Of a stretch of 64,000 nt of DNA, positions 1 through 64,000 are shown piece after piece. The translations under genes were made by a program, and so were the position numbers. The DNA is from Octopus vulgaris (Eukaryota). Every line of letters starts with the position of its first letter. The stretch's first letter is position 1. The notes below the pieces were generated by a model. The model searched no databases and was not told the DNA's origin. It saw nothing but the letters and a program-made list of their open reading frames with translations. The DNA is taken from contig OX597816.1 in the NCBI GenBank assembly GCA_951406725.2, forward strand, positions 144,088,001-144,152,000, in the 5' to 3' direction.

Positions 1-610
1 CCACCACAGGGGCCAGAGTAGGCTGGCATCGACCATGATCAGTTGGTGCTTTTTACGTGCCACCGGCATGGAAGCCAGTCAAGGCGGCGCTGACATCAGC
101 CATGTTACGATGGTGCTTTTTACGTGCCACCAGCACTGGTATCACAACTACAATTTCCATTTGATTTTCATTTTGATGTTGATGTACTTGACTCAATAGG
201 TCTCCTCAAGCACAGCAGGTCGCCCTATGATCCAAGGTACTTTTGAATGGGCTGGGGCTGGTTATGCAAAACTGGTGTAAGATACAGCCGTGAACTCACT
301 TTATTTGCTAGGTCTTCACAGTCACAACATATCTCCAGAAGTCTCAGTCTTTCAACATTGCCTCAGTGAGGCCTAACAATCAAAGGTCATGCTTCACCAC
401 CCTCATCCCATGTCTTCCTGGGTCTACCTCCATCCTGGATTCCTTTAACTGTTTGGGAGTGGCACTTCTTCACACAGCTCTCCTCATCCATCCGTAGTAC
501 ATGACCATACCAGTGCAAACGTCTCTCTTGCATGCCAGATGCAATGCTTCTTATGTTCAACGTTTCTCTCAGGGCACTTACACTCTGCTATGTGTGCACA
601 CTGACGTCAT

Positions 611-612
<2 letters not shown>
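1..612 (-). mobile_element. RTE-like LINE 3' fragment (C-terminal RT tail + repetitive 3' UTR), truncated by window edge
   Basis: Minus strand shows a decayed WYGHV...GRPRKTWDEVVKHDL-type C-terminus; same family as 13993-14595, with 'gcacgtaaaaagcacc' UTR repeats. Confidence 0.8.
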
Positions 613-647
<35 letters not shown>

Positions 648-821
648 AAATGTAGTTATGGAGTAAACATGGTCAGAAAATTTATTAATTTAATTGGCCA
701 ATATTAAAATGTATCTTACCAACTATGTAAAAAAACTGAATCTATTGATTTTTGCCTCCATGAGTCTACTTAAATAGCAATTATCAGTCATATACAACAA
801 TATCATTCACATCTGACTCAC

Positions 822-834
822 CATTTCAGAAAAC
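822..834 (-). CDS. Candidate 13-nt micro-exon ending in ATG (minus-strand host gene)
   Basis: Minus: ttttttgtcttgatgcag|GTTTTCTGAAATG|gtgagt; strong polypyrimidine acceptor and consensus donor; no homology evidence. Confidence 0.45.
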
Positions 835-2255
835 CTGCATCAAGACAAAAAAGATATTGCTACTTCATCAGATGAGCTGCAGGAATAGCAGTTAAATCCC
901 CAAGAAGCCATGCCCTATCATTTTAAAGGAGAAGATGTGTATCCAAGATAATGTAGTTTTAAAAAGTATGTTGATTTCTCAAATGCCTATAATTATAGGT
1001 CTGCTTAATCAAAACTGACCAGAAGCTAAAATAACAACCTGTACAACATTCCTTTCACCAGAACTAACACATACCAGACATTATATATACTCCTTCCAAA
1101 ACTCTTTCTTTTGAAATTTCTTCCCAGCTTCCCGCTTACATCAAACTTTATTTCTCTATCACTATCATCATCAACTTGAACTATACATGAGATGTTGAAA
1201 ATGGATGTATCACATATCTTCTTCTATCATCAGTGTCCAAAATTTATCAACAGTTATTGCTCCATGGTTCTCTTCAGTGTTTTAACCATGATTTTGGCAG
1301 ATGCCCTTGATTCACCCTCTAGGTGAAGATTTGGCTAACAAGCAACTCTAGGCATTATAAACAGTACAATTGTCTTCTAGCTGTCTGCATGGTCAACCAA
1401 CTTTGCAAGTCATTCAGAACATCTGAGAGTGGTGGCTGTCCAGAAATTCAGCTATAGATACAGCAACAATCCATGTATCACATAAAATGTTTTCATCAAA
1501 CTCCATATAAGTCAAATCCAACTTCATTCAACCATTCAATTGTTTGAGCTAAAAGTGAGGCTCTGGCATTATGATCAATATGTACTCTTTTTCCACAAAG
1601 TATTTAAGAAACAAACATTCTACACATCTGCCCACCTTTCTCAGACAAACATACTAACACACATGCTGACACATATAGACTCATATACATATTTACAAAT
1701 ATATCCAATGTAAACTCACACATACAAACACATTATACACATGAACATGCATACAGTAATGCAGAAAATACAGATGAGGTACAAAGAGACGAGCAGTTAT
1801 GCGGAATCATTCCCAAATTGTTCCAAAAACCATGCGGGGAAAATTACTAAAATATCTGCATCAAAACAAACATGAATGTTATATAGCAATACTTTCTTGC
1901 AAATTGTACACTCATCCACCTCTTGAGTTATTTAATATATTTTTCAGAACCATTCTTCCAGAAGAAAATAAAAGAAAATATCCCAGGTCATAAATTTTGA
2001 ACATTTTTTTAAGGTGTTAGTGTTCTTAGTTTTGGTCTCAGAGACACTTATTAAGTAAGTCTATGTTCAATATATTGATCAGAATTACTCTGAAGCAGAG
2101 GTGGTCAACTGCAAGTCTCCTAGTGAACCAAATCTATAGCCCAAATTTAATTACTGAAACCAAAACTGAATGTAGCTTTCATTATTATTATTATTATTAT
2201 TATTTCACACTCACTAAAGTTAGACCTAATCACCCTTTGAATAAATAAATCTCAC

Positions 2256-2400
2256 CATGAAAATTCACACAATTGAGTAGAATATATACAAATATACTGA
2301 TCAGTACATTCTGTTTAGTAAATGACAAACATTTCAGACTTGACACACTTGTAACACTACAAAGTGCATTGATCAATTGTTTTTGTACTATAAAATAAAT
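2256..2400 (-). other. Candidate alternative 5' exon ending in ATG (5' boundary approximate)
   Basis: Minus: ...gtgtgaattttcATG|gtgaga in non-repetitive sequence. Confidence 0.25.
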
Positions 2401-2689
2401 GGAAACAATGTGTGGGTGTGAGTGTATGTATGTTAATATTTATACATACACACACACACATATATATATATGTGAATGAATAATAACTTTGAATTGATAT
2501 TCTCAATGTCACACTCATCATATTCATCTAAGAAAAACTATTTGTATTTTTGTTTGTTGTAGTACTTAAGTTCAATAAATTATAGTACTTATATTTTTAC
2601 TTTTCCATGGACTTATATTTAGTTATCTTGTACTAGACATAAGCCAAAGTCTGTGCAATGTTTGCTTCATTTACAAACTGAAATACTAG

Positions 2690-3432
2690 AGATCATAGGT
2701 CAGAAGTTTATATGCACAAACCTGTAGAATTCTTTACTACAGAAGCTGAAGAGGAGGCAATAAGAATTGATTACATCAACATCGAAGAAAAAGATGTAAT
2801 GCTAGCAATAGATGATATAAATGCAAACTCAGCTGCTGGCCCTGATGGATTCTCAACAATCCTCCTGAAGTAAACGAGTCCTTGCAAAACCATTGCAGCT
2901 ACTTTTTGAGAGCTTCCTCACAAATGGTAAGCTCCTGGACATACAAAGGAGGGAATAATATGCCCTATCCATAAAGGAAGAAGCAGATGCTAAAAAATAT
3001 AGGCCTATCTTTCTGACCTTACACATCAGTAAAGTCATGGAATGAATAGTCTGAAGGAAATTAATTGCATTCCTTGAAGAGAATGACTTGCTGGCTGACA
3101 TACACCACAGTTTTTGACCAGGTACAAACTGCCTGACACAGCTCCTGCAGCATTACAACTGTGTGCTAAAGCAGCTGCTCAACAACTCAAATGTGGTTGT
3201 GATATACTTCAACTTTGCAAAAGCCTTTGACAAAGTCAACCATGGTATGATTTGTCACAAGCTCCAAAATCTTGGCATATCTGGAAAATTTGGAGAATAA
3301 CAACATGACTTTCTAAAAGATAGAAGTCGGGTAACGGTGGTCAATGAGGCCACCTCCAAGAAAGCACAAATAATGAGTGGTGTTCCACAGAACCCTGTCT
3401 TGCAGCCACTGCTATTCATTGTGGCCCTCATG
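2690..3432 (+). pseudogene. Degenerate CR1-group LINE reverse transcriptase fragment
   Basis: Frame-broken translation shows SAAGPDGF, CPIHKG, YRPI.LT, CLTQLLQHY, FAKAFDKVNH, SGVPQ..VLQPLLFIVAL (RT domains 0-4) with stops. Confidence 0.88.
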
Positions 3433-4563
3433 TTCAATACAATCTAAGTGAATAACTTGCAATATTCATAGTACAATTATGGTAGTTTTTTTCAAGTATT
3501 TCTGCTAATATATTGCCGTTAGCATTTAATGTCTGTTTGATCCCCCTGCACTGCAACTTGGGTAAGTGTCTCTGTCAACTAATTTCACATATATGTGTGT
3601 GCGTCTGTAAACATGAAGGGCTGTGAAATAATGCCTCAATAATATATTTATGTAATCTATATTAGACGGAAAAATAAATGTAAAACAAAAAGAGAAAAAA
3701 CGAAATATATATCATTATCACCATCATCATTTTACATCCACTTTTCACATTGGCATTGTTAGACAGGTTGTCATGATCAGGATTAGTTTTTGGGGTTTTT
3801 TTTACTGGGAGCTGCAAGTCTTACAGGGGAGTGAGAGGACTGTGTTTTGCTTATAAGTTTCTGCTTCCTATCAATAAACACAATACAGAATGTATTGGGT
3901 TCATTTTATCATGGCCCCAGTAACAGTGGTTATAATGTCCTTGGCAAGAAAGGAACTAAAGGCAAAAAATCCTGCCTCAAAATAAGACTCCTGTCCAACA
4001 CACGCTAGCATGGAAAAATAGATGTTACACACATACACACTATTATATATTAGCCACATATAAACAAACCAAACCAAACCTATCTGCAATAATATCATGC
4101 ATTACATGTTAAAATTGGGTATTTTTTACTATCTTGTGTCATAATCTGGAAAAAAAAATTAGGTTAATTAAATTTGTTCATTTATTAACCATTTTGTGAC
4201 CATATTTTTAATGGAATATACCATTTAAATTTTCATATTTGGTATGTAAGATTCTTGCTGTGAATTTATGCATAGAAACAAATTTTGTTGTGTTTTGGGA
4301 GAGTCACACTGCCAATAATAATAATACATACACCAGTTCAATTCCATTTCTTTACTGTTAATCAATTGGTTAAATATCTAACCAACTAATTGATTGTTTG
4401 TTTAATATGCAATTCTTGGAGTGAGAGAGGAAGTCACTAAGTCACACTGAAAGGGGCAATGAAAGAACTTTGACTAACAAATGACCAATTGATGGTTTAA
4501 CTAGAACATTAAACAAATGACTGATTACTTAGTTGGTTACATATTTAACCAACTGACTAATAA

Positions 4564-4982
4564 GCCTTTCTACTATAGGCACAAGACAGGGGGTTTAGGG
4601 GGAGGGGACCAGTCGATTACTTCGACCCCAGTACTTGACTGGTACTTAATTTATAAACCTCGAAAGGATGAAAGGCAAAGTCGACCTTGGCAGAATGTAG
4701 TGGCAGACAAAATACCGCTAAGCATTTTGTCTGGTTTGTTAACGATTCTTATTTCTTTATTGCCCACAAAGGGCTAAACATAGAGGGGACAAACAAGGAC
4801 AGACAAACGAATTAAGTCGATGACATCGACCCCAGTGCGTAACTGATACTTAATTTATCGACCCCGAAAGGATGAAAGGCAAGGTTGACCTCAGCGTAAT
4901 TTGAACTCAGAACGTAATGGCAGACGAAATACTGGTAAACATTTTGCCCGGTGCACTAACAATTCTGCCAGCTTGTCACCTT
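4564..4982 (-). mobile_element. Tandem (dimeric) tRNA-derived Nin/Deu-domain-type SINE
   Basis: Two copies of the 'gaccccgaaaggatgaaaggcaaagtcgacc' core; flanked by ttaaccaa(c/t)tgactaataa at 4545-4563 and 4981-4999. Confidence 0.85.
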
Positions 4983-5639
4983 AACCAATTGACTAATAAT
5001 AAAGAGGTGCATGTGTTACTATTATTGGCATGACTCAAGACACAACAAAATACCACTTAAGTGTTTTAATTAATTTTAAGAATAATCAAACATTTGGAGG
5101 AATTTAATAAAATAACTAACTTATAAAATAGTTATTTCAATTATTCTAGCAAATGGTTCTTTCATAAAATTTTGATATGGTTATGAACACTCTAAAATTG
5201 TGTGTTTTTTTTGTATTTTTTTGTATCATAAAACCAGAGGTTGTCTGAGGCTGGCTGGTATCAGGAGGTTAATCACAGCAAAGTGGATAGTAAAAAAACA
5301 AAAGCTACTGTTCATAGAAATGTTACTGTTTATAGAAAAGCTAATATCATATTTCAAGTTATTGGCTCTGAGTTTTACTTAATAACCCTTAGAAGAAATA
5401 AGGTTTCTAATATTAATAATTATTATTCTAATACTGGGTTTTGATCTACAATGGAAAAACAAAAAAGAACATGTAATTAAATGAAAAGAAATATTTAGTT
5501 TTTTAACCTTGTAATGTATTTAGCTAAGTAGCAAATTTATCTGGAAAAGATAAACCAATATTTTTCCACATCCCACACATCAAGAAATAAAATGGCTAGA
5601 AGGATAAGACTACAATAGATTATTTAGCTTTGAGATGTC

Positions 5640-6030
5640 ATGATTCAGGAATGGTAGAAATGTGAGAGAGAAGGCATGTGAGGTAGTGGGGAAAGGAGAA
5701 AGAGAAAACTAGTAAGAGAAGGGATATGATTAGAAGAGAAAGGAAGGGGAGAGAAAGAGGGGGTGATATAAGACAAGCTGAGTGTAAGAGAGATGGAAGA
5801 TGAAAATATGTAAGAGAAGGGACGATAAGAATACTGTGAGGGAGAGAGAGTAATAGCAAAGAGCACAAAAGTATTAAAGAGCAACTGATAGGAAATACAA
5901 GACAGGGAAAATGCATGGAAGAAAAGAGTTGAATAAAGAAAGAGTGAGAGACAGAAAGATAGATAGGTGAGGGAGAAGAAGAGCAGAGAGAAAGAGAAAG
6001 CCAAAAGATATTGAAAGAGATAAGGGTAAA
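5640..6030. repeat. Purine-rich (GA) low-complexity tract
   Basis: Almost exclusively A/G on + strand; ORFs here are compositional artefacts. Confidence 0.8.
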
Positions 6031-6545
6031 TCAAAATGTGTGTGAAACCACCAAGAAAAGCAAGATGTAGGAAGAGGTATTAAAAGTGTTTAATAAAAGC
6101 AGTGCCTGTCTCAATGTGACAGAAGAATAGTTTCATATAAACAAGTTATCCTTTTGATAGCAACCTACCTGAGATAGATTCTGGTTCAGATTTAAAATAA
6201 ACCTTCACAATAATTTTATATAAGAACCTTTTGTTAAACTATATTCTACAAACCAGTTTATGATAATGAAAAGGTTAATGTTTTGTTTTGTTTTTTAAAT
6301 CTTTCCAAATTCTTGATTATTTTCAAAATTAATTGACACATTATCAGGAAATCATTATAGTTTTGCTCAGTAATGAATTATTAAAATGAAGGACAAATAC
6401 ATTATCCACTTAACCATGTTTTCACTTGGAGAAACATCTGGAAACACCTACACATATCCCAAATTTCAAGTAACTGACCTAGTCTGCACACAAATTCTAC
6501 GAAATATTGTACTAGACACTGAATGAATGAGATAACCATAGCTAT

Positions 6546-6661
6546 TTAGTCTTGCACTGAAAATGTACAGGGTTAGGGAAAACTTAGTCTTGCACTGAAA
6601 ATGTACAGGGTTAGGGAAAACTTAGTCTTGCACTGAAAATGTACAGGGTTAGGGAAAACTT
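6546..6661. repeat. Perfect tandem repeat, 3 x 38 bp
   Basis: ttagtcttgcactgaaaatgtacagggttagggaaaac x3, no mismatches seen. Confidence 0.95.
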
Positions 6662-7478
6662 TCACAACGACATGATCAGCAATCTCATGTTTTTATGAAC
6701 TCTAGAACAGTTTTCACGGCAAAATTGAGTATGTTTACAAACACACAAAATAGGTTATTCTCTGTATTATATAGTGTGATGAACAATTAAATGCAGTCTC
6801 TTTTGGTCAAAGTAACACCAAATAGTAATATTTTTATAAGAGTCTTGGAATCAGAGTTCACTTTTTAATTACATACTCTCACTAACATTGGCTTTGAACT
6901 AAAACAATCTTCATAATGACAATTTAGTATAGTTACACATAACAGACTACATCTTATACCGTTTTGGTATGATAATATATAATAAAACTTGGTGCCCTCT
7001 TGTTTAAAAAAAAACATTACATTATACAATTGAATGTTTATAAAACAATATGCAATCCACTCAGATATACCAGCATTTCCCAACCAGGATTCCAAATGTA
7101 TATCTCTAAATAGACATACATCTACAACACCATCCTAAAAACACAATCACAGGAAGTATAGAAAGAGCAATTGTCACACTGACCACTTTACCTCCTTCAT
7201 TGTGATCATCCTTTATGCAGTTGCTCATTTGCTAAAAACAGCAGCTAAATCTCTCAAACTGTACCCAGCCATCTTTAAAAAAAAAGAAGATACACTGGAC
7301 AATATAGTATAGATACACAAAAAGACAAGATGGTCATAACTGGAACACTTCAGATTGAAAGTCTTTGATTAAGACTAATCGAGTGGCAAACAACAAGCAA
7401 AAATAGACTGGACAGTAGGGGAACACATGTAATACTGCACTCCATACAGCTATTGCATTATAACATTATATATATATA

Positions 7479-7573
7479 GGCTGTGTGGTAAGTAGCTTGC
7501 TTACCAACTACATGGTTCTGGGTTCAGTCCCAGTGTGGCACCTTAGGCAAGCATCTTCTACTATAGTCTCGGG
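7479..7573 (+). mobile_element. tRNA-derived SINE 5' fragment (family 'ggctgtgtggtaag...')
   Basis: A-box-like ggctgtgtggtaag and B-box-like ggttcagtccc; matches copies at 18364, 33243, 58337. Confidence 0.8.
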
Positions 7574-9619
7574 GTCTAGATCTATTTTGTGATAGCTATA
7601 GAATCATGGCTGACTGCTGACAGTGACATTTCAAGACTAAACAGAGAAGATAGAAATAAGTATATTGAAATAGAAGAAAAGGAAAACAAAATCAAAACTA
7701 AGAATAAGGACAAAAACCCCGAAGCAAAAAAAAAAAAGCAGAGATATGAAACTGATACAGAGACTATTTAGAATGCCAGTTTTCATAAAACTAATTAATC
7801 ACAATCACACCAGTCATCTATTTGTTAAATTTCTTGTAGAAAATTGTAACTGGACACTACTCTGGCTGTCATGCATATGCATGTGTGTGTGTCATTATTT
7901 AACATCAATGCTTCATGCTGGTATGGGTTGGATGGTCTGACAGAATCTGATGGGTCCAACAAATGCATTGTGCTCCACAGTTTGCTTTGGCATGGTTTCT
8001 GAGGCTGGACACTTCTTTACAGTATGCATTGAGTGCTATTTTTGTGCTACCAGCATGAAGCTCATATACTTTGTTGGCTGTGCCATGCCAAAGTGCATGT
8101 ACACAGTGCAAGTATGTTGAGAAAAATTGGGCATAAAAAGGAATTAGATAAAGTATGCAAGAGAGAATACTGTACTAATATAGTCATGTGATGCCTATGG
8201 ATGAAGAAAGCTCCATAAAGGAGAGTCAATCACTTAACATATGTGAAGCTTATGGAAGGCTGTTCTCACGATGATGAGCTCCACAGAGATGACAAGACTG
8301 AGATGATTGGAATTCACTGTGCTCCAGAGGACTGTCCATCACGACAAAATTGAGGTCTTAAAAGCATCAAATTTATAAACTCACTGAGCCTACCCCTTTG
8401 CCCAATGTATCCCTGTCAAGCTTTCTGAACATTTTACTTTCCTAACTAGAAAATTATTAAACTACTATAATCATATGAAAGCAGAACTATACATGTTTCA
8501 TCCCCTTATGTGTGACCAGTGACCCCTCTCTCTGAAACCATACCTAATCCCTTTAGCATATCATTCTGTACCATTATTTAGCTTTCCCTATTCCCTTAAC
8601 TAAATCAAGATCACGACTGTCATATCTCATCTTTAATACTTTCTTGTATCCGCTATCATTCTTAAAACCCTTGCATATCAGCATCAATGCCCCTCTCCCA
8701 ACTTTGTCCACCACTCACTGTATCCACCCCTATGTAACTCTATCCTCCATCTCTGTCACTGTACATCTCTCCTTTCACCATTCTACTCCATGCATTTCTT
8801 ATCTATCTACAGGTTTATTATACTGCTGCTCTCTACCACTTCTATACTTTCACTTACCACTTCCTCATTCTTGAGCCACTCTTACTTCTTTCATATACTC
8901 CTCCCCCAAATTTATATTTACCATTGACCACACCTATGCCCTTATAATATCATTCACTACATTCACTCCACCCACTCTTCCCCATCCCCGTCCATATCCT
9001 TTCTTATACACAACTTCCACCTTCTTGTATCTTGAGACAATACCCTGAGATCTCATCACTGTCTTTATCTCTTTCCAACTATTCCCACTCACTCTTATAT
9101 AATGCAGAATAATCGTGTATCTTCTCTACATCAAGACACTTATTTCTGTCCCTATATTGAACTTTCACCTCTCAACACCTGGCTTAAAACTACCTCCCTC
9201 TCTATTGAAGGTGGTGGTGGTGGGGGGGGGGGGACTTCTAGGTCTTGCTGGTTACTTGCTTACCTCACAAGTGCTATGCAGAAAGCATCCAAAGCACTCT
9301 GTAAAGCAGTTGATTTTAGGAAGGGCATTCAGCTGCAGAAACTATGTCAAAGCAGATATTGAAGCTCAATGCAGTCCTCTGGCTCACTAGATCCTAACTA
9401 TTCAACTCAAGCCAGCCTGAAAGACAGATGTTAAATGATGGTGACATTTAGAGTGTGTGTGTATGTGTATACGTGTGTGTGTGTGTGTGTGTGCCTGTGT
9501 GCGTGCATGCATGTTTGGGTGACTTCCATGAAAATTCAGAACAAAGCATCCTCCTCAAAGGCACAATGCAATTACCACACCCAGATCAAGAAATTAATCT
9601 TGTAACTCCTAATACCCTA

Positions 9620-10200
9620 CCCTAGTCATAAATCCTCGAATTTGCTACAAATGGCAAATTTCACATTCTCTTCTGGTGATCTTTCATTGTCTCCTCATAT
9701 CTACAACTTTATCAAAACCACCTCTCAAAGATAGGGCTTCCTCTTCAGAGGCAAAAATGTCAAGTGCAACCCACATTAATTACTGTTCGCATATCTAAAC
9801 AACTCAAAAAACAAAAGGTCATCTGGCTAATTGGCAAACTTTACTCACCAATACACAGCAACTACTTGACCACTAACACACTTTCTCCTTTTATTATCAT
9901 TTTCATCTGTAACTATAATGGCTTCAGTTACTCTGGACTAGCATAGCACCATCGCCCCCAAAATACACCCACTTCTCCACTGTGTAGCCACCAAACCAAA
10001 TACTAAACAAATTTTCCCAATTCTTTCTACACAGAACATTAGCCTTCTCAAATTCCCTTCCTGCCCATATCTTCCTGACAAGTGTCAATTTACCTAATTC
10101 AAGTTGAACACCATTGACATCAACCTCTGCTGGACAATCTGCACAGGTCATGAACACTGTTTCTCTTCCTCCTACACAATTAGAACACAGCTAACTATAA
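9620..10200 (+). pseudogene. Highly degenerate CR1-group LINE 3' region
   Basis: Residual PHIYNFIKTTSQR.GFLFRG, QVQPT..YCSHI and YNGF.YSGLA resemble the CR1-type RT thumb/C-terminus. Confidence 0.5.
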
Positions 10201-10285
10201 ACTCTCACCAGGCATCACTTCTTCAAAGCAAAATGTCAAATAAAACCAAAGAAAATAAATGTATTTTTACAGTATAAAGAGATAA

Positions 10286-10600
10286 TCTCTTATTATAAAA
10301 GGCAGATTTTATCTGCCTCCCTTATACAAATCTACAATATAGGATTTCTTCAATTACAATTTACCTAGCATTTTTAAGAGTACAATGCATCGCGTCATGC
10401 CAGGTCCAGTTTTTAAAATTTAAACTCCAATTAAGCAAAATTTACAGAAAACTCACATTCTGGTGTGTGTGTCAAATGCTTTTCTTAGTCTGGTTTACAC
10501 CACACGCAAACGCACACACACAGTGTGCTACGAATAAAGTGAAACTAATTCAGTGTGTTGACAGGTAGACAATAGAATGCGATGACGACTATGACGCTGA
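10286..10600 (+). mobile_element. Probable Helitron 5' fragment
   Basis: a^TCTCTTATTATAAAAG start followed by palindrome ggcagat-ttt-atctgcc; no CTAG 3' end found. Confidence 0.45.
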
Positions 10601-10694
10601 TAGATACATGAGTAAAATGTATGGGAAGCTAACACATAAGAGTGAGTGAAAATGTTCTTGGAAGAGAGTAAATAGCCAGAGAGTAATAAAGTAA

Positions 10695-11097
10695 ACATAC
10701 ACTCATACATACATACATACATACACACACATACACACACACACACATACATACACACACACATACATACATACACACATACATACATACATACATACAT
10801 ATACATACATACATACACACACACATACACACACACACAGTATTGAAGCTTGAGAACAATCAGATACATCTGCAACACATCTGTTGAAAATATTATTGTT
10901 CACACACATACATATACATATATACATACAGAGAGACAGACAGATAGACACACACACACACACACACACATGATCCAGCATGGCCACAACCTCAAGGCTG
11001 AAACATATAAAACAATAACAGAATATAAATGTGTGCATGTGTGTGAGAGAGAGAGTGTGTGTGTATATGTATGTATGTATGTATGTATATATATATA
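10695..11097. repeat. Compound (CA)n/(CATA)n/(TATG)n microsatellites
   Basis: Direct inspection. Confidence 0.95.
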
Positions 11098-11690
11098 ATA
11101 ATGCGGTTTTTTCAACAGCTTGAACTAAATGTCAGAGGGGAATGGGATAAACTACTTATATTAACTTGCTATAAAAGCAGGTAGTAATTTTATCTTGTCC
11201 TTATTCATAGTGCAAGTTTTGAAGAGTGCATTTCGATTTTAACAACTATTTTTTTCAAAGCTATATTGGAAGTAACAAAGGAGCATATTTGGCATATTTT
11301 GCTTTATGAGTTCAATAAAGACAACAACGCAACGGAAAGTACAAGAAATATTAATGCAGTATATGGGGATTGGACAATAAGCGTAAGGCAGTGTCAATGG
11401 TGGTTCCAGAAATTCCGAGCCATAAACTACAGCCTAGAAGACGAGCCTCATCCTGAAAGATCTGTAGAACTCGACAAGGACATCCTGAAAACCCTGGTGG
11501 AACAAAATCTCATCGTAACTGTTGAGGAACTAGCAGAGAAGCTTGGATTAGGTCATTCAACCATTCATTGAGACCTGTGTGCTATCGGAAAAGTCAGCAA
11601 ATTGGGTCAATGGGTTCCTCACGAACTTTCCGAGTCTAATTGCATGCAGAGAGTGAATGTATGCTTTTCTTTGCTGTCACATCTCACCAC
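11097..11690 (+). mobile_element. Mariner transposon 5' half (partial TIR + N-terminal HTH transposase), truncated
   Basis: ORF 11266-11571 HIWHILLYEF...QWWFQKFR..YSLEDEPHP is a mariner HTH; past a stop, tgggttcctcacgaactt = WVPHEL linker; 5' end matches the TIR/UTR of 16472-16884. Confidence 0.93.
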
Positions 11691-11706
11691 TACTGCGCTA
11701 TGTATA

Positions 11707-12343
11707 TCTATATATATAAAACTGTAGTTGTGTGAGTGTCTGTCTCCTTCGATTTAGATTCCTAACTATTCCCACATTTTGCGGTGCAGTTTAACCAAAT
11801 TCGGGTAGCTTATAGTCGTGATTCATATCGAGCCCGTCTGACTATTAGCGCACGTCAACGATGAGTCTACGATTTTAAAAATAATTTAACATAATTTTTT
11901 ATTCCATTTTAATGCATAATTTTTCGTGTGTCGATGGCGGCGGAGTTGGCATCCACGCTCACACCTGCACCTGTGGGGAAGGGAGTGTAAGGAAATCAAC
12001 GTCGTAATGCGTTGTCAAGGAGACCAGCGTTCTTTTAGAACAACGACTTCATGGCTTGAAGACACCAAAACAGAAATGGCTAAGAAAGCGTCTACATGAG
12101 TCTACGATTTAAAAAAAAATTTACCATCGTTTTTTTTCCATTTTAATGCATTTTTTCGCTATTATATAAGGGAAGTAACTCTCTAAAAATGTCTACGATG
12201 AGTCAACGATTTAAAAAAAAATTTACCATCATATTTTTTCCATTTTTAATGCATTTTTTGCTATTTTTTGGCTATAACTCTCTAAAAATGCTTATATAGT
12301 TATTTCCCTTACAAACAAGAGCAACGCCGGGCGATACTGCTAG
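11707..12343 (+). mobile_element. Non-autonomous Helitron, both termini present
   Basis: Inserted between A and T; begins TCTATATATATAAAA; ends gagcaacgccgggcgatactgCTAG with decayed subterminal hairpin; three internal ~65-bp repeats (gatgagtctacgatttaaaaa...ccattttaatgcattttt). Confidence 0.88.
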
Positions 12344-12464
12344 TCTTCTATAAAAGGACCAACTGATTTAATGTTTAATAATTTGTATAGGATCAGAATA
12401 GAAAAAAACATTTGTAAACAATGCAGAAAAACGACAATTGTTATACATGATGGCAAGCCCTTAC

Positions 12465-12562
12465 CTTCACTTCTCTTCTCTATTCTAAAAATTGTTATCG
12501 TTTTAACTTGTCACAAGTTCAATTTCCATGCAGATGGAGATAGACAGTCCACTGAACTGACT
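12465..12562 (-). other. Candidate alternative non-coding 5' exon (5' boundary approximate)
   Basis: Minus: Inr-like tcagtt ... agaagtgaAG|GTAAGG strong donor in unique sequence. Confidence 0.3.
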
Positions 12563-13520
12563 CTTAGATTATTATTGTTCTTATCCTTATTTTATTATTT
12601 TAGCACCCAAGAAGGATCAAAGTCAAGACTGATCTGATGGAATGTCTTTTAAATAGTAAGCTATTTTCTTTCTATAAGAATTGTCTAGCTTCATAAAATG
12701 TTTAATTTAGCATAATTTATTTGCATCAGATATTACTATGCTAATGATTCCAAATAGCAATGAAATGAGATTGTACATGGCTACCAAAGACTGGGGATTT
12801 TAAGACCTGATAGAGTTTAGGAAAAAGAAATATTAAATGTGTATACTCTGTGCATCTTCTTTACTCTGATTTAAAATTTAAACTTCCAATCCAGTCTAAC
12901 TTAATTAATCTAGAGGGGTTTGTCTTCCCTATGCTAGCTAACAACCAGGAGCAGAGACAAAAAATTACACAATACAATGTAATATATTCCAGTTCCTGAC
13001 TACTTCAAAGCTTCAGATTTCATATCATGAGAAAATATATCTGATCACACCTTTTACAAATTCGTGACTAGGTGTATTCACAGGAGGAGACAGGCAATAA
13101 AAACAAACACAGACCTTGAAAGAATCAGCTGACAAATTGCTCATTTGTATGAATCATTGGATTAGACCAGAAAGTGTGTTATTTTTTTTTTGGCTTATTT
13201 TAACTTGACTTATCTGACATGTTTAATAGTTGTCACTAAACTATGAAACCTAAGTAGATGTATATTATTCAACCACATAGACTTTTTTTTTTAGTTAGCA
13301 AAATGTCTCAAGCAAATAAAATCAAACATCTGGTTCAGTAACAATATAATTTCTAAAGCAGAAAAAAAAAAATCAAATTGCTCAACTGTGTGTTTCTCAG
13401 TAGGACAATTTGGTTTTGTCAAGTATGAGATTAAAATTTGAATGAGGGATGGACTATAATCAGTCAAATTAATTCTGAAATGGCATTAATTTAATCCAGT
13501 GAAAAAACAGGAATGGTAAC

Positions 13521-13723
13521 AACAGGGCCAGACATGCGTGGCTGCAATCTCACTTTAGTTTCCAGGTCTCCTCAATCACAGCATTATCTCCAAAGGCCCT
13601 GGTCTCCTGACATAGCCTCTGTGAAGCCCAATGATCGAAGGTCATGCTCCACTACCTCATCCCATGTCTTCCTGGGCCTACCTCTTCCATAGGTTCCTTC
13701 TAGAGTTAGGAAGTGGCACCTCC
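13521..13723 (-). repeat. 203-bp local copy of 14229-14431 (RTE fragment)
   Basis: Four substitutions and no indels against the source by eye. Confidence 0.9.
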
Positions 13724-13992
13724 CATTCATTCAATATAACTTTTTGTTTCCAACATAGGCAAAAGCAGTTGAGAGAAAAGAACAGTCAATTAAATCAACA
13801 TCAGTTCTTGACTGCTGCTTACTTTATCGGTCCTCTGGAAGGATGACCGGCAAAGTTGACCAATGGGATTTGGACAACAAATACAGCAATGTATCTCATC
13901 TGCTGCTCTATCAATTCTGCCAAACCACTGCTCTATTCAATGCAATAATAACAATAGTCCTCTCTACTATAGGCACAAGGCCAGAAAATTTG

Positions 13993-14595
13993 GGATGCCC
14001 TTCCTAAAGCCAACCACTCCAAGAGTGTAGTGGGTCCTTTTTACGTGCCACTGGCACAGGAGCCAGTCAGGCGGGCCTGGCATCAATCACATTCAGATGG
14101 TGCTTTTTACAGGCAACCGGCAAGGGAGCCAGTCAGGAAGCACTGGCCACAGCTACGATATTGGTTTTACTTGACTCAACAGGTCTTCTCAATCATATCA
14201 TATTGCCTGATGCATCAGGGGTATTCTTAACAGGGCCAGACATGCGTGGCTGCGATCTCACTTTAGTTTCCAGGTCTTCTCAATCACAGCATTATCTCCA
14301 AAGGCCCTGGTCTCCTGACATAGCCTCTGTGAAGCCCAATGATCGAAGGTCATGCTCCACTACCTCATCCCATGTCTTCCTGGGTCTACCTCTTCCACAG
14401 GTTCCTTCTAGAGTTAGGAAGTGGCACCTCCTAACACAGCTGTCCTCATTCATATGTAACACATGACCATACCAGCACAGACGCCTCTCTTGCACACAAC
14501 ATTTGATATTTCTTATGCCCAACTTTTCTCTCAGGGCACTTACATTCTGTCGTGTATGCACACTGACATAACACATCCAGCAGATCTTACTAGCT
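13993..14595 (-). mobile_element. RTE-like LINE 3' fragment
   Basis: ORF 14292-14576: LREKLGIRNIKCCVQERRLCWYGHV...GRGRPRKTWDEVVEHDL, a typical RTE C-terminus, followed by UTR repeats. Confidence 0.88.
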
Positions 14596-15451
14596 TACTT
14601 ACTAGCAGATCTTACTAGCTAAGAGTTCATATTCAGGTTTTAGTTGTTTATAACACAGTCATAGATAGGGCACATATAATAAACTTAGATAATAAACTTT
14701 AGAGAATTTAATCCAGTTGTGTTTCTACTGTAGCACTTATTACACACACTCACAAAATTCACATTCACTCTATCTAGTCAAATGGAAATTATTATTACTG
14801 CAATTCAACCAAAACTTTAGAAAACGCTTTTTTCAACAAAAAAAAAGTTTCTAAAGGATATCTCAAATTTCTCATTTTTTTTTTAATCCTAAGACAAGCC
14901 TGGGAGGACTGTGGCAACAGCACAGAAGAAATGATGTTTGACCAACAGATTGTGTCTCAAATGCTGAAAAGCTTTTTCTGTAGGATAGGCTTCCTCAAGA
15001 GAATGGTTTGTATTGATAACAATCAGGAAGTTATCAAACTTGCTACCAATACAACTACGAAAGTAAACAAAAATTCATTCCTCAAATTTGCAATTTGAAA
15101 TTATATTAATTCTACTTTATCCTATTTTAAAAATTTGAATGGTAATCATATTTTTATTCATTTATTTAAAATCTCAAGAGAAATTAAGATCTTAAATGTA
15201 TATATTATGCTGGGAAGTAAGAAGAGAGTATCATCATCATCATCATTTTACTGTCCATTTTTTGATTCTGCAATTGGTTAGATGGAGCTTTTTGAGGCAG
15301 ATACTCTATGGCCACATGTCCCTCCTATTGCCAATCCTCACCTGATAGCCAGAATTGTTTTTGCAGAATATTGGAAATGAATAACACCGATTGTACAACA
15401 ATGACACTCATTTCCAATTATCACAATGTCAAGACAAGGAAAAACAAATAC

Positions 15452-16290
15452 ATACAAGGTGTTTGGACTAAATTTGATGATTTTTTTTTATGTCTCCTTT
15501 TTGCCAGGAGCAGTCAACAGCATTGGAGAGCATAAAAATTAAAGTTGTGGTTGAGAAAAAGTTAACTGACATGGAGGGGTGGAAGATATCTGAATATTGA
15601 AAAAGAGCTACCTCTAACATAATGATTCATGTTGTGCATCAAAATGATGACATCATAACTGCTGTTCAATGCTCTGTGAACACTGTAAAAGCTGTAAGAT
15701 GTTACATAGACTGCTGCAACTGAGACTATGAAGGAAGGAAGCCAGTAGCCATTCTGGCTACATCTGCATGCTGGAATTTATCCTCAGATCTTTGAGTAGG
15801 ACCTTAGGCTCAATTCAGATGTCTATGTGAAGCTGCCTGAGACTGATCAATCCCTGACTGGAAAGGATTGCTGCTTGAATCCTGCCATATGTGTGGTAGC
15901 AGGATTGCAGCTCCTTGACATATCTCCAGAAAATGTCATAAGTAGTTGTCCAAAAATTTCCATAACTTCATCAGCTTCAGTTTCTGGCTATCTAATTCCT
16001 CTGATTGCCATCCCATGGGATTACTATGTGTGGTGTAAGACTGAGAATGAAACCAACTGCTCTGCCTGCAACACCAAGGTCAAGCTGACCCAAATCAAGG
16101 AGGTGTTCGAAAATCTTCCCAGGGACACAGTGAGGAATGCAATGCATCAGATTCTGGAGCTATCATGAGGTTGTGGTGGAAGGTGAGTGTGGTTACTTTA
16201 AGCAAACTGTTATCTCCCAGTCACACTCTAGTTAATATTTTTTTGATTTTTTAACAATACTTCTATTTAGGAAGACAACTTTTCTCACAC
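15452..16290 (+). mobile_element. Decayed Tc1/mariner (maT/DD37D-like) transposon
   Basis: C-terminal remnant FW.SNS.DC.P.DYYVW...IKEVFENLPRDTVRNA...VVEGECGYF; 5' end shared with the 55616 copy. Confidence 0.75.
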
Positions 16291-16471
16291 TAATGTCACC
16301 ACAGGCAACACCCAACTCAACAAGAATGATCATTAAAATTCATAACTTTAGTTATAATTGCATAAAAATAAACTGAGCAGAAATGACACATGGAAATATG
16401 TTTTTCATTTCAACACATGACATGGCAAAATAAATAAAATCCGTGATGATAATGATGATAAGAAATATATA

Positions 16472-16884
16472 ATGGGTCATGCCATAAATAATGCAGTTTT
16501 TTATACGCTTTTATTTTTCAAAATTAAGATAAAGTTCTTTTTTAATCTTTTTTATACTTTCCTTCATTTTCTACAATGCTCTTACATCTATCTAGTAGAC
16601 TTGCAAGGCGCCTCTTCCAAAATTCAATTATCTGTGATGAAAAATACTTCTCCAGTACTGTTCTAACCTTGTCTACAGAATTCATATTTTTTCTGTCCAA
16701 ATGATTTTGAAAAAATAACTTTTAAAATTGAACTGCACTCTTCAAAGCTTGCACTAAGAATAAGGACAAGATGAAATTACAATCTGCTTTTATATAGTAA
16801 GTTGATGCATGTAGTTTATACTGTCCTCCTCCAACTTTTAGTTCATGCAACTGAAAAAACTGCATTATTTATGGGATGATCCAA
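16472..16884 (-). mobile_element. Internally deleted mariner (MITE-like), same family as 11097-11690
   Basis: About 30-bp TIRs tgggtcatgccataaataatgcagtttttt / aaaaaactgcattatttatgggatgatcca; minus strand keeps the 5' UTR fused to C-terminus QNHLDRKNMNSVDKVRTVLEKYFSS...SIVENEGKY. Confidence 0.88.
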
Positions 16885-18050
16885 TGATATATAACTAATG
16901 TTTTTAATTCATAACTTTGTAGCAATAAATTGTACCAATAATTGTTAATATAAAATAAAAAGATTTTTTTTCGAAAATAGTTTCTTCAAAGATGATAGGG
17001 TTACATAACAAGAATACATTTGATCATAGAAGAACTTGATCAGAGCTGGTTTAGAAATAAAACAGCAAGACATGTTTGTTTATATTTCTAAACTGAATCC
17101 AAGCCGATGGCAATCAACTTCAGACTGTTAATTTTAATCATTAATCTTAATTCACATAAAAGTCTTATGTAGTTCCATTTCACATTTACTGAAGTCTTGA
17201 AAAATGGCATCAATTAGCATTACTATCAACATGACATACATACATACATATAGTTTTTATGTCTAGTTTGCCATGGTTGCATGGATCAGACAGAGGAGGC
17301 AGATTTTCTATGGCTGGACAGCCTTCCTGTTGCCAACTTTTACCTGTTTCCAAGGAAGGGAATATTTCCCTATGGATGACATGTTTTTTGCAGCATAATG
17401 GAAATGAATGACATTGCTTGTATGACAATGACACTCATTTACAAGTATCAAGTCAAAACAAGAAGATACAAATACACACATACACACACGTGCACAACTG
17501 GTTCAGTTTCTGTTTACTAAACCCACTCACAACATTTTGGCTGCCAAAATCCTCAGTCAAACCGTCCAACCCATGCCAGCATGGAAAGCAGACGTTAAAC
17601 TTTGACAACGACGATGATGATAGGTACAAGAAGGAGGGAGTTAGTTGATTAAATCATCCCAGTACTTAACACTAACATTTTGAGAAAGTGCTACACAGTG
17701 GGACTAAGCCTGAAGCCATGTAATTTGAAAGCAAACTTCTTAACCACGCAGCCACATACAGACATTTTTACATACATCACACAGTTACACACACACCAAA
17801 ACAGTTCTATGTAGACAAACAAGGAGATCAAGAAAGCATTTAAAAATAATTGAAAGAAAATTAATTGAACAAATATATTTGGGTTCTTTTTCTAAATGGA
17901 AAGCTATCTTGCATATTTTATATACATATATATCTAACATATACATACTTACTTATGCGTGTAGGTATGTATGGATATATATATATAAACGTATACATAT
18001 ATCATCATCATCGTTTAACGTCCGTTTTCCATGCTAGCATGGGTTGGACG

Positions 18051-18325
18051 AAAGTCGGATGAAGAATTGCATAAATACATACAGACAAATCAAAAAGTCT
18101 GAAGCTGATGAGATGACAGTTCACAATAATCTAAAGGGGAAGTCCTCAAATCCAAAATACAAATGAATCTTACGACCGTTTCCAGGAATGTGCAAAGAAG
18201 TGTGTGGGTAAATCCTTTTCAGCTTCAGTAATGCACATTTCCTTCATCTGAGAATATACATGGATTCAGAATTTTAAATAAAATCATAAAATTATTCATG
18301 ATACTGTAAGAATATGTTTAAGCTG
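18051..18325 (-). mobile_element. Left arm of fold-back (Penelope pseudo-LTR-like) element
   Basis: Reverse complement aligns with 22165-22183 plus 22426-22659; contains a hammerhead-like motif. Confidence 0.8.
18168..18253 (-). ncRNA. Hammerhead-ribozyme-like motif with mutated core (CAGAUGA)
   Basis: Minus: tct-CAGATGA-aggaaatgtgca...tgcacattcctg-GAAA-cggtcg-TA-aga. Confidence 0.55.
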
Positions 18326-18363
18326 ACATAAGTATTTTTCTACTTTAAAATTTTTCTCAATAT

Positions 18364-18526
18364 AGGCACAGGAGTAGCTGTGTGGTAAGTAGCTTGCTTA
18401 CCAACCATACGGTTCTGGGTTCAGTCCTATTATGTGGCACCTTGGGCAAGTGTCTTCTACTATAGCCGCAGGCCAACTTAAGCCTTGTGAGTGGATTTGG
18501 TAGATGGAAACTGAAAGTAGCCTGTC

Positions 18527-18570
<44 letters not shown>

Positions 18571-18765
18571 GTATATATGTTTGTGTGTCTGGGAATGTCC
18601 CTCAACATTTCTTGACAACTGATGCTGGTGCGTTTACGTCCCCCATAACTTAGCAGTTCAGCAAAAGAAACTGATAGAATAAGTCCTGGGGTCGATTTGC
18701 TCGACTAAAGGTCGTGGTTCCAGCAAGGCCACAGTCAAATGACTGAAACAAGTAAAAGAGAGTAT
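18364..18765 (+). mobile_element. Full-length tRNA-derived SINE with internal (TA)n/(TG)n
   Basis: ggagtagctgtgtggtaag...ggttcagtcc head; 3' part ...ggggtcgatttgctcgactaaagg...aaatgactgaaacaagtaaaagagag. Confidence 0.88.
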
Positions 18766-18782
18766 AATAATTATTTAATCTA

Positions 18783-21700
18783 TCATCATCATCATTGTTC
18801 GACCGTGGTCGAGACAATGGAATTTACCATGTTGCGCCAGACTTCACGGTCCATCATAGCATTACGGAGGTCCTGTTGCTGGATGCCTGTATCCCTGGAG
18901 ATTACATCAGGGTAGGAGAGTGTGCGCCCTCTGGTGTTGCGAGTAGATGGCTTCCAGAGGAGAAGAGTAGAAATTACTTCTTTTTCAGCTCTACAACAAT
19001 GTCCAGCAAACTGGACTCTCCTACCCTTCACAAGAGATGACACAGGTGGTAATTTCCCATATATTTGCATTTTAGTTGGATGGCGCCTCCACGAGAGATT
19101 TTGAGCTCTCATAAGGAGGCGAGTGTAGGTTCCATCCAACCGCCTCTCAAGCTTCTTTGATAACGTCCAGGTTTCTGAGCCATATAGTAGGATTGGTTCG
19201 ACTGTGGCTTTGAATATTTCAAGTTTGAAGTCTCTACTTAGATTTGATGACCAGATCTTATGCATGTCATTACAGGCTGACCAGGCCATACCCTTTCTAG
19301 TTAGAAAGTCTTTTCCAGATGATGATATGTATGACCCAAGATATTTATAATCAGAAACCATATTTAAAGGTGCACTGTTGAGAGTGTGGATGATGCAATC
19401 ACTGTTGGACAGGCACTTGTTTATGTATTCAGTTTTGGTCTCATTAAGGTAAAGACCTACACAATTTGAGGCTTGTTCAAGAGATTGTAAAAGAGACTGG
19501 GCATTGGAGAGAGAATCACTGATAAGAGCGATGTCGTCAGCAAAGTCAGTGTCTGTCAAGTACTCAGCTGGGTGTCTGGAACTTCTTCTTGGTTTTATTT
19601 CAAAGCCCTTGCCAGAGATGGTATCAACTGACATACGTAGCACATAATCAACAACAATGATGAAAAGAAATGGGGCGAGTGTGTCTCCCTGCAGTATTCC
19701 GGCCTCAATCGAGAAAGATGATGTTTTTCCATCAGGGGTTAAGATGGTTGAAGACGTATCTGTGTAGAGGACCTTGATGGCAGAAATAATTTTGTCTGGT
19801 ATCCCATAGAGCTTAAGGATTTCAAACATCTTGCACCTATCTACAGAATCGAACGCTTTAGAAAAGTCTACAAATACCATTGCAAGATCGCGATTAAATG
19901 CTTTTGATTCTTCAATAAGTCTGCGCAGGCATAGTATCTGGCTCAGCGTTGAGCGCCCATGTCTGAATCCATTTTGGTTCTTTCGGAGCAAAGGTTCAAC
20001 AAAAAGGACAAGACAATTTAGGATCAGTTTGTTGTACAGTTTTGCAGCAATTGACATTAGAGATATGCCCCTGTAGTTGGTGACGAGGACAAATCGCCTT
20101 TTTTGGGTATTGGAATGATTTGAGACTGGTGCCAAATCTTTGGAGCGACAAAGGTGGAAAGTGTGTGGTTGCAGAGGTTAAGCAAAAGTGTGTGAAATCT
20201 ATCATCCTTCCAAATCACAGCCGGAATGTTGTCGGGACCAAATGCTTTCGAGGCTTTTAGTTGCTTGGTGGCTGCTGTTAGTTCAAATATGGTAAAAGGG
20301 GAGGTGTTGATGTCCAGCGTGTCTGATATAGGCACACTTGGGAGAGTGGGGTTATCAGGGATTTTGGCATTCTTCCCAAGGAGGTTTTTAAAATGGGTTG
20401 ACCAATTTTCTAAACGCTTCTTAGCTGATCCCCCTTTAATTCTAATTGATGACCCAGAATTTTTGCCTGATAGGTCTTTGATGGATTTCCAGGCGAGATG
20501 GTGTTTTTTACTAATGTGCTCTTTCGATAGTTTACTAATTTTGCCATTGATAAATTTGACCTCGGCGTTCAAGTAAGCCTCATCAAGATTCTTCCTGGCA
20601 GCTATGAGTTGGATCTTCAGTGACTGGGATGGAGAACGGTGGTAAGCTAGTGATATAGACTTTAGATGGTTTCTGGCTTCGATGACATTTGGGGAATTAG
20701 AAGGTTTGCTCTGGCCCCTACTCTTCCTTTTGGGAAGAGTAGCCAGTGCAACTTTCTCTGTTGATTTGATGAGGCTGCTGTATACTTCCTCAATGTTCTC
20801 AGCATCTATTTCAGAAGTAGACAGAGATTGAAATTTGTTATAGACCTCAATAGTAAATTGTTTGGACATATCGGGGTTAGATAAGACTTCCTCCCAGTCG
20901 ATCATTTTGATCGGGTGAGGCTTAGTTTTTTTGGATGAGCGAAGACTAAGCTTAACGGTAGCTGATACAATTCTGTGGTCAGAGCCGACAGAACTAAAGG
21001 AAGAGTAGGATCTCAAGTCCTTAACACTATTGCGCCATTTCTTTCGAAAGATGAGGTAGTCAATTTGTGCCCTATCACCAAGTGGGGACTCAAATGTCCA
21101 AAGTTGACCTTTTGGTTTCATAAAAGAATTGTTGGAGGTGTAGAGATTAAATTCCTCCAAGAAGTCTTTGAGCATTTCTCCGTTCCGATTGGTTTTAGAG
21201 TTGAAAGTAAACTTGGTCTCATCGGGTCCTAGTCTAGCATTCAGATCACCAGCTATAACCAGAAAATTATGGAGAGGTACTTGCTCAATGGTTGAACGAA
21301 GGGTTGTATAGAAATTTTCAATTTCGTCTGCCACAGACGAATTATGTGGGCTATACACACATACCAATGTTGTTTTTGGGTTTCCATCTATCTCAAGCAC
21401 CATAATTCTAGGTGAGATTGACTCTATACTCAAGAGAGTATCACTAGCCTTTGATGAAAGTAGAAATCCGATACCTCCAACTGTTGAATTAACAGTATTC
21501 TTTGATGCTGAGGAGGTTACAAGTTGATAAGAACCGACTTGATGGTATTTGAGGATGTTGTCAGGGTGGTAAAATCGGTGTTCTTGGACAGCTATTATAT
21601 CAATGCCATGTGATTCTGCATTTGCACCAAGTTCTTCTAGACGGCCAAGAGAGCCGAGGGTGCGGGCATTGAGGGTGCTGAGTATCGTATGATTTTTACA

Positions 21701-22128
21701 GCTGATGAGGTGTTTGTTTGGTGTTGTTTGGTTGGGGGCTGACTCTTCTCCATCAGGTGATACCCGTCTGTTAAGATTGAGGGCATCACCGTCAATGGAT
21801 GCCCTTGGAGGTGCAACATGATCAGAGACAGGACCCGGCACAGCAGGGGCTGGACCTACATCCGCAGGTATACCATTAGGTCTGGTTCCCTGGGGAAGAG
21901 GAACCCTGGTGCAGTAAATTGTAAATTCCATAGTCTTTTCAAATGGCTAATAATGTGTGCGCGCGCCACTACTACACACATTGGAAAGCATTGTACAACC
22001 AAGTACTAAAGAAGATCTTTCCTCCTCCATGAAACAAAGCTGTTCCCGCTGGACGTCAACCCAGTACTTCTAAGCTACACACTTTAGTTGTACACTATGA
22101 ACATTTGTCCAATGACCTGGAATCCAGG
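18783..22128 (-). mobile_element. Near-full-length RTE-superfamily (RTE-X-like) LINE; 5' boundary approximate
   Basis: Single APE-RT ORF, about 200-bp 5' UTR, (TGA)n tail starting at the stop codon. Confidence 0.93.
18792..21931 (-). CDS. LINE ORF: APE endonuclease + reverse transcriptase (about 1046 aa if the 1-nt deletion at 20087-20088 is restored)
   Basis: APE motifs TLNART, VQEHR, GDLNA, QIDY, SDH; RT motifs PKKGDL/NYRGISL, QNGFR, DFSKAFDS, QGDTLAP, FADD, YKYLG; the two track ORFs join as PKKGDLSLVTNYRG with one extra C. Confidence 0.92.
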
Positions 22129-22183
22129 AATTTATGAAAATTTTATACTTGTATATAATTACAACAGCTTAAACATATTCTTA

Positions 22184-22410
22184 TTTCTTTATTGCTCACA
22201 AGGGGCTAAACACAGAGGGGACGAACAAGGACAGACAAAGGGATTAAGTTGATTATATCGACCCCAGTGCGTAACTGGTACTTAATTTATTGACCCTGAA
22301 AGGATGAAAGGCAAAGTTGACCTCGGCAGAATTTGAACTCAGTGTAGCGGCAGACGAAATACCGCTAAGCATTTTGCCCGGCGTGCTAACATTTCTGCTA
22401 ACTCGACGCC
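22184..22410 (-). mobile_element. Nin/Deu-type SINE, full length, with 15-bp TSD
   Basis: TSD ttaaacatattctta at 22169-22183 and 22411-22425. Confidence 0.92.
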
Positions 22411-22478
22411 TTAAACATATTCTTACAATATCATGAATGATTTTATAACTTTATTTAAAATTCTGAATCCATGTGTAT

Positions 22479-22563
22479 TCTCTGATGAAGGAAATGTGGA
22501 TTATTGAAATGAAAAGGATTTTCCTACATACTTCTTTGCATATTCCTGGAAACGGCTGTAAGA
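22479..22563 (+). ncRNA. Hammerhead ribozyme candidate (minimal type I)
   Basis: tct-CTGATGA(22482)-aggaaatgtg...catattcctg-GAAA(22549)-cggctg-TA(22560)-aga; core intact, stem I short. Confidence 0.62.
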
Positions 22564-25171
22564 TTCTTTTGTATTTTGGATTATTTTGAATCGTCACCTC
22601 ATCAGCTTGAGACTTTTTGATTTGTCTGTATGTCTTTATGCAATCCTCCATCTGACTTTGATTTGGGCATGGAATTACACTATAATATGTATATATATGT
22701 TTTTATGCTATATGTTCACATATCTATAACGGCTTATATATACCCTCTGTGCTCAGATATATGTTGGCTTTCATGAGAAATATTATCGACCCCGAAATTT
22801 GTCTCTAATTGATACTATGTATGTGTGTGTGTATATGTATGTATGTATACATACATATACAGACATGTATACACACATATACACACACTTTTTCAGCATA
22901 TCCAAGAATTACATCACATTACATTGCTGTTTCAATAATTTCACACTTCTACTAGTTAAGAAAAGAATATCACAGATAATTTTTTTTTTTTCTCTTGCTT
23001 TACTTTGGTGCAGGTGTTTCACATTAAAAGAGCTCTTCCTAATACCAATTCTTATGATCTTAAAACCTATATTAGATAACTAGTTTCTAGACAGAGCTAG
23101 GAGTTGCAAACTGGAGCAAATTCTGTACCTTGCAATGCTTTATTACAAATGCAAAAGGGAGACACCGACATTTGATTTCTGAGTCACATAACAACAATAC
23201 TTTTAACTACAGCAGCCCTTTGCTTTGTGTGTAGCTAGCAGTGTTTGTGTACGTTTTGATTGGTTATTGTCAATAAACAGCACAGACAGAAACATACAGA
23301 CAATAGCTTTTAAAAACACAAAAAAAATAATTTTCTCCTTTTGTTAGTGCTTATAAAGTATAGAGATGGGAGTAGTGACAAAGTATGTGCCGGAGGTGGG
23401 AGTGTGAAGGGAGTAGCTTTCGAGGGATTGGGAGATGATTTCTGGCAAACTGGGCTGACTTTCACACGCAGCTAAATAAATAAATAAGAGAGGGTGATGA
23501 TAATGAGAAATAAGATAACTATGTAGAGGGATGAACTTGTGCTAATAGGTACAAATAAGGGAGAGGAAAGAGGTTCAGAAGGTAAGGAATTACACATCAG
23601 TAAAATAGGGGAGCTCTCTTGAAAATGCATTGTGTGTGATCATTCATGTATGCGTCTGTGTGTGTGCATGCATGCATGTGTGAACTCATGCATAAAATTT
23701 TCTTTATATTGTGTGCAGGCTGTAGAGGGAAAAAAAAAAGGATGGAAAAATACGATTACTTATGAAATTTGGTAATTGTACTAAAGAACTGAACCAATGA
23801 GAAAATTAAGGATTTGAGCAATAAATATATAACGAAAGCATGTCTCATAACATATTTGTTCTAAACATAAGAATGAGTGCTAAGAAGGAAAGTAAGCACG
23901 GCAAAGAGATAAAAATAACATATATATACACAAAGAACCAGACAGTAAGGGGAAGAGGAATGACAGAAGCAGAAAATGAGAAGGCAGCAAGATTAAGAAA
24001 TGTTGGTATGAGAGGAGGAGAGAGAGAGAGAAAATGGAAACGGGAGGAAGGGAGTTAAATTCTTTTCTTTTGTTAAATGCCGATAATGGCATTAGAGATA
24101 GATTTCTGAATGTTTCTCAAAGAAAGGCCACAGTGAGAGGAAAGAAAGAAGAAAGAACTGTGATAGGTTCTGAATAAATATCGTTGGTTTAGTTATTCTT
24201 TGAAAATGGTGAGATTCTGTAGGAGTCGTTGCTGTTTTTAATTCCTTTTATAAAGTAAACTTCTATTTACTTTCAATTTAAAACTGAAACTTTCAGCCAG
24301 ATTCATTTTCTAAATTCTTCTACCATAAGATGTTTTTGTTTTTAATTCTACCTTTTTTGCTTGTTTTTTTTTGTTTTTTTTTCCAGCCATATTCCAGTTT
24401 TCTTAAATGTCTATTTATACACTATTTACTTATTTTTGTTGCTTTTTAACCCTTAGTACGTGTTAATAGAGCAGACCTATGATCAATTGCATTCCAGCCA
24501 TGACAATCCCATCTTTTACTCTGTGTAAAATGCACTTCAGATCACATTATTCGATATGTTCTTTGATAAGACAAAACGGTGTAATTTGATTGAGTGTTTG
24601 GTTGCCGTTTCTAGCAAAACAAGAAACAACAGATACACTCGCTGAAATGTTAACAGTGGATATGGTTGATGCCATTCAACTGCAATGTCTCTTTGTTCTG
24701 TTCAATTTTATTTGCTTTCCAGGCACACTTAATCACTTGTCATTGTTGAACAGAGTGTAAGAGAGGAAGGATGGAGGACAGGATGATAAATAAATAAGGA
24801 ATCCTTATTTTTAAGTTCAATACAATATCGTGCTCTAAACCACATTGTTTCAACACGGTTTAAATTGCAGCTTCCATAACGAAATCATGTAAGTGTAGAC
24901 GTTTAAACGCAAACACTTATATAATCAAATCAAGGAGTTTGCAACATTAAGTTGACCTTGGTGAGCACAATTTGTACAATCACCCTCCATTCGGACATAA
25001 GAAATAACAGCCAAATCTTCCTCAAATCACAACATGTTTTGGAAAAGGAAAGGTGACATAGAATAATAATGTCATCCTAGACACCATTTTGACAGGGTGG
25101 TCATGACAATAACATCTATAATCTTAGATCTGATCGCTTAATATTGACCTAGGCTTAAACAATATGAAACT

Positions 25172-25311
25172 TGAGTCAAATTCCGCCGAGGTCGACTTTG
25201 CCTTTCATCCTTCTGGGGTCGATAAATTAAGTACCAGTTGCGTACTGGAGTCGATCTAATCGACTGGCCCCATCCTACAAAATTTCGGGCCTTGTGCCTA
25301 GAGTAGAAAAG
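25172..25311 (+). mobile_element. 5'-truncated Nin/Deu-type SINE with TSD
   Basis: Core ttccgccgaggtcgactttgcctttcatcc; flanking aatatgaaacttgagt at 25161-25176 and 25312-25327. Confidence 0.85.
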
Positions 25312-26217
25312 AATATGAAACTTGAGTTTAAAAGGGAACCTCTACATCAGTCATGCGTTACTTTCTGAATGGTACACCCATGAAAATTATATTTTAAGCA
25401 TGCCTGATAATCAATCAACAATTACTCATGTAGCCTGCTTCTCAAAAGAGGTTGTTTATGCCTGGTTGCTTAACACAATAGAAACAGAAGCAAAGTCACA
25501 CTTAATTACAAGTCGACCCTCTTTTTTTCTTTTCTTTTTTTTTTTCTCACAAAAAAGGACACATGACAGACTGTAGTCCAAGATACACTGAGAGCAAGCA
25601 ACAATAACATCAGACAACTACCACACGTGTCTAAACATTACAAAATAATTCCAACAATAGCCATCTGGAGAGATATAATGATACTTCTGGCAAGGCAGGC
25701 ACAAAATTACTGTCTGTAGGGAAGGGTAAGGATTTATAGGTGCAAGCATGGCTGTGTGGTTAAGTTTGTTTTCCAACCACATGGCCTTAGATTCAGGCCT
25801 ACTGTGCAACTCCTTTGACAAGTGCTTCCCTCAGGTTGACCAATACCTTGTTAGTTGCAGGGAGACCTATTGTGTGTGTATGTATCTATTTAATAACCAA
25901 TATAAAATGTGGGCTATTTGATTTCTCAAGTCAAGCTTTACATGGTATAGAGAGAGGGGAGAAAAGTAAAAGAGAGATACAGAGTTAACACAACAAGTGT
26001 AGGAGGGGTGCACACACTAGGCTTGGTGGTAGGCAATGAGTAAAGGAATACTATACACATATACAGTAAGAAAGAATCATAGAGATAAAGGAGGAAGAGG
26101 GAGCAGATAACTAATAAATATTTTTGTTTTGAAAATGTGTGTTCATTTCATCATTTTGTATGTACAAGAAATTTAATAAAATTTAGAATAAATGTATACC
26201 ATATTTCTTGATATTAC

Positions 26218-26271
26218 CTATAGTAGATAAATATACTTCCAAAGTTAGCCCATCAGATGATGAGTAACACT
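26218..26271 (-). CDS. Candidate 54-nt coding exon (phase 1-1; CYSSSDGLTLEVYLSTI)
   Basis: tag|...ACTATAG|gtaata; phase-compatible with 28078-28144; acceptor tract weak. Confidence 0.22.
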
Positions 26272-26296
26272 CTAATATATACGTATACTACATATA

Positions 26297-26607
26297 TATA
26301 TAATATGTACATAAATTAGAAAAAACCCACTATTACATAATTCAAACAGTGATAGACATAAACCAAATCATAAAAACATATATTATAAAACATATAACTA
26401 GATCACAAAAAGTACAAAAAATTGAATAAACAATATATAATATATACATACGTAGTCTTTTTACTTATTATATATTGTTTATTTTTTTTTAAACTTTTTG
26501 TGATCTAGTTCTATGTTTTATAATATATTTTTTTATGATTTGGTTTATGTCTATCATTGTTTGAATTACATAATAGTGGTTTTTCTCTAATTTATATATA
26601 TTATATA
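26297..26607. repeat. Long fold-back hairpin, about 145-bp arms and 25-nt loop
   Basis: gatagacataaaccaaatcataaaaa...actagatcacaaaaagt pairs with actttttgtgatctagt...ttttatgatttggtttatgtctatc. Confidence 0.92.
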
Positions 26608-26685
26608 TTTATATTGTGAAATTTGATTTAATACTAAATTGAATTTTTCCCTGTAAGTTTGGAGTTATACTCCCTAATATTATTT

Positions 26686-26716
<31 letters not shown>

Positions 26717-28077
26717 ATATATATATATACACACACACATGCATATACATGTGAGTGTGTGCATGACAATTAGCATTTCCATATCTCACATAAGACTTGT
26801 GTGAAGGAAAACAAAGCAGTAGACATGTTTACATTTCCAGTGAACATTACATCTTATAGCTTCATTATCAAAGTGGTGGAATAAAAAACTCACATGGAAA
26901 ACAGAAAAGAGTTGGCAATAGGAAAAGCATCTGATTGTAAAAATACTACCTTGGAATAAGTACCAGTCGAACTCATGCCAACATAGGAAAGCAGACATAA
27001 GATAAATAAACAAACAAGCAAGTCTTTTATTACTTTTATAAATTAAACTTCTATTTACTTTCAATTTAAAACTGAAACTTCCAGCTAGAATCAAGCAAGT
27101 CTCCTGTAGAGTAAAGTATGCAATCTGAGTAATCTGGTGAGAGTCTGTTTTGACAATTAATGCAAAAGAGAATTTGGGGAATGTTGATAAGGTTGAATTG
27201 TTGCGAGGAGAGAAAATTCTAACACAAGTAAAACACAAAACTTATCATCTTATTAAAAACACAAGTAAAACTTATCAACATTACATAAACTTTATTTTTG
27301 GTTCTAATGTATTATATCACTAGTAGTCATTTAATTGACTTTCATTGAGGAGTAGAGAGTAGAGGCAACCTCAAGAAGATGGTACTTGGAAAGAAGAGCC
27401 ATACACAAGACAATCTACCACTTCAAAACATAATTGTCATTTCTTAAACAGTTGGCACAAGGCTACCAATATGTAACGCATAACGAAGAGTAAGAATAAT
27501 AGCTTCAGTTGACTCCAAGTACTTATTTTAATGATCCCAGAGGGATAAAAGCCAATCCTACTTGAAAAATAAAGAATGATAGTGATCTGTTTTACTACAA
27601 GGATACATATTCAATAGTTATCAATTTAATCAACTCACAATTATTTGGCTGCTATTTTACCAACTCTAAAAGGATAAAATGCAAAAATCAAGCCTAGCAA
27701 GTTTCAATTCAAAACATGAAGTAACATAGCTAAAGAGTACAAGATATTTCATCCCTCATTCTGTCAATCCTGACATTTCACTAATAAACATTCCTCACAC
27801 TACCAAGAGACCAATTTACCTTAGTATATGTCTGGTATACACTTTATTGATTCTGAGATTAGAATTAGGGGAGCAGGCATAACTGTAAGGTTAAAATATT
27901 CCCCTCACAACTACATGGTTCAAGTTCAATTCCAGTGCATAGCATCTCCCATCTCAGACATACCTGCTCCCACAGCTTCAGGTAAAACAAAGTCTTGCAA
28001 AGGAAATTCAATAAATGGAATGACATGAAAGACCATAAGAGAGACTGCTCCTGTTTTTTAATGCTTAAAACTATCAC

Positions 28078-28144
28078 CTGGTCTCTTAGTGCCTCTTGCT
28101 GTGAGTATTCTGGTTAGATCTCCAGTCTGAGGATAACTTCCTCT
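28078..28144 (-). CDS. Candidate 67-nt coding exon (RGSYPQTGDLTRILTARGTKRP), product unknown
   Basis: tactttttag|AGAGGA...GACCAG|gtgata; only one of three frames open; unique, more GC-balanced sequence. Confidence 0.45.
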
Positions 28145-28346
28145 CTAAAAAGTAATCTCATGATTCATATTGGATATGTATTTTTGTGTGTTTCAATCAC
28201 TATAAGAAATATATGACGCTACAGCTTGGCTAGGGATGAGTAATAAATGACAGTACCAGAAACAAACCACTACATCATGTGATGAATAGAAAACAACATC
28301 TGCTCAATAAATAATATTATTTCAAGAGCAGCAAACACAAGAAACA

Positions 28347-28790
28347 GCATCATCATCATTGTCATTTAACATCTGCTTTCCATGCTGGCATGGGTTGGAC
28401 GGTTTGACTGAGGACTGGTGAGCCAGAAAGCTGCACCAGGCTCAATCTGATCTGGCAAAGTTTCCACAGTTGGATGCCCTTCCTAATGCCAACCACTCCG
28501 AGAGTGTAGTGGGTGCTTTTACGTGACACTGGCACGAGGACCAGTCAGGCAGTTCTGGCAATGACCACACTCAAAAGGTGTTTTTTATATGCTACTTGCA
28601 CGGGAGCCAGTCCAGTGGCACTGGCAACGACTACACTTGAATGTTGTTTTTCATGCATCACTTGAAATGATCACGCTCGAATGGTGCTTATGTTGTTTTT
28701 CATGCATCACCGGCACATGTGCCGGTAAGGCAATGCTGGAAATGATCACGCTCGAATGGTGCTTTTTACATGCCGCCAGCATGGGAGCCA
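28347..28790 (-). mobile_element. RTE-related 3' UTR/SINE tail with tandem subrepeats
   Basis: (CAT)n tail, ttccatgctggcatgggttggacgg, ggatgcccttcctaatgccaaccactcc; same family at 31341-31657, 52130-52352, 53230-53478. Confidence 0.8.
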
Positions 28791-30569
28791 ATCCATGATA
28801 TTTTTTTACCTTCTTACATTTTCCCTAAAGCATAGATTTTATCATACTTACCAAAGCAGTAACAAGAGAATGTGTGTGTGTGTGTGTGTATACAGCTAGT
28901 TTGTCGTTTTCCCATGCTAGTTTGGGTTGAAATTTTTTGTTTCTTTTTTGCAGTTGAGTTTTTTCCTATTGCTAATCCTTATCTGCTTTTCAAGGAAGGG
29001 CATTCCTTAAAAATTCCATTTATCTTTCAAAGTGCAGACCTGGAGGACATTCTGTTGACAGAGAATGCTAACATGTCACCATTTCTTTTTTTCTTTTTCA
29101 TTAATGTTTTCATGTAAGGACACAAAATGTAAACAATCACATACATACATATATACATGTGTGTGTGTGTGTATCAGATAAAATAGAATCTAAAGCTTCC
29201 ATAGAGTTTTTGTTTATTAATTCTATATGCAAAGTGCTAGTCAGCTCAAGGCTACAGTAGAAGTCACTTGCCCAAGGTGGCACGCAGTGAAATAGAACTC
29301 AAGATAATGAGGTAACAATGTGAATTCTATCCACTCAGCCATTTATAGACATAGAACCTGAACACAGTTAAGATTTGGAGGCAGGGAGAGTGACTGAAAT
29401 GTAGTGTGGAATATAGAAAATATAGTCAAGAAAATCCACACTATAGTTTCAATTCTTCTAAAAGTGATTATTTGCATACATGTGCGTGTGATAATCATTG
29501 TCATCATGTTAATCTGCACTTTTTCCATGCTTGCCTGAGTTGGACAGAATTTTTTGAGGCAGATTTTCAACAAGAAGAAGCCTATCACCAACCTTCACCT
29601 ATTTCCAAGTAAGATAATATTTCCCCCATGGCCCAACAGGTTTTCACAGAAGATGAAAATGAAGGAGAGTTGCATGTGCATTCATTGCACATTCAAGTAA
29701 CCCCAGAATCTTTGACATAAATTGCTATTCATTATGCTACAGAGTAGAAAATGATGCACTAATCCACAGCCAATATTCAGAAAAATTAGTATTTACTACA
29801 AACAAGTAACAGCAGAAACTTCAGAAACATGGACACAGTTTAATCTTCTTCAACTACACAAAATGACAATCAATGCATGTACCATAGAAACAGTCTTCTG
29901 GTTCACTTTCCCTTGTCGTAAGCAAGACATAACAAAAGCCTTTAAAATCACAACTACTATGCTACACAGTCATTGATGATATTTCCTAGCAATTTCAGTC
30001 AAAGCATAGTAAAATCTTTCCAAAGAGTAGTTGTACTTTTCAGACCATTAAAATACCCAAGCTCCAAACATCTCTCAAAGAGGCTCAAATAAAAATTGCA
30101 ATGGAAAACTCCCTCCCCACCATAGAGAATGGTGCTGCTGTTACACACAGAGATATTACTGACTGCACCCAAATGAAATACATCAAACAAATTAGCATAA
30201 AAACTTTTTCACCAACACACTGCAACAGTCAGAGCAATGATGTAGTTTCTTTGCCCTAATTCTTCTACCACAACTATAACAGCCTAACCTTTTAGAGTTA
30301 GCTAGTTATTTGCCACCTCAACCCATGAACACTCATCATGCCCATTTCTCTGCCTCTCATCATCTATTCAGTTTCCTCTTCCAGGTCCTGTAATAACCAC
30401 TATTTTCAATCTTTTTCTCCCAATACATCAACCTTTTGGAATTTCCAACCTACACATGCTGTTCCAATTAGTATCAACTTACTTCTGTTTGAACTGAACA
30501 TCAGCCACATCAAATAGACCAGTCTCTGTAAAAGTTATATCCTTCCAACCAAAAGCATAAAATAGAAAA

Positions 30570-31060
30570 AAAAAACTCTACAAATACTAGGAGAAATATA
30601 ATATAACCCACAATATAATGATTAAAATGTATTGTAAAATATTTTCTCTTCTTGATTAGAAGATAATTTCCAGTTGCTCAAGAACAGCAAAGGTGAAATA
30701 TGTTAAGGGACATCAAGAGTCCTACTGCAAACAAACACAATTCAAAAGGCAATAATATGCTTTTGCCAAAATATAAAGTTTTGCCTCTAAAAGGTAAATG
30801 TTTAGAAAAATATATTGTATACCATACTGAGGTCCCCACTAATATTATGTCAACAAGCTATATAGTACTCGTAGAGCACTCCTTCAAAGATGACATACCC
30901 TAGCACAATATAGCTCATTCCATATCACTAAAATAACATCACATGACTTCCAAAATACAGTGGGAAATCAGAAGAGGAAAGATAATTCAACAGTATTTCT
31001 TGGAAAAGACTAGATAAGGTTCCAGCATTTAATAATGAATTAAAATCTTGTGGTCCTAAT
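30570..31060 (+). pseudogene. Penelope-like element remnant (RT thumb/linker + GIY-YIG endonuclease)
   Basis: ORF 30700-30903 LPLKGKCLEKYIVYHTEV...SYIVLVEHSFK matches the PLE pattern CPLxGxCL...VY...YIG..E..FK; downstream ISWK.LDK.PAFNN..KSC. Confidence 0.75.
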
Positions 31061-31340
31061 TATTGCCACCCTACACCAATCCTCAACAACAGAAATAAAT
31101 TTATTTAATACTGACAACATAATTGCACATTCTTTCTCATGAACCTCAAAATAGACCCACTGGTGAATAAAAAAAAATTATTTAATAAAAATTATATTAA
31201 ATGGCAGTACAGGAAATGGTATTGTAATTCGTCATCAAAATCAGTTGCTTGTGATTGATTGAATTAAACCATGTTTCAGCTAATATATATTCCTGTATAA
31301 CACTATACTGTATTCAGTACTTTTATATATATATATATAT

Positions 31341-31657
31341 ATCATCATCATCATTTAGCATCCGCTTTCCATGCTGGCATGAGTTGGACGGTTCAACTGG
31401 AGTCTGGGAAGCCAGAAGGCTGCACCAGGCCCAGTCTGATCTGGCAATGTTTCTACAGCTGGATGCCCTTCCTAATGCCAACCACTCCATGAGTGTAGTG
31501 GATGCTTTTTACGTGCCACCAGTACAGGTGCCAGACGAGGCTGGCAAACGACCACGATCGGATGGTGCTTTTTACATGCCACCAGCACGGAGGCCAGGCG
31601 AGGCTGGCAATGGCCACGATCGGATGGTGCTTTTTACATGCCACTGGCACAAAGGCC
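31341..31657 (-). mobile_element. RTE-related 3' UTR/SINE tail
   Basis: Same family as 28347-28790. Confidence 0.8.
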
Positions 31658-32385
31658 AATATATATATATATTGAAATATTTAAAATGAAGCCATCACTC
31701 AGAATTAAAGATTACTTAGTAGTATAAACCAAACTTACTATTAATTGTTTTAGGTGTCTACATAGTTGCAAACATATATAGACATGCTCTCAACTTCCCA
31801 CCATTGACCCAGTTAAATATCCAGAATCTAACAGCCAGAGGGAGAGAATGATGCATCAATACATGATTGATACTCATTTTAGCCAAGTAGACAGAGGCAA
31901 TGTCAAATGAAATGCCTTGCTCAGTCCAGAAATTCAACATATGATATACAGCCAACACCCAAGTCACAAAGCTACACATGCACATACATATAGGCATAGG
32001 CATGGCTGCAGAGTTGAGTGGTTCATCTACCAACAACATGGTTTCAGATTTAGTCCTACTTCATGGCAACTTGAACAAGCCTCTTCTTCTCTAACCTGAA
32101 GTCCACTAATGCTTTGTGAATGGAATTAATAGACATAAACTGAATGGAAGCTTGTTGTGTATCATCATCATCATCATAGTTTTAACAGCCACTTTTTAAA
32201 TGCTTGCATGAATCAGATGGAATTTGTCAAGGTAGATTTTCTACAGCCAGATGTCCTTCCTATTAACCTTTACCAGCTTCCAAGCAAGGTTATAATTTCC
32301 TATATCCAGACATGTTTTCACAGAACACTGAAAACAAAGAACACCCCTTGTATGGTACTATCACATGATGCCAAGATAAGGAGAT

Positions 32386-32432
<47 letters not shown>

Positions 32433-32487
32433 CATATATAAAAATATACACACACACACAAGGTTTTGCAAAAATATGTGACAGTCA

Positions 32488-32632
32488 CAATACTTAAAGA
32501 AAGATGTTTTTAACTATTTAAAAAGAATTTTTTTGAAAGAAAACTTCTTTCCAAAAGATTCAAGACATTCTGTTTTTCAAAAAAGAAAATCTTTTTAAAT
32601 AGTTAACTAGAACATATTTCTATGAGTGTGTA
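32488..32632. repeat. Imperfect inverted repeat/hairpin
   Basis: aactatttaaaaagaatttttttgaaa ... tttcaaaaaagaaaatctttttaaatagtt. Confidence 0.7.
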
Positions 32633-32827
32633 TAATGTATGTGTTTATGTATGTATACACACACACATGATGAGTTTCTTACAGTTTCAATCTACAAAAT
32701 TCATTCCGAAGGCTTTGATCAGCTTTTGGGCCAATAGTAGAAGACACTTGCACAAGGTATTACACAGTGAAGTTGAACCTGAAACAATATGATTCTTATG
32801 TGAAATTCTTAACCACACAACAGTGAG

Positions 32828-32861
<34 letters not shown>

Positions 32862-32928
32862 TATATATATATATAGACACACACAGACATACAGATACAC
32901 ATTTTGTAAAGTAAGAGTTGTAAAATAT

Positions 32929-33140
32929 CTATTTCAAATTTTGGCACAAGACCAACAATTTCAGGGGAGGAGTAAATCAATTACATCAACCCCAATTTTC
33001 AAGTGCGAGTTCTTTTATCAAACCCAAAAAGATGAAAGGTAAAGTCAACCTCAGCAGAATTTGAACCCAGAATGTAAACATGGACAAAATGCTGTCTAAC
33101 ATTTTGCCTGGTGTGCTAACAATTCTGTCAGCTGCTGCCT
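32929..33140 (-). mobile_element. Nin/Deu-type SINE with TSD
   Basis: taagagttgtaa(a/g)atat flanks at about 32912 and 33141. Confidence 0.8.
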
Positions 33141-33242
33141 TAAGAGTTGTAAGATATTGAAATATATCTTATGTAATGCAAACATTGTCTGATACAGAAC
33201 TCAATATAGACTTTTGATGTAATAAATATATCTATATAAATA

Positions 33243-33404
33243 GGCACAGGAATGGCTGAGAGGTAAGTAGCTTGCTTACCAACCACATGGTTCTGGGCTC
33301 AGTTAAACTGCATGGCACCTTAGGCAAGCGTCTTCTACTATAGCCTCAAGCCAACCAAAGCCTTGTGAGTGGATTTGGTAGAATGAAATTGAAGGAGGCT
33401 GTCG

Positions 33405-33405
<1 letters not shown>
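33243..33405 (+). mobile_element. tRNA-derived SINE (5' half)
   Basis: ggaatggctgagaggtaagtagcttgcttaccaaccacatggttc...ccaaagccttgtgagtggatttggtag. Confidence 0.85.
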
Positions 33406-33440
<35 letters not shown>

Positions 33441-35104
33441 TGTACATATATAAAGTGGTGGTGTATGGCCCGTCATGAGGTTTAACATCGATTTCCAGAC
33501 TTGGCTGTATGTTGTGTTCTTGAGCAAGATACTCTATTTCATGTTGCTCCAGTTCATTTAGCAGCAGAAATGAGTTGCAATGTCATTGGTGCCAAGCTGC
33601 ATTGGCTTTTGCCTTTCCTTTGGGCAGCATTAGTAGCATGGAGAGGAGAGACTGATATGCATGAGCAACTGCTGGTCTTCCACAAAATAACTTTGCCTGG
33701 ATTGTGCCTCAGAGAGGAACTTTCTAGGCACAAACCCATGACGTAGGTCTTTACTCTTTTATACATATGAAATAACATACACAAATATATACATATAAGT
33801 ATGCATATATACACAGATATTGACATATGTGTATACATTCATATAAATACATTATGTATCTTCTGTGAAACATGTCAGACCATGGGGAAATATTACGTTA
33901 CTTAGAAGCTGGTATCAGGAAGAGCATCCACCCATAAAAATTCTCTTTCAACCAACTTTGTCCAATCCATGGGAGCATAGAAAAATAGACGTTAAAACAA
34001 TTTATATATTACATATACACAGAGAAATGTATATGATTGTGAAAAGTATGTATATATTATATTTGAGGACACCTATACTAAATTTTTACCTGTCTAATAT
34101 TACCTATTGTTATCTTAAACCCTATGCAAACTTATTATTCTTCATATAGTCCTTATCATTTTTTTTACTTCGTTCGAGTTGCAGGAATCGGACCTCAATT
34201 ATCTCCCTTATATTGCATATCAACTATCCAGAGTACATGAATCTCCTTGATTTTCCATTTTATTATTATTATTATTATGCTATCTTAATTGGTAATTTGC
34301 CTGTAGATGTAGCTCTCCAGTTTCCACGAAGCTTTCGTTCCTATTTACCTCTGTACATGCTAGAGTTTAGTTGTCTTCAGTTTACTTCATTATGTAATTT
34401 CTCTATACCTTGTTGGAGGTTAATATTTAATTTTTTACTGAATGAATACTAATGCTGTAATGGTATTTCTCATTCTTCCAGTCTTTGGATATTGAAAATT
34501 TACTCAATCATCCACTCAAACTGTTCGAATTTCTTTACATCTAGAACTTAGAATATATCTCAGTTATTCTCTTTGTTAATTCCAGAGGCATTTTGTACTT
34601 ACTACATTCATTGTTTTTATAAGCTCTTAACTCTTACACTTTCAGTTTGACAAACCACCTTCGCCGAGACTTCGAAATCACTGTCGTTCTTTCTGTTTAT
34701 GATGAATTTTTTTTTTTTTTGGGGGGGGGATTTAATAATTTTTAAAGTTGTTATATTTAAATTTTAAGAACACTGTGTGCATCCTGATACATACTGTCCA
34801 TGCATATTGTAAAAAGTAACTTATAAGGGTTGGCAACAGGAAGGGCATCAAAAAGGAACCATATGTATGAGACTTTGGCCTGCAAGGCAAGCAATAGTTA
34901 ACATTTAAGAATTAACAATCCGGGTGAACTGACGAGACGATTTAGAATGAAAAGACGAGCAATCATCATTGTGTTTTTTTAATTATTGTCATTATCCTCA
35001 TTTTTTTTCTTTTTAATCAATAGAAAAATAATAAATGCAAATGCACACATTTGTGTGTGCGTGTGAGTTAAAGTGAGAGATAGAGAGTAAAACAGTACTC
35101 ATAC

Positions 35105-35244
35105 ACAGATGCTCATTATTGTTAACCATTTGGAGGCAAGAGAAAGTTGGCAGCGCCGGTTTCATTTCCCGGTGGGTCATGTCGCTTCAGTTAGATAGCA
35201 ATAAATTACTCTATTGGAAGTTGTGACGTCTTACTTTATCCACA
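35105..35244 (-). other. Candidate exon with possible start codon (gcgacATG at 35180; MTHREMKPALPTFSCLQM...)
   Basis: CpG-containing unique sequence; tttatag| acceptor; donor uncertain. Confidence 0.25.
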
Positions 35245-36761
35245 CTATAAACAGGAGGCACATTGTATATGAAGAAAAAAATTGTTATTCTTCTTTACAT
35301 AAAAGAAACAATCGTTTTCATGGAAATTATTATTATCATATTATCATGTAATTTTGATCAATTTTGTCGCTCAGCCTCCCAGAATTATCAAGTATCAACA
35401 AAACATTTCAATAAGCTGTGTTCTGTTGCAAAAATGTGTAACCATGTGCCAATGTTAGAAACCATTACCAAATAGAACTGATGATAAGGTTGCCTCTACG
35501 TGCTCTCGCGACTTGCTAAGGGCTAAACAACAATGATAACTTGTTTTCTTAAAACCCAACTCAGTTAAGAAGGCAACGTGTCTATATTTAAAAAAAAAAT
35601 CATTACTAATAATACTAAGATTTTTAAAAATTCATTGTCGTATATTAAGACAGCTCATAGTTCAAATTTTAGCGGAATTATGTTTAACTTTTAACTCACC
35701 AAGGATCAATAATGCAATGTAATAGTAACACATACTGGTGTCACATTAACTGATTATTCCCCCACCCTATCTCCACTCCCATTCAAAAATTTGTCGAATG
35801 CATAATAAACAAATATTTTAAAACAACTCACATTTGACTCAAAGAGATTCATTTAGCGTGCAAATAAGCAGCGAATACCGGTCGCTTGGGTTGATACAAG
35901 ATGAATCGATTAAATATCGTGTTCTTTTAAATATAGGTGCTTGGAGGTGCTAGAGTTCTTTAAGCTAACCATAAAATGACCAGCGATTAGGATCGAAGAG
36001 TGAAATAGAGCAGGATAGTTGTTTCCATGCTGCCTGAAGCAGTATGTCCAAAGATAGTGGAAACAGCGCAAGCGATTACTTCTTTCTTACTCCCCATCCT
36101 TTTCTGTCTGGTTCCGTTAGTTCGCATCGTCTAGCCAGTCGTCTGTGTCTCCTTGTCACTGACACTCCAAACACTCCCCTGTTCAAACACTCTACTCTTC
36201 ATGTAGAGCTGCACCAATACAGCATTTTCATCTTTATCGCCATATCATGTTTTTTCCGTATAAACTTTTATCTCTTTTTATGTAACAATTTTTATCCTTT
36301 CTTCTCTTCCGTAAATCACACTAGACACCAATATTTTTAGGCAGCAAATAGAAAAAAACCACAACAATAACAAAAGCACCCGGCTTCTGTCAGTGAAATG
36401 AAAATAAAGATGCAACTAAGAAAAACGATAATGATTTATCTAACAATTATTAATTAACAACAATAACACTGAGAAAAATAGCACAATATTTTTTGATTAA
36501 AATATTCATCAAAACCCTTAATATAAACATTGCGTATAAATACACAAGTTGTATGTGTGTGTGTGTGTATATATATATATATACAATGTGTGCATGTACA
36601 TATCAAACCAACTTGCCAGTGTAATTAAGAAACAAATATAGGCGAAAAAATATTGACTGGAAAGTTGTTTTAGCTGATTTACACTTTTTGTTGTTATTGT
36701 TTTGGAAAGGAAAGTGGGAAGTGAATAGTTTAAGGAATTTGTTTTTAAAAAAATCTCTTAC

Positions 36762-36960
36762 ATTTCAATGTAGTCGTTGTATGAGTAATCTATAATCTCC
36801 GACCGATTCCTTCCATCTGGACACCGAACGATGCCGGTAATGTTTGTATTCTGATAACAATTACACGATACAAGCAAGGTACTCCAATGTCGCCGTCTCT
36901 CGCGTTAAGGTGAAAGCGAGAGACGAGCACTAATCGACAGACACGGTTATCTCCCTTCTA
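36762..36960 (-). promoter_or_regulatory. Candidate promoter / non-coding first exon of the minus-strand gene
   Basis: Local CpG enrichment in a CpG-depleted window; donor ttgaaat|gtaaga; 10-bp hairpin cgtctctcgc/gcgagagacg. Confidence 0.45.
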
Positions 36961-39567
36961 CAGTCATTAATTAGCCTTTCTTTCTCTTTTTAATTTGTTT
37001 GCTTTTTTATTTCGCTTTTAAAATCTTTTAAATGTATTTTTACTTTTCTCTCATATTCCTTCTTTCATTCGTTTGTTCTTTTTTGTTTACTTTTTTTCTC
37101 TCATTCTCCCTCATTACCTATTCCATCCACGCACACGTATGTTTATGCATGTATATGTGTATAAATTTACTCTTCTTTAAATACGGTTTCTTTCGCTACT
37201 TAGTTCTTAAATGGTTTCACCTTATTCTCTCACTCCCTCGCTCTCACCTTCTTTCTTTCTGTTGTTTTTCTTCTCTCTCTCTCTCTCTCATTTTCACATT
37301 TATTTCCTTGTTCTTCATCGATTTCTCATGTTCTCTCCGCCGCTTTCCTCATTATTTTTCTCAGTTAAATTTCACTGACTTTTTTCTTTTCTTAACCCTT
37401 CTGTTTTTCTCCTATTCTCCAAATCTCCCCCCCCCCTCCATGTTACTTCCTCTCACATTCCTTCCCTTCCCTTCCCACCTTTTCGTTCTAATTACAGATA
37501 TGTAGGCCACTTCTTGTTACTCAACACTCCTTTTACTCCTTTAGCAGTGTTTACTTTTGATTCCATCACTGTATTTTTAAAATTACTATTATTCTTTTTT
37601 CCTGATTTCATTTTTACGGTTTTCCCGACATAAATTGGTTAATGATATACACTTTCGTAGTTTTGTTGTAGCTTATTCTTTACTTTATCTCTTCTTTATT
37701 TTATCAGAATAAGTAATTCTTGTCTGTAATTTTTATAAACATTTTGTCCGCCTCGCAAAACCAGAAGGAATAAGGGTGCAAGGAGACTTTTGAAGCATGT
37801 AGACGATTAAAAATTAGGTTTTAAAACTAAATGAATTTATAATTTAGTAATTCTCAAAATGTCTGAAAGCGGTTAACGTTATCGAATGATAGGAATATAT
37901 ATTTTCGAAACTAAGTGAATAAATGTTGAAAACATAATTTCATCAATGCAGAGTTTCGGAATAAGCACCACCATCACGCAACTTTTATCCCCCTTTTTTT
38001 TTATATATATATATATATACTCGGATATCTATGTTTTAAACATTGGAGATTATGCTTCTGCAGACAGAAAAATAAAAATTGAAAATTTTAATTTGTTCAT
38101 TTCCATTCTCCTCTTTTGCGTCTGAGAGTGTGCAACCGACCGTAATAGGTCATGAAGTTCTCAGTAATGTTTTTCATTATACATTAAAAAAAGCAAAACC
38201 AGTTTTCAGATTTTTCTTTTAAACATTTACAGATTCAAAATGTGCCGAAAAAATATCCGAGTGGTAATATTTCTTTTACATATTATTTTTAGAATCGAAA
38301 AACGTATATAAATATGTAGAAGTGTTGTTTGAATTTTTTTAAATTAAAAAACAAAACGTCCAGTTGCGTATTCTGAGATGAAATAGGCAAAAAAATCATG
38401 ACATTTTGTAAATTTTTTCAGGGGTGTGGAGAAAGAGAGATAGAGAGAGTTACAATCTCTCTTTTTTAAGCAAAAATTCAAAAGATTTTTACAAAAAGTT
38501 ACGGGATGGGGGCTTACTCCGAAACTTCACATTTATCAGAAATATTACTATATCCCATTCAACAACTGATACTCGAAACAAGAGACAAAAAGTTTTTATA
38601 TGGTTTCAAATAACTTTACAATCTTTTTCTCACATACAACACTTAATGTCATTGACAAAAAGCATAAGCGTCATTGTTTATCGTTTTCTTAGGGTAAGGG
38701 GAAATAGCAATGAGAATCTGTAACGTAAGCAAAGAGGTTGCACGTGAGAATCAAAAGTAGCTGCATACTTGGTCAAATACTGGGATCAATGTAATCGACG
38801 AAACACTCCTAAAGCGTGCGTCCTGATTCAAGAAATTTTGTATGATATTTAGTTACGGTCTTTTTAACATTCTGAGTTCAAATTCCAATGAAGTCAACTT
38901 TTCTTTTCAAACTTCCAAGGTCAATAAAAAGAATATTGGAGCTCAATATTTGAATGCGGTGATGAGCATGGCCACAATATAAAAAGTCATATGTATGTAT
39001 GTATGTATGTATGTATGAAGAGGGAGGAGAAGAGGTTGTTGGTCAGGAGAGTAAAGGAGGGAGCGGGTGGAACGGATGAGGAGGCGGGAAGTGCGGGCTA
39101 GGGTGGGCTCGATAAGGTGGGAGGAATAGGGAGTGGCGTGGACTTCAAGAGGAAGCCACGGGGTGTGACGTGATGGCTAGAGTGGCGAGTTTTTTTAAAA
39201 AGCAAGTGAGAGTTTTTTTTGCGGGTTGCAAGCATTGTGGGCGGGTGGGAGAGGCAAGAAAACGGCAAAGAAGGGATTGGCGGTGTTGGAGGAAGGGGTG
39301 GAGGTCAGGGATGGTGAAAAGGTGTGAATGTCGGTGTAGGTGTAAATGGTGGCAACAAAAAGAGAAAAGTGGGAGTGGAAAGAAAGAAGGAAGGTAAAAA
39401 GAGGACGAGAAAAAGTGGCAGAGTCACTGACAAATTTTGGATGATTTCCAATCACGATTAGAGTGGCATACTCCGGATGAATAGTAACAGTAATCCGCAG
39501 GTGTAAAAATTCCAGGAATTGGTTATCCAAGTCAGTAAGAAGGCCGGAGTCCGTATGAGCGTGCAGT

Positions 39568-39725
39568 AGTTCAAATTCCGCCGAGGTCGACTTTGCCTTT
39601 CATCCTTTCGGGGTCGATTAAATAAGTACCAGCTATGCACTGGAGTCGATGTAATCGACTTAATACCTATGTCTGTCCTTGTTTGTCCCCTCTATGTTTA
39701 GCCCCATCTGGGTAATAAAGAAATA
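39568..39725 (+). mobile_element. 5'-truncated Nin/Deu-type SINE
   Basis: gttcaaattccgccgaggtcgactttgcctttcatcctttcggggtcg...aataaagaaata. Confidence 0.85.
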
Positions 39726-40044
39726 GTTATATATAGTTAATCCAAATATGAACAAAGAGAGTATATTATGTCTGTCTGTCTGTCTGTATGTATGTATGTC
39801 TGTATGTATGTATGTATGTATGTATGTATGTATGTCGCAGTCTTTTGTCGTTTACTTGTTTCAGTCATTAGACTGCGGCCATGCTGGGTCATCACCTTCA
39901 AGAATTTTTAATATATCGACCCCAAGATTTATTTTTATCAGCTTAGTACTTATTTAATGGTCATTTTTGCTCAACCGCTAAGTTGCGGGGACGTAAAGAC
40001 ATCACCGAGTGTCCAGCGGTGGCGGTGTGAGACAAACATAAACA

Positions 40045-40692
<648 letters not shown>

Positions 40693-40928
40693 TCAAAATA
40701 AGCAACATGACATCAAGTAGTGATGCAGTACGACCGTTTCAAGCGACTCCATTTAATTGAACAATGCAATCATTACATCAATTTAAATGCAATGCCATCA
40801 TCAATAGCACAAATAGATAAATAGAATTTTAACTAGTCGGACACATTAAAATAATTTTTCTCAAATATTTTAACAGACCAAGAAGATGGAAGAAAATCTT
40901 TTTGTCACTATTATAGCTAAGGATAGAC

Positions 40929-41015
40929 TACACTTCCAAGAATCGCATGAAGCCTATTGGGGTCATAAAATAAAGTTATTAAGGGATTGTAATTCGTGCG
41001 ATTCTTGGAAGTGTA
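40929..41015. mobile_element. Tiny MITE-like inverted repeat (TA + 21-bp TIR ... TIR + TA)
   Basis: tacacttccaagaatcgcatgaa / ttcgtgcgattcttggaagtgta, one mismatch. Confidence 0.65.
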
Positions 41016-41134
41016 ACCGATTATTACCAATTGGTTGATTACCAATGAACAATTAGGGACCTTCTGTGTTTGTCTCCCATCTGGTTGTACACTCAGTATA
41101 CGTTATGTCGTTTGTTTATTTACCATACATTTTT

Positions 41135-41165
<31 letters not shown>

Positions 41166-41168
<3 letters not shown>

Positions 41169-41801
41169 TTAAAATAATAAGGGTAAAAAACTGAATATTA
41201 ATTTGATTAATATCAATTTAAAACCAGTGGTCTAGCATACTGAAAAATCTGAAGATTCAGAAAATTTATATTCTATACATATAAAAGGGATGACTACTAA
41301 GTGTACATCGATTATACTAGAAGTAGACCCTCTATGGTTTTACTACTAAGAAAGGATTGTTCTGAAGAAAATTTAGCAAACGCCAGAACGTAAGTGAGTA
41401 AGACAAATCAAAAGATACAAAATATAAAGATTAATCACAAACCTGATTTCGTTGTTACCACTTACGTAATTGTCCGCATCTCATCAGTGTGATCGTCATA
41501 GCAAAATATAATTTGAAGAACTATACACAAAACGTCCGCATGAGATTGAACATGTACACAGTTCTACCAATTACATTTGAGGTTATCTTTCAAAAGTCTT
41601 CGTTTTGGCGCGACAAAATACCGGAAATAATTCTGCAGAAAAATATTCTCTACAGTGAATTTTGCCGGTTAGAGAACATAGTTATTTGAATTTAAAATAA
41701 TAAGGGTGAAAAATTGAATATTAATTTGATTAATATCAATTTAAAGACCATAGGGTGTCTACTTCTAGCATAAAGGATGTCCACTTAATGGTCATCCCTC
41801 T

Positions 41802-41808
<7 letters not shown>
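41166..41808. mobile_element. Penelope pseudo-LTR-like composite with direct and inverted terminal segments
   Basis: 57-bp direct repeat 41166-41223 / 41689-41745; about 60-bp inverted pair 41278-41339 / 41746-41808; internal hammerhead motif. Confidence 0.65.
41433..41494 (-). ncRNA. Hammerhead ribozyme candidate (type I)
   Basis: Minus: gatcaca-CTGATGA-gatgcggacaattacgtaagtggtaacaac-GAAA-tcagg-TT-tgtgatt; 7-bp stem I, intact core, imperfect stem II. Confidence 0.65.
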
Positions 41809-41833
<25 letters not shown>

Positions 41834-41969
41834 TGTATGTATATCACGTGACCGACCAGGCTATCAGGTGTTGCTACACATTGCTGGTCACAATGCGCTT
41901 CGCATTGTTTTAGCCTTCAAATGACTCCATTCCGCTGGCTAAGCGAGCAGGCCAGTATATATATATATT

Positions 41970-42180
41970 AGTAAATCCAAAAAACGAAGAACAAACACAC
42001 AAAAAAAAACGCGGGGACATGGTACATGTAAAATATTAGCAGACACTCAGGGATGGTCAGAAAAGTGGTTTTACGTTTCGAGCAAAGCTCTTCTTCAGAA
42101 ACAGGAAAGTCCAATAGAAAAGGAAGACGGAGGGAAAAAAATCGTCAACGATTCACACGTGGTTACATTTTGAAATATGT
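41970..42180 (-). mobile_element. Short Penelope-derived/retrozyme-like repeat carrying a hammerhead
   Basis: Related copy at 48900-49062. Confidence 0.6.
42068..42102 (-). ncRNA. Minimal hammerhead ribozyme candidate
   Basis: Minus: gttt-CTGAAGA-a-gagc-ttt-gctc-GAAA-cg-TA-aaac. Confidence 0.72.
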
Positions 42181-42239
42181 ATATATATCCGTAGCGTGCA
42201 CTCGAGTGAAATTCCTCTTCCCTTTATTATATATACGTA

Positions 42240-42570
42240 CATTCAAACGTAGCAGATAACAGCTAGCCTTTGGCCGCTATTTGGATCCCGTTGTGTCCAC
42301 TACTCTGATTGGTTGGTATTGAGCAATTTGTCTCTTACTCTGTCGCGCCAATATGCGGGTTCTTCTTTCGCTTTCGTTTTCTCGAGGAGGTGGACTCAAA
42401 AAGCAAAAATTCTTACCTTACAGTAGAGCGTCTTTCAGTTCAACTTCCGCCAGCTGCATACGAGCGTGACGACTTCAACAGGTGCGTGAAGAACACTGTT
42501 TTTGTTCTTTTTTTCTTTTTAGGACGGAGCTCAAGGCTAGACGTCTTCTCAGTTTAACCCGGAAGCAAGC
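42240..42570. promoter_or_regulatory. CpG-rich promoter-like region, possibly bidirectional
   Basis: CCAAT boxes (gattgg, gccaat), ETS-like acttccg and ccggaag, E2F-like tcgcgcc; + donor cag|gtgcgt at 42482 and - donor aag|gtaaga at 42416. Confidence 0.5.
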
Positions 42571-42597
42571 TTCTTACCCTACACCCACGCCTGCGCC

Positions 42598-42628
<31 letters not shown>

Positions 42629-42700
42629 ACGCATTTATATATATAATATTAAGTATGTTATAGAAAATATGGGCTATTTACGGAGTGCTCAATGAGAACT

Positions 42701-43187
42701 TATGCGAAAAAATATAGAGTAGAGGAAATTGAAAACGCAAATCATAGGCAAACAGATTTGATTTTATTTATTTTTCTTTGACTTGATATCTTGCGTCATT
42801 TCCTAGATGCATAAGGGATTTTTAGATGATTTAGGCTGTTTGCCATTTTAAAGGTTGACGCTTTTATTCCCATATTTATCAACCATTCATTCGTTTCGCA
42901 CCTCCTATATTTATCATGCATAACTCTTTACATGTAATCTTTATTTATATATAATTTTATATGTATTTTTATGCTTTTATATTTCTTTTATATTTTTATG
43001 TATGTTAGATTTTATTATTTATACCCTTGGAGAATCTTTACGCCTGTACATGAATGATTTATATTGATGTTTATAAATATATGATTCAGTTACATTGATT
43101 AAATATCTTCATTTATGGGTTCGTGAATGTATTTGACTATCTATGATTTGCGTTTTCAATCTCCTCTACTCTGCATTTTTTCGCATA
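42701..43187. mobile_element. Fold-back/MITE-like element, 47-bp inverted arms, AT-rich core
   Basis: 42701-42747 vs 43141-43187, three mismatches. Confidence 0.75.
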
Positions 43188-43200
43188 CGCGCGCGCGCGC

Positions 43201-43231
<31 letters not shown>

Positions 43232-43264
43232 AGCACATGTACACACATACTTGTGTACCCTCGC

Positions 43265-43830
43265 GCATGAAAAAGTGAACGCTCCAGCTCGGCCATACGT
43301 GGATTGGGGCAAGGTTCAGGTCAGGTAATAAGTTATTAAAGAAGCGATGTGCGCATTCGCTACCATTTTTCAACTTATCAGGGGTAATTTCCTCTCAGCC
43401 CATTTCTGAGTGAGACTGACCACTCTGTTTGTAACCTCATCCCAATTCTTGGCCAAGCTAGACAACGAGAAATTTCACTGGTCCGTCTGTCCATCGACCT
43501 ACTATGCTTGTTCATTGGCATTATTTTGCCTCTCAAGTTGCTGAGCCGCAGGCCTACTGACTTGTTCGACTTATCTTGTATTCTTTTAAAATGGAGTCGA
43601 CTACCTGAACTTCCGCGGTATCTGACACTATGAGTGTGATGTCATCCGCACCGCATATACTGACCCAACTCTCCCGCATCCCAGTTCGAAGGGGATGCCC
43701 CTCAAGAGTTCTAGCTTCTGCGGCAAAGGCTCTGGCGCCAAAACGTGTAGAAGAGATGAGAGAGGACACCCTGGCGGATCGAGAATGAGATATGAAACGG
43801 TTCTAAGAAGGGCCTGTTTACTTTTACCAT
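43265..43830 (-). pseudogene. Degenerate L1/Tx1-clade reverse transcriptase fragment
   Basis: GCPLSSLLHVLAPEPL, ADDITLIVSD, WTDGPVKFL, ERKLPL across frameshifts. Confidence 0.85.
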
Positions 43831-43899
43831 TATGCAAGCACCAGTGTCCATTGCTGCGATCCAGCATACTCATACACCATATTAGCTTGGACGCATTTT

Positions 43900-44430
43900 C
43901 CATCAAAGGGACACTTTTTTCCCAGGTTTGCTATTACACCTGTGTCCTAGTGAATGGGTTGTTGATGGTTGTATAGGAGGTCCGTTATCTATAGTTTCTG
44001 GTAGTAGTAGGTGAGTATTTGGCTCAGTTTTGGCGGTTGTGGTAGTATCAGAGTCAGCGGTAGCATGATCTGTCCCTGATTGCCCAATGGAAAGCTCAGT
44101 CTTTGCGACTGTTAGTACACGACATGGAGGTTGGGACTTTAATATTCTCGCGCTGGTTAACAGGGAGAGATTTCCGATTATAATTTTTAGCTTGTTCTTA
44201 TTATATACAGCGATAGTGGCTTCTAAATTCAGTCGTTGAGTAGGATAATTTAAAGATTTTTCTATTAAATATTACATGGTACCTATGATGAGATATGGGT
44301 GGAATTTTTCTTTACAGATTTCAAAAGGCCTTCGGAATATAGATTTTCGGTGTTATTAGCGAAGGGAGGAAGGGAAAGATATACCAACATATTTGGTGCT
44401 TCCTTGGTTTGTTGATGCTTGTATGCCTGC
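43900..44430 (-). pseudogene. Penelope-like element remnant (post-RT linker region)
   Basis: Minus: RKHQICWY..PFANN...HHRYHVIFNRKIFKLSYSTT resembles the PLE 'RNIIWFNPPF...IFNRNTLKLSYS' segment. Confidence 0.6.
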
Positions 44431-44810
44431 AGCAGGTTCCAGGGTTTTATGTAGCTATGCGGAGCTCAGCATTCTGAGCTTCACTACTATCTCCTTTTCA
44501 TTTAATCTTCCAATTGTTATATCGTAGATTACACTTCCTATTACATTTCAGACAGATTTGGCGCTGAGTTGCTGAAGCAGAAATATCATTATAGCAAATA
44601 TTCTGCCCAATACCACAGATTTGCTTGTCAGTTGCTTGATCTTAACCACTTGCGTATGTCCGTTTGTGACTAGCAATATGTACGTCTTTGATCATGAGCA
44701 GTAGTGGAGGAGCATCATAATCATGTCTTGAGAGGGATTCTTTGCAATTTGAATAAACATAACAAAAGCAAAGTTTGAAGGAAATTTTACCCATTTTTCA
44801 TACTTTCTAG

Positions 44811-45548
44811 AAGTAATGATATTTTGAATGCATTTAAAACGTACGTTTCAGATAATTGCGCAATAAGCAAAAAAGAGAATTTCATCTCTTTCGCAAAATG
44901 TATCTCAGTTAAGACAAAACAAGATCTGGACAAATTAATAGAATTCCCTCTTTATATCCGGTCGGAGCACTTTTATAGGAAATATTAGTTGCTACCAAAG
45001 GACTAAAATCGTGTTACACAGTGTTATAAGTACAAGTAGCCTACTTAAGTTTTGTACCGTTGTGGTACAACATCGCTTGATCATAAGCACTTCGTTTAAG
45101 GACTTCAATGTAACATTCTGCATTATTTTCGAATATCTCTTAGTTGGCAGAAAGATTAGAGATCCTAATGGATATGTTCTTAACTATGCTTTTTTATTTT
45201 ATGAAATTATTTACCTATAACTTATTTTGCATTGACTTCGTTCTATGTTTCTACTTTTCAGTTTTCTTAATCTTAATCTACCTCATACTATTTCTATTCT
45301 TTATTCTCTCTCCTTCTCTGTCTTCCACTTTCCTCCCTGTAAATATGCTATCGTTCCTGGCCATGTCCTCTCCTTATCTTGTAGGCGACATAAAGTGCCC
45401 CGACCGTATATAAAGGGTGAATTCCATTAATTTGTTCATATTTTGTTATGTCTTAATTGAGAAACGTTTTGCGAAAGAGATGAAATTCTCTTTTTTACCT
45501 ATTTTATTTGAAACGTACTTTTTAAATGCATTCAAGATATCATTACTT
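44811..45548. mobile_element. Fold-back element, about 165-bp diverged inverted arms
   Basis: 44811-44976 vs 45390-45548 (aagagaatttcatctctttcgcaaaa / ttttgcgaaagagatgaaattctctt). Confidence 0.8.
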
Positions 45549-45625
45549 GGTTTGGCTGCATCATATATGACTATGTGTGTGTGTATATAGATAGATAGAT
45601 ATATAGATATAGATAGCTAGCTAGT

Positions 45626-45679
<54 letters not shown>

Positions 45680-46268
45680 ATAGAACAATTATGGCATTTG
45701 ATATTTATAGGGAGAGATACTGATGTAATATTCATGTCTTTTTAAATAGCATTTGTGATGTAAATGATTCCTACTGGTGCTCACTTACATAGCAAAATAA
45801 TAGACACTGACTCTTCGTATGTGAGAGAAAAAGTTAATGTAGCAACGTTCATTGTTCCTAAGTCCCTGAAACAAAATGACAGCTGTTTTGGAAAACTATA
45901 CGCATGACAACTAAAGGGTTCCTATTAACACATGTTGGATATGCGGTCGTTGACGTCCATAATCGCCTAAGCCTCTATGTTTGGCACAGAGGGAGGAAAG
46001 AGAGAGATTGTGATTGCTACACCAACAAGTTTATTGTTTCCCCAGAGAAACAAAATTCTCCAATGAAAAGTTCAGTTTGCTAAGAATTCAAGCTTACATT
46101 TTACGTGATTCTACATATATATATATATATATATATATTTCCTTAGCAATCTTTAAACTTTTTAAACTCTTTAATTTATCCTTCTACTCATCATTTCTTT
46201 CTCTTTCTCTGTACATCTAAATACATACAATCTGGTAGCCTTCAATTGTCTATCGGAAAACCATCTTA

Positions 46269-46476
46269 TTTCTTTATTGCCCACAAGGGGCTAAACATAG
46301 AGGCGACAAACAAGGACAGACAAACGGTGCGTAACTGGTACTTATTTAATCGACCCCGAAAGGATGAAAGGCAAAGTCGACCTCGGCGGAATTTGAACTC
46401 AGAACGTAGCGGCAGACGAAGTACTGCTAAGCATTTCGCCCGGCGTGCTAACGTTTCTGCCAGCTCGCCGCCTTAC
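46269..46476 (-). mobile_element. Young Nin/Deu-type SINE with 15-bp TSD
   Basis: TSD cggaaaaccatctta at 46254-46268 and 46477-46491; CpGs retained. Confidence 0.92.
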
Positions 46477-47254
46477 CGGAAAACCATCTTAGAAGACATG
46501 GACTTCAACAGCCGCGATGAATGCAACCCATCTGGGAAATGTGGCCACTTCAAAGCTTCGTTTTTATGAAAGTTTCCACAGAATCTATCTCCATACAGTT
46601 ACGGAAAGAAAAACTGGTAAATATTCCACCAATACCAGATATGAAGCTGACATCAACAGAGAATTTGTCAAAGGCTTCGGAGTCACATAAATGTCTTAAT
46701 CGATTCCGCGTTTGATTTAGCTCAACCAGAGACATGAAAGCGAAACTGAGACTTTATGTTGAATCCCCTCTCCGTGACTGTGGTATAGTCTAAAATAATT
46801 CATCTGCGGCTTTGCCTATTACTGTGTAGCCGAAGTGTTTAACACATTGCCCTTGTTTGAATGTTTTGGGTTTTTTTTTTCTACTGCTTAGTCAAGGAGG
46901 GAAGAAAAGAAGGACAGCGCCCATCACCCTTTATTATTTTCAAACTTTCGAGACTCATGGAAGGCAATATGAGTTATTGCTGAGGCCTATCCCAAATGCT
47001 TACAGAGTGGACACCATTGAAGGCAATCAAGGACCATTTTGGCGTTGTTAAACTGGACGCTAAACCCGAATTTAATTCTTATTAAAACTTCTTAGTAAAC
47101 CATATTCCACTCAGTTGATAAGGCTAAGAATAATCTACACACACATACATATATGCCTGCATGCATACATACATACAATACATACATACATACATACATA
47201 CATACATACATACATGCATGCATGCATGCATGCATGCATACATACATACATACA

Positions 47255-47287
<33 letters not shown>

Positions 47288-47337
47288 TATTGTAACGAAA
47301 AAATGGTAATAATACTTTATTAAATTATATATGCATA

Positions 47338-47494
47338 TTACTGGGGAAGACCGGTTTATGGGATTACCCTGGGTTTCCCGATTTTGAAGAGGTCTTAGGC
47401 CAACAGGTTTTGGGGTCTGACGATACGCCATAAAGTTAAACCCTTTGTGAACGGGAAACCCAGGGTAATCTCATAAACCGGCTTTTCGCAGTAA
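47338..47494. mobile_element. 157-bp fold-back element with 43-bp arms overlapping a hammerhead
   Basis: 47338-47380 vs 47452-47494 (ccggtttatgggattaccctgggtttcccg / cgggaaacccagggtaatctcataaaccgg). Confidence 0.8.
47412..47472 (+). ncRNA. Hammerhead ribozyme candidate (type I)
   Basis: ggggt-CTGACGA-tacgc-cataaag-ttaaacc-ctttgtg-aacgg-GAAA-cccaggg-TA-atctc; predicted cleavage after A47467. Confidence 0.7.
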
Positions 47495-48995
47495 AAAATA
47501 TATACTGCTCTACATCTTAGAGTGTGCTTCTCCGGATTTATGTTTTCTACAAACGATATATATATATATGTATGTGTGCGTGTGTGTGTGTGTGGAGAGA
47601 GAGGGGGGGGGAGAAAGCATGTTTCGCTGAAGTGGTCTAAAAATAGCAAAATATATCCGCCGCTTTCACTACATAGATTTAAATACCAAATCCACTGCAA
47701 TCCACATGATCTGGATTGTCTAAAAAAAATATAAACAAGCTCATCTTATTGTTTTTATTTATGTTGCTTGTTGTTTTAGATAATCGCCATAGAGGAAGTT
47801 TTGTCCGTAACAGTTTCGATAATTTCATCGAATTCTTTTCAGTTCATTATGTTGCATATGTGAAGTTATACAGTATTTGCACTAAGTTTGCAGAAGGCTC
47901 CCCTGAGACATCTACACCCCCACCCCACCCCCGCTGTCATATATTTACTTTACGACAGACAATCAATTCTCTTTCGCTTCTTGTGTCCGTGCTAACAAAG
48001 GCTCGATATTTTAGTAGCCTTTCAGTGACGTAGCTGTGGTCGGATTTCTTTGTGAAATGTTTGAAATTGAAAGTATTAATGGTACGATGAGATCAGAGTA
48101 AAATAAATAACACTATTGAGTTTGAACTTGCTTTACTTGAAGCGATTCACTTTATCTCTCTCTCCATTTCTCTCTTTCTTTCTCCTACGTTTCCTACGCT
48201 CTCCCACTCTTTCTCCCGTTTACTCTTTCTGCTTCCACCACCTCCTCCTCCTCCTCCACTCTATTTCTTTTCCTATTTGTCAGCTCTAAGTGTGTCAAGA
48301 TCCACAAGTTCAGGGTCAAGCCTCACGATACGACTTTCAATTCATAACTTTTTTGAGTTTATCATATTTTTTTTCTTCCATTTGTTTCCTTACTTTTTGT
48401 TTTTATTCTATTTTAATTTCTACTTCTCTTTTTAATTTTCTGTTTCTTTTTCGTCGTTGTTTATATGGCGGAAGAATAAATTTGCGTTTACTATTATAAT
48501 CGATTCCGCTTAATTACATATAACAAAACAACAACAAAAAAAACTATACAATTCAGTTAATCGCTTAACTGTTCAAAACAACCATATAGCAAGGAAGTCA
48601 ATCAGTCTAATTGCACATACAAAAGAAGTCAATTTCAGTTATAGTAGAAGATATTTTCCAATTTTGAAGAAGCAAATTGGAAAAATATAGCCATAAATTT
48701 AAACAATTATTTAATTTGATATCTATATTCTTTTATGTACTTTATGTGATAAACAAAGTTGTTAATTAATGTTAGAACTATTTAGCTTTTACTTAAAGAA
48801 AGCAATTATTAAGGTCTAGAATGCCTTGAAAATCTTATTAATACCAGTGTGTGTATGTGTGTGTGTGTGTGTGTGTGCGTGCATGTGTGTGTGTGTACAC
48901 TGTTCAAACGCACAAGAAGAAAATACAAGACAGAGACAAGTGAGGGAACGACACATATGGTGTGTTAGTTTGATGTTCAGGTAAAATGGAGAAGT

Positions 48996-49031
48996 CTTTG
49001 ACGTTTCGAGCCTATGCTCTTCCATAGAAAG
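48996..49031 (-). ncRNA. Degenerate minimal hammerhead (paralog of 42068-42102)
   Basis: Minus: cttt-ctatgga-a-gagc-atag-gctc-GAAA-cg-TC-aaag; stems kept, CUGANGA core altered. Confidence 0.5.
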
Positions 49032-49292
49032 GGATGAGGAAGAAAATGGAAAGAAAGAAAATGCAATTTCTGCTGAGGTCGACTGTACCTTTCATTCTTT
49101 TGTGGGGAGGGTTAATACTTTGGGTTAATACGTGAGAGTGACCACTGATTTCGCGGAGATCAACAGGTAAGGCCTTTTGTATTTCTTTCTCCCGTTTGCT
49201 TCTTTTTTTCTGTTGACCTTTTCCTCTATCACACTACACCACTAAAACAAGTATTTTCTTCCACCTTTTCTGTTGAGATTCAACTTCCATTC

Positions 49293-49334
49293 AGGGCTGA
49301 TGCCTGGGTATTCAACATCCTAAACCAGTCTCCT
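49293..49334 (+). ncRNA. Decayed hammerhead-like motif
   Basis: aggg-CTGATGc-ctgggtattcaacatcc-tAAA-ccag-TC-tcct; two core substitutions. Confidence 0.3.
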
Positions 49335-49339
49335 ACAGT

Positions 49340-49570
49340 GTATACTAACTTCTCCCAATCCTATAATGTAAATCCTTTTCTCCCAGGACTATAAAATATG
49401 AATTCTCCCATTCCTTCAATATGTTCCCCTTCTCCCAACTCTGCAATGTGTGTCATTTCTCCCAACTTTACAACATGATTCTTTTGTCCCAGATTTTCAA
49501 TATTCACTCTTTTACCCAACCCTACAATGTGTTCCACCTTCTTCGATTTTTTCCTGCAGCTTTCTCCAGC
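49340..49570. repeat. Degenerate ~27-bp minisatellite
   Basis: Recurrent tctcccaactctacaatgtgttcc-like unit; minus ORF shows 9-aa HI.ELGE periodicity. Confidence 0.6.
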
Positions 49571-49899
49571 CCTTAATCTTTCTACTCCAGCTGAAAAATG
49601 CAGTTGAAAACTTATAGTTTTGATAATGCATAAATCTGTTATCTGGTAAATTTTGAAATGTTGCATGTCAAATAATGTGACATGTCATTACAGCACATAA
49701 CTCTCTTATCTCCTTCCCTCTATTCTTTTCTGAGAGTCCTTTCATTTGCTTTCTTTTTATTATTTTTTGTTGAATGGAAAATTGAAAAAAATTTTTTCTT
49801 TGTATCTTGTTTTTAAATTTGTTTCCCACCGACCTTATTTTTTCTTTCAAAGAATTCTGGTCCCCATTGTTATAAGTGGACAGGCTGGTTCTGCTTTGA

Positions 49900-50750
49900 G
49901 TGGGTACTTCCTGGTTATTTCATATTAGCTGTTATTGGCCATGGGTGACTTTACTTGTCTTTGTCAGTTGTGGCTGGCGGATGTGGTCTTTGATTCTTGT
50001 GGGCTCCTGGTAATGAGGATGGGGCAGTTTTATTTGCCAATTCATGAGTTGTCTGTCACCTTAAGACCAACAACCTTAGTATTTGTTGTTTTGATAGAAA
50101 CTTTGAGCAGAAAACTTTTAAATAAATGGCTTTTGTTTCTGAATGTGTAACAACTGGGTTGTCTACCTTAGATGGTGAGTTTTAAGGTCTTCTTCTGAGC
50201 AGCCTGTTCAGGATACAGTTCTGGAATTGTTTTGTAGTTTTGTGGGGTGAAGGTGACTTATATGTTTGTAATGATCTCACCTGACCACATATCACCAATT
50301 GTTACAGCTGCACTGACCACTTACCCATATTTTACCATAAAGATGACATCTAGCCAGAGGTTGGTATCGTCATCATTATCCCTAATGATGACTCTTGTGT
50401 TTCTTCTTCCCAAATACAGCAGAACCAGCTCATGGGCAAATGTGTTGCATTGTATTTGGGACTTTTGCCCTATCCTCCAATTTTAGATATAACATATATA
50501 ATGTCATATGCCCTTCCTCTCACAATGAAGGTGATTTCACTTAAAATATCTGCTAGGGCTATCTACAACTCTTACTTGGATGGAACAAAAGCCTGTTGTG
50601 TTCTTGGCAAAGCAGAAGTACATTACTTTTCACCTTTTGTGGGCTTCTATGACTGATAGACAAAAATGATGCCAAGCTTCTGATCTTTCAGCAAAATGTT
50701 CATATTAAAGGTTTTTTTGTTTAGAAGTATGTTTACAATGGACAACTTAT
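49900..50750 (-). pseudogene. Possible decayed LINE ORF1 (gag-like) remnant
   Basis: EITFIVRGRAYD...LLYLGRRNTRVII...GRQPSCYT...SHL resembles L1/Tx1 ORF1 with an eroded zinc knuckle. Confidence 0.35.
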
Positions 50751-51212
50751 CAGTATTCATGTTTACACCTAAAACAGTACATATATGTATCCTGTTGTAG
50801 TTGTCGCTGTAAAAGATTTGATTTATTATGCTGTATTGTTTTTCTTATAGTGTTATATTTTCAAAAAATTTTCAGCAACTGTTTGCATGCTCATTAAAAA
50901 AACTTTTGACAGTTTCGTTTCTTTTCTTCTTCTTCTTCTTCTTTTTTTTTTTTTGTTCTGTTCCTGCAATCTTTCTAAGGTACAAATCTGAGGAAAGAAA
51001 CTATTTTTTACCTTTGCATGAAATAGCAGAAAAAAAATAAAAACGACCTTGTTGTCTAACTCCAGTGAGAGTTGACCCTCCAAAATATACAATAAGGGTC
51101 CCTGTGTGAAATGAAAACCAAAATGAAAATGACTACCTTTAGTTACACATGAAAAACATTGAGCAAAGATGGGGTCAGATTTTTTCACATCTGACGATCT
51201 TCACAACAAATG

Positions 51213-51422
51213 ATCCTTTCTACGGAAGGCACAAGGCCTGGAATTTTGGGGGAGGAGGTAAGTCGATTATATCGACTCCAGTGCTTGACTGGTACCTATT
51301 TTAAACCATAAAAGGCTGAAAGGCAAAGTCAACCTCAGTGAAATTTGAACTCAAAACAAAGACAGACAAAATGCCACTAAGCATTTTGTCCAACATGCTA
51401 ATGATTCAGCCAGCTCACACTT
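51213..51422 (-). mobile_element. Nin/Deu-type SINE
   Basis: Family core present; cttcacaacaa on both flanks. Confidence 0.8.
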
Positions 51423-52834
51423 TCTTCACAACAATAAATAGTAATAATAATAATAAATAATTCTTTCAAATTATGATATAAGACCAGAAATTTTTAGTGG
51501 GATGAGATGGGGTATATTTATGCCCCCCCCTCCTCAATCCCCAACTGGTACTTATTTTATTGATTCTAAAAGGATGAAAAGCAGAATTTGAACTCAGGAT
51601 GTAAAAAGTTGGGAGAAATGATTATGCCAGCTTGCCACCATAAAAATATTATAGTACCCCATAAAACTTGTGAACTCTAGTGATGTTGTTATAGTGATTT
51701 GTTCCTACCCTGTAATACCTATGTGCAGTTAAGTGGCTCCACTTGTACACTTGAGATTTAAGTGTTTTGTTACAGACAACACTTTGCCAGTAGAGGAAGA
51801 TATATACTACTGACATTTTGTCAGCCACTGTCAGCTCTGCCATTTATGGTTTACAAATATTTTACTTTCACCCAAAAAGTATATAATCCTCTCTTTAGTC
51901 AATGCAAAGGCATCTGCATTGTCACTCTACTTGTTAGAAATAGCAGCCAAGTCTTTTTCAAATTAACCATCTTTAAGAAGGAAAAGCAGAAGAGAGCAGA
52001 AGAGGAGTGTCATAGAATGTTTGTGATCGTAAGTTTGCATGATCAGGACTGAGATGGGATGACACCACGACATCTGATTCTTTTGTACAGAACAAACATT
52101 TAAAAGACAATTCATATTATTATGAAGGGTATCCAGTGCTGGTGGCATGGAAAAGCACCTCTGCTAGTGACATGTAAAAGACACCCTGTACACTCTGTAA
52201 AGTGGTTGACATTTCTATGGAAGGGCATCCAGCTATAGAAAACAAACCAAAACAGCTGACTGGAGCCTGGTACAGCTCTCCAGTTAACCAGTTCCAGTTA
52301 AACCATCTAACCCATGTCAGCATGAGAAACGGATGCTAAATGATGATGATGACTTTTAAATAATTAACTAATAGAGTTGTATTAGGAAATTTATCTAACA
52401 ACCTAAACATTCACATATCTATTACATTAGTAATGGTCCAACCCATGCTAACATGGAACATAGATATTAAACGATGATGATGAAGTAATTATGTAACTAT
52501 TAAATAATTATTACTTTGTTTTTGTATTTGTCCTGCATGATTCTTGATGTGAATTTGTGTTGAAAGAAATCTTGTCATGTGTTGGGAGAGCCATTATGCC
52601 AATAATAATAAACATATGCACAGATAAATATATATTGGGTCCAACCCATGCCAGCATGGAAAACGGTTGTTAAAAGATGATGATGATGATAATATATATA
52701 TATATATATAGAAGGTGCAGGTGTGTTCAATCCCACTGCATGGCACCTTGGGCAAGTGTCTTCTATTCTTCTATAGCCTTGGCCAAAGCCTTGTGAGTGG
52801 ATTTAGTAGACAAAAACTGAAAGAAGCCCATTGT

Positions 52835-53478
52835 GGTGTGCAAGACAGATGAATGAACTGGCATGGTCATGTGATGCATGTAGATGAGAAAAACTGTGTA
52901 AAGAAGTGCCGATCTCTAACTGTGAAGGGAACTGTAGAAGAGGTAGACCCAAGAAGACATGAGACAAGGTCATGAAGCATGATCTTTAAATGTTGGCCCT
53001 CACGGAGGCGATGATTAGTGGCTGAGACCTTTGGCAATATGCTGTGCATGAGAAGACTTGTCAAGCCAAGTGAAATCACAGTTGTGGCCATTGCCAGTGT
53101 CATGTGAATGGCACCCATGAAAACGTAAATTGTGGCCATTGCCAGTTGCATGATCTTCAGATGTCGGCCCTCACAGAAGCAATGACAAATGACCAAGACC
53201 TTTGGCAATATGCTGTGCTTGAGAAAACTCATCAAGTGAAATCATGGCCATGGCCATTGTCGGTGTCATGTAAATGGTACTCATGTCAGTGGCACATAAA
53301 AAACATCCATTACACTCTCAGAGTGATTGGCATTAGGAAGGGCATCCAAGCCATAGAAACCATGCCAAATCAGACTGGAACCTGGTGCAGCCCTCTGACT
53401 TACCAGTTCCAGGCAAACTGTCTAACCCATGCCAGCATAGAAAGTGGACTTCATTTGATGATGATGATGATGATGATG
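52835..53478 (+). mobile_element. RTE-like LINE 3' end with internal duplication and (GAT)n tail
   Basis: gcatgatctt...gccctcac.gag.c.atga...gacctttggcaatatgctgtgc segment occurs twice (about 52977 and 53147). Confidence 0.8.
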
Positions 53479-54737
53479 ATATATGTGTGTTTGTGTCTCC
53501 TTGATAAGTGTCACTGTCATACAAATAGTATCATTCATTTTCAATATTCTGTGAAAACATATCTGGCCATGAGCATAGAAACAAGTGAGAGTTGGCAACT
53601 AGAAGGGCATCTGGCTATAGAAAATCTTCCTTAATAAACTCAATTTGCCCCACGTGAGTATGGAAAAGTGGATGTTGAAAGGATGATGATGATGATGATG
53701 ATGAAAATAGTACTAGGCTGATATAAATCCTGGGATTGATAAGATAAACTAAATCATTTAAAAGCACTGTCCTATCATGGCTGAAGTTCAATGACTGAAG
53801 CTAATAAAAGAACACAAATAAAAAGACTAAGTTTTCTTCTTGTAGCAGATCCTGTTGTAGCAGTTTCTGTTATCTAGGTGACCAAATTAGCAGTGGTGAA
53901 GGATGTTCTGAAAGTATTGTTACTTGAATAAGAATAAGATGGAGGAAGCTCAAAGAGCTTATTACCTCTGTTGGTAACAAAAGAACGCTCTCTCAGCAGA
54001 TTGTATGATGCTTGTGTATGATAGCAAGATATGGGCTCTGAATGAAGAAGACATGCATAAACTAGTATGCTCTGATGGAGATGCAGCCTCAGAGTGCATG
54101 TATGAGAAATTGTAAATATGCTAAGAGAAAAGTTAGACATAAGAGGAATCACATGCAGATGTTAAGTGATGGAAGACAGATGTTAAACGATGATGATGAT
54201 GAATAGTTAATAGTCAAAAATTTTATATCATTGTTGCAGAACTTTTACCAAGTGATGTTGTTTAGCATCAGGTTAATTTTAATTGAAACAGCCTATGATT
54301 AAAATCATTCCAGCCATGATCATTTCATCTGTGGAGCTGCCTAGAATTATATCATTGAATGTAGACTTTACTTAAGATGTTGGGGTTTGAGGTGAGGAAA
54401 ATGTGACTGCCTTTTGTAGTAGGTTGACATTTATGTAGAAACTCCTTTTTATTAGATGCTTTACATGCTCTTTGATATAATTTTGCTATTTGGCATCAAA
54501 TTCCAACTGCTGTTCTGTTGTTAATGCTACTCAAGAAAACAGATGTTAAAAGGGGAATGTCCTACAAAGTGTACTCTTCCTAGAGATGCTATATGATACC
54601 AAGCTACATTTGGAACCAGTATTAAGAGATGAAGACAGTTATCATTTGTATATAACCAAAACATGTGTGCTTGTTTGTGCATGCACATGTGCACATATTT
54701 ATTTTACAAATAAAATTTTATCAATTACTATTATATT

Positions 54738-54937
54738 CTTTTCTACTCTGGGCACAAGGTCTGAAATTTTGGGGGAGGGGGCCAGTCGATTAGATCAACC
54801 CTAGTATGCAACTGGTACTTAATTTATCGACCCCAAAAGGATGAAAGGCAAAGTCGACCTTGGTGGAATTTGAACTCAAAACGTGTAGACAGACGAAATA
54901 CCCGGCATGCTAATGTTTCTGCCAGCTTGCCGCCTTA
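54738..54937 (-). mobile_element. Nin/Deu-type SINE with 16-bp TSD
   Basis: caatt(a/g)ctattatatt at 54722-54737 and 54938-54953. Confidence 0.9.
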
Positions 54938-55615
54938 CAATTGCTATTATATTACAAAGTCAGTTTGGCTGATTCATAAGTGTGCTCAACTGATATCTCC
55001 AGATTGTGAGTTCAAATTTCAGTAAGGTCAGCTTTACCTTCTATTATGTGGCCTTGTACCAGTGTTAGAAATCTTCTTTCTTTTATCTTTTACTTGTTAC
55101 TGGACTGCATCCATGCTGTGCCATTGTCTTGAAGGTTTAATTGACCAAATTGACTCCAGAACTTTTTTTTAAGCCTGGTACAAACACTTTGGTTGGCCCA
55201 GGGATATAGTAGAGGACACCTTCCCAAGGTGTTGCATGCTGGGACTGAACCCAAGATGACATGGTTGGGAAATAAGCTTCCTAGTCACAAAGCCTTACCT
55301 GCACCTATACACAACCATGTCTGCACCTATATCAGCCACACCTAGAGAGACAATTACTTTGACCTACTTATCTTATCTTAGTTCCTTGACATTCATGGCA
55401 GAAATGTTTAAAATGTTTTAGTTCAACCAACGATGGAGTATTGTGAAATGGATTTTGAATTTATGAATATATATAAATATCTATCTATCTATCTACACAC
55501 ACACACACACACAAAATACTTTCTATTGGCAAAGTAAAAGGAAGGTCATTGGTTTTTAAAAAGGTAGAGGATATGAACAGTCAACTGAATAAACTTTCAC
55601 TTTTATTTCTTTAAC

Positions 55616-56130
55616 ACAGGATATTTGGGCTAAATTTGATTTTTTTATGTCTCCTTTTCCAAGAATAGCTTGATGTATTGGTGAACATTTGGCAATGTTG
55701 GAGAACATAAAGATTAAAGATGTAGTTAAGAAAAAGTTAGCTGACATGAAGGACTTGAATATTAGAAAAAAGTTACCTTTATCATAATGATTTACACTCG
55801 GTATCAAAATGCCAACATTATGACTGTTGCTCAATACTCTGTGAACACTGCAAAGACTGTATGATATGACACGGACATCATGAAAAGCAAGTTCCCCCAA
55901 ACTGTGATGGTCTTTGCATGTGTCTCCAGTGTGAGTGACATCATACCATCCCACACTTTTCAATAGGGCCTTAGGGTCAGTTCAGACAGTTCTATGAAGC
56001 TGCTAGAGATTCTGGCTAGAGAAGGTTGCTGCTGGAAGGCCATATATATGGCAGCAGGTTTTGGCTCTTTGCCATATGTTCAGAAAGGGTCAGAAGTGAT
56101 TGTCAGAGAACTTCCATAACTTTGCCAGCC
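55616..56130 (+). mobile_element. Decayed maT/DD37D-like Tc1/mariner transposon
   Basis: MKSKFPQTVMVFACVSS, WLEKVAAGRPYIWQQ, LSENFHNFAS remnants; same family as 15452-16290. Confidence 0.78.
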
Positions 56131-56149
56131 TGGACATTCTGTAACTGCC

Positions 56150-56400
56150 ACCTGGACGACAGGTGGCTGACTATAAGGCAATAGCCAATGCTATTAGCAT
56201 ATCCTATGAGAGAGAATATTCTGCACAATAAACTTGGCATGATGAAAGTTTCTGCTTGGTGGGTCCCACATCTGACACCTGATCAAAAGCACACCAGGTA
56301 GATCACCTAACTAGAAAATCTAACATTGTTCGAGGTGGATCCAGATGGTTCCCATGAACATTTCCTAATCCAGAATGAGTGTTGGGTTCATCACTATAAA
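56150..56400 (+). pseudogene. Second-family mariner transposase fragment
   Basis: DDRWLTIRQ.ANAISIS...ILHNKLGMMKVSAWWVPHL.TPDQK...FLIQNECWVHHY (WVPxxL linker and first catalytic-Asp region). Confidence 0.8.
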
Positions 56401-57645
56401 CATTATAGTTGCAGTAAAGTATAGACCCCTCTCAGTATAAATAATAGTTAGGCAGTAACTTAGAGGTAAAACATCATCGTTTTAATGTCTTCTTTTCCAT
56501 GATTGCATGGGTTAGACAAAATTAGTTCGAGACTATTTTCTATAGCCAAATGTTCTTGCCACACTCACCTGCTTTCAAGCAAGGTAATATTTTTCCTTAA
56601 TCTAGATAGATTTACAAGGAAAATTGGAAACATGACACTGCTTGTATGATAGTGTTGTTGGTTTCACAGCTGCTGTGAGATATTAAGACAAGCTTCCACA
56701 CACAATAGGTATTTTATTTTTCAGTTTCTACATCCCAGATTCACTAACAAGGATCAGTCTGAGGCTCTAGAAAACACTTACCCAAAGTTTGCATTGTGGG
56801 ATGAAACCCAGAATTAGTAGTTGCAAAGCAAACTTTTGTGTCACATTACCATCTACTTGAACAAGCTTTTGCTTTCAAGCATCTTTCAGAAACCATTTTA
56901 CTAATGTCTGCATTAAAAATAAATAGTAAACAGCAAAATATGATAAATAGAAAACCCTTGATGAACAAAGAGAAGATATTTTGAAATAATCTAATAATAA
57001 TATATCTACAAACCAAACAGGTCAATAAATAAATAAATAATGAATTTGTTTAAATATAACTGCTAGTTAAATGATATTGAACAACCTGTTTCTATAAGAC
57101 AAAAAATCAAGAAGTATATTATTAATGATTAATTCATGATTGTCAAGCCATCCATACAGACTGCAGATAAGTAATAAATAATGGACAACAATAGGCAATA
57201 GCTTGTCCTCTGGGAAAAATAATTTATAATAAAACACCCAATGAGAATTTGGAGAAAACCTATGACTAAAACATAAAAGTTCGTTTGTAATAGTATCACC
57301 AGGACAGGAAGTTTTCCAAAACAGGATTAAAATAGATAACATAAGTTTACATTGAAATTAATCATTTCAAGCCACAATGACTAGAGAAACAAAATTTTTC
57401 CTAACCTTCAGTAAATAGCAATTAGCTTAAATTTGAACAAAAAGCTGGGCCAATGAGGAAGTATCTATATGGTTGCATGAATTGCTAGAAATAGTAATTA
57501 AAGGTTTCTCAAATTACACCTTACTCTTTCAAATATATGAAAGACACATTGGATAGTATGTCAAATATGTGAGCTACCCAGGAGCATTTTTTCCTGGCTC
57601 TCTCCTCTTACCTGGACTTTTCTTTGTGTATTGGACAAAGGCTTA

Positions 57646-57870
57646 CAGTAATCCCTTCGACTATCGTGGGGGTTATGTTCCACCCCACCCTCGTGATAGG
57701 TGAAAATCCACGAAGTAGAAACGGGACTGTATTGTATAATTTTTCAAAACAATTTTTATAATTGGTATATATTTATTTTATTATAAATGCAAAACAACAC
57801 CACAGAGGAAATTGACAAGCTTAAATAATAAGCCAAGATAAGTGAACCACAATATGGCGAGGGATTAATG
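57646..57870. mobile_element. Tigger/pogo-like MITE
   Basis: ta|cagtaatcccttcgactatcgtgg ... ccacaatatggcgagggattaatg imperfect TIRs. Confidence 0.7.
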
Positions 57871-58077
57871 TGTCTGAAACTTTTTACAAAGTAAAAATTT
57901 CAGAGTAAAAGTCTAACTTCTACTTTATGTTATTTTCCCCCCTTTTTTAAGCATTAACCTTATATTACTGTGAACATATTTTTATTGCTCTCTCTCCCAT
58001 ACACACACACATATAAATATGTGTGTGTGTGTGTGTGTGTGTGATGTAGTTTTGGTGAAGTATTGTGAAGTAAAACT

Positions 58078-58258
58078 TTAAAGAATATAGTTGTGTAAAG
58101 CCAGAACAATGCAATAAGGTACAAGGTAAACTACAAAAGGGAAAGGAAACAAAGTTGCTGTCTTTAAAAACTGCAACTTTGTTGATTTCTTTCCCTTTTG
58201 TAGTTTACCGTGTACCTTATCACATTGTTCTGGCTTTACACAACTATATTCTTTTAAA
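58078..58258. repeat. Near-perfect hairpin, about 83-bp arms and <10-nt loop
   Basis: aagaatatagttgtgtaaagccagaacaatg / cattgttctggctttacacaactatattctt. Confidence 0.93.
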
Positions 58259-58336
58259 CACACATATACATATACACATACATACATATACACACACACA
58301 CATATACACATACATACATACATACAAAAAACACTC

Positions 58337-58500
58337 AGGAGTGGCTGTGTGGTAAGTATCTTGCTTACCAACCACATGGTTCTGGGTTCAGTCCCACTGC
58401 ATGGCACCTTGGGCAAGTGTTTTCTACTATAGCCTCGGGCCAACCAAAGCCTTGTGAGTGGATTTGGTGGATGGAAACTGAAAGAAGCCCATCGTATATA
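58337..58500 (+). mobile_element. tRNA-derived SINE (5' half)
   Basis: ggagtggctgtgtggtaag...ggttcagtcccactgc...aagaagccc. Confidence 0.88.
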
Positions 58501-60559
58501 TATGTATGTGTGTGTGGTGGGGGAGAGTCTTGTCTGAACATTGCATGATAGCTGTGACAGACCATCATCAACATATAAGCTGTATCCATTTCCAATCTTC
58601 CATGAAAACATCTCAGACCATAAAGAAATATTACATCACCTGGTAACAGAAGGTTGCCTCAATGTATGCAAGCATAGAAAAATTGACATTAAAATGTTGA
58701 AACAAACACCCTGAAGTGAGGGACATGCACAACTAATATAGTAACACACACCCATAAAATTAATGTACCCCAATTTTTTTTTGCCTCACTATATTTCTGC
58801 AATCATGGTGAGCTGATTTATCTTTTTGCATATGAACAATTGCATACTCTTCAATGTAATTAGTTTTCAGGATTAACGCTGAACTGTAAATAAGCTTTAA
58901 CTAGCAGTGAACAGAAATTTTCTTGCTAATCAGTGTTACAATAATTACTTTGTAAGCAACCATTACACAAGGTTAGTAGATTTCAAAATGAGTTGAGGAT
59001 CAGGATTGCCAGGATTTATATATTACAAACTTTTTCTTTAGAAACATTATGATGTACACCACTGTTTCTACTCAATTCGCCACAACATACTCTTTTTAAT
59101 TGGAAATCGTTAAAAAGGTACAAGCAACCAGCAGTAAAACAGGCCTTAAGCAACAATTTATGCTGATTGTGGTAAACTGGGGAGGCCAAATGTATTGTTA
59201 GACAATAACCATACAAAAAAAATGTCTTGAAGTGGATACAGTTTCAAGAAATATTTTGAACAATTTTTAACCATATAAAGCAAGCTTCTGCAGAATGTGA
59301 AAAGCTAAAAAGGAATTTAAATTAAGATCTGACAAGGAGAAATACATAAAAGTCACTCTGAAATCATTACTATCTGATGATTACAGATCAACATTTTGAT
59401 TTCCTTCTATAACCCACTGAGTAGCAAGCACATGAAAACTGGTCTACATTTACTATAAGTCTAGCATTAAGTCATTGTAGTAAAGCCTTTGGCTTACCAC
59501 ACAAAACTGAAAGGATAAGTTGAATTTGGCACTATTTGATAAAAAAAAAAAAATCAAATCTACTTTAAGTAATTTAAAAGTCAATTGAGACTTTAGTGTC
59601 TTTGTTAGGCATCAAACAATATCAATAACACTAATATAAATCGCCTATAAAACAAATAGTTTATAAGCAAGAAAATTAGTTTTACAGTTGCTTTGCAAGA
59701 TTTGTGATGCATAATATATACATGAGATTGTCAATCAAATTTATCAATTGAATTAAATTGTTTTATCAATTTATATTTTTAGGTCAGTCATCGATTTTTA
59801 GCTCTACAAATAAAAGCATTTTGATAAGAAAAAGGAAACAAAACATTTTACTGCTATTAATCTGAATCAAGTACAGATCCTATCATGTTGATGGTAGAAT
59901 TGGTTAAAACAGGATTGCAATGTGAACTGTTACCATATAGGAGAATTTGAACTCAGTATTGTAATTAAATAAAAGCTGAACACATAAACTGCTGTTTTAA
60001 TAATGTACCATCAAATCATTTGTAAATTTGCTATGATCAATTATTTGAAATCTACCAGGAAATAAAATTTATTTTTCTCAGAACCCCATTAGTAGCATGA
60101 TAACTGTTACTAATGTGTTTTTACTGTGAAATTGTCCAATATTTTGACATACACAAAATATTCTAATTGGAATAAGCAAAAGTCTTACAATGGAGACTGG
60201 GAAAGAGAAACTATAATTGAAGTTACTAGCCCACTAGATATGATTTCAACTAGTTAGCAAACAGTAAAAAATATTGATGGATTTGCCATTTTAGAAGTAG
60301 TAACTTCTATATCCCAAAGGTTACAATACCCTCCAGCACATTGAAAGATCAATAATAAAATGAATGAATAGCTTAATGTATACAGTGCTCGGGTGTATTA
60401 CATCTCATTGGAAAAGTGCAAAGGAAGGGACAAAAAGCAGCAATAAGTTAAGATAGCAATGATAGTGAGAAGTGCATGCATAGCACACAGGATATGACAA
60501 CAATGTAAACAGTAAAAGAGCCATAAAAAGGGAAATGGGCACAGGCATATCAGGAGATG

Positions 60560-61060
60560 TGGTGGTAGATTTTAGGATGTATGGAATTTTTGAAGGAAAC
60601 TGTCCTGACAACTATCAATGCAGGTAATTTATTCTCTGCTTAAGTAATACTGAGCTTGTAAATAAGGTTTCCAGAAGTCATGGGTACTGTTTATTGATTT
60701 TATAAGCATGTCCAAAGATGGTAGAGATATAGAATTTTAAAAAAGTGGCCAAAGTTCTTTATGGAATGGTAGTGGATAATCTTGGATGCTCTATCAAGTC
60801 AGTTGTGAGACTGGAGTTTTAGTGTGTTGATGCCCAGAAAAGGAAAATAAATATTCAAGATATAGTGACTGACAGAGTATTCATCTAGTTGTACATCTCT
60901 GAACAGCTTCCAGTAGAATGATATTCAGAACAAGATGGCGGGGAAAGGGAAGAGTGGAGATGCATACAGTAGTGTGGACATACTACAGCCATATATAACT
61001 TTAAATAGATAGTATGCTAACGGTCCACAAAGATCTTGCTGAATGATGCTAAGACCCCTT
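60560..61060 (-). pseudogene. Degenerate CR1-group LINE 3' region
   Basis: Minus remnants IYLKLYMAVV.PH..YASP...LEAVQRCTTR. Confidence 0.55.
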
Positions 61061-63144
61061 CAATCTTCTATCTGTTGCTTAATTATAGAAGACTCTTAAG
61101 TTATTTTTAGTTAGATTGAAAAATATCTCCACAGTTTGAATGTTAATTTGTAATGTAGCAATGGAAATATTTAAAATTTAAGTCAGAATGTGACTTTTGT
61201 TGCCTGTATTTCAACAATAAAATTTACTTGGACTAAAAAGAGACTGTGTTCCATTCTATAGCAAAGAATCTGAAGAAAATACCTACATACCAATGCTAGA
61301 TACCAAATCATCAAATCCTCCAATAAAAAAAAAAAAAAATCCATATCTAATCGCATTTTTAATATTGAACATAATATATTTTGAAACCTATGTTTGGGTC
61401 ACAAGAGAAATGTCCAGCACTCTTCATCAAAAAGAAAGTAAACACCTTTGAAATTTCACTTAAATATGTAACATAGATAAAGAAAAAAATGCATTTATAA
61501 ATGAAGAAAATATTTTATTTTTAGTGTAATGATTAATCCAATTCTGTCAGTTTTATTTTTTTTATTTATTCTTAATTTTTGGCACAATTCCAAACCAAAT
61601 AGTTCAAGCAATACTCTTCTAGACAGAATGAAGATTGAAGCTACTTTAAAAATAATATCAAATTAAAAATAATACACAGTAGAGAAGAAAGGGTCAAAGT
61701 GTTACATTACCAAAATGAATAGTTATATATTTTACAACAGAAATGTTCATTTTTGTCATTATCAAATATCAAACTTAAATAATTATACTTTCATTTTGTG
61801 TGTGCCTGTATTTCTGTTGAGAGTAGATTATTGGCAAGGAAAATTAATAAAAATAGTTTTACAAGAATATAAGTACTTTGTTTCGTTTTGGCAAGTTTTT
61901 TTAAAATTTTTTATTTAAAAACATTCAGTAAAAAACAGACATGAAAATAAAATGAATAGAGTTGAAAAAAATACCCAAGAAACTTGTAGTTTCGAAAATA
62001 AATATTTTAAAAATTTCAGTAAATCCATCCCACTCACTCGCAATCTTTTCTATCAAAGTACAAAAATGTATAAAACCTTTGATATTGTGTATGATGGTTT
62101 ATAAAATAAAAATTGTTTTAAGGCAGATCTAAATGTTTTACTAATTTTTTTGTACAGGGAAATAATTTAACAGACTCGAAGCCAGTCTTGGGGGTGGGTA
62201 TAAGCAATTAGATCAACCCTACTACTTGACTAATACTTATTGACCACAAGGGATTTGAACAACAAAGGTTGTTAGAAGGGATGTAACTCAGTATTGCAAG
62301 GAGTTTGAAACAACACTATCAACCATCTTTTAAGAAATTATTCAACAGAAAAATGTAAAGATTTGAGAAATTCTAAAATATCAAAACTAAAATTTCATAG
62401 TATGTATACGATTTCCTCTCCTGTGTTTTTTTCTATGAGTTTATTTTTTTTCCTTTCTAAAGAAAGCAATGGTTAACATTCCAAGAATCGAAGATCAAAA
62501 CTTTAACTGTTCAATAGTTCAAAGTAAATCCATGATTCCTATCACATAACTAGTTGGGTGATAGGCACGATTCCGTTCCTAACAATGGTAAATTTACTCC
62601 TTATACTTGAAAAAAATTTTAAAGGCACTGCTGGGCTGGCTTTGGATTTAATGCGATCTCATCCTGGTCATTGTTAGATTTTAGTATGTTAAAAAAATTA
62701 TAACGTTTCATAGATATGTACACATACATTGTGTGCACAGGTATCTTGCCTTTAAAAATATATGCTCTGTTTTTGTGTTGCAAGAAGTGACTAAAAGGAT
62801 TGGCAACAGGAAGGGTACTGCCTCAAAAAGTAGAACAATAATGGGTAGAAAGAATGTCACAGGACACACAAAGCTAACTTCCTATTTAGCTGAGAAGCAG
62901 CTTAATATATGTGTGTGTGTGTGTGTGCGTGCATGTGTGCACACGTGTATGAGAGAGAGGGGAAAGGAAAATGTTTAATAAAGAAGAATGCAAGCCCAAA
63001 AGTTCAAAGTAAAGGAGTCGAAAGTAATTTCAAACAGTGAAAAATGCAAATATTTTTTTACCCATTTTAATTTTTTTTTTAAGATAAATAATAATAATTA
63101 GACATAGAAAGATTGAAATCTAGTTCCTACATAGCAACTCAAGG

Positions 63145-63263
63145 TTAGAAATCTGTGCATCCAGAATCTTCAGGTACTTTAGCTTTCTGGATGACTCTCA
63201 TAGACCGAGATTGGCGTGGTAAAGACTTTGTTGATCTATCCTCATCTTCACTTGGGTTTTCAC
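63145..63263 (-). CDS. Probable terminal coding exon of a minus-strand gene entering from the right; product unknown
   Basis: tgtttttctctttatatctgctgcag| strong acceptor; phase 1 gives (G)ENPSEDEDRSTKSLPRQSRSMRVIQKAKVPEDSGCTDF*, phase 0 gives VKTQVKMRIDQQSLYHANLGL*; AT-rich 3'-UTR-like sequence follows. Confidence 0.5.
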
Positions 63264-63680
63264 CTGCAGCAGATATAAAGAGAAAAACAATCAGAAACAT
63301 GATTAATCAAAGATTAGCCTTTAAAGCTCTAATTGTTGAATTACCTTCTACAAGAAAGCCATAGCATCATGACACAAAAATGAAGTTTAAAGTGGTAGTC
63401 AGAAAACTTAATTTTAAGACCATAGTGAGAAATTTTAGACTAAGTTTCATCATCATCGTTTAACGTCTGCTTTCCACGCTAGCATGGATTGGACGATTTA
63501 ACTGAGGACTGGTGAACCAGATGGCTGCATCAAATATATTTTAATGACAAATGTACCAAGTGACCACATTCATCCATATATGCAGTAGTATCTAATTTTT
63601 GTTTTTGATCTAAACAAGTCAATATTTTAAGCATCAAAGGGCTTTTAAAGACTAGATTTGGCTCTGCTTTCATGTCATCT

Positions 63681-63752
63681 AAACCAGGTACTTATGTCAT
63701 TCTCTTTGATGAGAAACCAGGTACTTATGTCATTCTCTTTGATGAGAAACCA
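63681..63752. repeat. Perfect 33-bp tandem duplication
   Basis: aaaccaggtacttatgtcattctctttgatgag x2 + aaacca. Confidence 0.95.
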
Positions 63753-64000
63753 ATTTATTATAGATAATATTCTAGAGATGACATGGATATCTCGAAAGTT
63801 GAGCTGGTCCTGCAAAATTAAATGTGTTCCCCAAATACATAAAATGTTTTGGTTGTCCATTATTAGGCTACACAGTCATTTTTCAACAACAAATGAATCC
63901 ATGAAAGAGCATGTACATGGCTACTTGTCCTGCTAGAGCCAAATCTCTACCAAATAAAATTATTGTCTCCCAAAAGGTACATATCTGATATCAGTTCTAT

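What the first reader, a model, noticed from the sequence alone, without database searches (positions are those of the whole stretch)
18051..22659. Young RTE LINE nested inside a fold-back element whose two arms each carry a hammerhead
Seen: 18051-18325 and 22165-22659 are diverged ~275-bp inverted arms. Between them lie a full SINE and the near-intact LINE; a second SINE with a 15-bp TSD interrupts the right arm. Both arms contain the same hammerhead in opposite orientations. Inference: an old inverted pseudo-LTR hairpin took three later retro-insertions. A read-through transcript could form long dsRNA looping out the whole LINE, and the minus-strand motif lies about 530 nt past the LINE 3' end.
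Basis: partly seen in the sequence, partly recalled or inferred. Interest (0 to 1): 0.72.

Follow-up and report, generated by a model that had tools for sequence, protein, structure and literature searches.

The report
Back-to-back Penelope ends with nested LINE
The two inverted arms are decayed, back-to-back ends of a Penelope-type jumping gene, likely pasted in one event, into which two short repeats and a young but broken LINE later jumped; this is ordinary nested transposon debris, and its hammerhead-like motifs are likely dead.

Summary
The arms belong to a dispersed family (46 and 52 matches, lower bounds). Longer copies run from an RT-thumb region through a Cys linker and GIY-YIG endonuclease straight into the arm, so the arm is the 3' end of a Neptune/Nematis-type Penelope-like element (PLE). 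Head-to-head pairs occur at 12 of 27 other loci and are described in print. Corrections: the junction is at 18325/18326, so both SINEs and the LINE all sit inside the right copy (18326-22816). The LINE is young (99.5-99.7% to its closest kin) but frameshifted, 5'-truncated by about 970 nt or more, and has no TSD. Only the right arm keeps the strict hammerhead core; the left one, downstream of the LINE, has U4A. No RNA evidence for read-through, dsRNA or editing was obtained, and comparable inverted pairs are common in the window. A side result: copies end at two fixed sites about 75 nt apart, one short and one long in 8 of 9 paired loci; this scan noted that pattern before in other families of this genome. 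Ordinary; low interest.

The parts
18001..18050 (-). 50-nt 3' fragment of another retro-repeat with an (ATC)n tail; abuts the left copy where its outer part is lost
   Evidence: several copies in the window; reads of other copies continue past 18050; no TSD found and no outer PLE sequence in 17400-18050
18051..18325 (-). Left PLE copy: 5'-truncated piece of the 3' UTR/pseudo-LTR; outer (3') end missing
18171..18253 (-). Degenerate type I hammerhead-like motif, core CAGAUGA (U4A)
   Evidence: found only with a relaxed core
18326..18363 (+). 5' start of the right PLE copy; last codons of the GIY-YIG ORF (R-H-K-Y-F-S-T); head-to-head junction at 18325/18326
   Evidence: 31 of 35 nt match L032, 34 of 35 match L119; translation of family copies
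18364..18760 (+). SINE 1, inserted in the right PLE copy
   Evidence: 86-88% to other copies in the window; no exact TSD of 6 nt or more; imperfect 5-nt repeat by eye
18761..18783 (+). Right PLE copy, continuation between SINE 1 and the LINE tail
   Evidence: 22 of 23 nt match L032
18784..22078 (-). Young RTE-type LINE: single APE+RT ORF with one 1-nt frameshift near 20086, (TGA)n tail, 5'-truncated, no TSD; about 140 nt of PLE sequence missing at the site
22085..22183 (+). Right PLE copy, 3' UTR, between the LINE 5' junction and SINE 2
22184..22409 (.). SINE 2 with a 16-bp exact TSD (22168-22183 and 22410-22425)
22410..22816 (+). Right PLE copy, pseudo-LTR part, ending at the family's short 3' site in a TA/TG microsatellite
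22479..22563 (+). Type I hammerhead-like motif: CUGAUGA 22482, GAAA 22549, GUA 22558-22560; 3-bp stem I, long stem II, weakened stem II base and stem III palindrome
   Evidence: no Rfam match

Best explanation
The arms are two 5'-truncated 3' ends of a Neptune/Nematis-type Penelope-like retrotransposon lying head-to-head, likely made in one insertion into a TA-rich microsatellite, and the right copy was later interrupted by two SINEs and a young RTE-type LINE; the result is likely inert. Shown: family membership of the arms, their contiguity with GIY-YIG and thumb coding sequence in longer copies, the junction at 18325/18326, the nesting order (PLE first), the LINE's youth, frameshift and truncation, and the state of the two motifs. 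Inferred: the PLE enzyme cut both DNA strands and primed reverse transcription on each, giving two outward-pointing 3' ends with independent 5' truncation points; the LINE integrated with a target-site deletion instead of a TSD; a further retro-fragment removed the left outer end. Inferred: the hammerhead is the element's inherited pseudo-LTR motif; any one transcript carries only one motif in sense, and pairing of the arms would cover it, so cleavage here is unlikely.
For: L117 runs without a break from thumb/linker through GIY-YIG into the arm; the window matches its positions 1007-1441. GIY-YIG Pfam hits at E 0.0011 and 0.0065, below the curated cut-off. 31-48% identity of family pieces to an 806-aa RT+EN ORF in the same genome, whose Atlas neighbours carry HTH_animal and GIY-YIG. 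Head-to-head pairs at 12 of 27 other loci with variable junctions. Two fixed outer ends in microsatellites: 23 short and 18 long of 43 scored, one short plus one long in 8 of 9 two-ended loci. Arms are mutual nearest neighbours among 44 (89.2% against 88.0 and 86.1; medians 83.4 and 81.2). PMC8557442 (passages) describes the adjacent inverted 5'-truncated copy, the one-sided tail and microsatellite bias; PMC4209133 (parts 1-2 of 4) describes PLE hammerheads 100-700 bp apart on opposite strands and no cleavage by single motifs.
Against: No copy of this family with the RT catalytic core was found; the RT link rests on thumb and N-terminal pieces and on a related family. The sister grouping of the arms has only 0.76 FastTree support, the margin for the left arm is 1.2 points, and three other inverted pairs (L019, L025, L171) do not group. 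The left outer end is lost, so flanks of the original target cannot be compared. Pfam gives the 806-aa ORF no hit. My hammerhead descriptor was written after seeing the motif and hits only 1 of 13 other PLE 3' regions.
Confidence: 0.9

Rival explanations
1. Two independent PLE insertions: one copy landed at the 5' end of the other by chance or by homing to its own AT-rich sequence.
For: The family is dispersed; arm-arm identity is only slightly above the next-best copy; PMC11167929 (parts 1-2 of 4) reports that a PLE protein cuts its own ORF-pLTR junction.
Against: Head-to-head abutment with no flank; same geometry at 12 of 27 loci; same subfamily and mutual nearest neighbours.
Confidence: 0.06
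2. A non-autonomous fold-back DNA transposon (long-TIR MITE) whose centre took insertions.
For: Palindromic copies of 500-1000 nt exist.
Against: Junctions vary from locus to locus, 15 of 27 loci are single arms, the two outer ends usually differ, and inward extension gives GIY-YIG and RT-thumb sequence, not a transposase.
Confidence: 0.01
3. The locus is functional: read-through RNA pairs the arms into dsRNA that loops out the LINE and is edited or silenced, or the minus-strand ribozyme trims LINE read-through.
For: Predicted arm duplex of -330 kcal/mol, longest perfect helix 25 bp; left motif is in the LINE's sense, about 534 nt downstream.
Against: Left core has U4A; the LINE lacks about 970 nt or more of 5' sequence and is frameshifted; the arms predate the LINE; 12 inverted pairs of 90 nt or more at 80% or more lie in the window, 3 within 5 kb; no Pfam sign of a host exon among the 100 longest of 170 frames; no RNA run held more than 0.20 of the words.
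Confidence: 0.03

Closest known systems
EN+ Penelope-like elements of the Neptune/Nematis type with inverted 5'-truncated copies (PMC8557442, passages)
   Same: C-terminal GIY-YIG after a Cys-rich linker, strong 5' truncation, adjacent inverted truncated copy, one-sided tail, microsatellite targets, hammerhead in the pseudo-LTR.
   Different: Tail is about 75 nt here against 30-40 bp in the paper; no full-length copy of this family was recovered; Neptune versus Nematis was not resolved.
Minimal/variant type I hammerheads of metazoan PLEs (PMC4209133, parts 1-2 of 4)
   Same: Extra nucleotide after A9, long helix II, short helix I, small palindromic helix III, pairs on opposite strands a few hundred bases apart.
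   Different: Helix II carries an insert of about 45 nt, and by my register an extra G lies 5' of G12; both window copies have lost the G10.1-C11.1 pair and the perfect palindrome, the left also U4.
PAc, Poseidon of Anolis carolinensis (PMC11167929, parts 1-2 of 4)
   Same: Two fixed internal reverse-transcription start sites explain short and long 3' ends; both strands are cut and extended; the hammerhead is dispensable in vitro.
   Different: Different clade; the paper does not test pairing of one short and one long end in inverted insertions in the parts I read.
Recently active RTE LINEs of Octopus (PMC9115989 and PMC13282606, passages)
   Same: Young single-ORF APE+RT family with intact kin (1051 aa).
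   Different: Identity with RTE-2_OV was not tested; this copy is truncated and frameshifted; the host species is inferred, not given.

Membership tests
EN+ Penelope-like element | C-terminal GIY-YIG endonuclease with CCHH-type motif | tested here: met
   Family copies translate to YIG...RYRAH...CKLC...CRH; Pfam GIY-YIG E 0.0011 and 0.0065, under the curated cut-off
EN+ Penelope-like element | PLE-type RT upstream of the EN in one ORF | tested here: inconclusive
   Thumb region (L139, L117) and N-terminal pieces (L131) found, catalytic core not found in this family; a related 806-aa ORF has RT motifs by eye (motif names recalled), no Pfam hit
EN+ Penelope-like element | 5'-truncated copies, inverted truncated copy at the 5' end | tested here: met
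   12 of 27 loci head-to-head with variable junctions
EN+ Penelope-like element | Optional 3' tail and microsatellite targets | tested here: met
   Two end classes about 75 nt apart, 23 short and 18 long of 43, mostly followed by TA/CA/TG repeats
EN+ Penelope-like element | Hammerhead motif in the pseudo-LTR | tested here: met
   23 of 39 copies keep CUGANGA, GAAA and NUH; strict descriptor 1 hit in the window, 1 hit in 20 shuffles; no Rfam support
Neptune or Nematis clade | Cys-rich Zn-finger-like linker between RT and EN | tested here: met
   CNC...CPLxGxC in L034, L035; definition from PMC8557442 passages
Neptune or Nematis clade | Placement in an RT tree with reference clades | not testable with these tools
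   No reference PLE sequences were available from a tool
Active hammerhead ribozyme | Intact core and self-cleavage | tested here: not met
   Left motif has U4A; both have a weakened stem II base and stem III; MFE folds do not form the three-way junction. Cleavage itself cannot be tested here
RTE-clade LINE | Single ORF with APE and RT, no ORF1, short tandem-repeat 3' tail | tested here: met
   1051-aa frame in 6 of 16 fetched kin; Pfam; longest ATG frame in 972 nt upstream is 33 aa and the stop lies in the TGA tail. Feature list recalled
RTE-clade LINE | RT phylogeny | not tested
   No tree built; the RTE label rests on anatomy
Fold-back DNA transposon / MITE | Fixed symmetric termini, TSD, transposase partner | tested here: not met
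   Unequal outer ends, variable centres, GIY-YIG linkage
Non-LTR retrozyme | Tandem non-coding units each with a type I hammerhead | tested here: not met
   No tandem units; arms continue into coding PLE sequence; definition from bioRxiv 10.64898/2026.07.22.740005 passages

The most novel reading that the evidence does not exclude
Head-to-head insertions of this protein-coding Neptune/Nematis-type family follow a one-short, one-long rule with an unusually long tail of about 75 nt, recording a dimeric PLE enzyme that primes both cut DNA strands at two fixed internal sites of the element RNA; the family's hammerhead is a variant with an extra A and G facing each other at the base of a long stem II. 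The window's pair would be one decayed product (short end right, long end lost on the left).
Probability: 0.45. Interest if true: 0.35.

Novelty: new member of a known kind. Interest (0 to 1): 0.15.

Why it matters
As a locus it matters little: it is a clean example of a known Penelope insertion geometry overprinted by SINE and LINE insertions. It shows that fold-back repeats with opposed hammerheads in this genome should be read as PLE 3' ends before any regulatory role is proposed. The family-level statistic on short and long ends gives a genomic test of how PLEs make inverted insertions, a step that PMC8557442 lists as not yet understood. The LINE family is very young and has intact members, which is of use to those who study active RTEs in octopuses.

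Tried and rejected
Rfam: no hit at gathering score in the window; only chance snoRNA hits on the right arm at E up to 10; only microsatellite-driven miRNA hits on L065, L120, L117. MITE/fold-back DNA transposon reading dropped. Searches for a family copy with the RT core gave only thumb or N-terminal pieces or more distant families. Pfam and PDB did not recognise the 806-aa ORF beyond a weak GIY-YIG structure match at E 0.58. An apparent shared deletion in both arms was dropped as evidence because the right arm's larger deletion covers it. Empty-site test: raw-read runs X22 and X23 gave almost no cover of the LINE or arms and are uninformative; X3 and X5 hold both arms as contigs (X3: 1 and 2 differences; X5 left arm 1 difference). 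No contig of X2, X3, X9 or X11 bridged the LINE 5' junction, but a hole proves nothing. One X3 contig looked like a LINE-free allele (one piece listed with 0 differences), but its 227-nt spacer and diagnostic letters match the paralog L004 (228 nt), so I did not count it. RNA: the runs found held 0.20 or less of the words and are contigs only; none was laid, so expression, strand and editing are untested. Host gene: Pfam on the 100 longest of 170 frames found only a mariner HTH; short exons would be missed. The search of earlier findings near this place returned nothing. The effect of U4A on cleavage is recalled; PMC6155905 passages only confirm 15 conserved core nucleotides and the uridine turn. 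Supplements of the cited papers were not read; they may list this family or motif.

Full report
Setting. The window is G000:C3:144088001-144152000 of a 2.8-Gb animal genome. Its SINEs look octopus-like (recalled; earlier notes say the same); the species is an inference.

Observation. The inverted arms are real: three ungapped blocks of 99, 85 and 73 nt at 92, 88 and 90%, one BLAST alignment of 272 nt at 82.7%, E 2e-78, 89.2% over 250 aligned columns. SINE 2 has an exact 16-bp TSD; SINE 1 has no exact TSD of 6 nt or more. The LINE carries APE and RT domains.

What the arms are. The left arm has 46 matches in the genome and the right 52, both lower bounds (40 of 85 and 40 of 90 candidates scored). 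Following the family inward gave copies that translate to a thumb-like region, a CNC...CPLxGxC linker and a GIY-YIG domain ending in CKLC...CRH (Pfam GIY-YIG E 0.0011 and 0.0065, under the cut-off). L117 runs contiguously from this coding sequence into the arm, and the window matches its positions 1007-1441. These pieces are 31-48% identical to an 806-aa ORF elsewhere in the genome (L120) with RT motifs read by eye; Pfam does not recognise it, the Atlas places it near HTH_animal and GIY-YIG clusters at 0.96-0.98. L139 reaches the thumb and L131 holds N-terminal pieces, but no copy of this family with the RT catalytic core was found. PMC8557442 (passages) assigns the Cys linker to Neptune and Nematis PLEs. 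The arm is therefore the 3' UTR/pseudo-LTR of such an element.

True anatomy. Bases 18326-18360 match the last codons of the family's endonuclease (31 of 35 to L032; 34 of 35 to L119), and 18761-18783 and 22085-22183 continue the same strand. So the right copy starts at 18326, directly against the truncated 5' end of the left copy, and ends at 22816 in a microsatellite. SINE 1, the LINE and SINE 2 all lie in the right copy. The left copy lacks its outer part; a 50-nt tailed fragment of another repeat sits there and no outer PLE sequence is found in 17400-18050.

Is the pair one event? Among 27 other arm loci (the window's two and one duplicate left out), 12 are head-to-head with junctions at different places and 15 are single. 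Of 43 scored outer ends, 23 fall at a short site, 18 at a long site about 75 nt further, one in between and one is the reference itself; 8 of 9 loci with two scored ends have one of each, L149 has two long. The window's right copy is short. The two arms are mutual nearest neighbours among 44 sequences (89.2% against 88.0 and 86.1), with FastTree support of only 0.76; two other pairs group (L161, L166) and three do not (L019, L025, L171). PMC8557442 states that an inverted 5'-truncated copy adjacent to the 5' end and a 30-40-bp one-sided tail are usual in PLEs. PMC11167929 (parts 1-2 of 4) shows a PLE protein cutting and extending both strands and starting at two internal sites that define the tail. 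One event with priming on both strands is the likely origin (inferred).

The hammerheads. The right arm has CUGAUGA at 22482, GAAA at 22549 and GUA at 22558; the left has CAGAUGA at 18250 on the minus strand. 23 of 39 copies keep the core. A descriptor of mine finds the right motif as the only strict hit in 64 kb, the left only with a relaxed core, 1 hit in 20 shuffles, and a like motif with different paired letters in a distant PLE family (L121), 1 of 13 3' regions scanned; the descriptor was written after seeing the motif. Rfam gives nothing. PMC4209133 (parts 1-2 of 4) describes PLE hammerheads with an extra base after A9, long helix II, short helix I, pairs 100-700 bp apart on opposite strands, and no cleavage by single motifs. 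Before the inserts the two motifs here would have been a few hundred bases apart (inference). By my register both copies have lost G10.1-C11.1 and the helix III palindrome, and neither MFE fold shows the junction. A transcript carries one motif in sense and its complement in the other arm, so dimer cleavage is not available (inference).

The LINE. It is 99.5-99.7% identical to its closest kin; 6 of 16 fetched kin have a 1051-aa frame, while this copy lacks one base near 20086. Kin continue 5' of 22078, two sharing 972 nt, so this copy is truncated. It has no TSD although some kin show one by eye, and about 140 nt of PLE sequence is missing at the site against L032: likely a target-site deletion. 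Young RTE families are reported in Octopus (PMC13282606 and PMC9115989, passages); identity with RTE-2_OV was not tested.

The dsRNA idea. The arms could pair (-330 kcal/mol, longest perfect helix 25 bp), but the window holds 12 inverted pairs of 90 nt or more at 80% or more, 3 of them within 5 kb. No RNA run was informative, no host exon was seen among the 100 longest of 170 frames, and the LINE has lost its 5' region. Passive pairing in a stray transcript is not excluded; function is unsupported. Presence or absence of the LINE in other individuals stayed open.

Earlier notes of this scan. Other families in this genome were noted with head-to-head arms and two fixed ends; I took the one-short, one-long reading from there and tested it on this family. 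Nothing was noted near this place.

Verdict. A real, correctly suspected Penelope structure of a published kind, with ordinary nested insertions. New member of a known kind; interest 0.15. I did not search specifically for a published description of this family; searches listed none by title or abstract start, and supplements were not read.

Noticed in passing
L120:1987-4404 (G000:C5), L122, L123, L130: A much younger PLE family with an 806-aa RT+EN frame; copies 95-99% identical in protein, two of them (L122, L123) in head-to-head pairs. My descriptor found no hammerhead in 900 nt after the ORF.
   Followed up: partly
L121, about 530 nt after the endonuclease match: Clean type I hammerhead-like motif with a long GC-rich stem II in a distant PLE family with a 644-aa frame.
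   Followed up: partly
L131:2019-3732: Family copy in which a piece of the ORF N-terminus lies inverted against the truncated 3' part, like a twin-primed insertion.
   Followed up: partly
L065, L067, L069-L071 upstream of the match: The young LINE family has a long 5' region (972 nt shared by two copies) with no long ORF and no Rfam ribozyme hit; many copies break 77-86 nt upstream of the window's truncation point.
   Followed up: partly
window 44811-45548: Inverted pair of 163 nt at 86% with a 419-nt spacer; a weak match to the PLE thumb region (E 3e-5) lies between at 45044-45190. Possibly another head-to-head PLE remnant.
   Followed up: no
window 11188-11568: Mariner/Mos1 transposase HTH fragment (Pfam HTH_48, E 5e-20).
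   Followed up: no
window 17563-17605 and 18008-18050: Two short copies of a tailed retro-fragment in inverted orientation, 402 nt apart.
   Followed up: no
L077: A LINE copy with part of its RT region inverted at the 5' end.
   Followed up: no

What the first reader, a model, noticed from the sequence alone, without database searches (positions are those of the whole stretch)
47338..47494. 157-bp fold-back whose right arm is also half of a hammerhead: a built-in conformational switch
Seen: the right 43-bp arm supplies GAAA, stem III (cccaggg), the GUA site and 3' stem I of a core-intact hammerhead (CUGACGA at 47417); the left arm is its antisense. A second eroded core (ttgaaga-ggtc-tta-ggcc-aaca) lies at about 47384-47404, as in tandem PLE hammerheads. 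Inference: arm pairing and the ribozyme fold are mutually exclusive, so full-length RNA would be inactive and 5'-shortened RNA could cleave, reminiscent of rod-like retrozyme/viroid RNAs.
Basis: partly seen in the sequence, partly recalled or inferred. Interest (0 to 1): 0.72.

Follow-up and report, generated by a model that had tools for sequence, protein, structure and literature searches.

The report
Truncated Hydra-clade Penelope end with hammerhead
The hairpin and the hammerhead motif are both in the sequence, but they are the cut-short end of a common Penelope-like jumping gene plus a mirror-image fragment of it; the fragment was likely made during insertion, the ribozyme is predicted to work only in pairs, and this layout is already described, so a built-in switch is unlikely.

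Summary
The fold-back is real (38 of 43 bp; z -9.6). So is a minimal type I hammerhead motif (CUGACGA 47417, GAAA 47455, predicted cut after 47467). The 'second core' is not supported.

The repeat unit is not the 157-bp hairpin. It is 47381-47556, the terminal repeat (pLTR) plus one-sided tail of a dispersed Penelope-like retrotransposon family. [quoted passage not shown]

The left arm is the usual 5'-truncated inverted copy. In 17 of 30 loci such a partner exists, its inner end lies anywhere from unit position -14 to 144, and the tail sits on one end only (17 of 17). The arms decay without compensation.

The core is more conserved than expected (p 0.0013). Stem III covaries at a pair that only a dimer can form. 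The arms would block the ribozyme in a read-through RNA, but removing the arm leaves a monomer predicted to be almost never folded (about 0.1%). This is neither a switch nor a MITE.

It is a new family of a known kind. The scan found the same design before on other DNA. Cleavage and expression are untested.

The parts
47338..47380 (-). Inverted 5'-truncated copy of the pLTR 3' part (unit 72-114), without the tail; loosely extends to 47328 through TA-rich bases
   Evidence: 100% identical to the matching part of copy L002
47381..47494 (+). pLTR (3' terminal repeat) of a Hydra-clade Penelope-like element, 5'-truncated; 6.4% from the family column majority
   Evidence: both pLTRs of the RT-bearing copy L092 align to it
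47406..47416 (+). Hammerhead stem I, 5' strand
   Evidence: pair 47415/47469 occurs as G-U 47, A-U 11, G-C 7 of 72
47417..47423 (+). Catalytic box CUGACGA (C3-A9)
   Evidence: sequence; core conservation
47424..47454 (+). Stem II: U10.1·G11.1, bulged A, 2 bp, then 7 bp in this copy (8 bp in the family) closed by a 7-nt loop
   Evidence: U at 10.1 is the usual Hydra layout
47455..47467 (+). GAAA box, palindromic stem III CCC-A-GGG, U16.1 and A17; predicted cleavage between 47467 and 47468
   Evidence: (47461/47463: C-G 42, U-A 13, C-A 8, U-G 1)
47468..47479 (+). Hammerhead stem I, 3' strand
47495..47556 (+). TA-rich spacer and one-sided family 'tail' (about 52 nt beyond the TA run); present on only one end of inverted insertions
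   Evidence: (17 of 17)
47557..47569 (.). (TA)n at the right junction; the left junction 47326-47337 is also TA-rich, and no target-site duplication can be read
47384..47405 (+).

Best explanation
The sequence is a 5'-truncated copy of the terminal repeat of a Hydra-clade Penelope-like retrotransposon family, joined head-to-head to an inverted fragment of itself; the inversion likely arose during insertion, and the hammerhead it carries is predicted to cleave only as a dimer. Shown: family membership, RT and endonuclease upstream in longer copies, variable inversions, one-sided tail, TA flanks, a conserved core. Inferred steps: (1) The element's GIY-YIG endonuclease nicks a TA-rich site and RT copies the RNA from the tail towards the pLTR start, where it stops. 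(2) The cDNA 3' end folds back onto a 6-nt self-complementary word (TCCATA occurs at unit -4..+1 and, on the other strand, at unit 66-71). (3) It primes on itself and copies unit 72-114 again, giving exactly the left arm, which ends at the next TA run. (4) In the master element the hammerhead likely worked with a second pLTR hammerhead through the CCC-A-GGG palindrome. (5) This copy has since decayed neutrally. In any read-through RNA the 43-bp arm would keep the ribozyme folded off, as a side effect.
For: Family: 1891 first-look candidates, 40 scored, 83 matches; most cover query 44-157 only. Longer copies run upstream into an endonuclease frame. L092 shows inverted pLTR + pLTR + YRDD RT frame + endonuclease + pLTR, 44% and 40% identical to an intact 717-aa sister ORF. 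The atlas neighbours of that ORF (score 0.96-0.99) carry GIY-YIG, RVT_1, HTH_animal and DUF8422. Hydra motifs RWK, DKT, CxCX5C, CxxC and CxH are present and CX2-5CxxC is absent, as defined in PMC8557442 section 11. Geometry: 17 of 30 loci have an inverted 5' partner with the tail on exactly one end. This is the layout of PMC8557442 Fig. 2 legend, PMC3846280 and Penelope-13_HM. Junctions at or next to TCCATA are seen in L001, L008, L010, L012, L028 and L030 among 13 junctions printed, and in L097. Hammerhead: core intact in 30 of 71 copies; non-CpG core divergence 0.049 vs 0.091 expected by base, p 0.0013. The dimer-only pair 47461/47463 covaries (p 2e-7, 6th of 561 column pairs). The sister family has CUC-A-GAG. 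The dimer fold is 12.4 kcal/mol below two monomer hammerhead folds.
Against: No cleavage or expression data. Pfam, NCBIfam and PDB sequence searches gave no RT or GIY-YIG hit for these proteins, so protein identity rests on motifs, the atlas and the published Hydra definition. No tree with published Hydra proteins was built. The stem III covariation may be one subfamily event; other column pairs with no structural link covary as strongly. In only 10 of 41 copies is the dimer hammerhead below two monomer MFEs. This copy lacks the TCCAT letters at its junction, so snap-back needs a later or imprecise 5-nt loss; a longer palindrome with a central deletion would give the same picture. The 17 of 30 figure is inflated because the query contained the fold-back.
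Confidence: 0.9

Rival explanations
1. One reading: the 157-nt hairpin is a selected conformational switch in a retrozyme/viroid-like RNA; full-length RNA is off and 5'-shortened RNA cleaves.
For: Mutual exclusion is real in computation: hammerhead fold about 1e-32 with the arm against about 1e-3 without it. Nine of 17 inverted partners end inside the hammerhead (unit 52-84).
Against: The arm is absent in 13 of 30 loci and variable in length. There is no compensated change between the arms, and arms diverge almost like unrelated copies. The shortened monomer has stem III probability 0.05. The family is protein-coding. Clustering of arm ends is explained by the TCCATA microhomology. The window holds a single copy, with no tandem array.
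Confidence: 0.04
2. The master element has a real length-dependent control by another segment: about 13 nt just upstream of the pLTR start pair with the stem II 3' strand and GAAA, so ORF-length RNA would be off and RNA starting at the pLTR would be on.
For: The upstream segment and unit 66-78 are near-complementary in most of 47 copies. 17 of 35 copy starts fall between -11 and +2, as if an RNA began there.
Against: Best 13-mer complementarity is 11/13 (39 of 1000 shuffles reach it) in L002 and 10/13 (337 of 1000) in L014. Median pairing probability of GAAA with upstream is 0.05-0.07, and above 0.5 in only 12 of 47 copies. No covariation test supports it. The segment is absent from the window copy.
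Confidence: 0.08
3. Ordinary MITE or chance palindrome with a chance hammerhead-like motif.
For: No Rfam hammerhead hit. A loose core pattern occurs 12 times per 128 kb. The flanks are TA-rich.
Against: Copies share the inside of the unit, not terminal arms. The core is conserved above expectation. The unit continues into an RT-endonuclease frame.
Confidence: 0.01
4. Same element, but the short arm was made after insertion: a longer head-to-head palindrome lost its centre by microhomology-mediated deletion.
For: Full-length head-to-head palindromes of the unit exist (L007, L013, L017, L024). The TCCATA word would also guide a deletion, and this copy lacks 5 nt at the junction.
Against: It does not by itself explain the one-sided tail, and it still needs an inversion at insertion. 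The two routes cannot be told apart from one genome.
Confidence: 0.25

Closest known systems
Hydra clade of C-terminal-endonuclease Penelope-like elements (Craig et al. 2021, PMC8557442; e.g. Hydra-1_Obim, Penelope-3_HM, Penelope-13_HM)
   Same: RWK, DKT, CxCX5C, CxxC and CxH motifs, no CCHH; (TA)n targets; 3' hammerhead with a 1-nt-loop palindromic stem III. Stem II is flanked by U at 10.1: U·U in 14 of the 25 families listed in File S2, by my reading. Penelope-13_HM has an inverted 5'-truncated copy attached.
   Different: The sequence differs from Hydra-1_Obim (its listed hammerhead is different, and this family's stem III motif had 0 hits in the supplement). Position 11.1 is mostly G (U·G) with a bulged A. 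The tail is about 52-60 nt rather than 30-40. A long low-complexity insert lies inside the endonuclease region of this family.
Minimal PLE hammerheads (Cervera and de la Pena 2014, PMC4209133)
   Same: Type I, long helix II, palindromic helix III, dimer-dependent design, dispersed single copies from truncated PLEs. Pairs on opposite strands 100-700 bp apart are already noted there.
   Different: G10.1-C11.1, called highly conserved there, is not present. Stem I is longer (11 bp with a bulge).
Head-to-head inverted pLTRs of Adineta vaga Penelope (Arkhipova et al. 2013, PMC3846280)
   Same: Inverted 5' pLTR shorter than the direct one, tail on one end, palindromic junction, self-priming on an antisense template proposed.
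   Different: Here the insertion is pLTR-only (219 bp), has no readable target-site duplication, and the junction maps to a 6-nt microhomology at the hammerhead's stem II.
Metazoan non-LTR retrozymes (PMC7229834)
   Same: Type I hammerhead in a short animal repeat.
   Different: Retrozymes are non-coding tandem repeats of 170-400 nt that yield circular RNAs. This family is the end of a coding element, is single at this locus and is inverted, not tandem.

Membership tests
EN+ Penelope-like element | Single ORF with RT and C-terminal GIY-YIG endonuclease upstream of the pLTR | tested here: met
   Longer family copies: YRDD RT frame and endonuclease frame, 40-44% identical to the intact 717-aa sister ORF, whose atlas neighbours carry RVT_1 and GIY-YIG. 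Direct Pfam scans were blank. The window copy itself has no ORF.
EN+ Penelope-like element | pLTRs in direct and inverted arrangement, 5' truncation | tested here: met
   L092 architecture; 17 of 30 loci inverted
EN+ Penelope-like element | Tail on one end of the insertion | tested here: met
   17 of 17 inverted loci; longer than the published 30-40 bp
Hydra clade | RWK and DKT motifs in the N-terminal part | tested here: met
   Sister ORF has RWK 46 and DKT 123. In the finding's family DKT is seen in L035/L066 and RXK, with a stop at W, in L037/L040.
Hydra clade | CxCX5C linker, CxxC and CxH around the conserved E and N, no CCHH, no CX2-5CxxC | tested here: met
   Sister ORF has all of these. 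Family fragments: CxCX5C in 11 of 21 and CxC in 19 of 21 linker hits; CxxC in 24 and CxH in 35 of 45 endonuclease-end hits, loci partly redundant.
Hydra clade | Insertion into (TA)n | tested here: met
   Window flanks and most of the 30 loci printed
Hydra clade | Placement in the Hydra clade by RT phylogeny | not tested
Type I minimal hammerhead | CUGANGA, GAAA and UH core with three helices | tested here: met
Type I minimal hammerhead | G10.1-C11.1 pair (consensus of PMC4209133) | tested here: not met
   U·G in 55, U-A in 5, U·U in 3 of 72. Non-G-C pairs are common in published Hydra hammerheads, and U·U is reported as tolerated (PMC3088659).
Type I minimal hammerhead | Palindromic stem III allowing a dimer | tested here: met
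   CCC-A-GGG 27 and CCU-A-AGG 7 of 72; self-duplex -11.6 kcal/mol; sister CUC-A-GAG
Type I minimal hammerhead | Self-cleavage | not testable with these tools
   Needs an in vitro assay; only contigs were available.
Non-LTR retrozyme | Non-coding tandem repeat with a hammerhead in each unit | tested here: not met
   One copy in the window; the family is coding.
MITE | Fixed terminal inverted repeats shared by copies, with a TSD | tested here: not met
   Arm absent or variable; the inside is what copies share.
Neptune clade (considered first) | CX2-5CxxC linker and CCHH motif | tested here: not met
   definition

The most novel reading that the evidence does not exclude
One short self-complementary element does two jobs in this family. 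The segment just upstream of the pLTR start pairs with the hammerhead's stem II/GAAA strand, keeping the ribozyme off in ORF-length RNA. The same complementarity makes the finished cDNA snap back at that spot, so the clustered inversion junctions are a genomic record of how Penelope-like elements prime second-strand synthesis.
Probability: 0.1. Interest if true: 0.5.

Novelty: new member of a known kind. Interest (0 to 1): 0.15.

Why it matters
As found, it matters little: it is one decayed stub among many, with a layout already described for Penelope-like elements. Two small contributions. First, natural covariation at a stem III pair that exists only in a dimer supports the dimer model for Hydra hammerheads. 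Second, junctions clustered at a 6-nt microhomology give a testable route (cDNA snap-back) to the head-to-head inversions, whose origin the papers read here call unresolved. A true regulated switch would have been of real interest, but the evidence is against it.

Tried and rejected
- Rfam, whole window and local: no hammerhead hit, only microsatellite or hairpin miRNA matches below the gathering scores.
- Pfam, NCBIfam and PDB sequence scans of the element proteins: no relevant hit. The homolog search gave 829 mostly unnamed relatives with HTH_animal/DUF8422.
- My first clade guess, Neptune (note 1), was dropped.
- A second hammerhead core was rejected.
- An internal 'anti-core' hairpin (47392-47401 with 47414-47424, in the MFE) is broken by two subfamily changes (A·A 14, C·A 13), so it is not supported.
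- The upstream anti-GAAA pairing is weak.
- The tail hairpin is not more stable than shuffles in the window copy (z 0.0; L002 z -2.0).
- The relaxed descriptor found almost nothing, because its lazy pattern mis-set stem III; no conclusion was drawn from it.
- Exact-junction pattern: 2 hits genome-wide, one true junction (L097) and one ordinary upstream sequence (L096).
- Expression: no RNA holder listed. The four runs laid were contigs only; none spanned the whole stretch, and they cannot show starts, ends or circles.
- No host gene was identified in the window.
- Lunse et al. (PMC5785218) is not held and was not seen; it may describe closer variants.
- Two misaligned partial rows were kept and dropped from then on.

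Full report
Observation. The window is from a 2.8-Gb genome in 227 contigs, rich in microsatellites; earlier scan notes call it an octopus, which I did not check. The arms 47338-47380 and 47452-47494 match at 38 of 43 positions and fold at -85 kcal/mol, z -9.6. A type I hammerhead can be read on the + strand: stem I 47406-47416 with 47468-47479, CUGACGA 47417-47423, stem II 47424-47454, GAAA 47455-47458, CCC-A-GGG 47459-47465, U16.1 47466, A17 47467. Rfam does not detect it, and a loose core pattern has 12 hits per 128 kb, so family evidence was needed.

The unit is not the hairpin. A search of the genome with 47338-47494 gave 1891 candidates (40 scored, 83 matches), most covering only query 44-157. 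In the 30 loci fetched, copies extend 3' by a shared tail and 5' by shared sequence, and most end in (TA)n. Walking upstream reached endonuclease-like frames. Locus L092 shows the whole plan: inverted pLTR with tail, direct pLTR, RT frame with YRDD, endonuclease frame, pLTR. These frames are 44% and 40% identical to an intact 717-aa ORF of a young sister family. Pfam, NCBIfam and PDB sequence scans were blank. The atlas neighbours, however, carry GIY-YIG, RVT_1, HTH_animal and DUF8422. The ORF has RWK, DKT, CxCX5C, CxxC and CxH and lacks CX2-5CxxC; 45 of 46 partly redundant family loci give tblastn hits to it. These motifs define the Hydra clade in PMC8557442 (section 11 read). No tree was built.

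The left arm. Of the 30 loci, 17 have an inverted 5' partner within 400 nt. This share is inflated because the query held the fold-back. Inner ends lie at unit -14, -11, -8, -1, 3, 4, 52, 54, 63, 65, 66, 70, 72, 76, 84, 140 and 144. The tail is on the inverted side in 10 and on the direct side in 7, never both. This is the published insertion form: PMC8557442 text and Fig. 2 legend (passages), PMC3846280 (passages), opposite-strand hammerhead pairs in PMC4209133 (parts 1-2 of 4), and Penelope-13_HM in File S1/S2 of PMC8557442 (supplement part 2 of 59). Of the five differences between the arms here, four are changes in the right arm and one in the left relative to the family majority; none is compensated. 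Eleven opposite-strand pairs at single loci differ by a median 0.152, against 0.19 between loci. This fits identical arms at insertion followed by independent decay.

How the arm likely formed (inferred). TCCATA occurs on the + strand at unit -4..+1 and on the - strand at unit 66-71. A cDNA that stops at the pLTR start ends in the complement of this word, can fold back on itself there and copy unit 72-114, which is the left arm. Junctions at or next to this word are seen in L001, L008, L010, L012, L028 and L030 among the 13 printed, and cleanly in L097. The window copy lacks five of the six letters at its junction. Later deletion from a longer palindrome is not excluded. Self-priming on an antisense template was proposed in PMC3846280. 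AT-rich cleavage and tail formation by internal RT starts were shown for Poseidon in PMC11167929 (parts 1-2 of 4).

The hammerhead. Among 74 distinct copies aligned, the 11-nt core plus H17 is intact in 30 of the 71 without gaps. After dropping two misaligned rows, non-CpG core positions diverge 0.049 against 0.091 expected from base type (p 0.0013); copies are related, so this p is optimistic. Pair 47461/47463 is C-G in 42, U-A in 13, C-A in 8 and U-G in 1 (p 2e-7, 6th of 561 variable column pairs). It closes a 1-nt loop and so can form only between two hammerheads, though it may be a single subfamily event. The sister family has CUC-A-GAG, and published Hydra hammerheads share this form. Stem II opens with U·G (55 of 72), not G-C. 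By my count 14 of 25 listed Hydra families have U·U there, and PMC3088659 (passages) reports U·U as tolerated. Computed probability of the hammerhead fold is about 1e-32 in 47338-47494, 2-3e-5 in 47381-47494 and 1-2e-3 in 47405-47480. The dimer fold of this copy is -39.8 kcal/mol, against -27.4 for two monomer folds and -42.4 for the best dimer. Only 10 of 41 copies have a dimer hammerhead below two monomer MFEs. PMC4209133 found minimal PLE hammerheads inactive as monomers and weak as dimers. PMC11167929 found cleavage protein-assisted and not needed for insertion in vitro.

The second core. No copy of 74 has GAAA at 47402-47405, and 5 of 64 have C at 47384. A motif this relaxed occurs 24 times per 128 kb. 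It is not supported, although an ancient relic cannot be strictly excluded.

The switch idea. The arm would silence the ribozyme in a read-through RNA, but it is optional, variable, uncompensated and explained by insertion mechanics, and its removal does not yield a predicted active monomer. A possible control in the master RNA through 13 nt upstream of the pLTR start was tested and is weak. Expression could not be judged.

What is in print. Seven paper searches returned results. They found the layout and the hammerhead type described, but no description of this exact family. Its stem III motif had no hit in the one supplement searched. Repbase and subscription journals were not searchable, and PMC5785218 was not held. 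Also seen: bioRxiv 10.64898/2026.07.22.740005 part 1 of 5 (its supplements are closed), and passages of PMC6765202, PMC7229834 and PMC6962438. Earlier scan notes reach the same reading for other families; none matched this sequence.

Verdict. A real feature, a new family member of a known kind, interest 0.15.

Noticed in passing
L086:4724-5000 (hammerhead core at 4916) and L087-L090, L094, L095: A young Hydra-clade sister family with intact 717-aa ORFs, in tandem and head-to-head arrays. A 32-nt pattern has 3144 exact hits; the 100 listed and all 14 copies carry a U4C core (CCGAAGA), an extra U before GAAA, and a CUUCGG in stem II complementary to the core. U4C is a known slow variant (PMC3088659), and earlier scan notes saw U4C Hydra families.
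   Followed up: partly
L083:2475: A hammerhead close to the published Hydra-1_Obim motif (same stem II and loop), so that family or a close relative is in this genome.
   Followed up: partly
L044, L046, L047, L057, L064, L065, L092 (endonuclease region): The finding's family carries a long Asn/Ser/Thr-rich low-complexity insert inside the endonuclease region, between the linker and the YIG motif. It recalls the N-rich inserts of Adineta Penelopes (PMC3846280).
   Followed up: no
window 47505-47530: A small bulged hairpin can be drawn at the start of the tail; it is not more stable than shuffles in this copy.
   Followed up: partly
window 18792-21946 (-): A LINE with AP endonuclease (PF03372/PF14529) and RT (PF00078) in two overlapping frames, 629 and 461 aa.
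   Followed up: partly
window 11188-11571 (+): Mariner/Mos1 transposase fragment (PF17906, E 5e-20).
   Followed up: partly
window 46354-46395 and 49064-49105: Two copies of another short dispersed repeat in opposite orientation on either side of the finding; it also occurs beside L026. SINE-like (recalled), not tested.
   Followed up: no
L001-L030, unit -11..+2: 17 of 35 copy starts cluster at the pLTR start, which may mark a transcription start or an RT stop; the count is partly biased by the query.
   Followed up: partly
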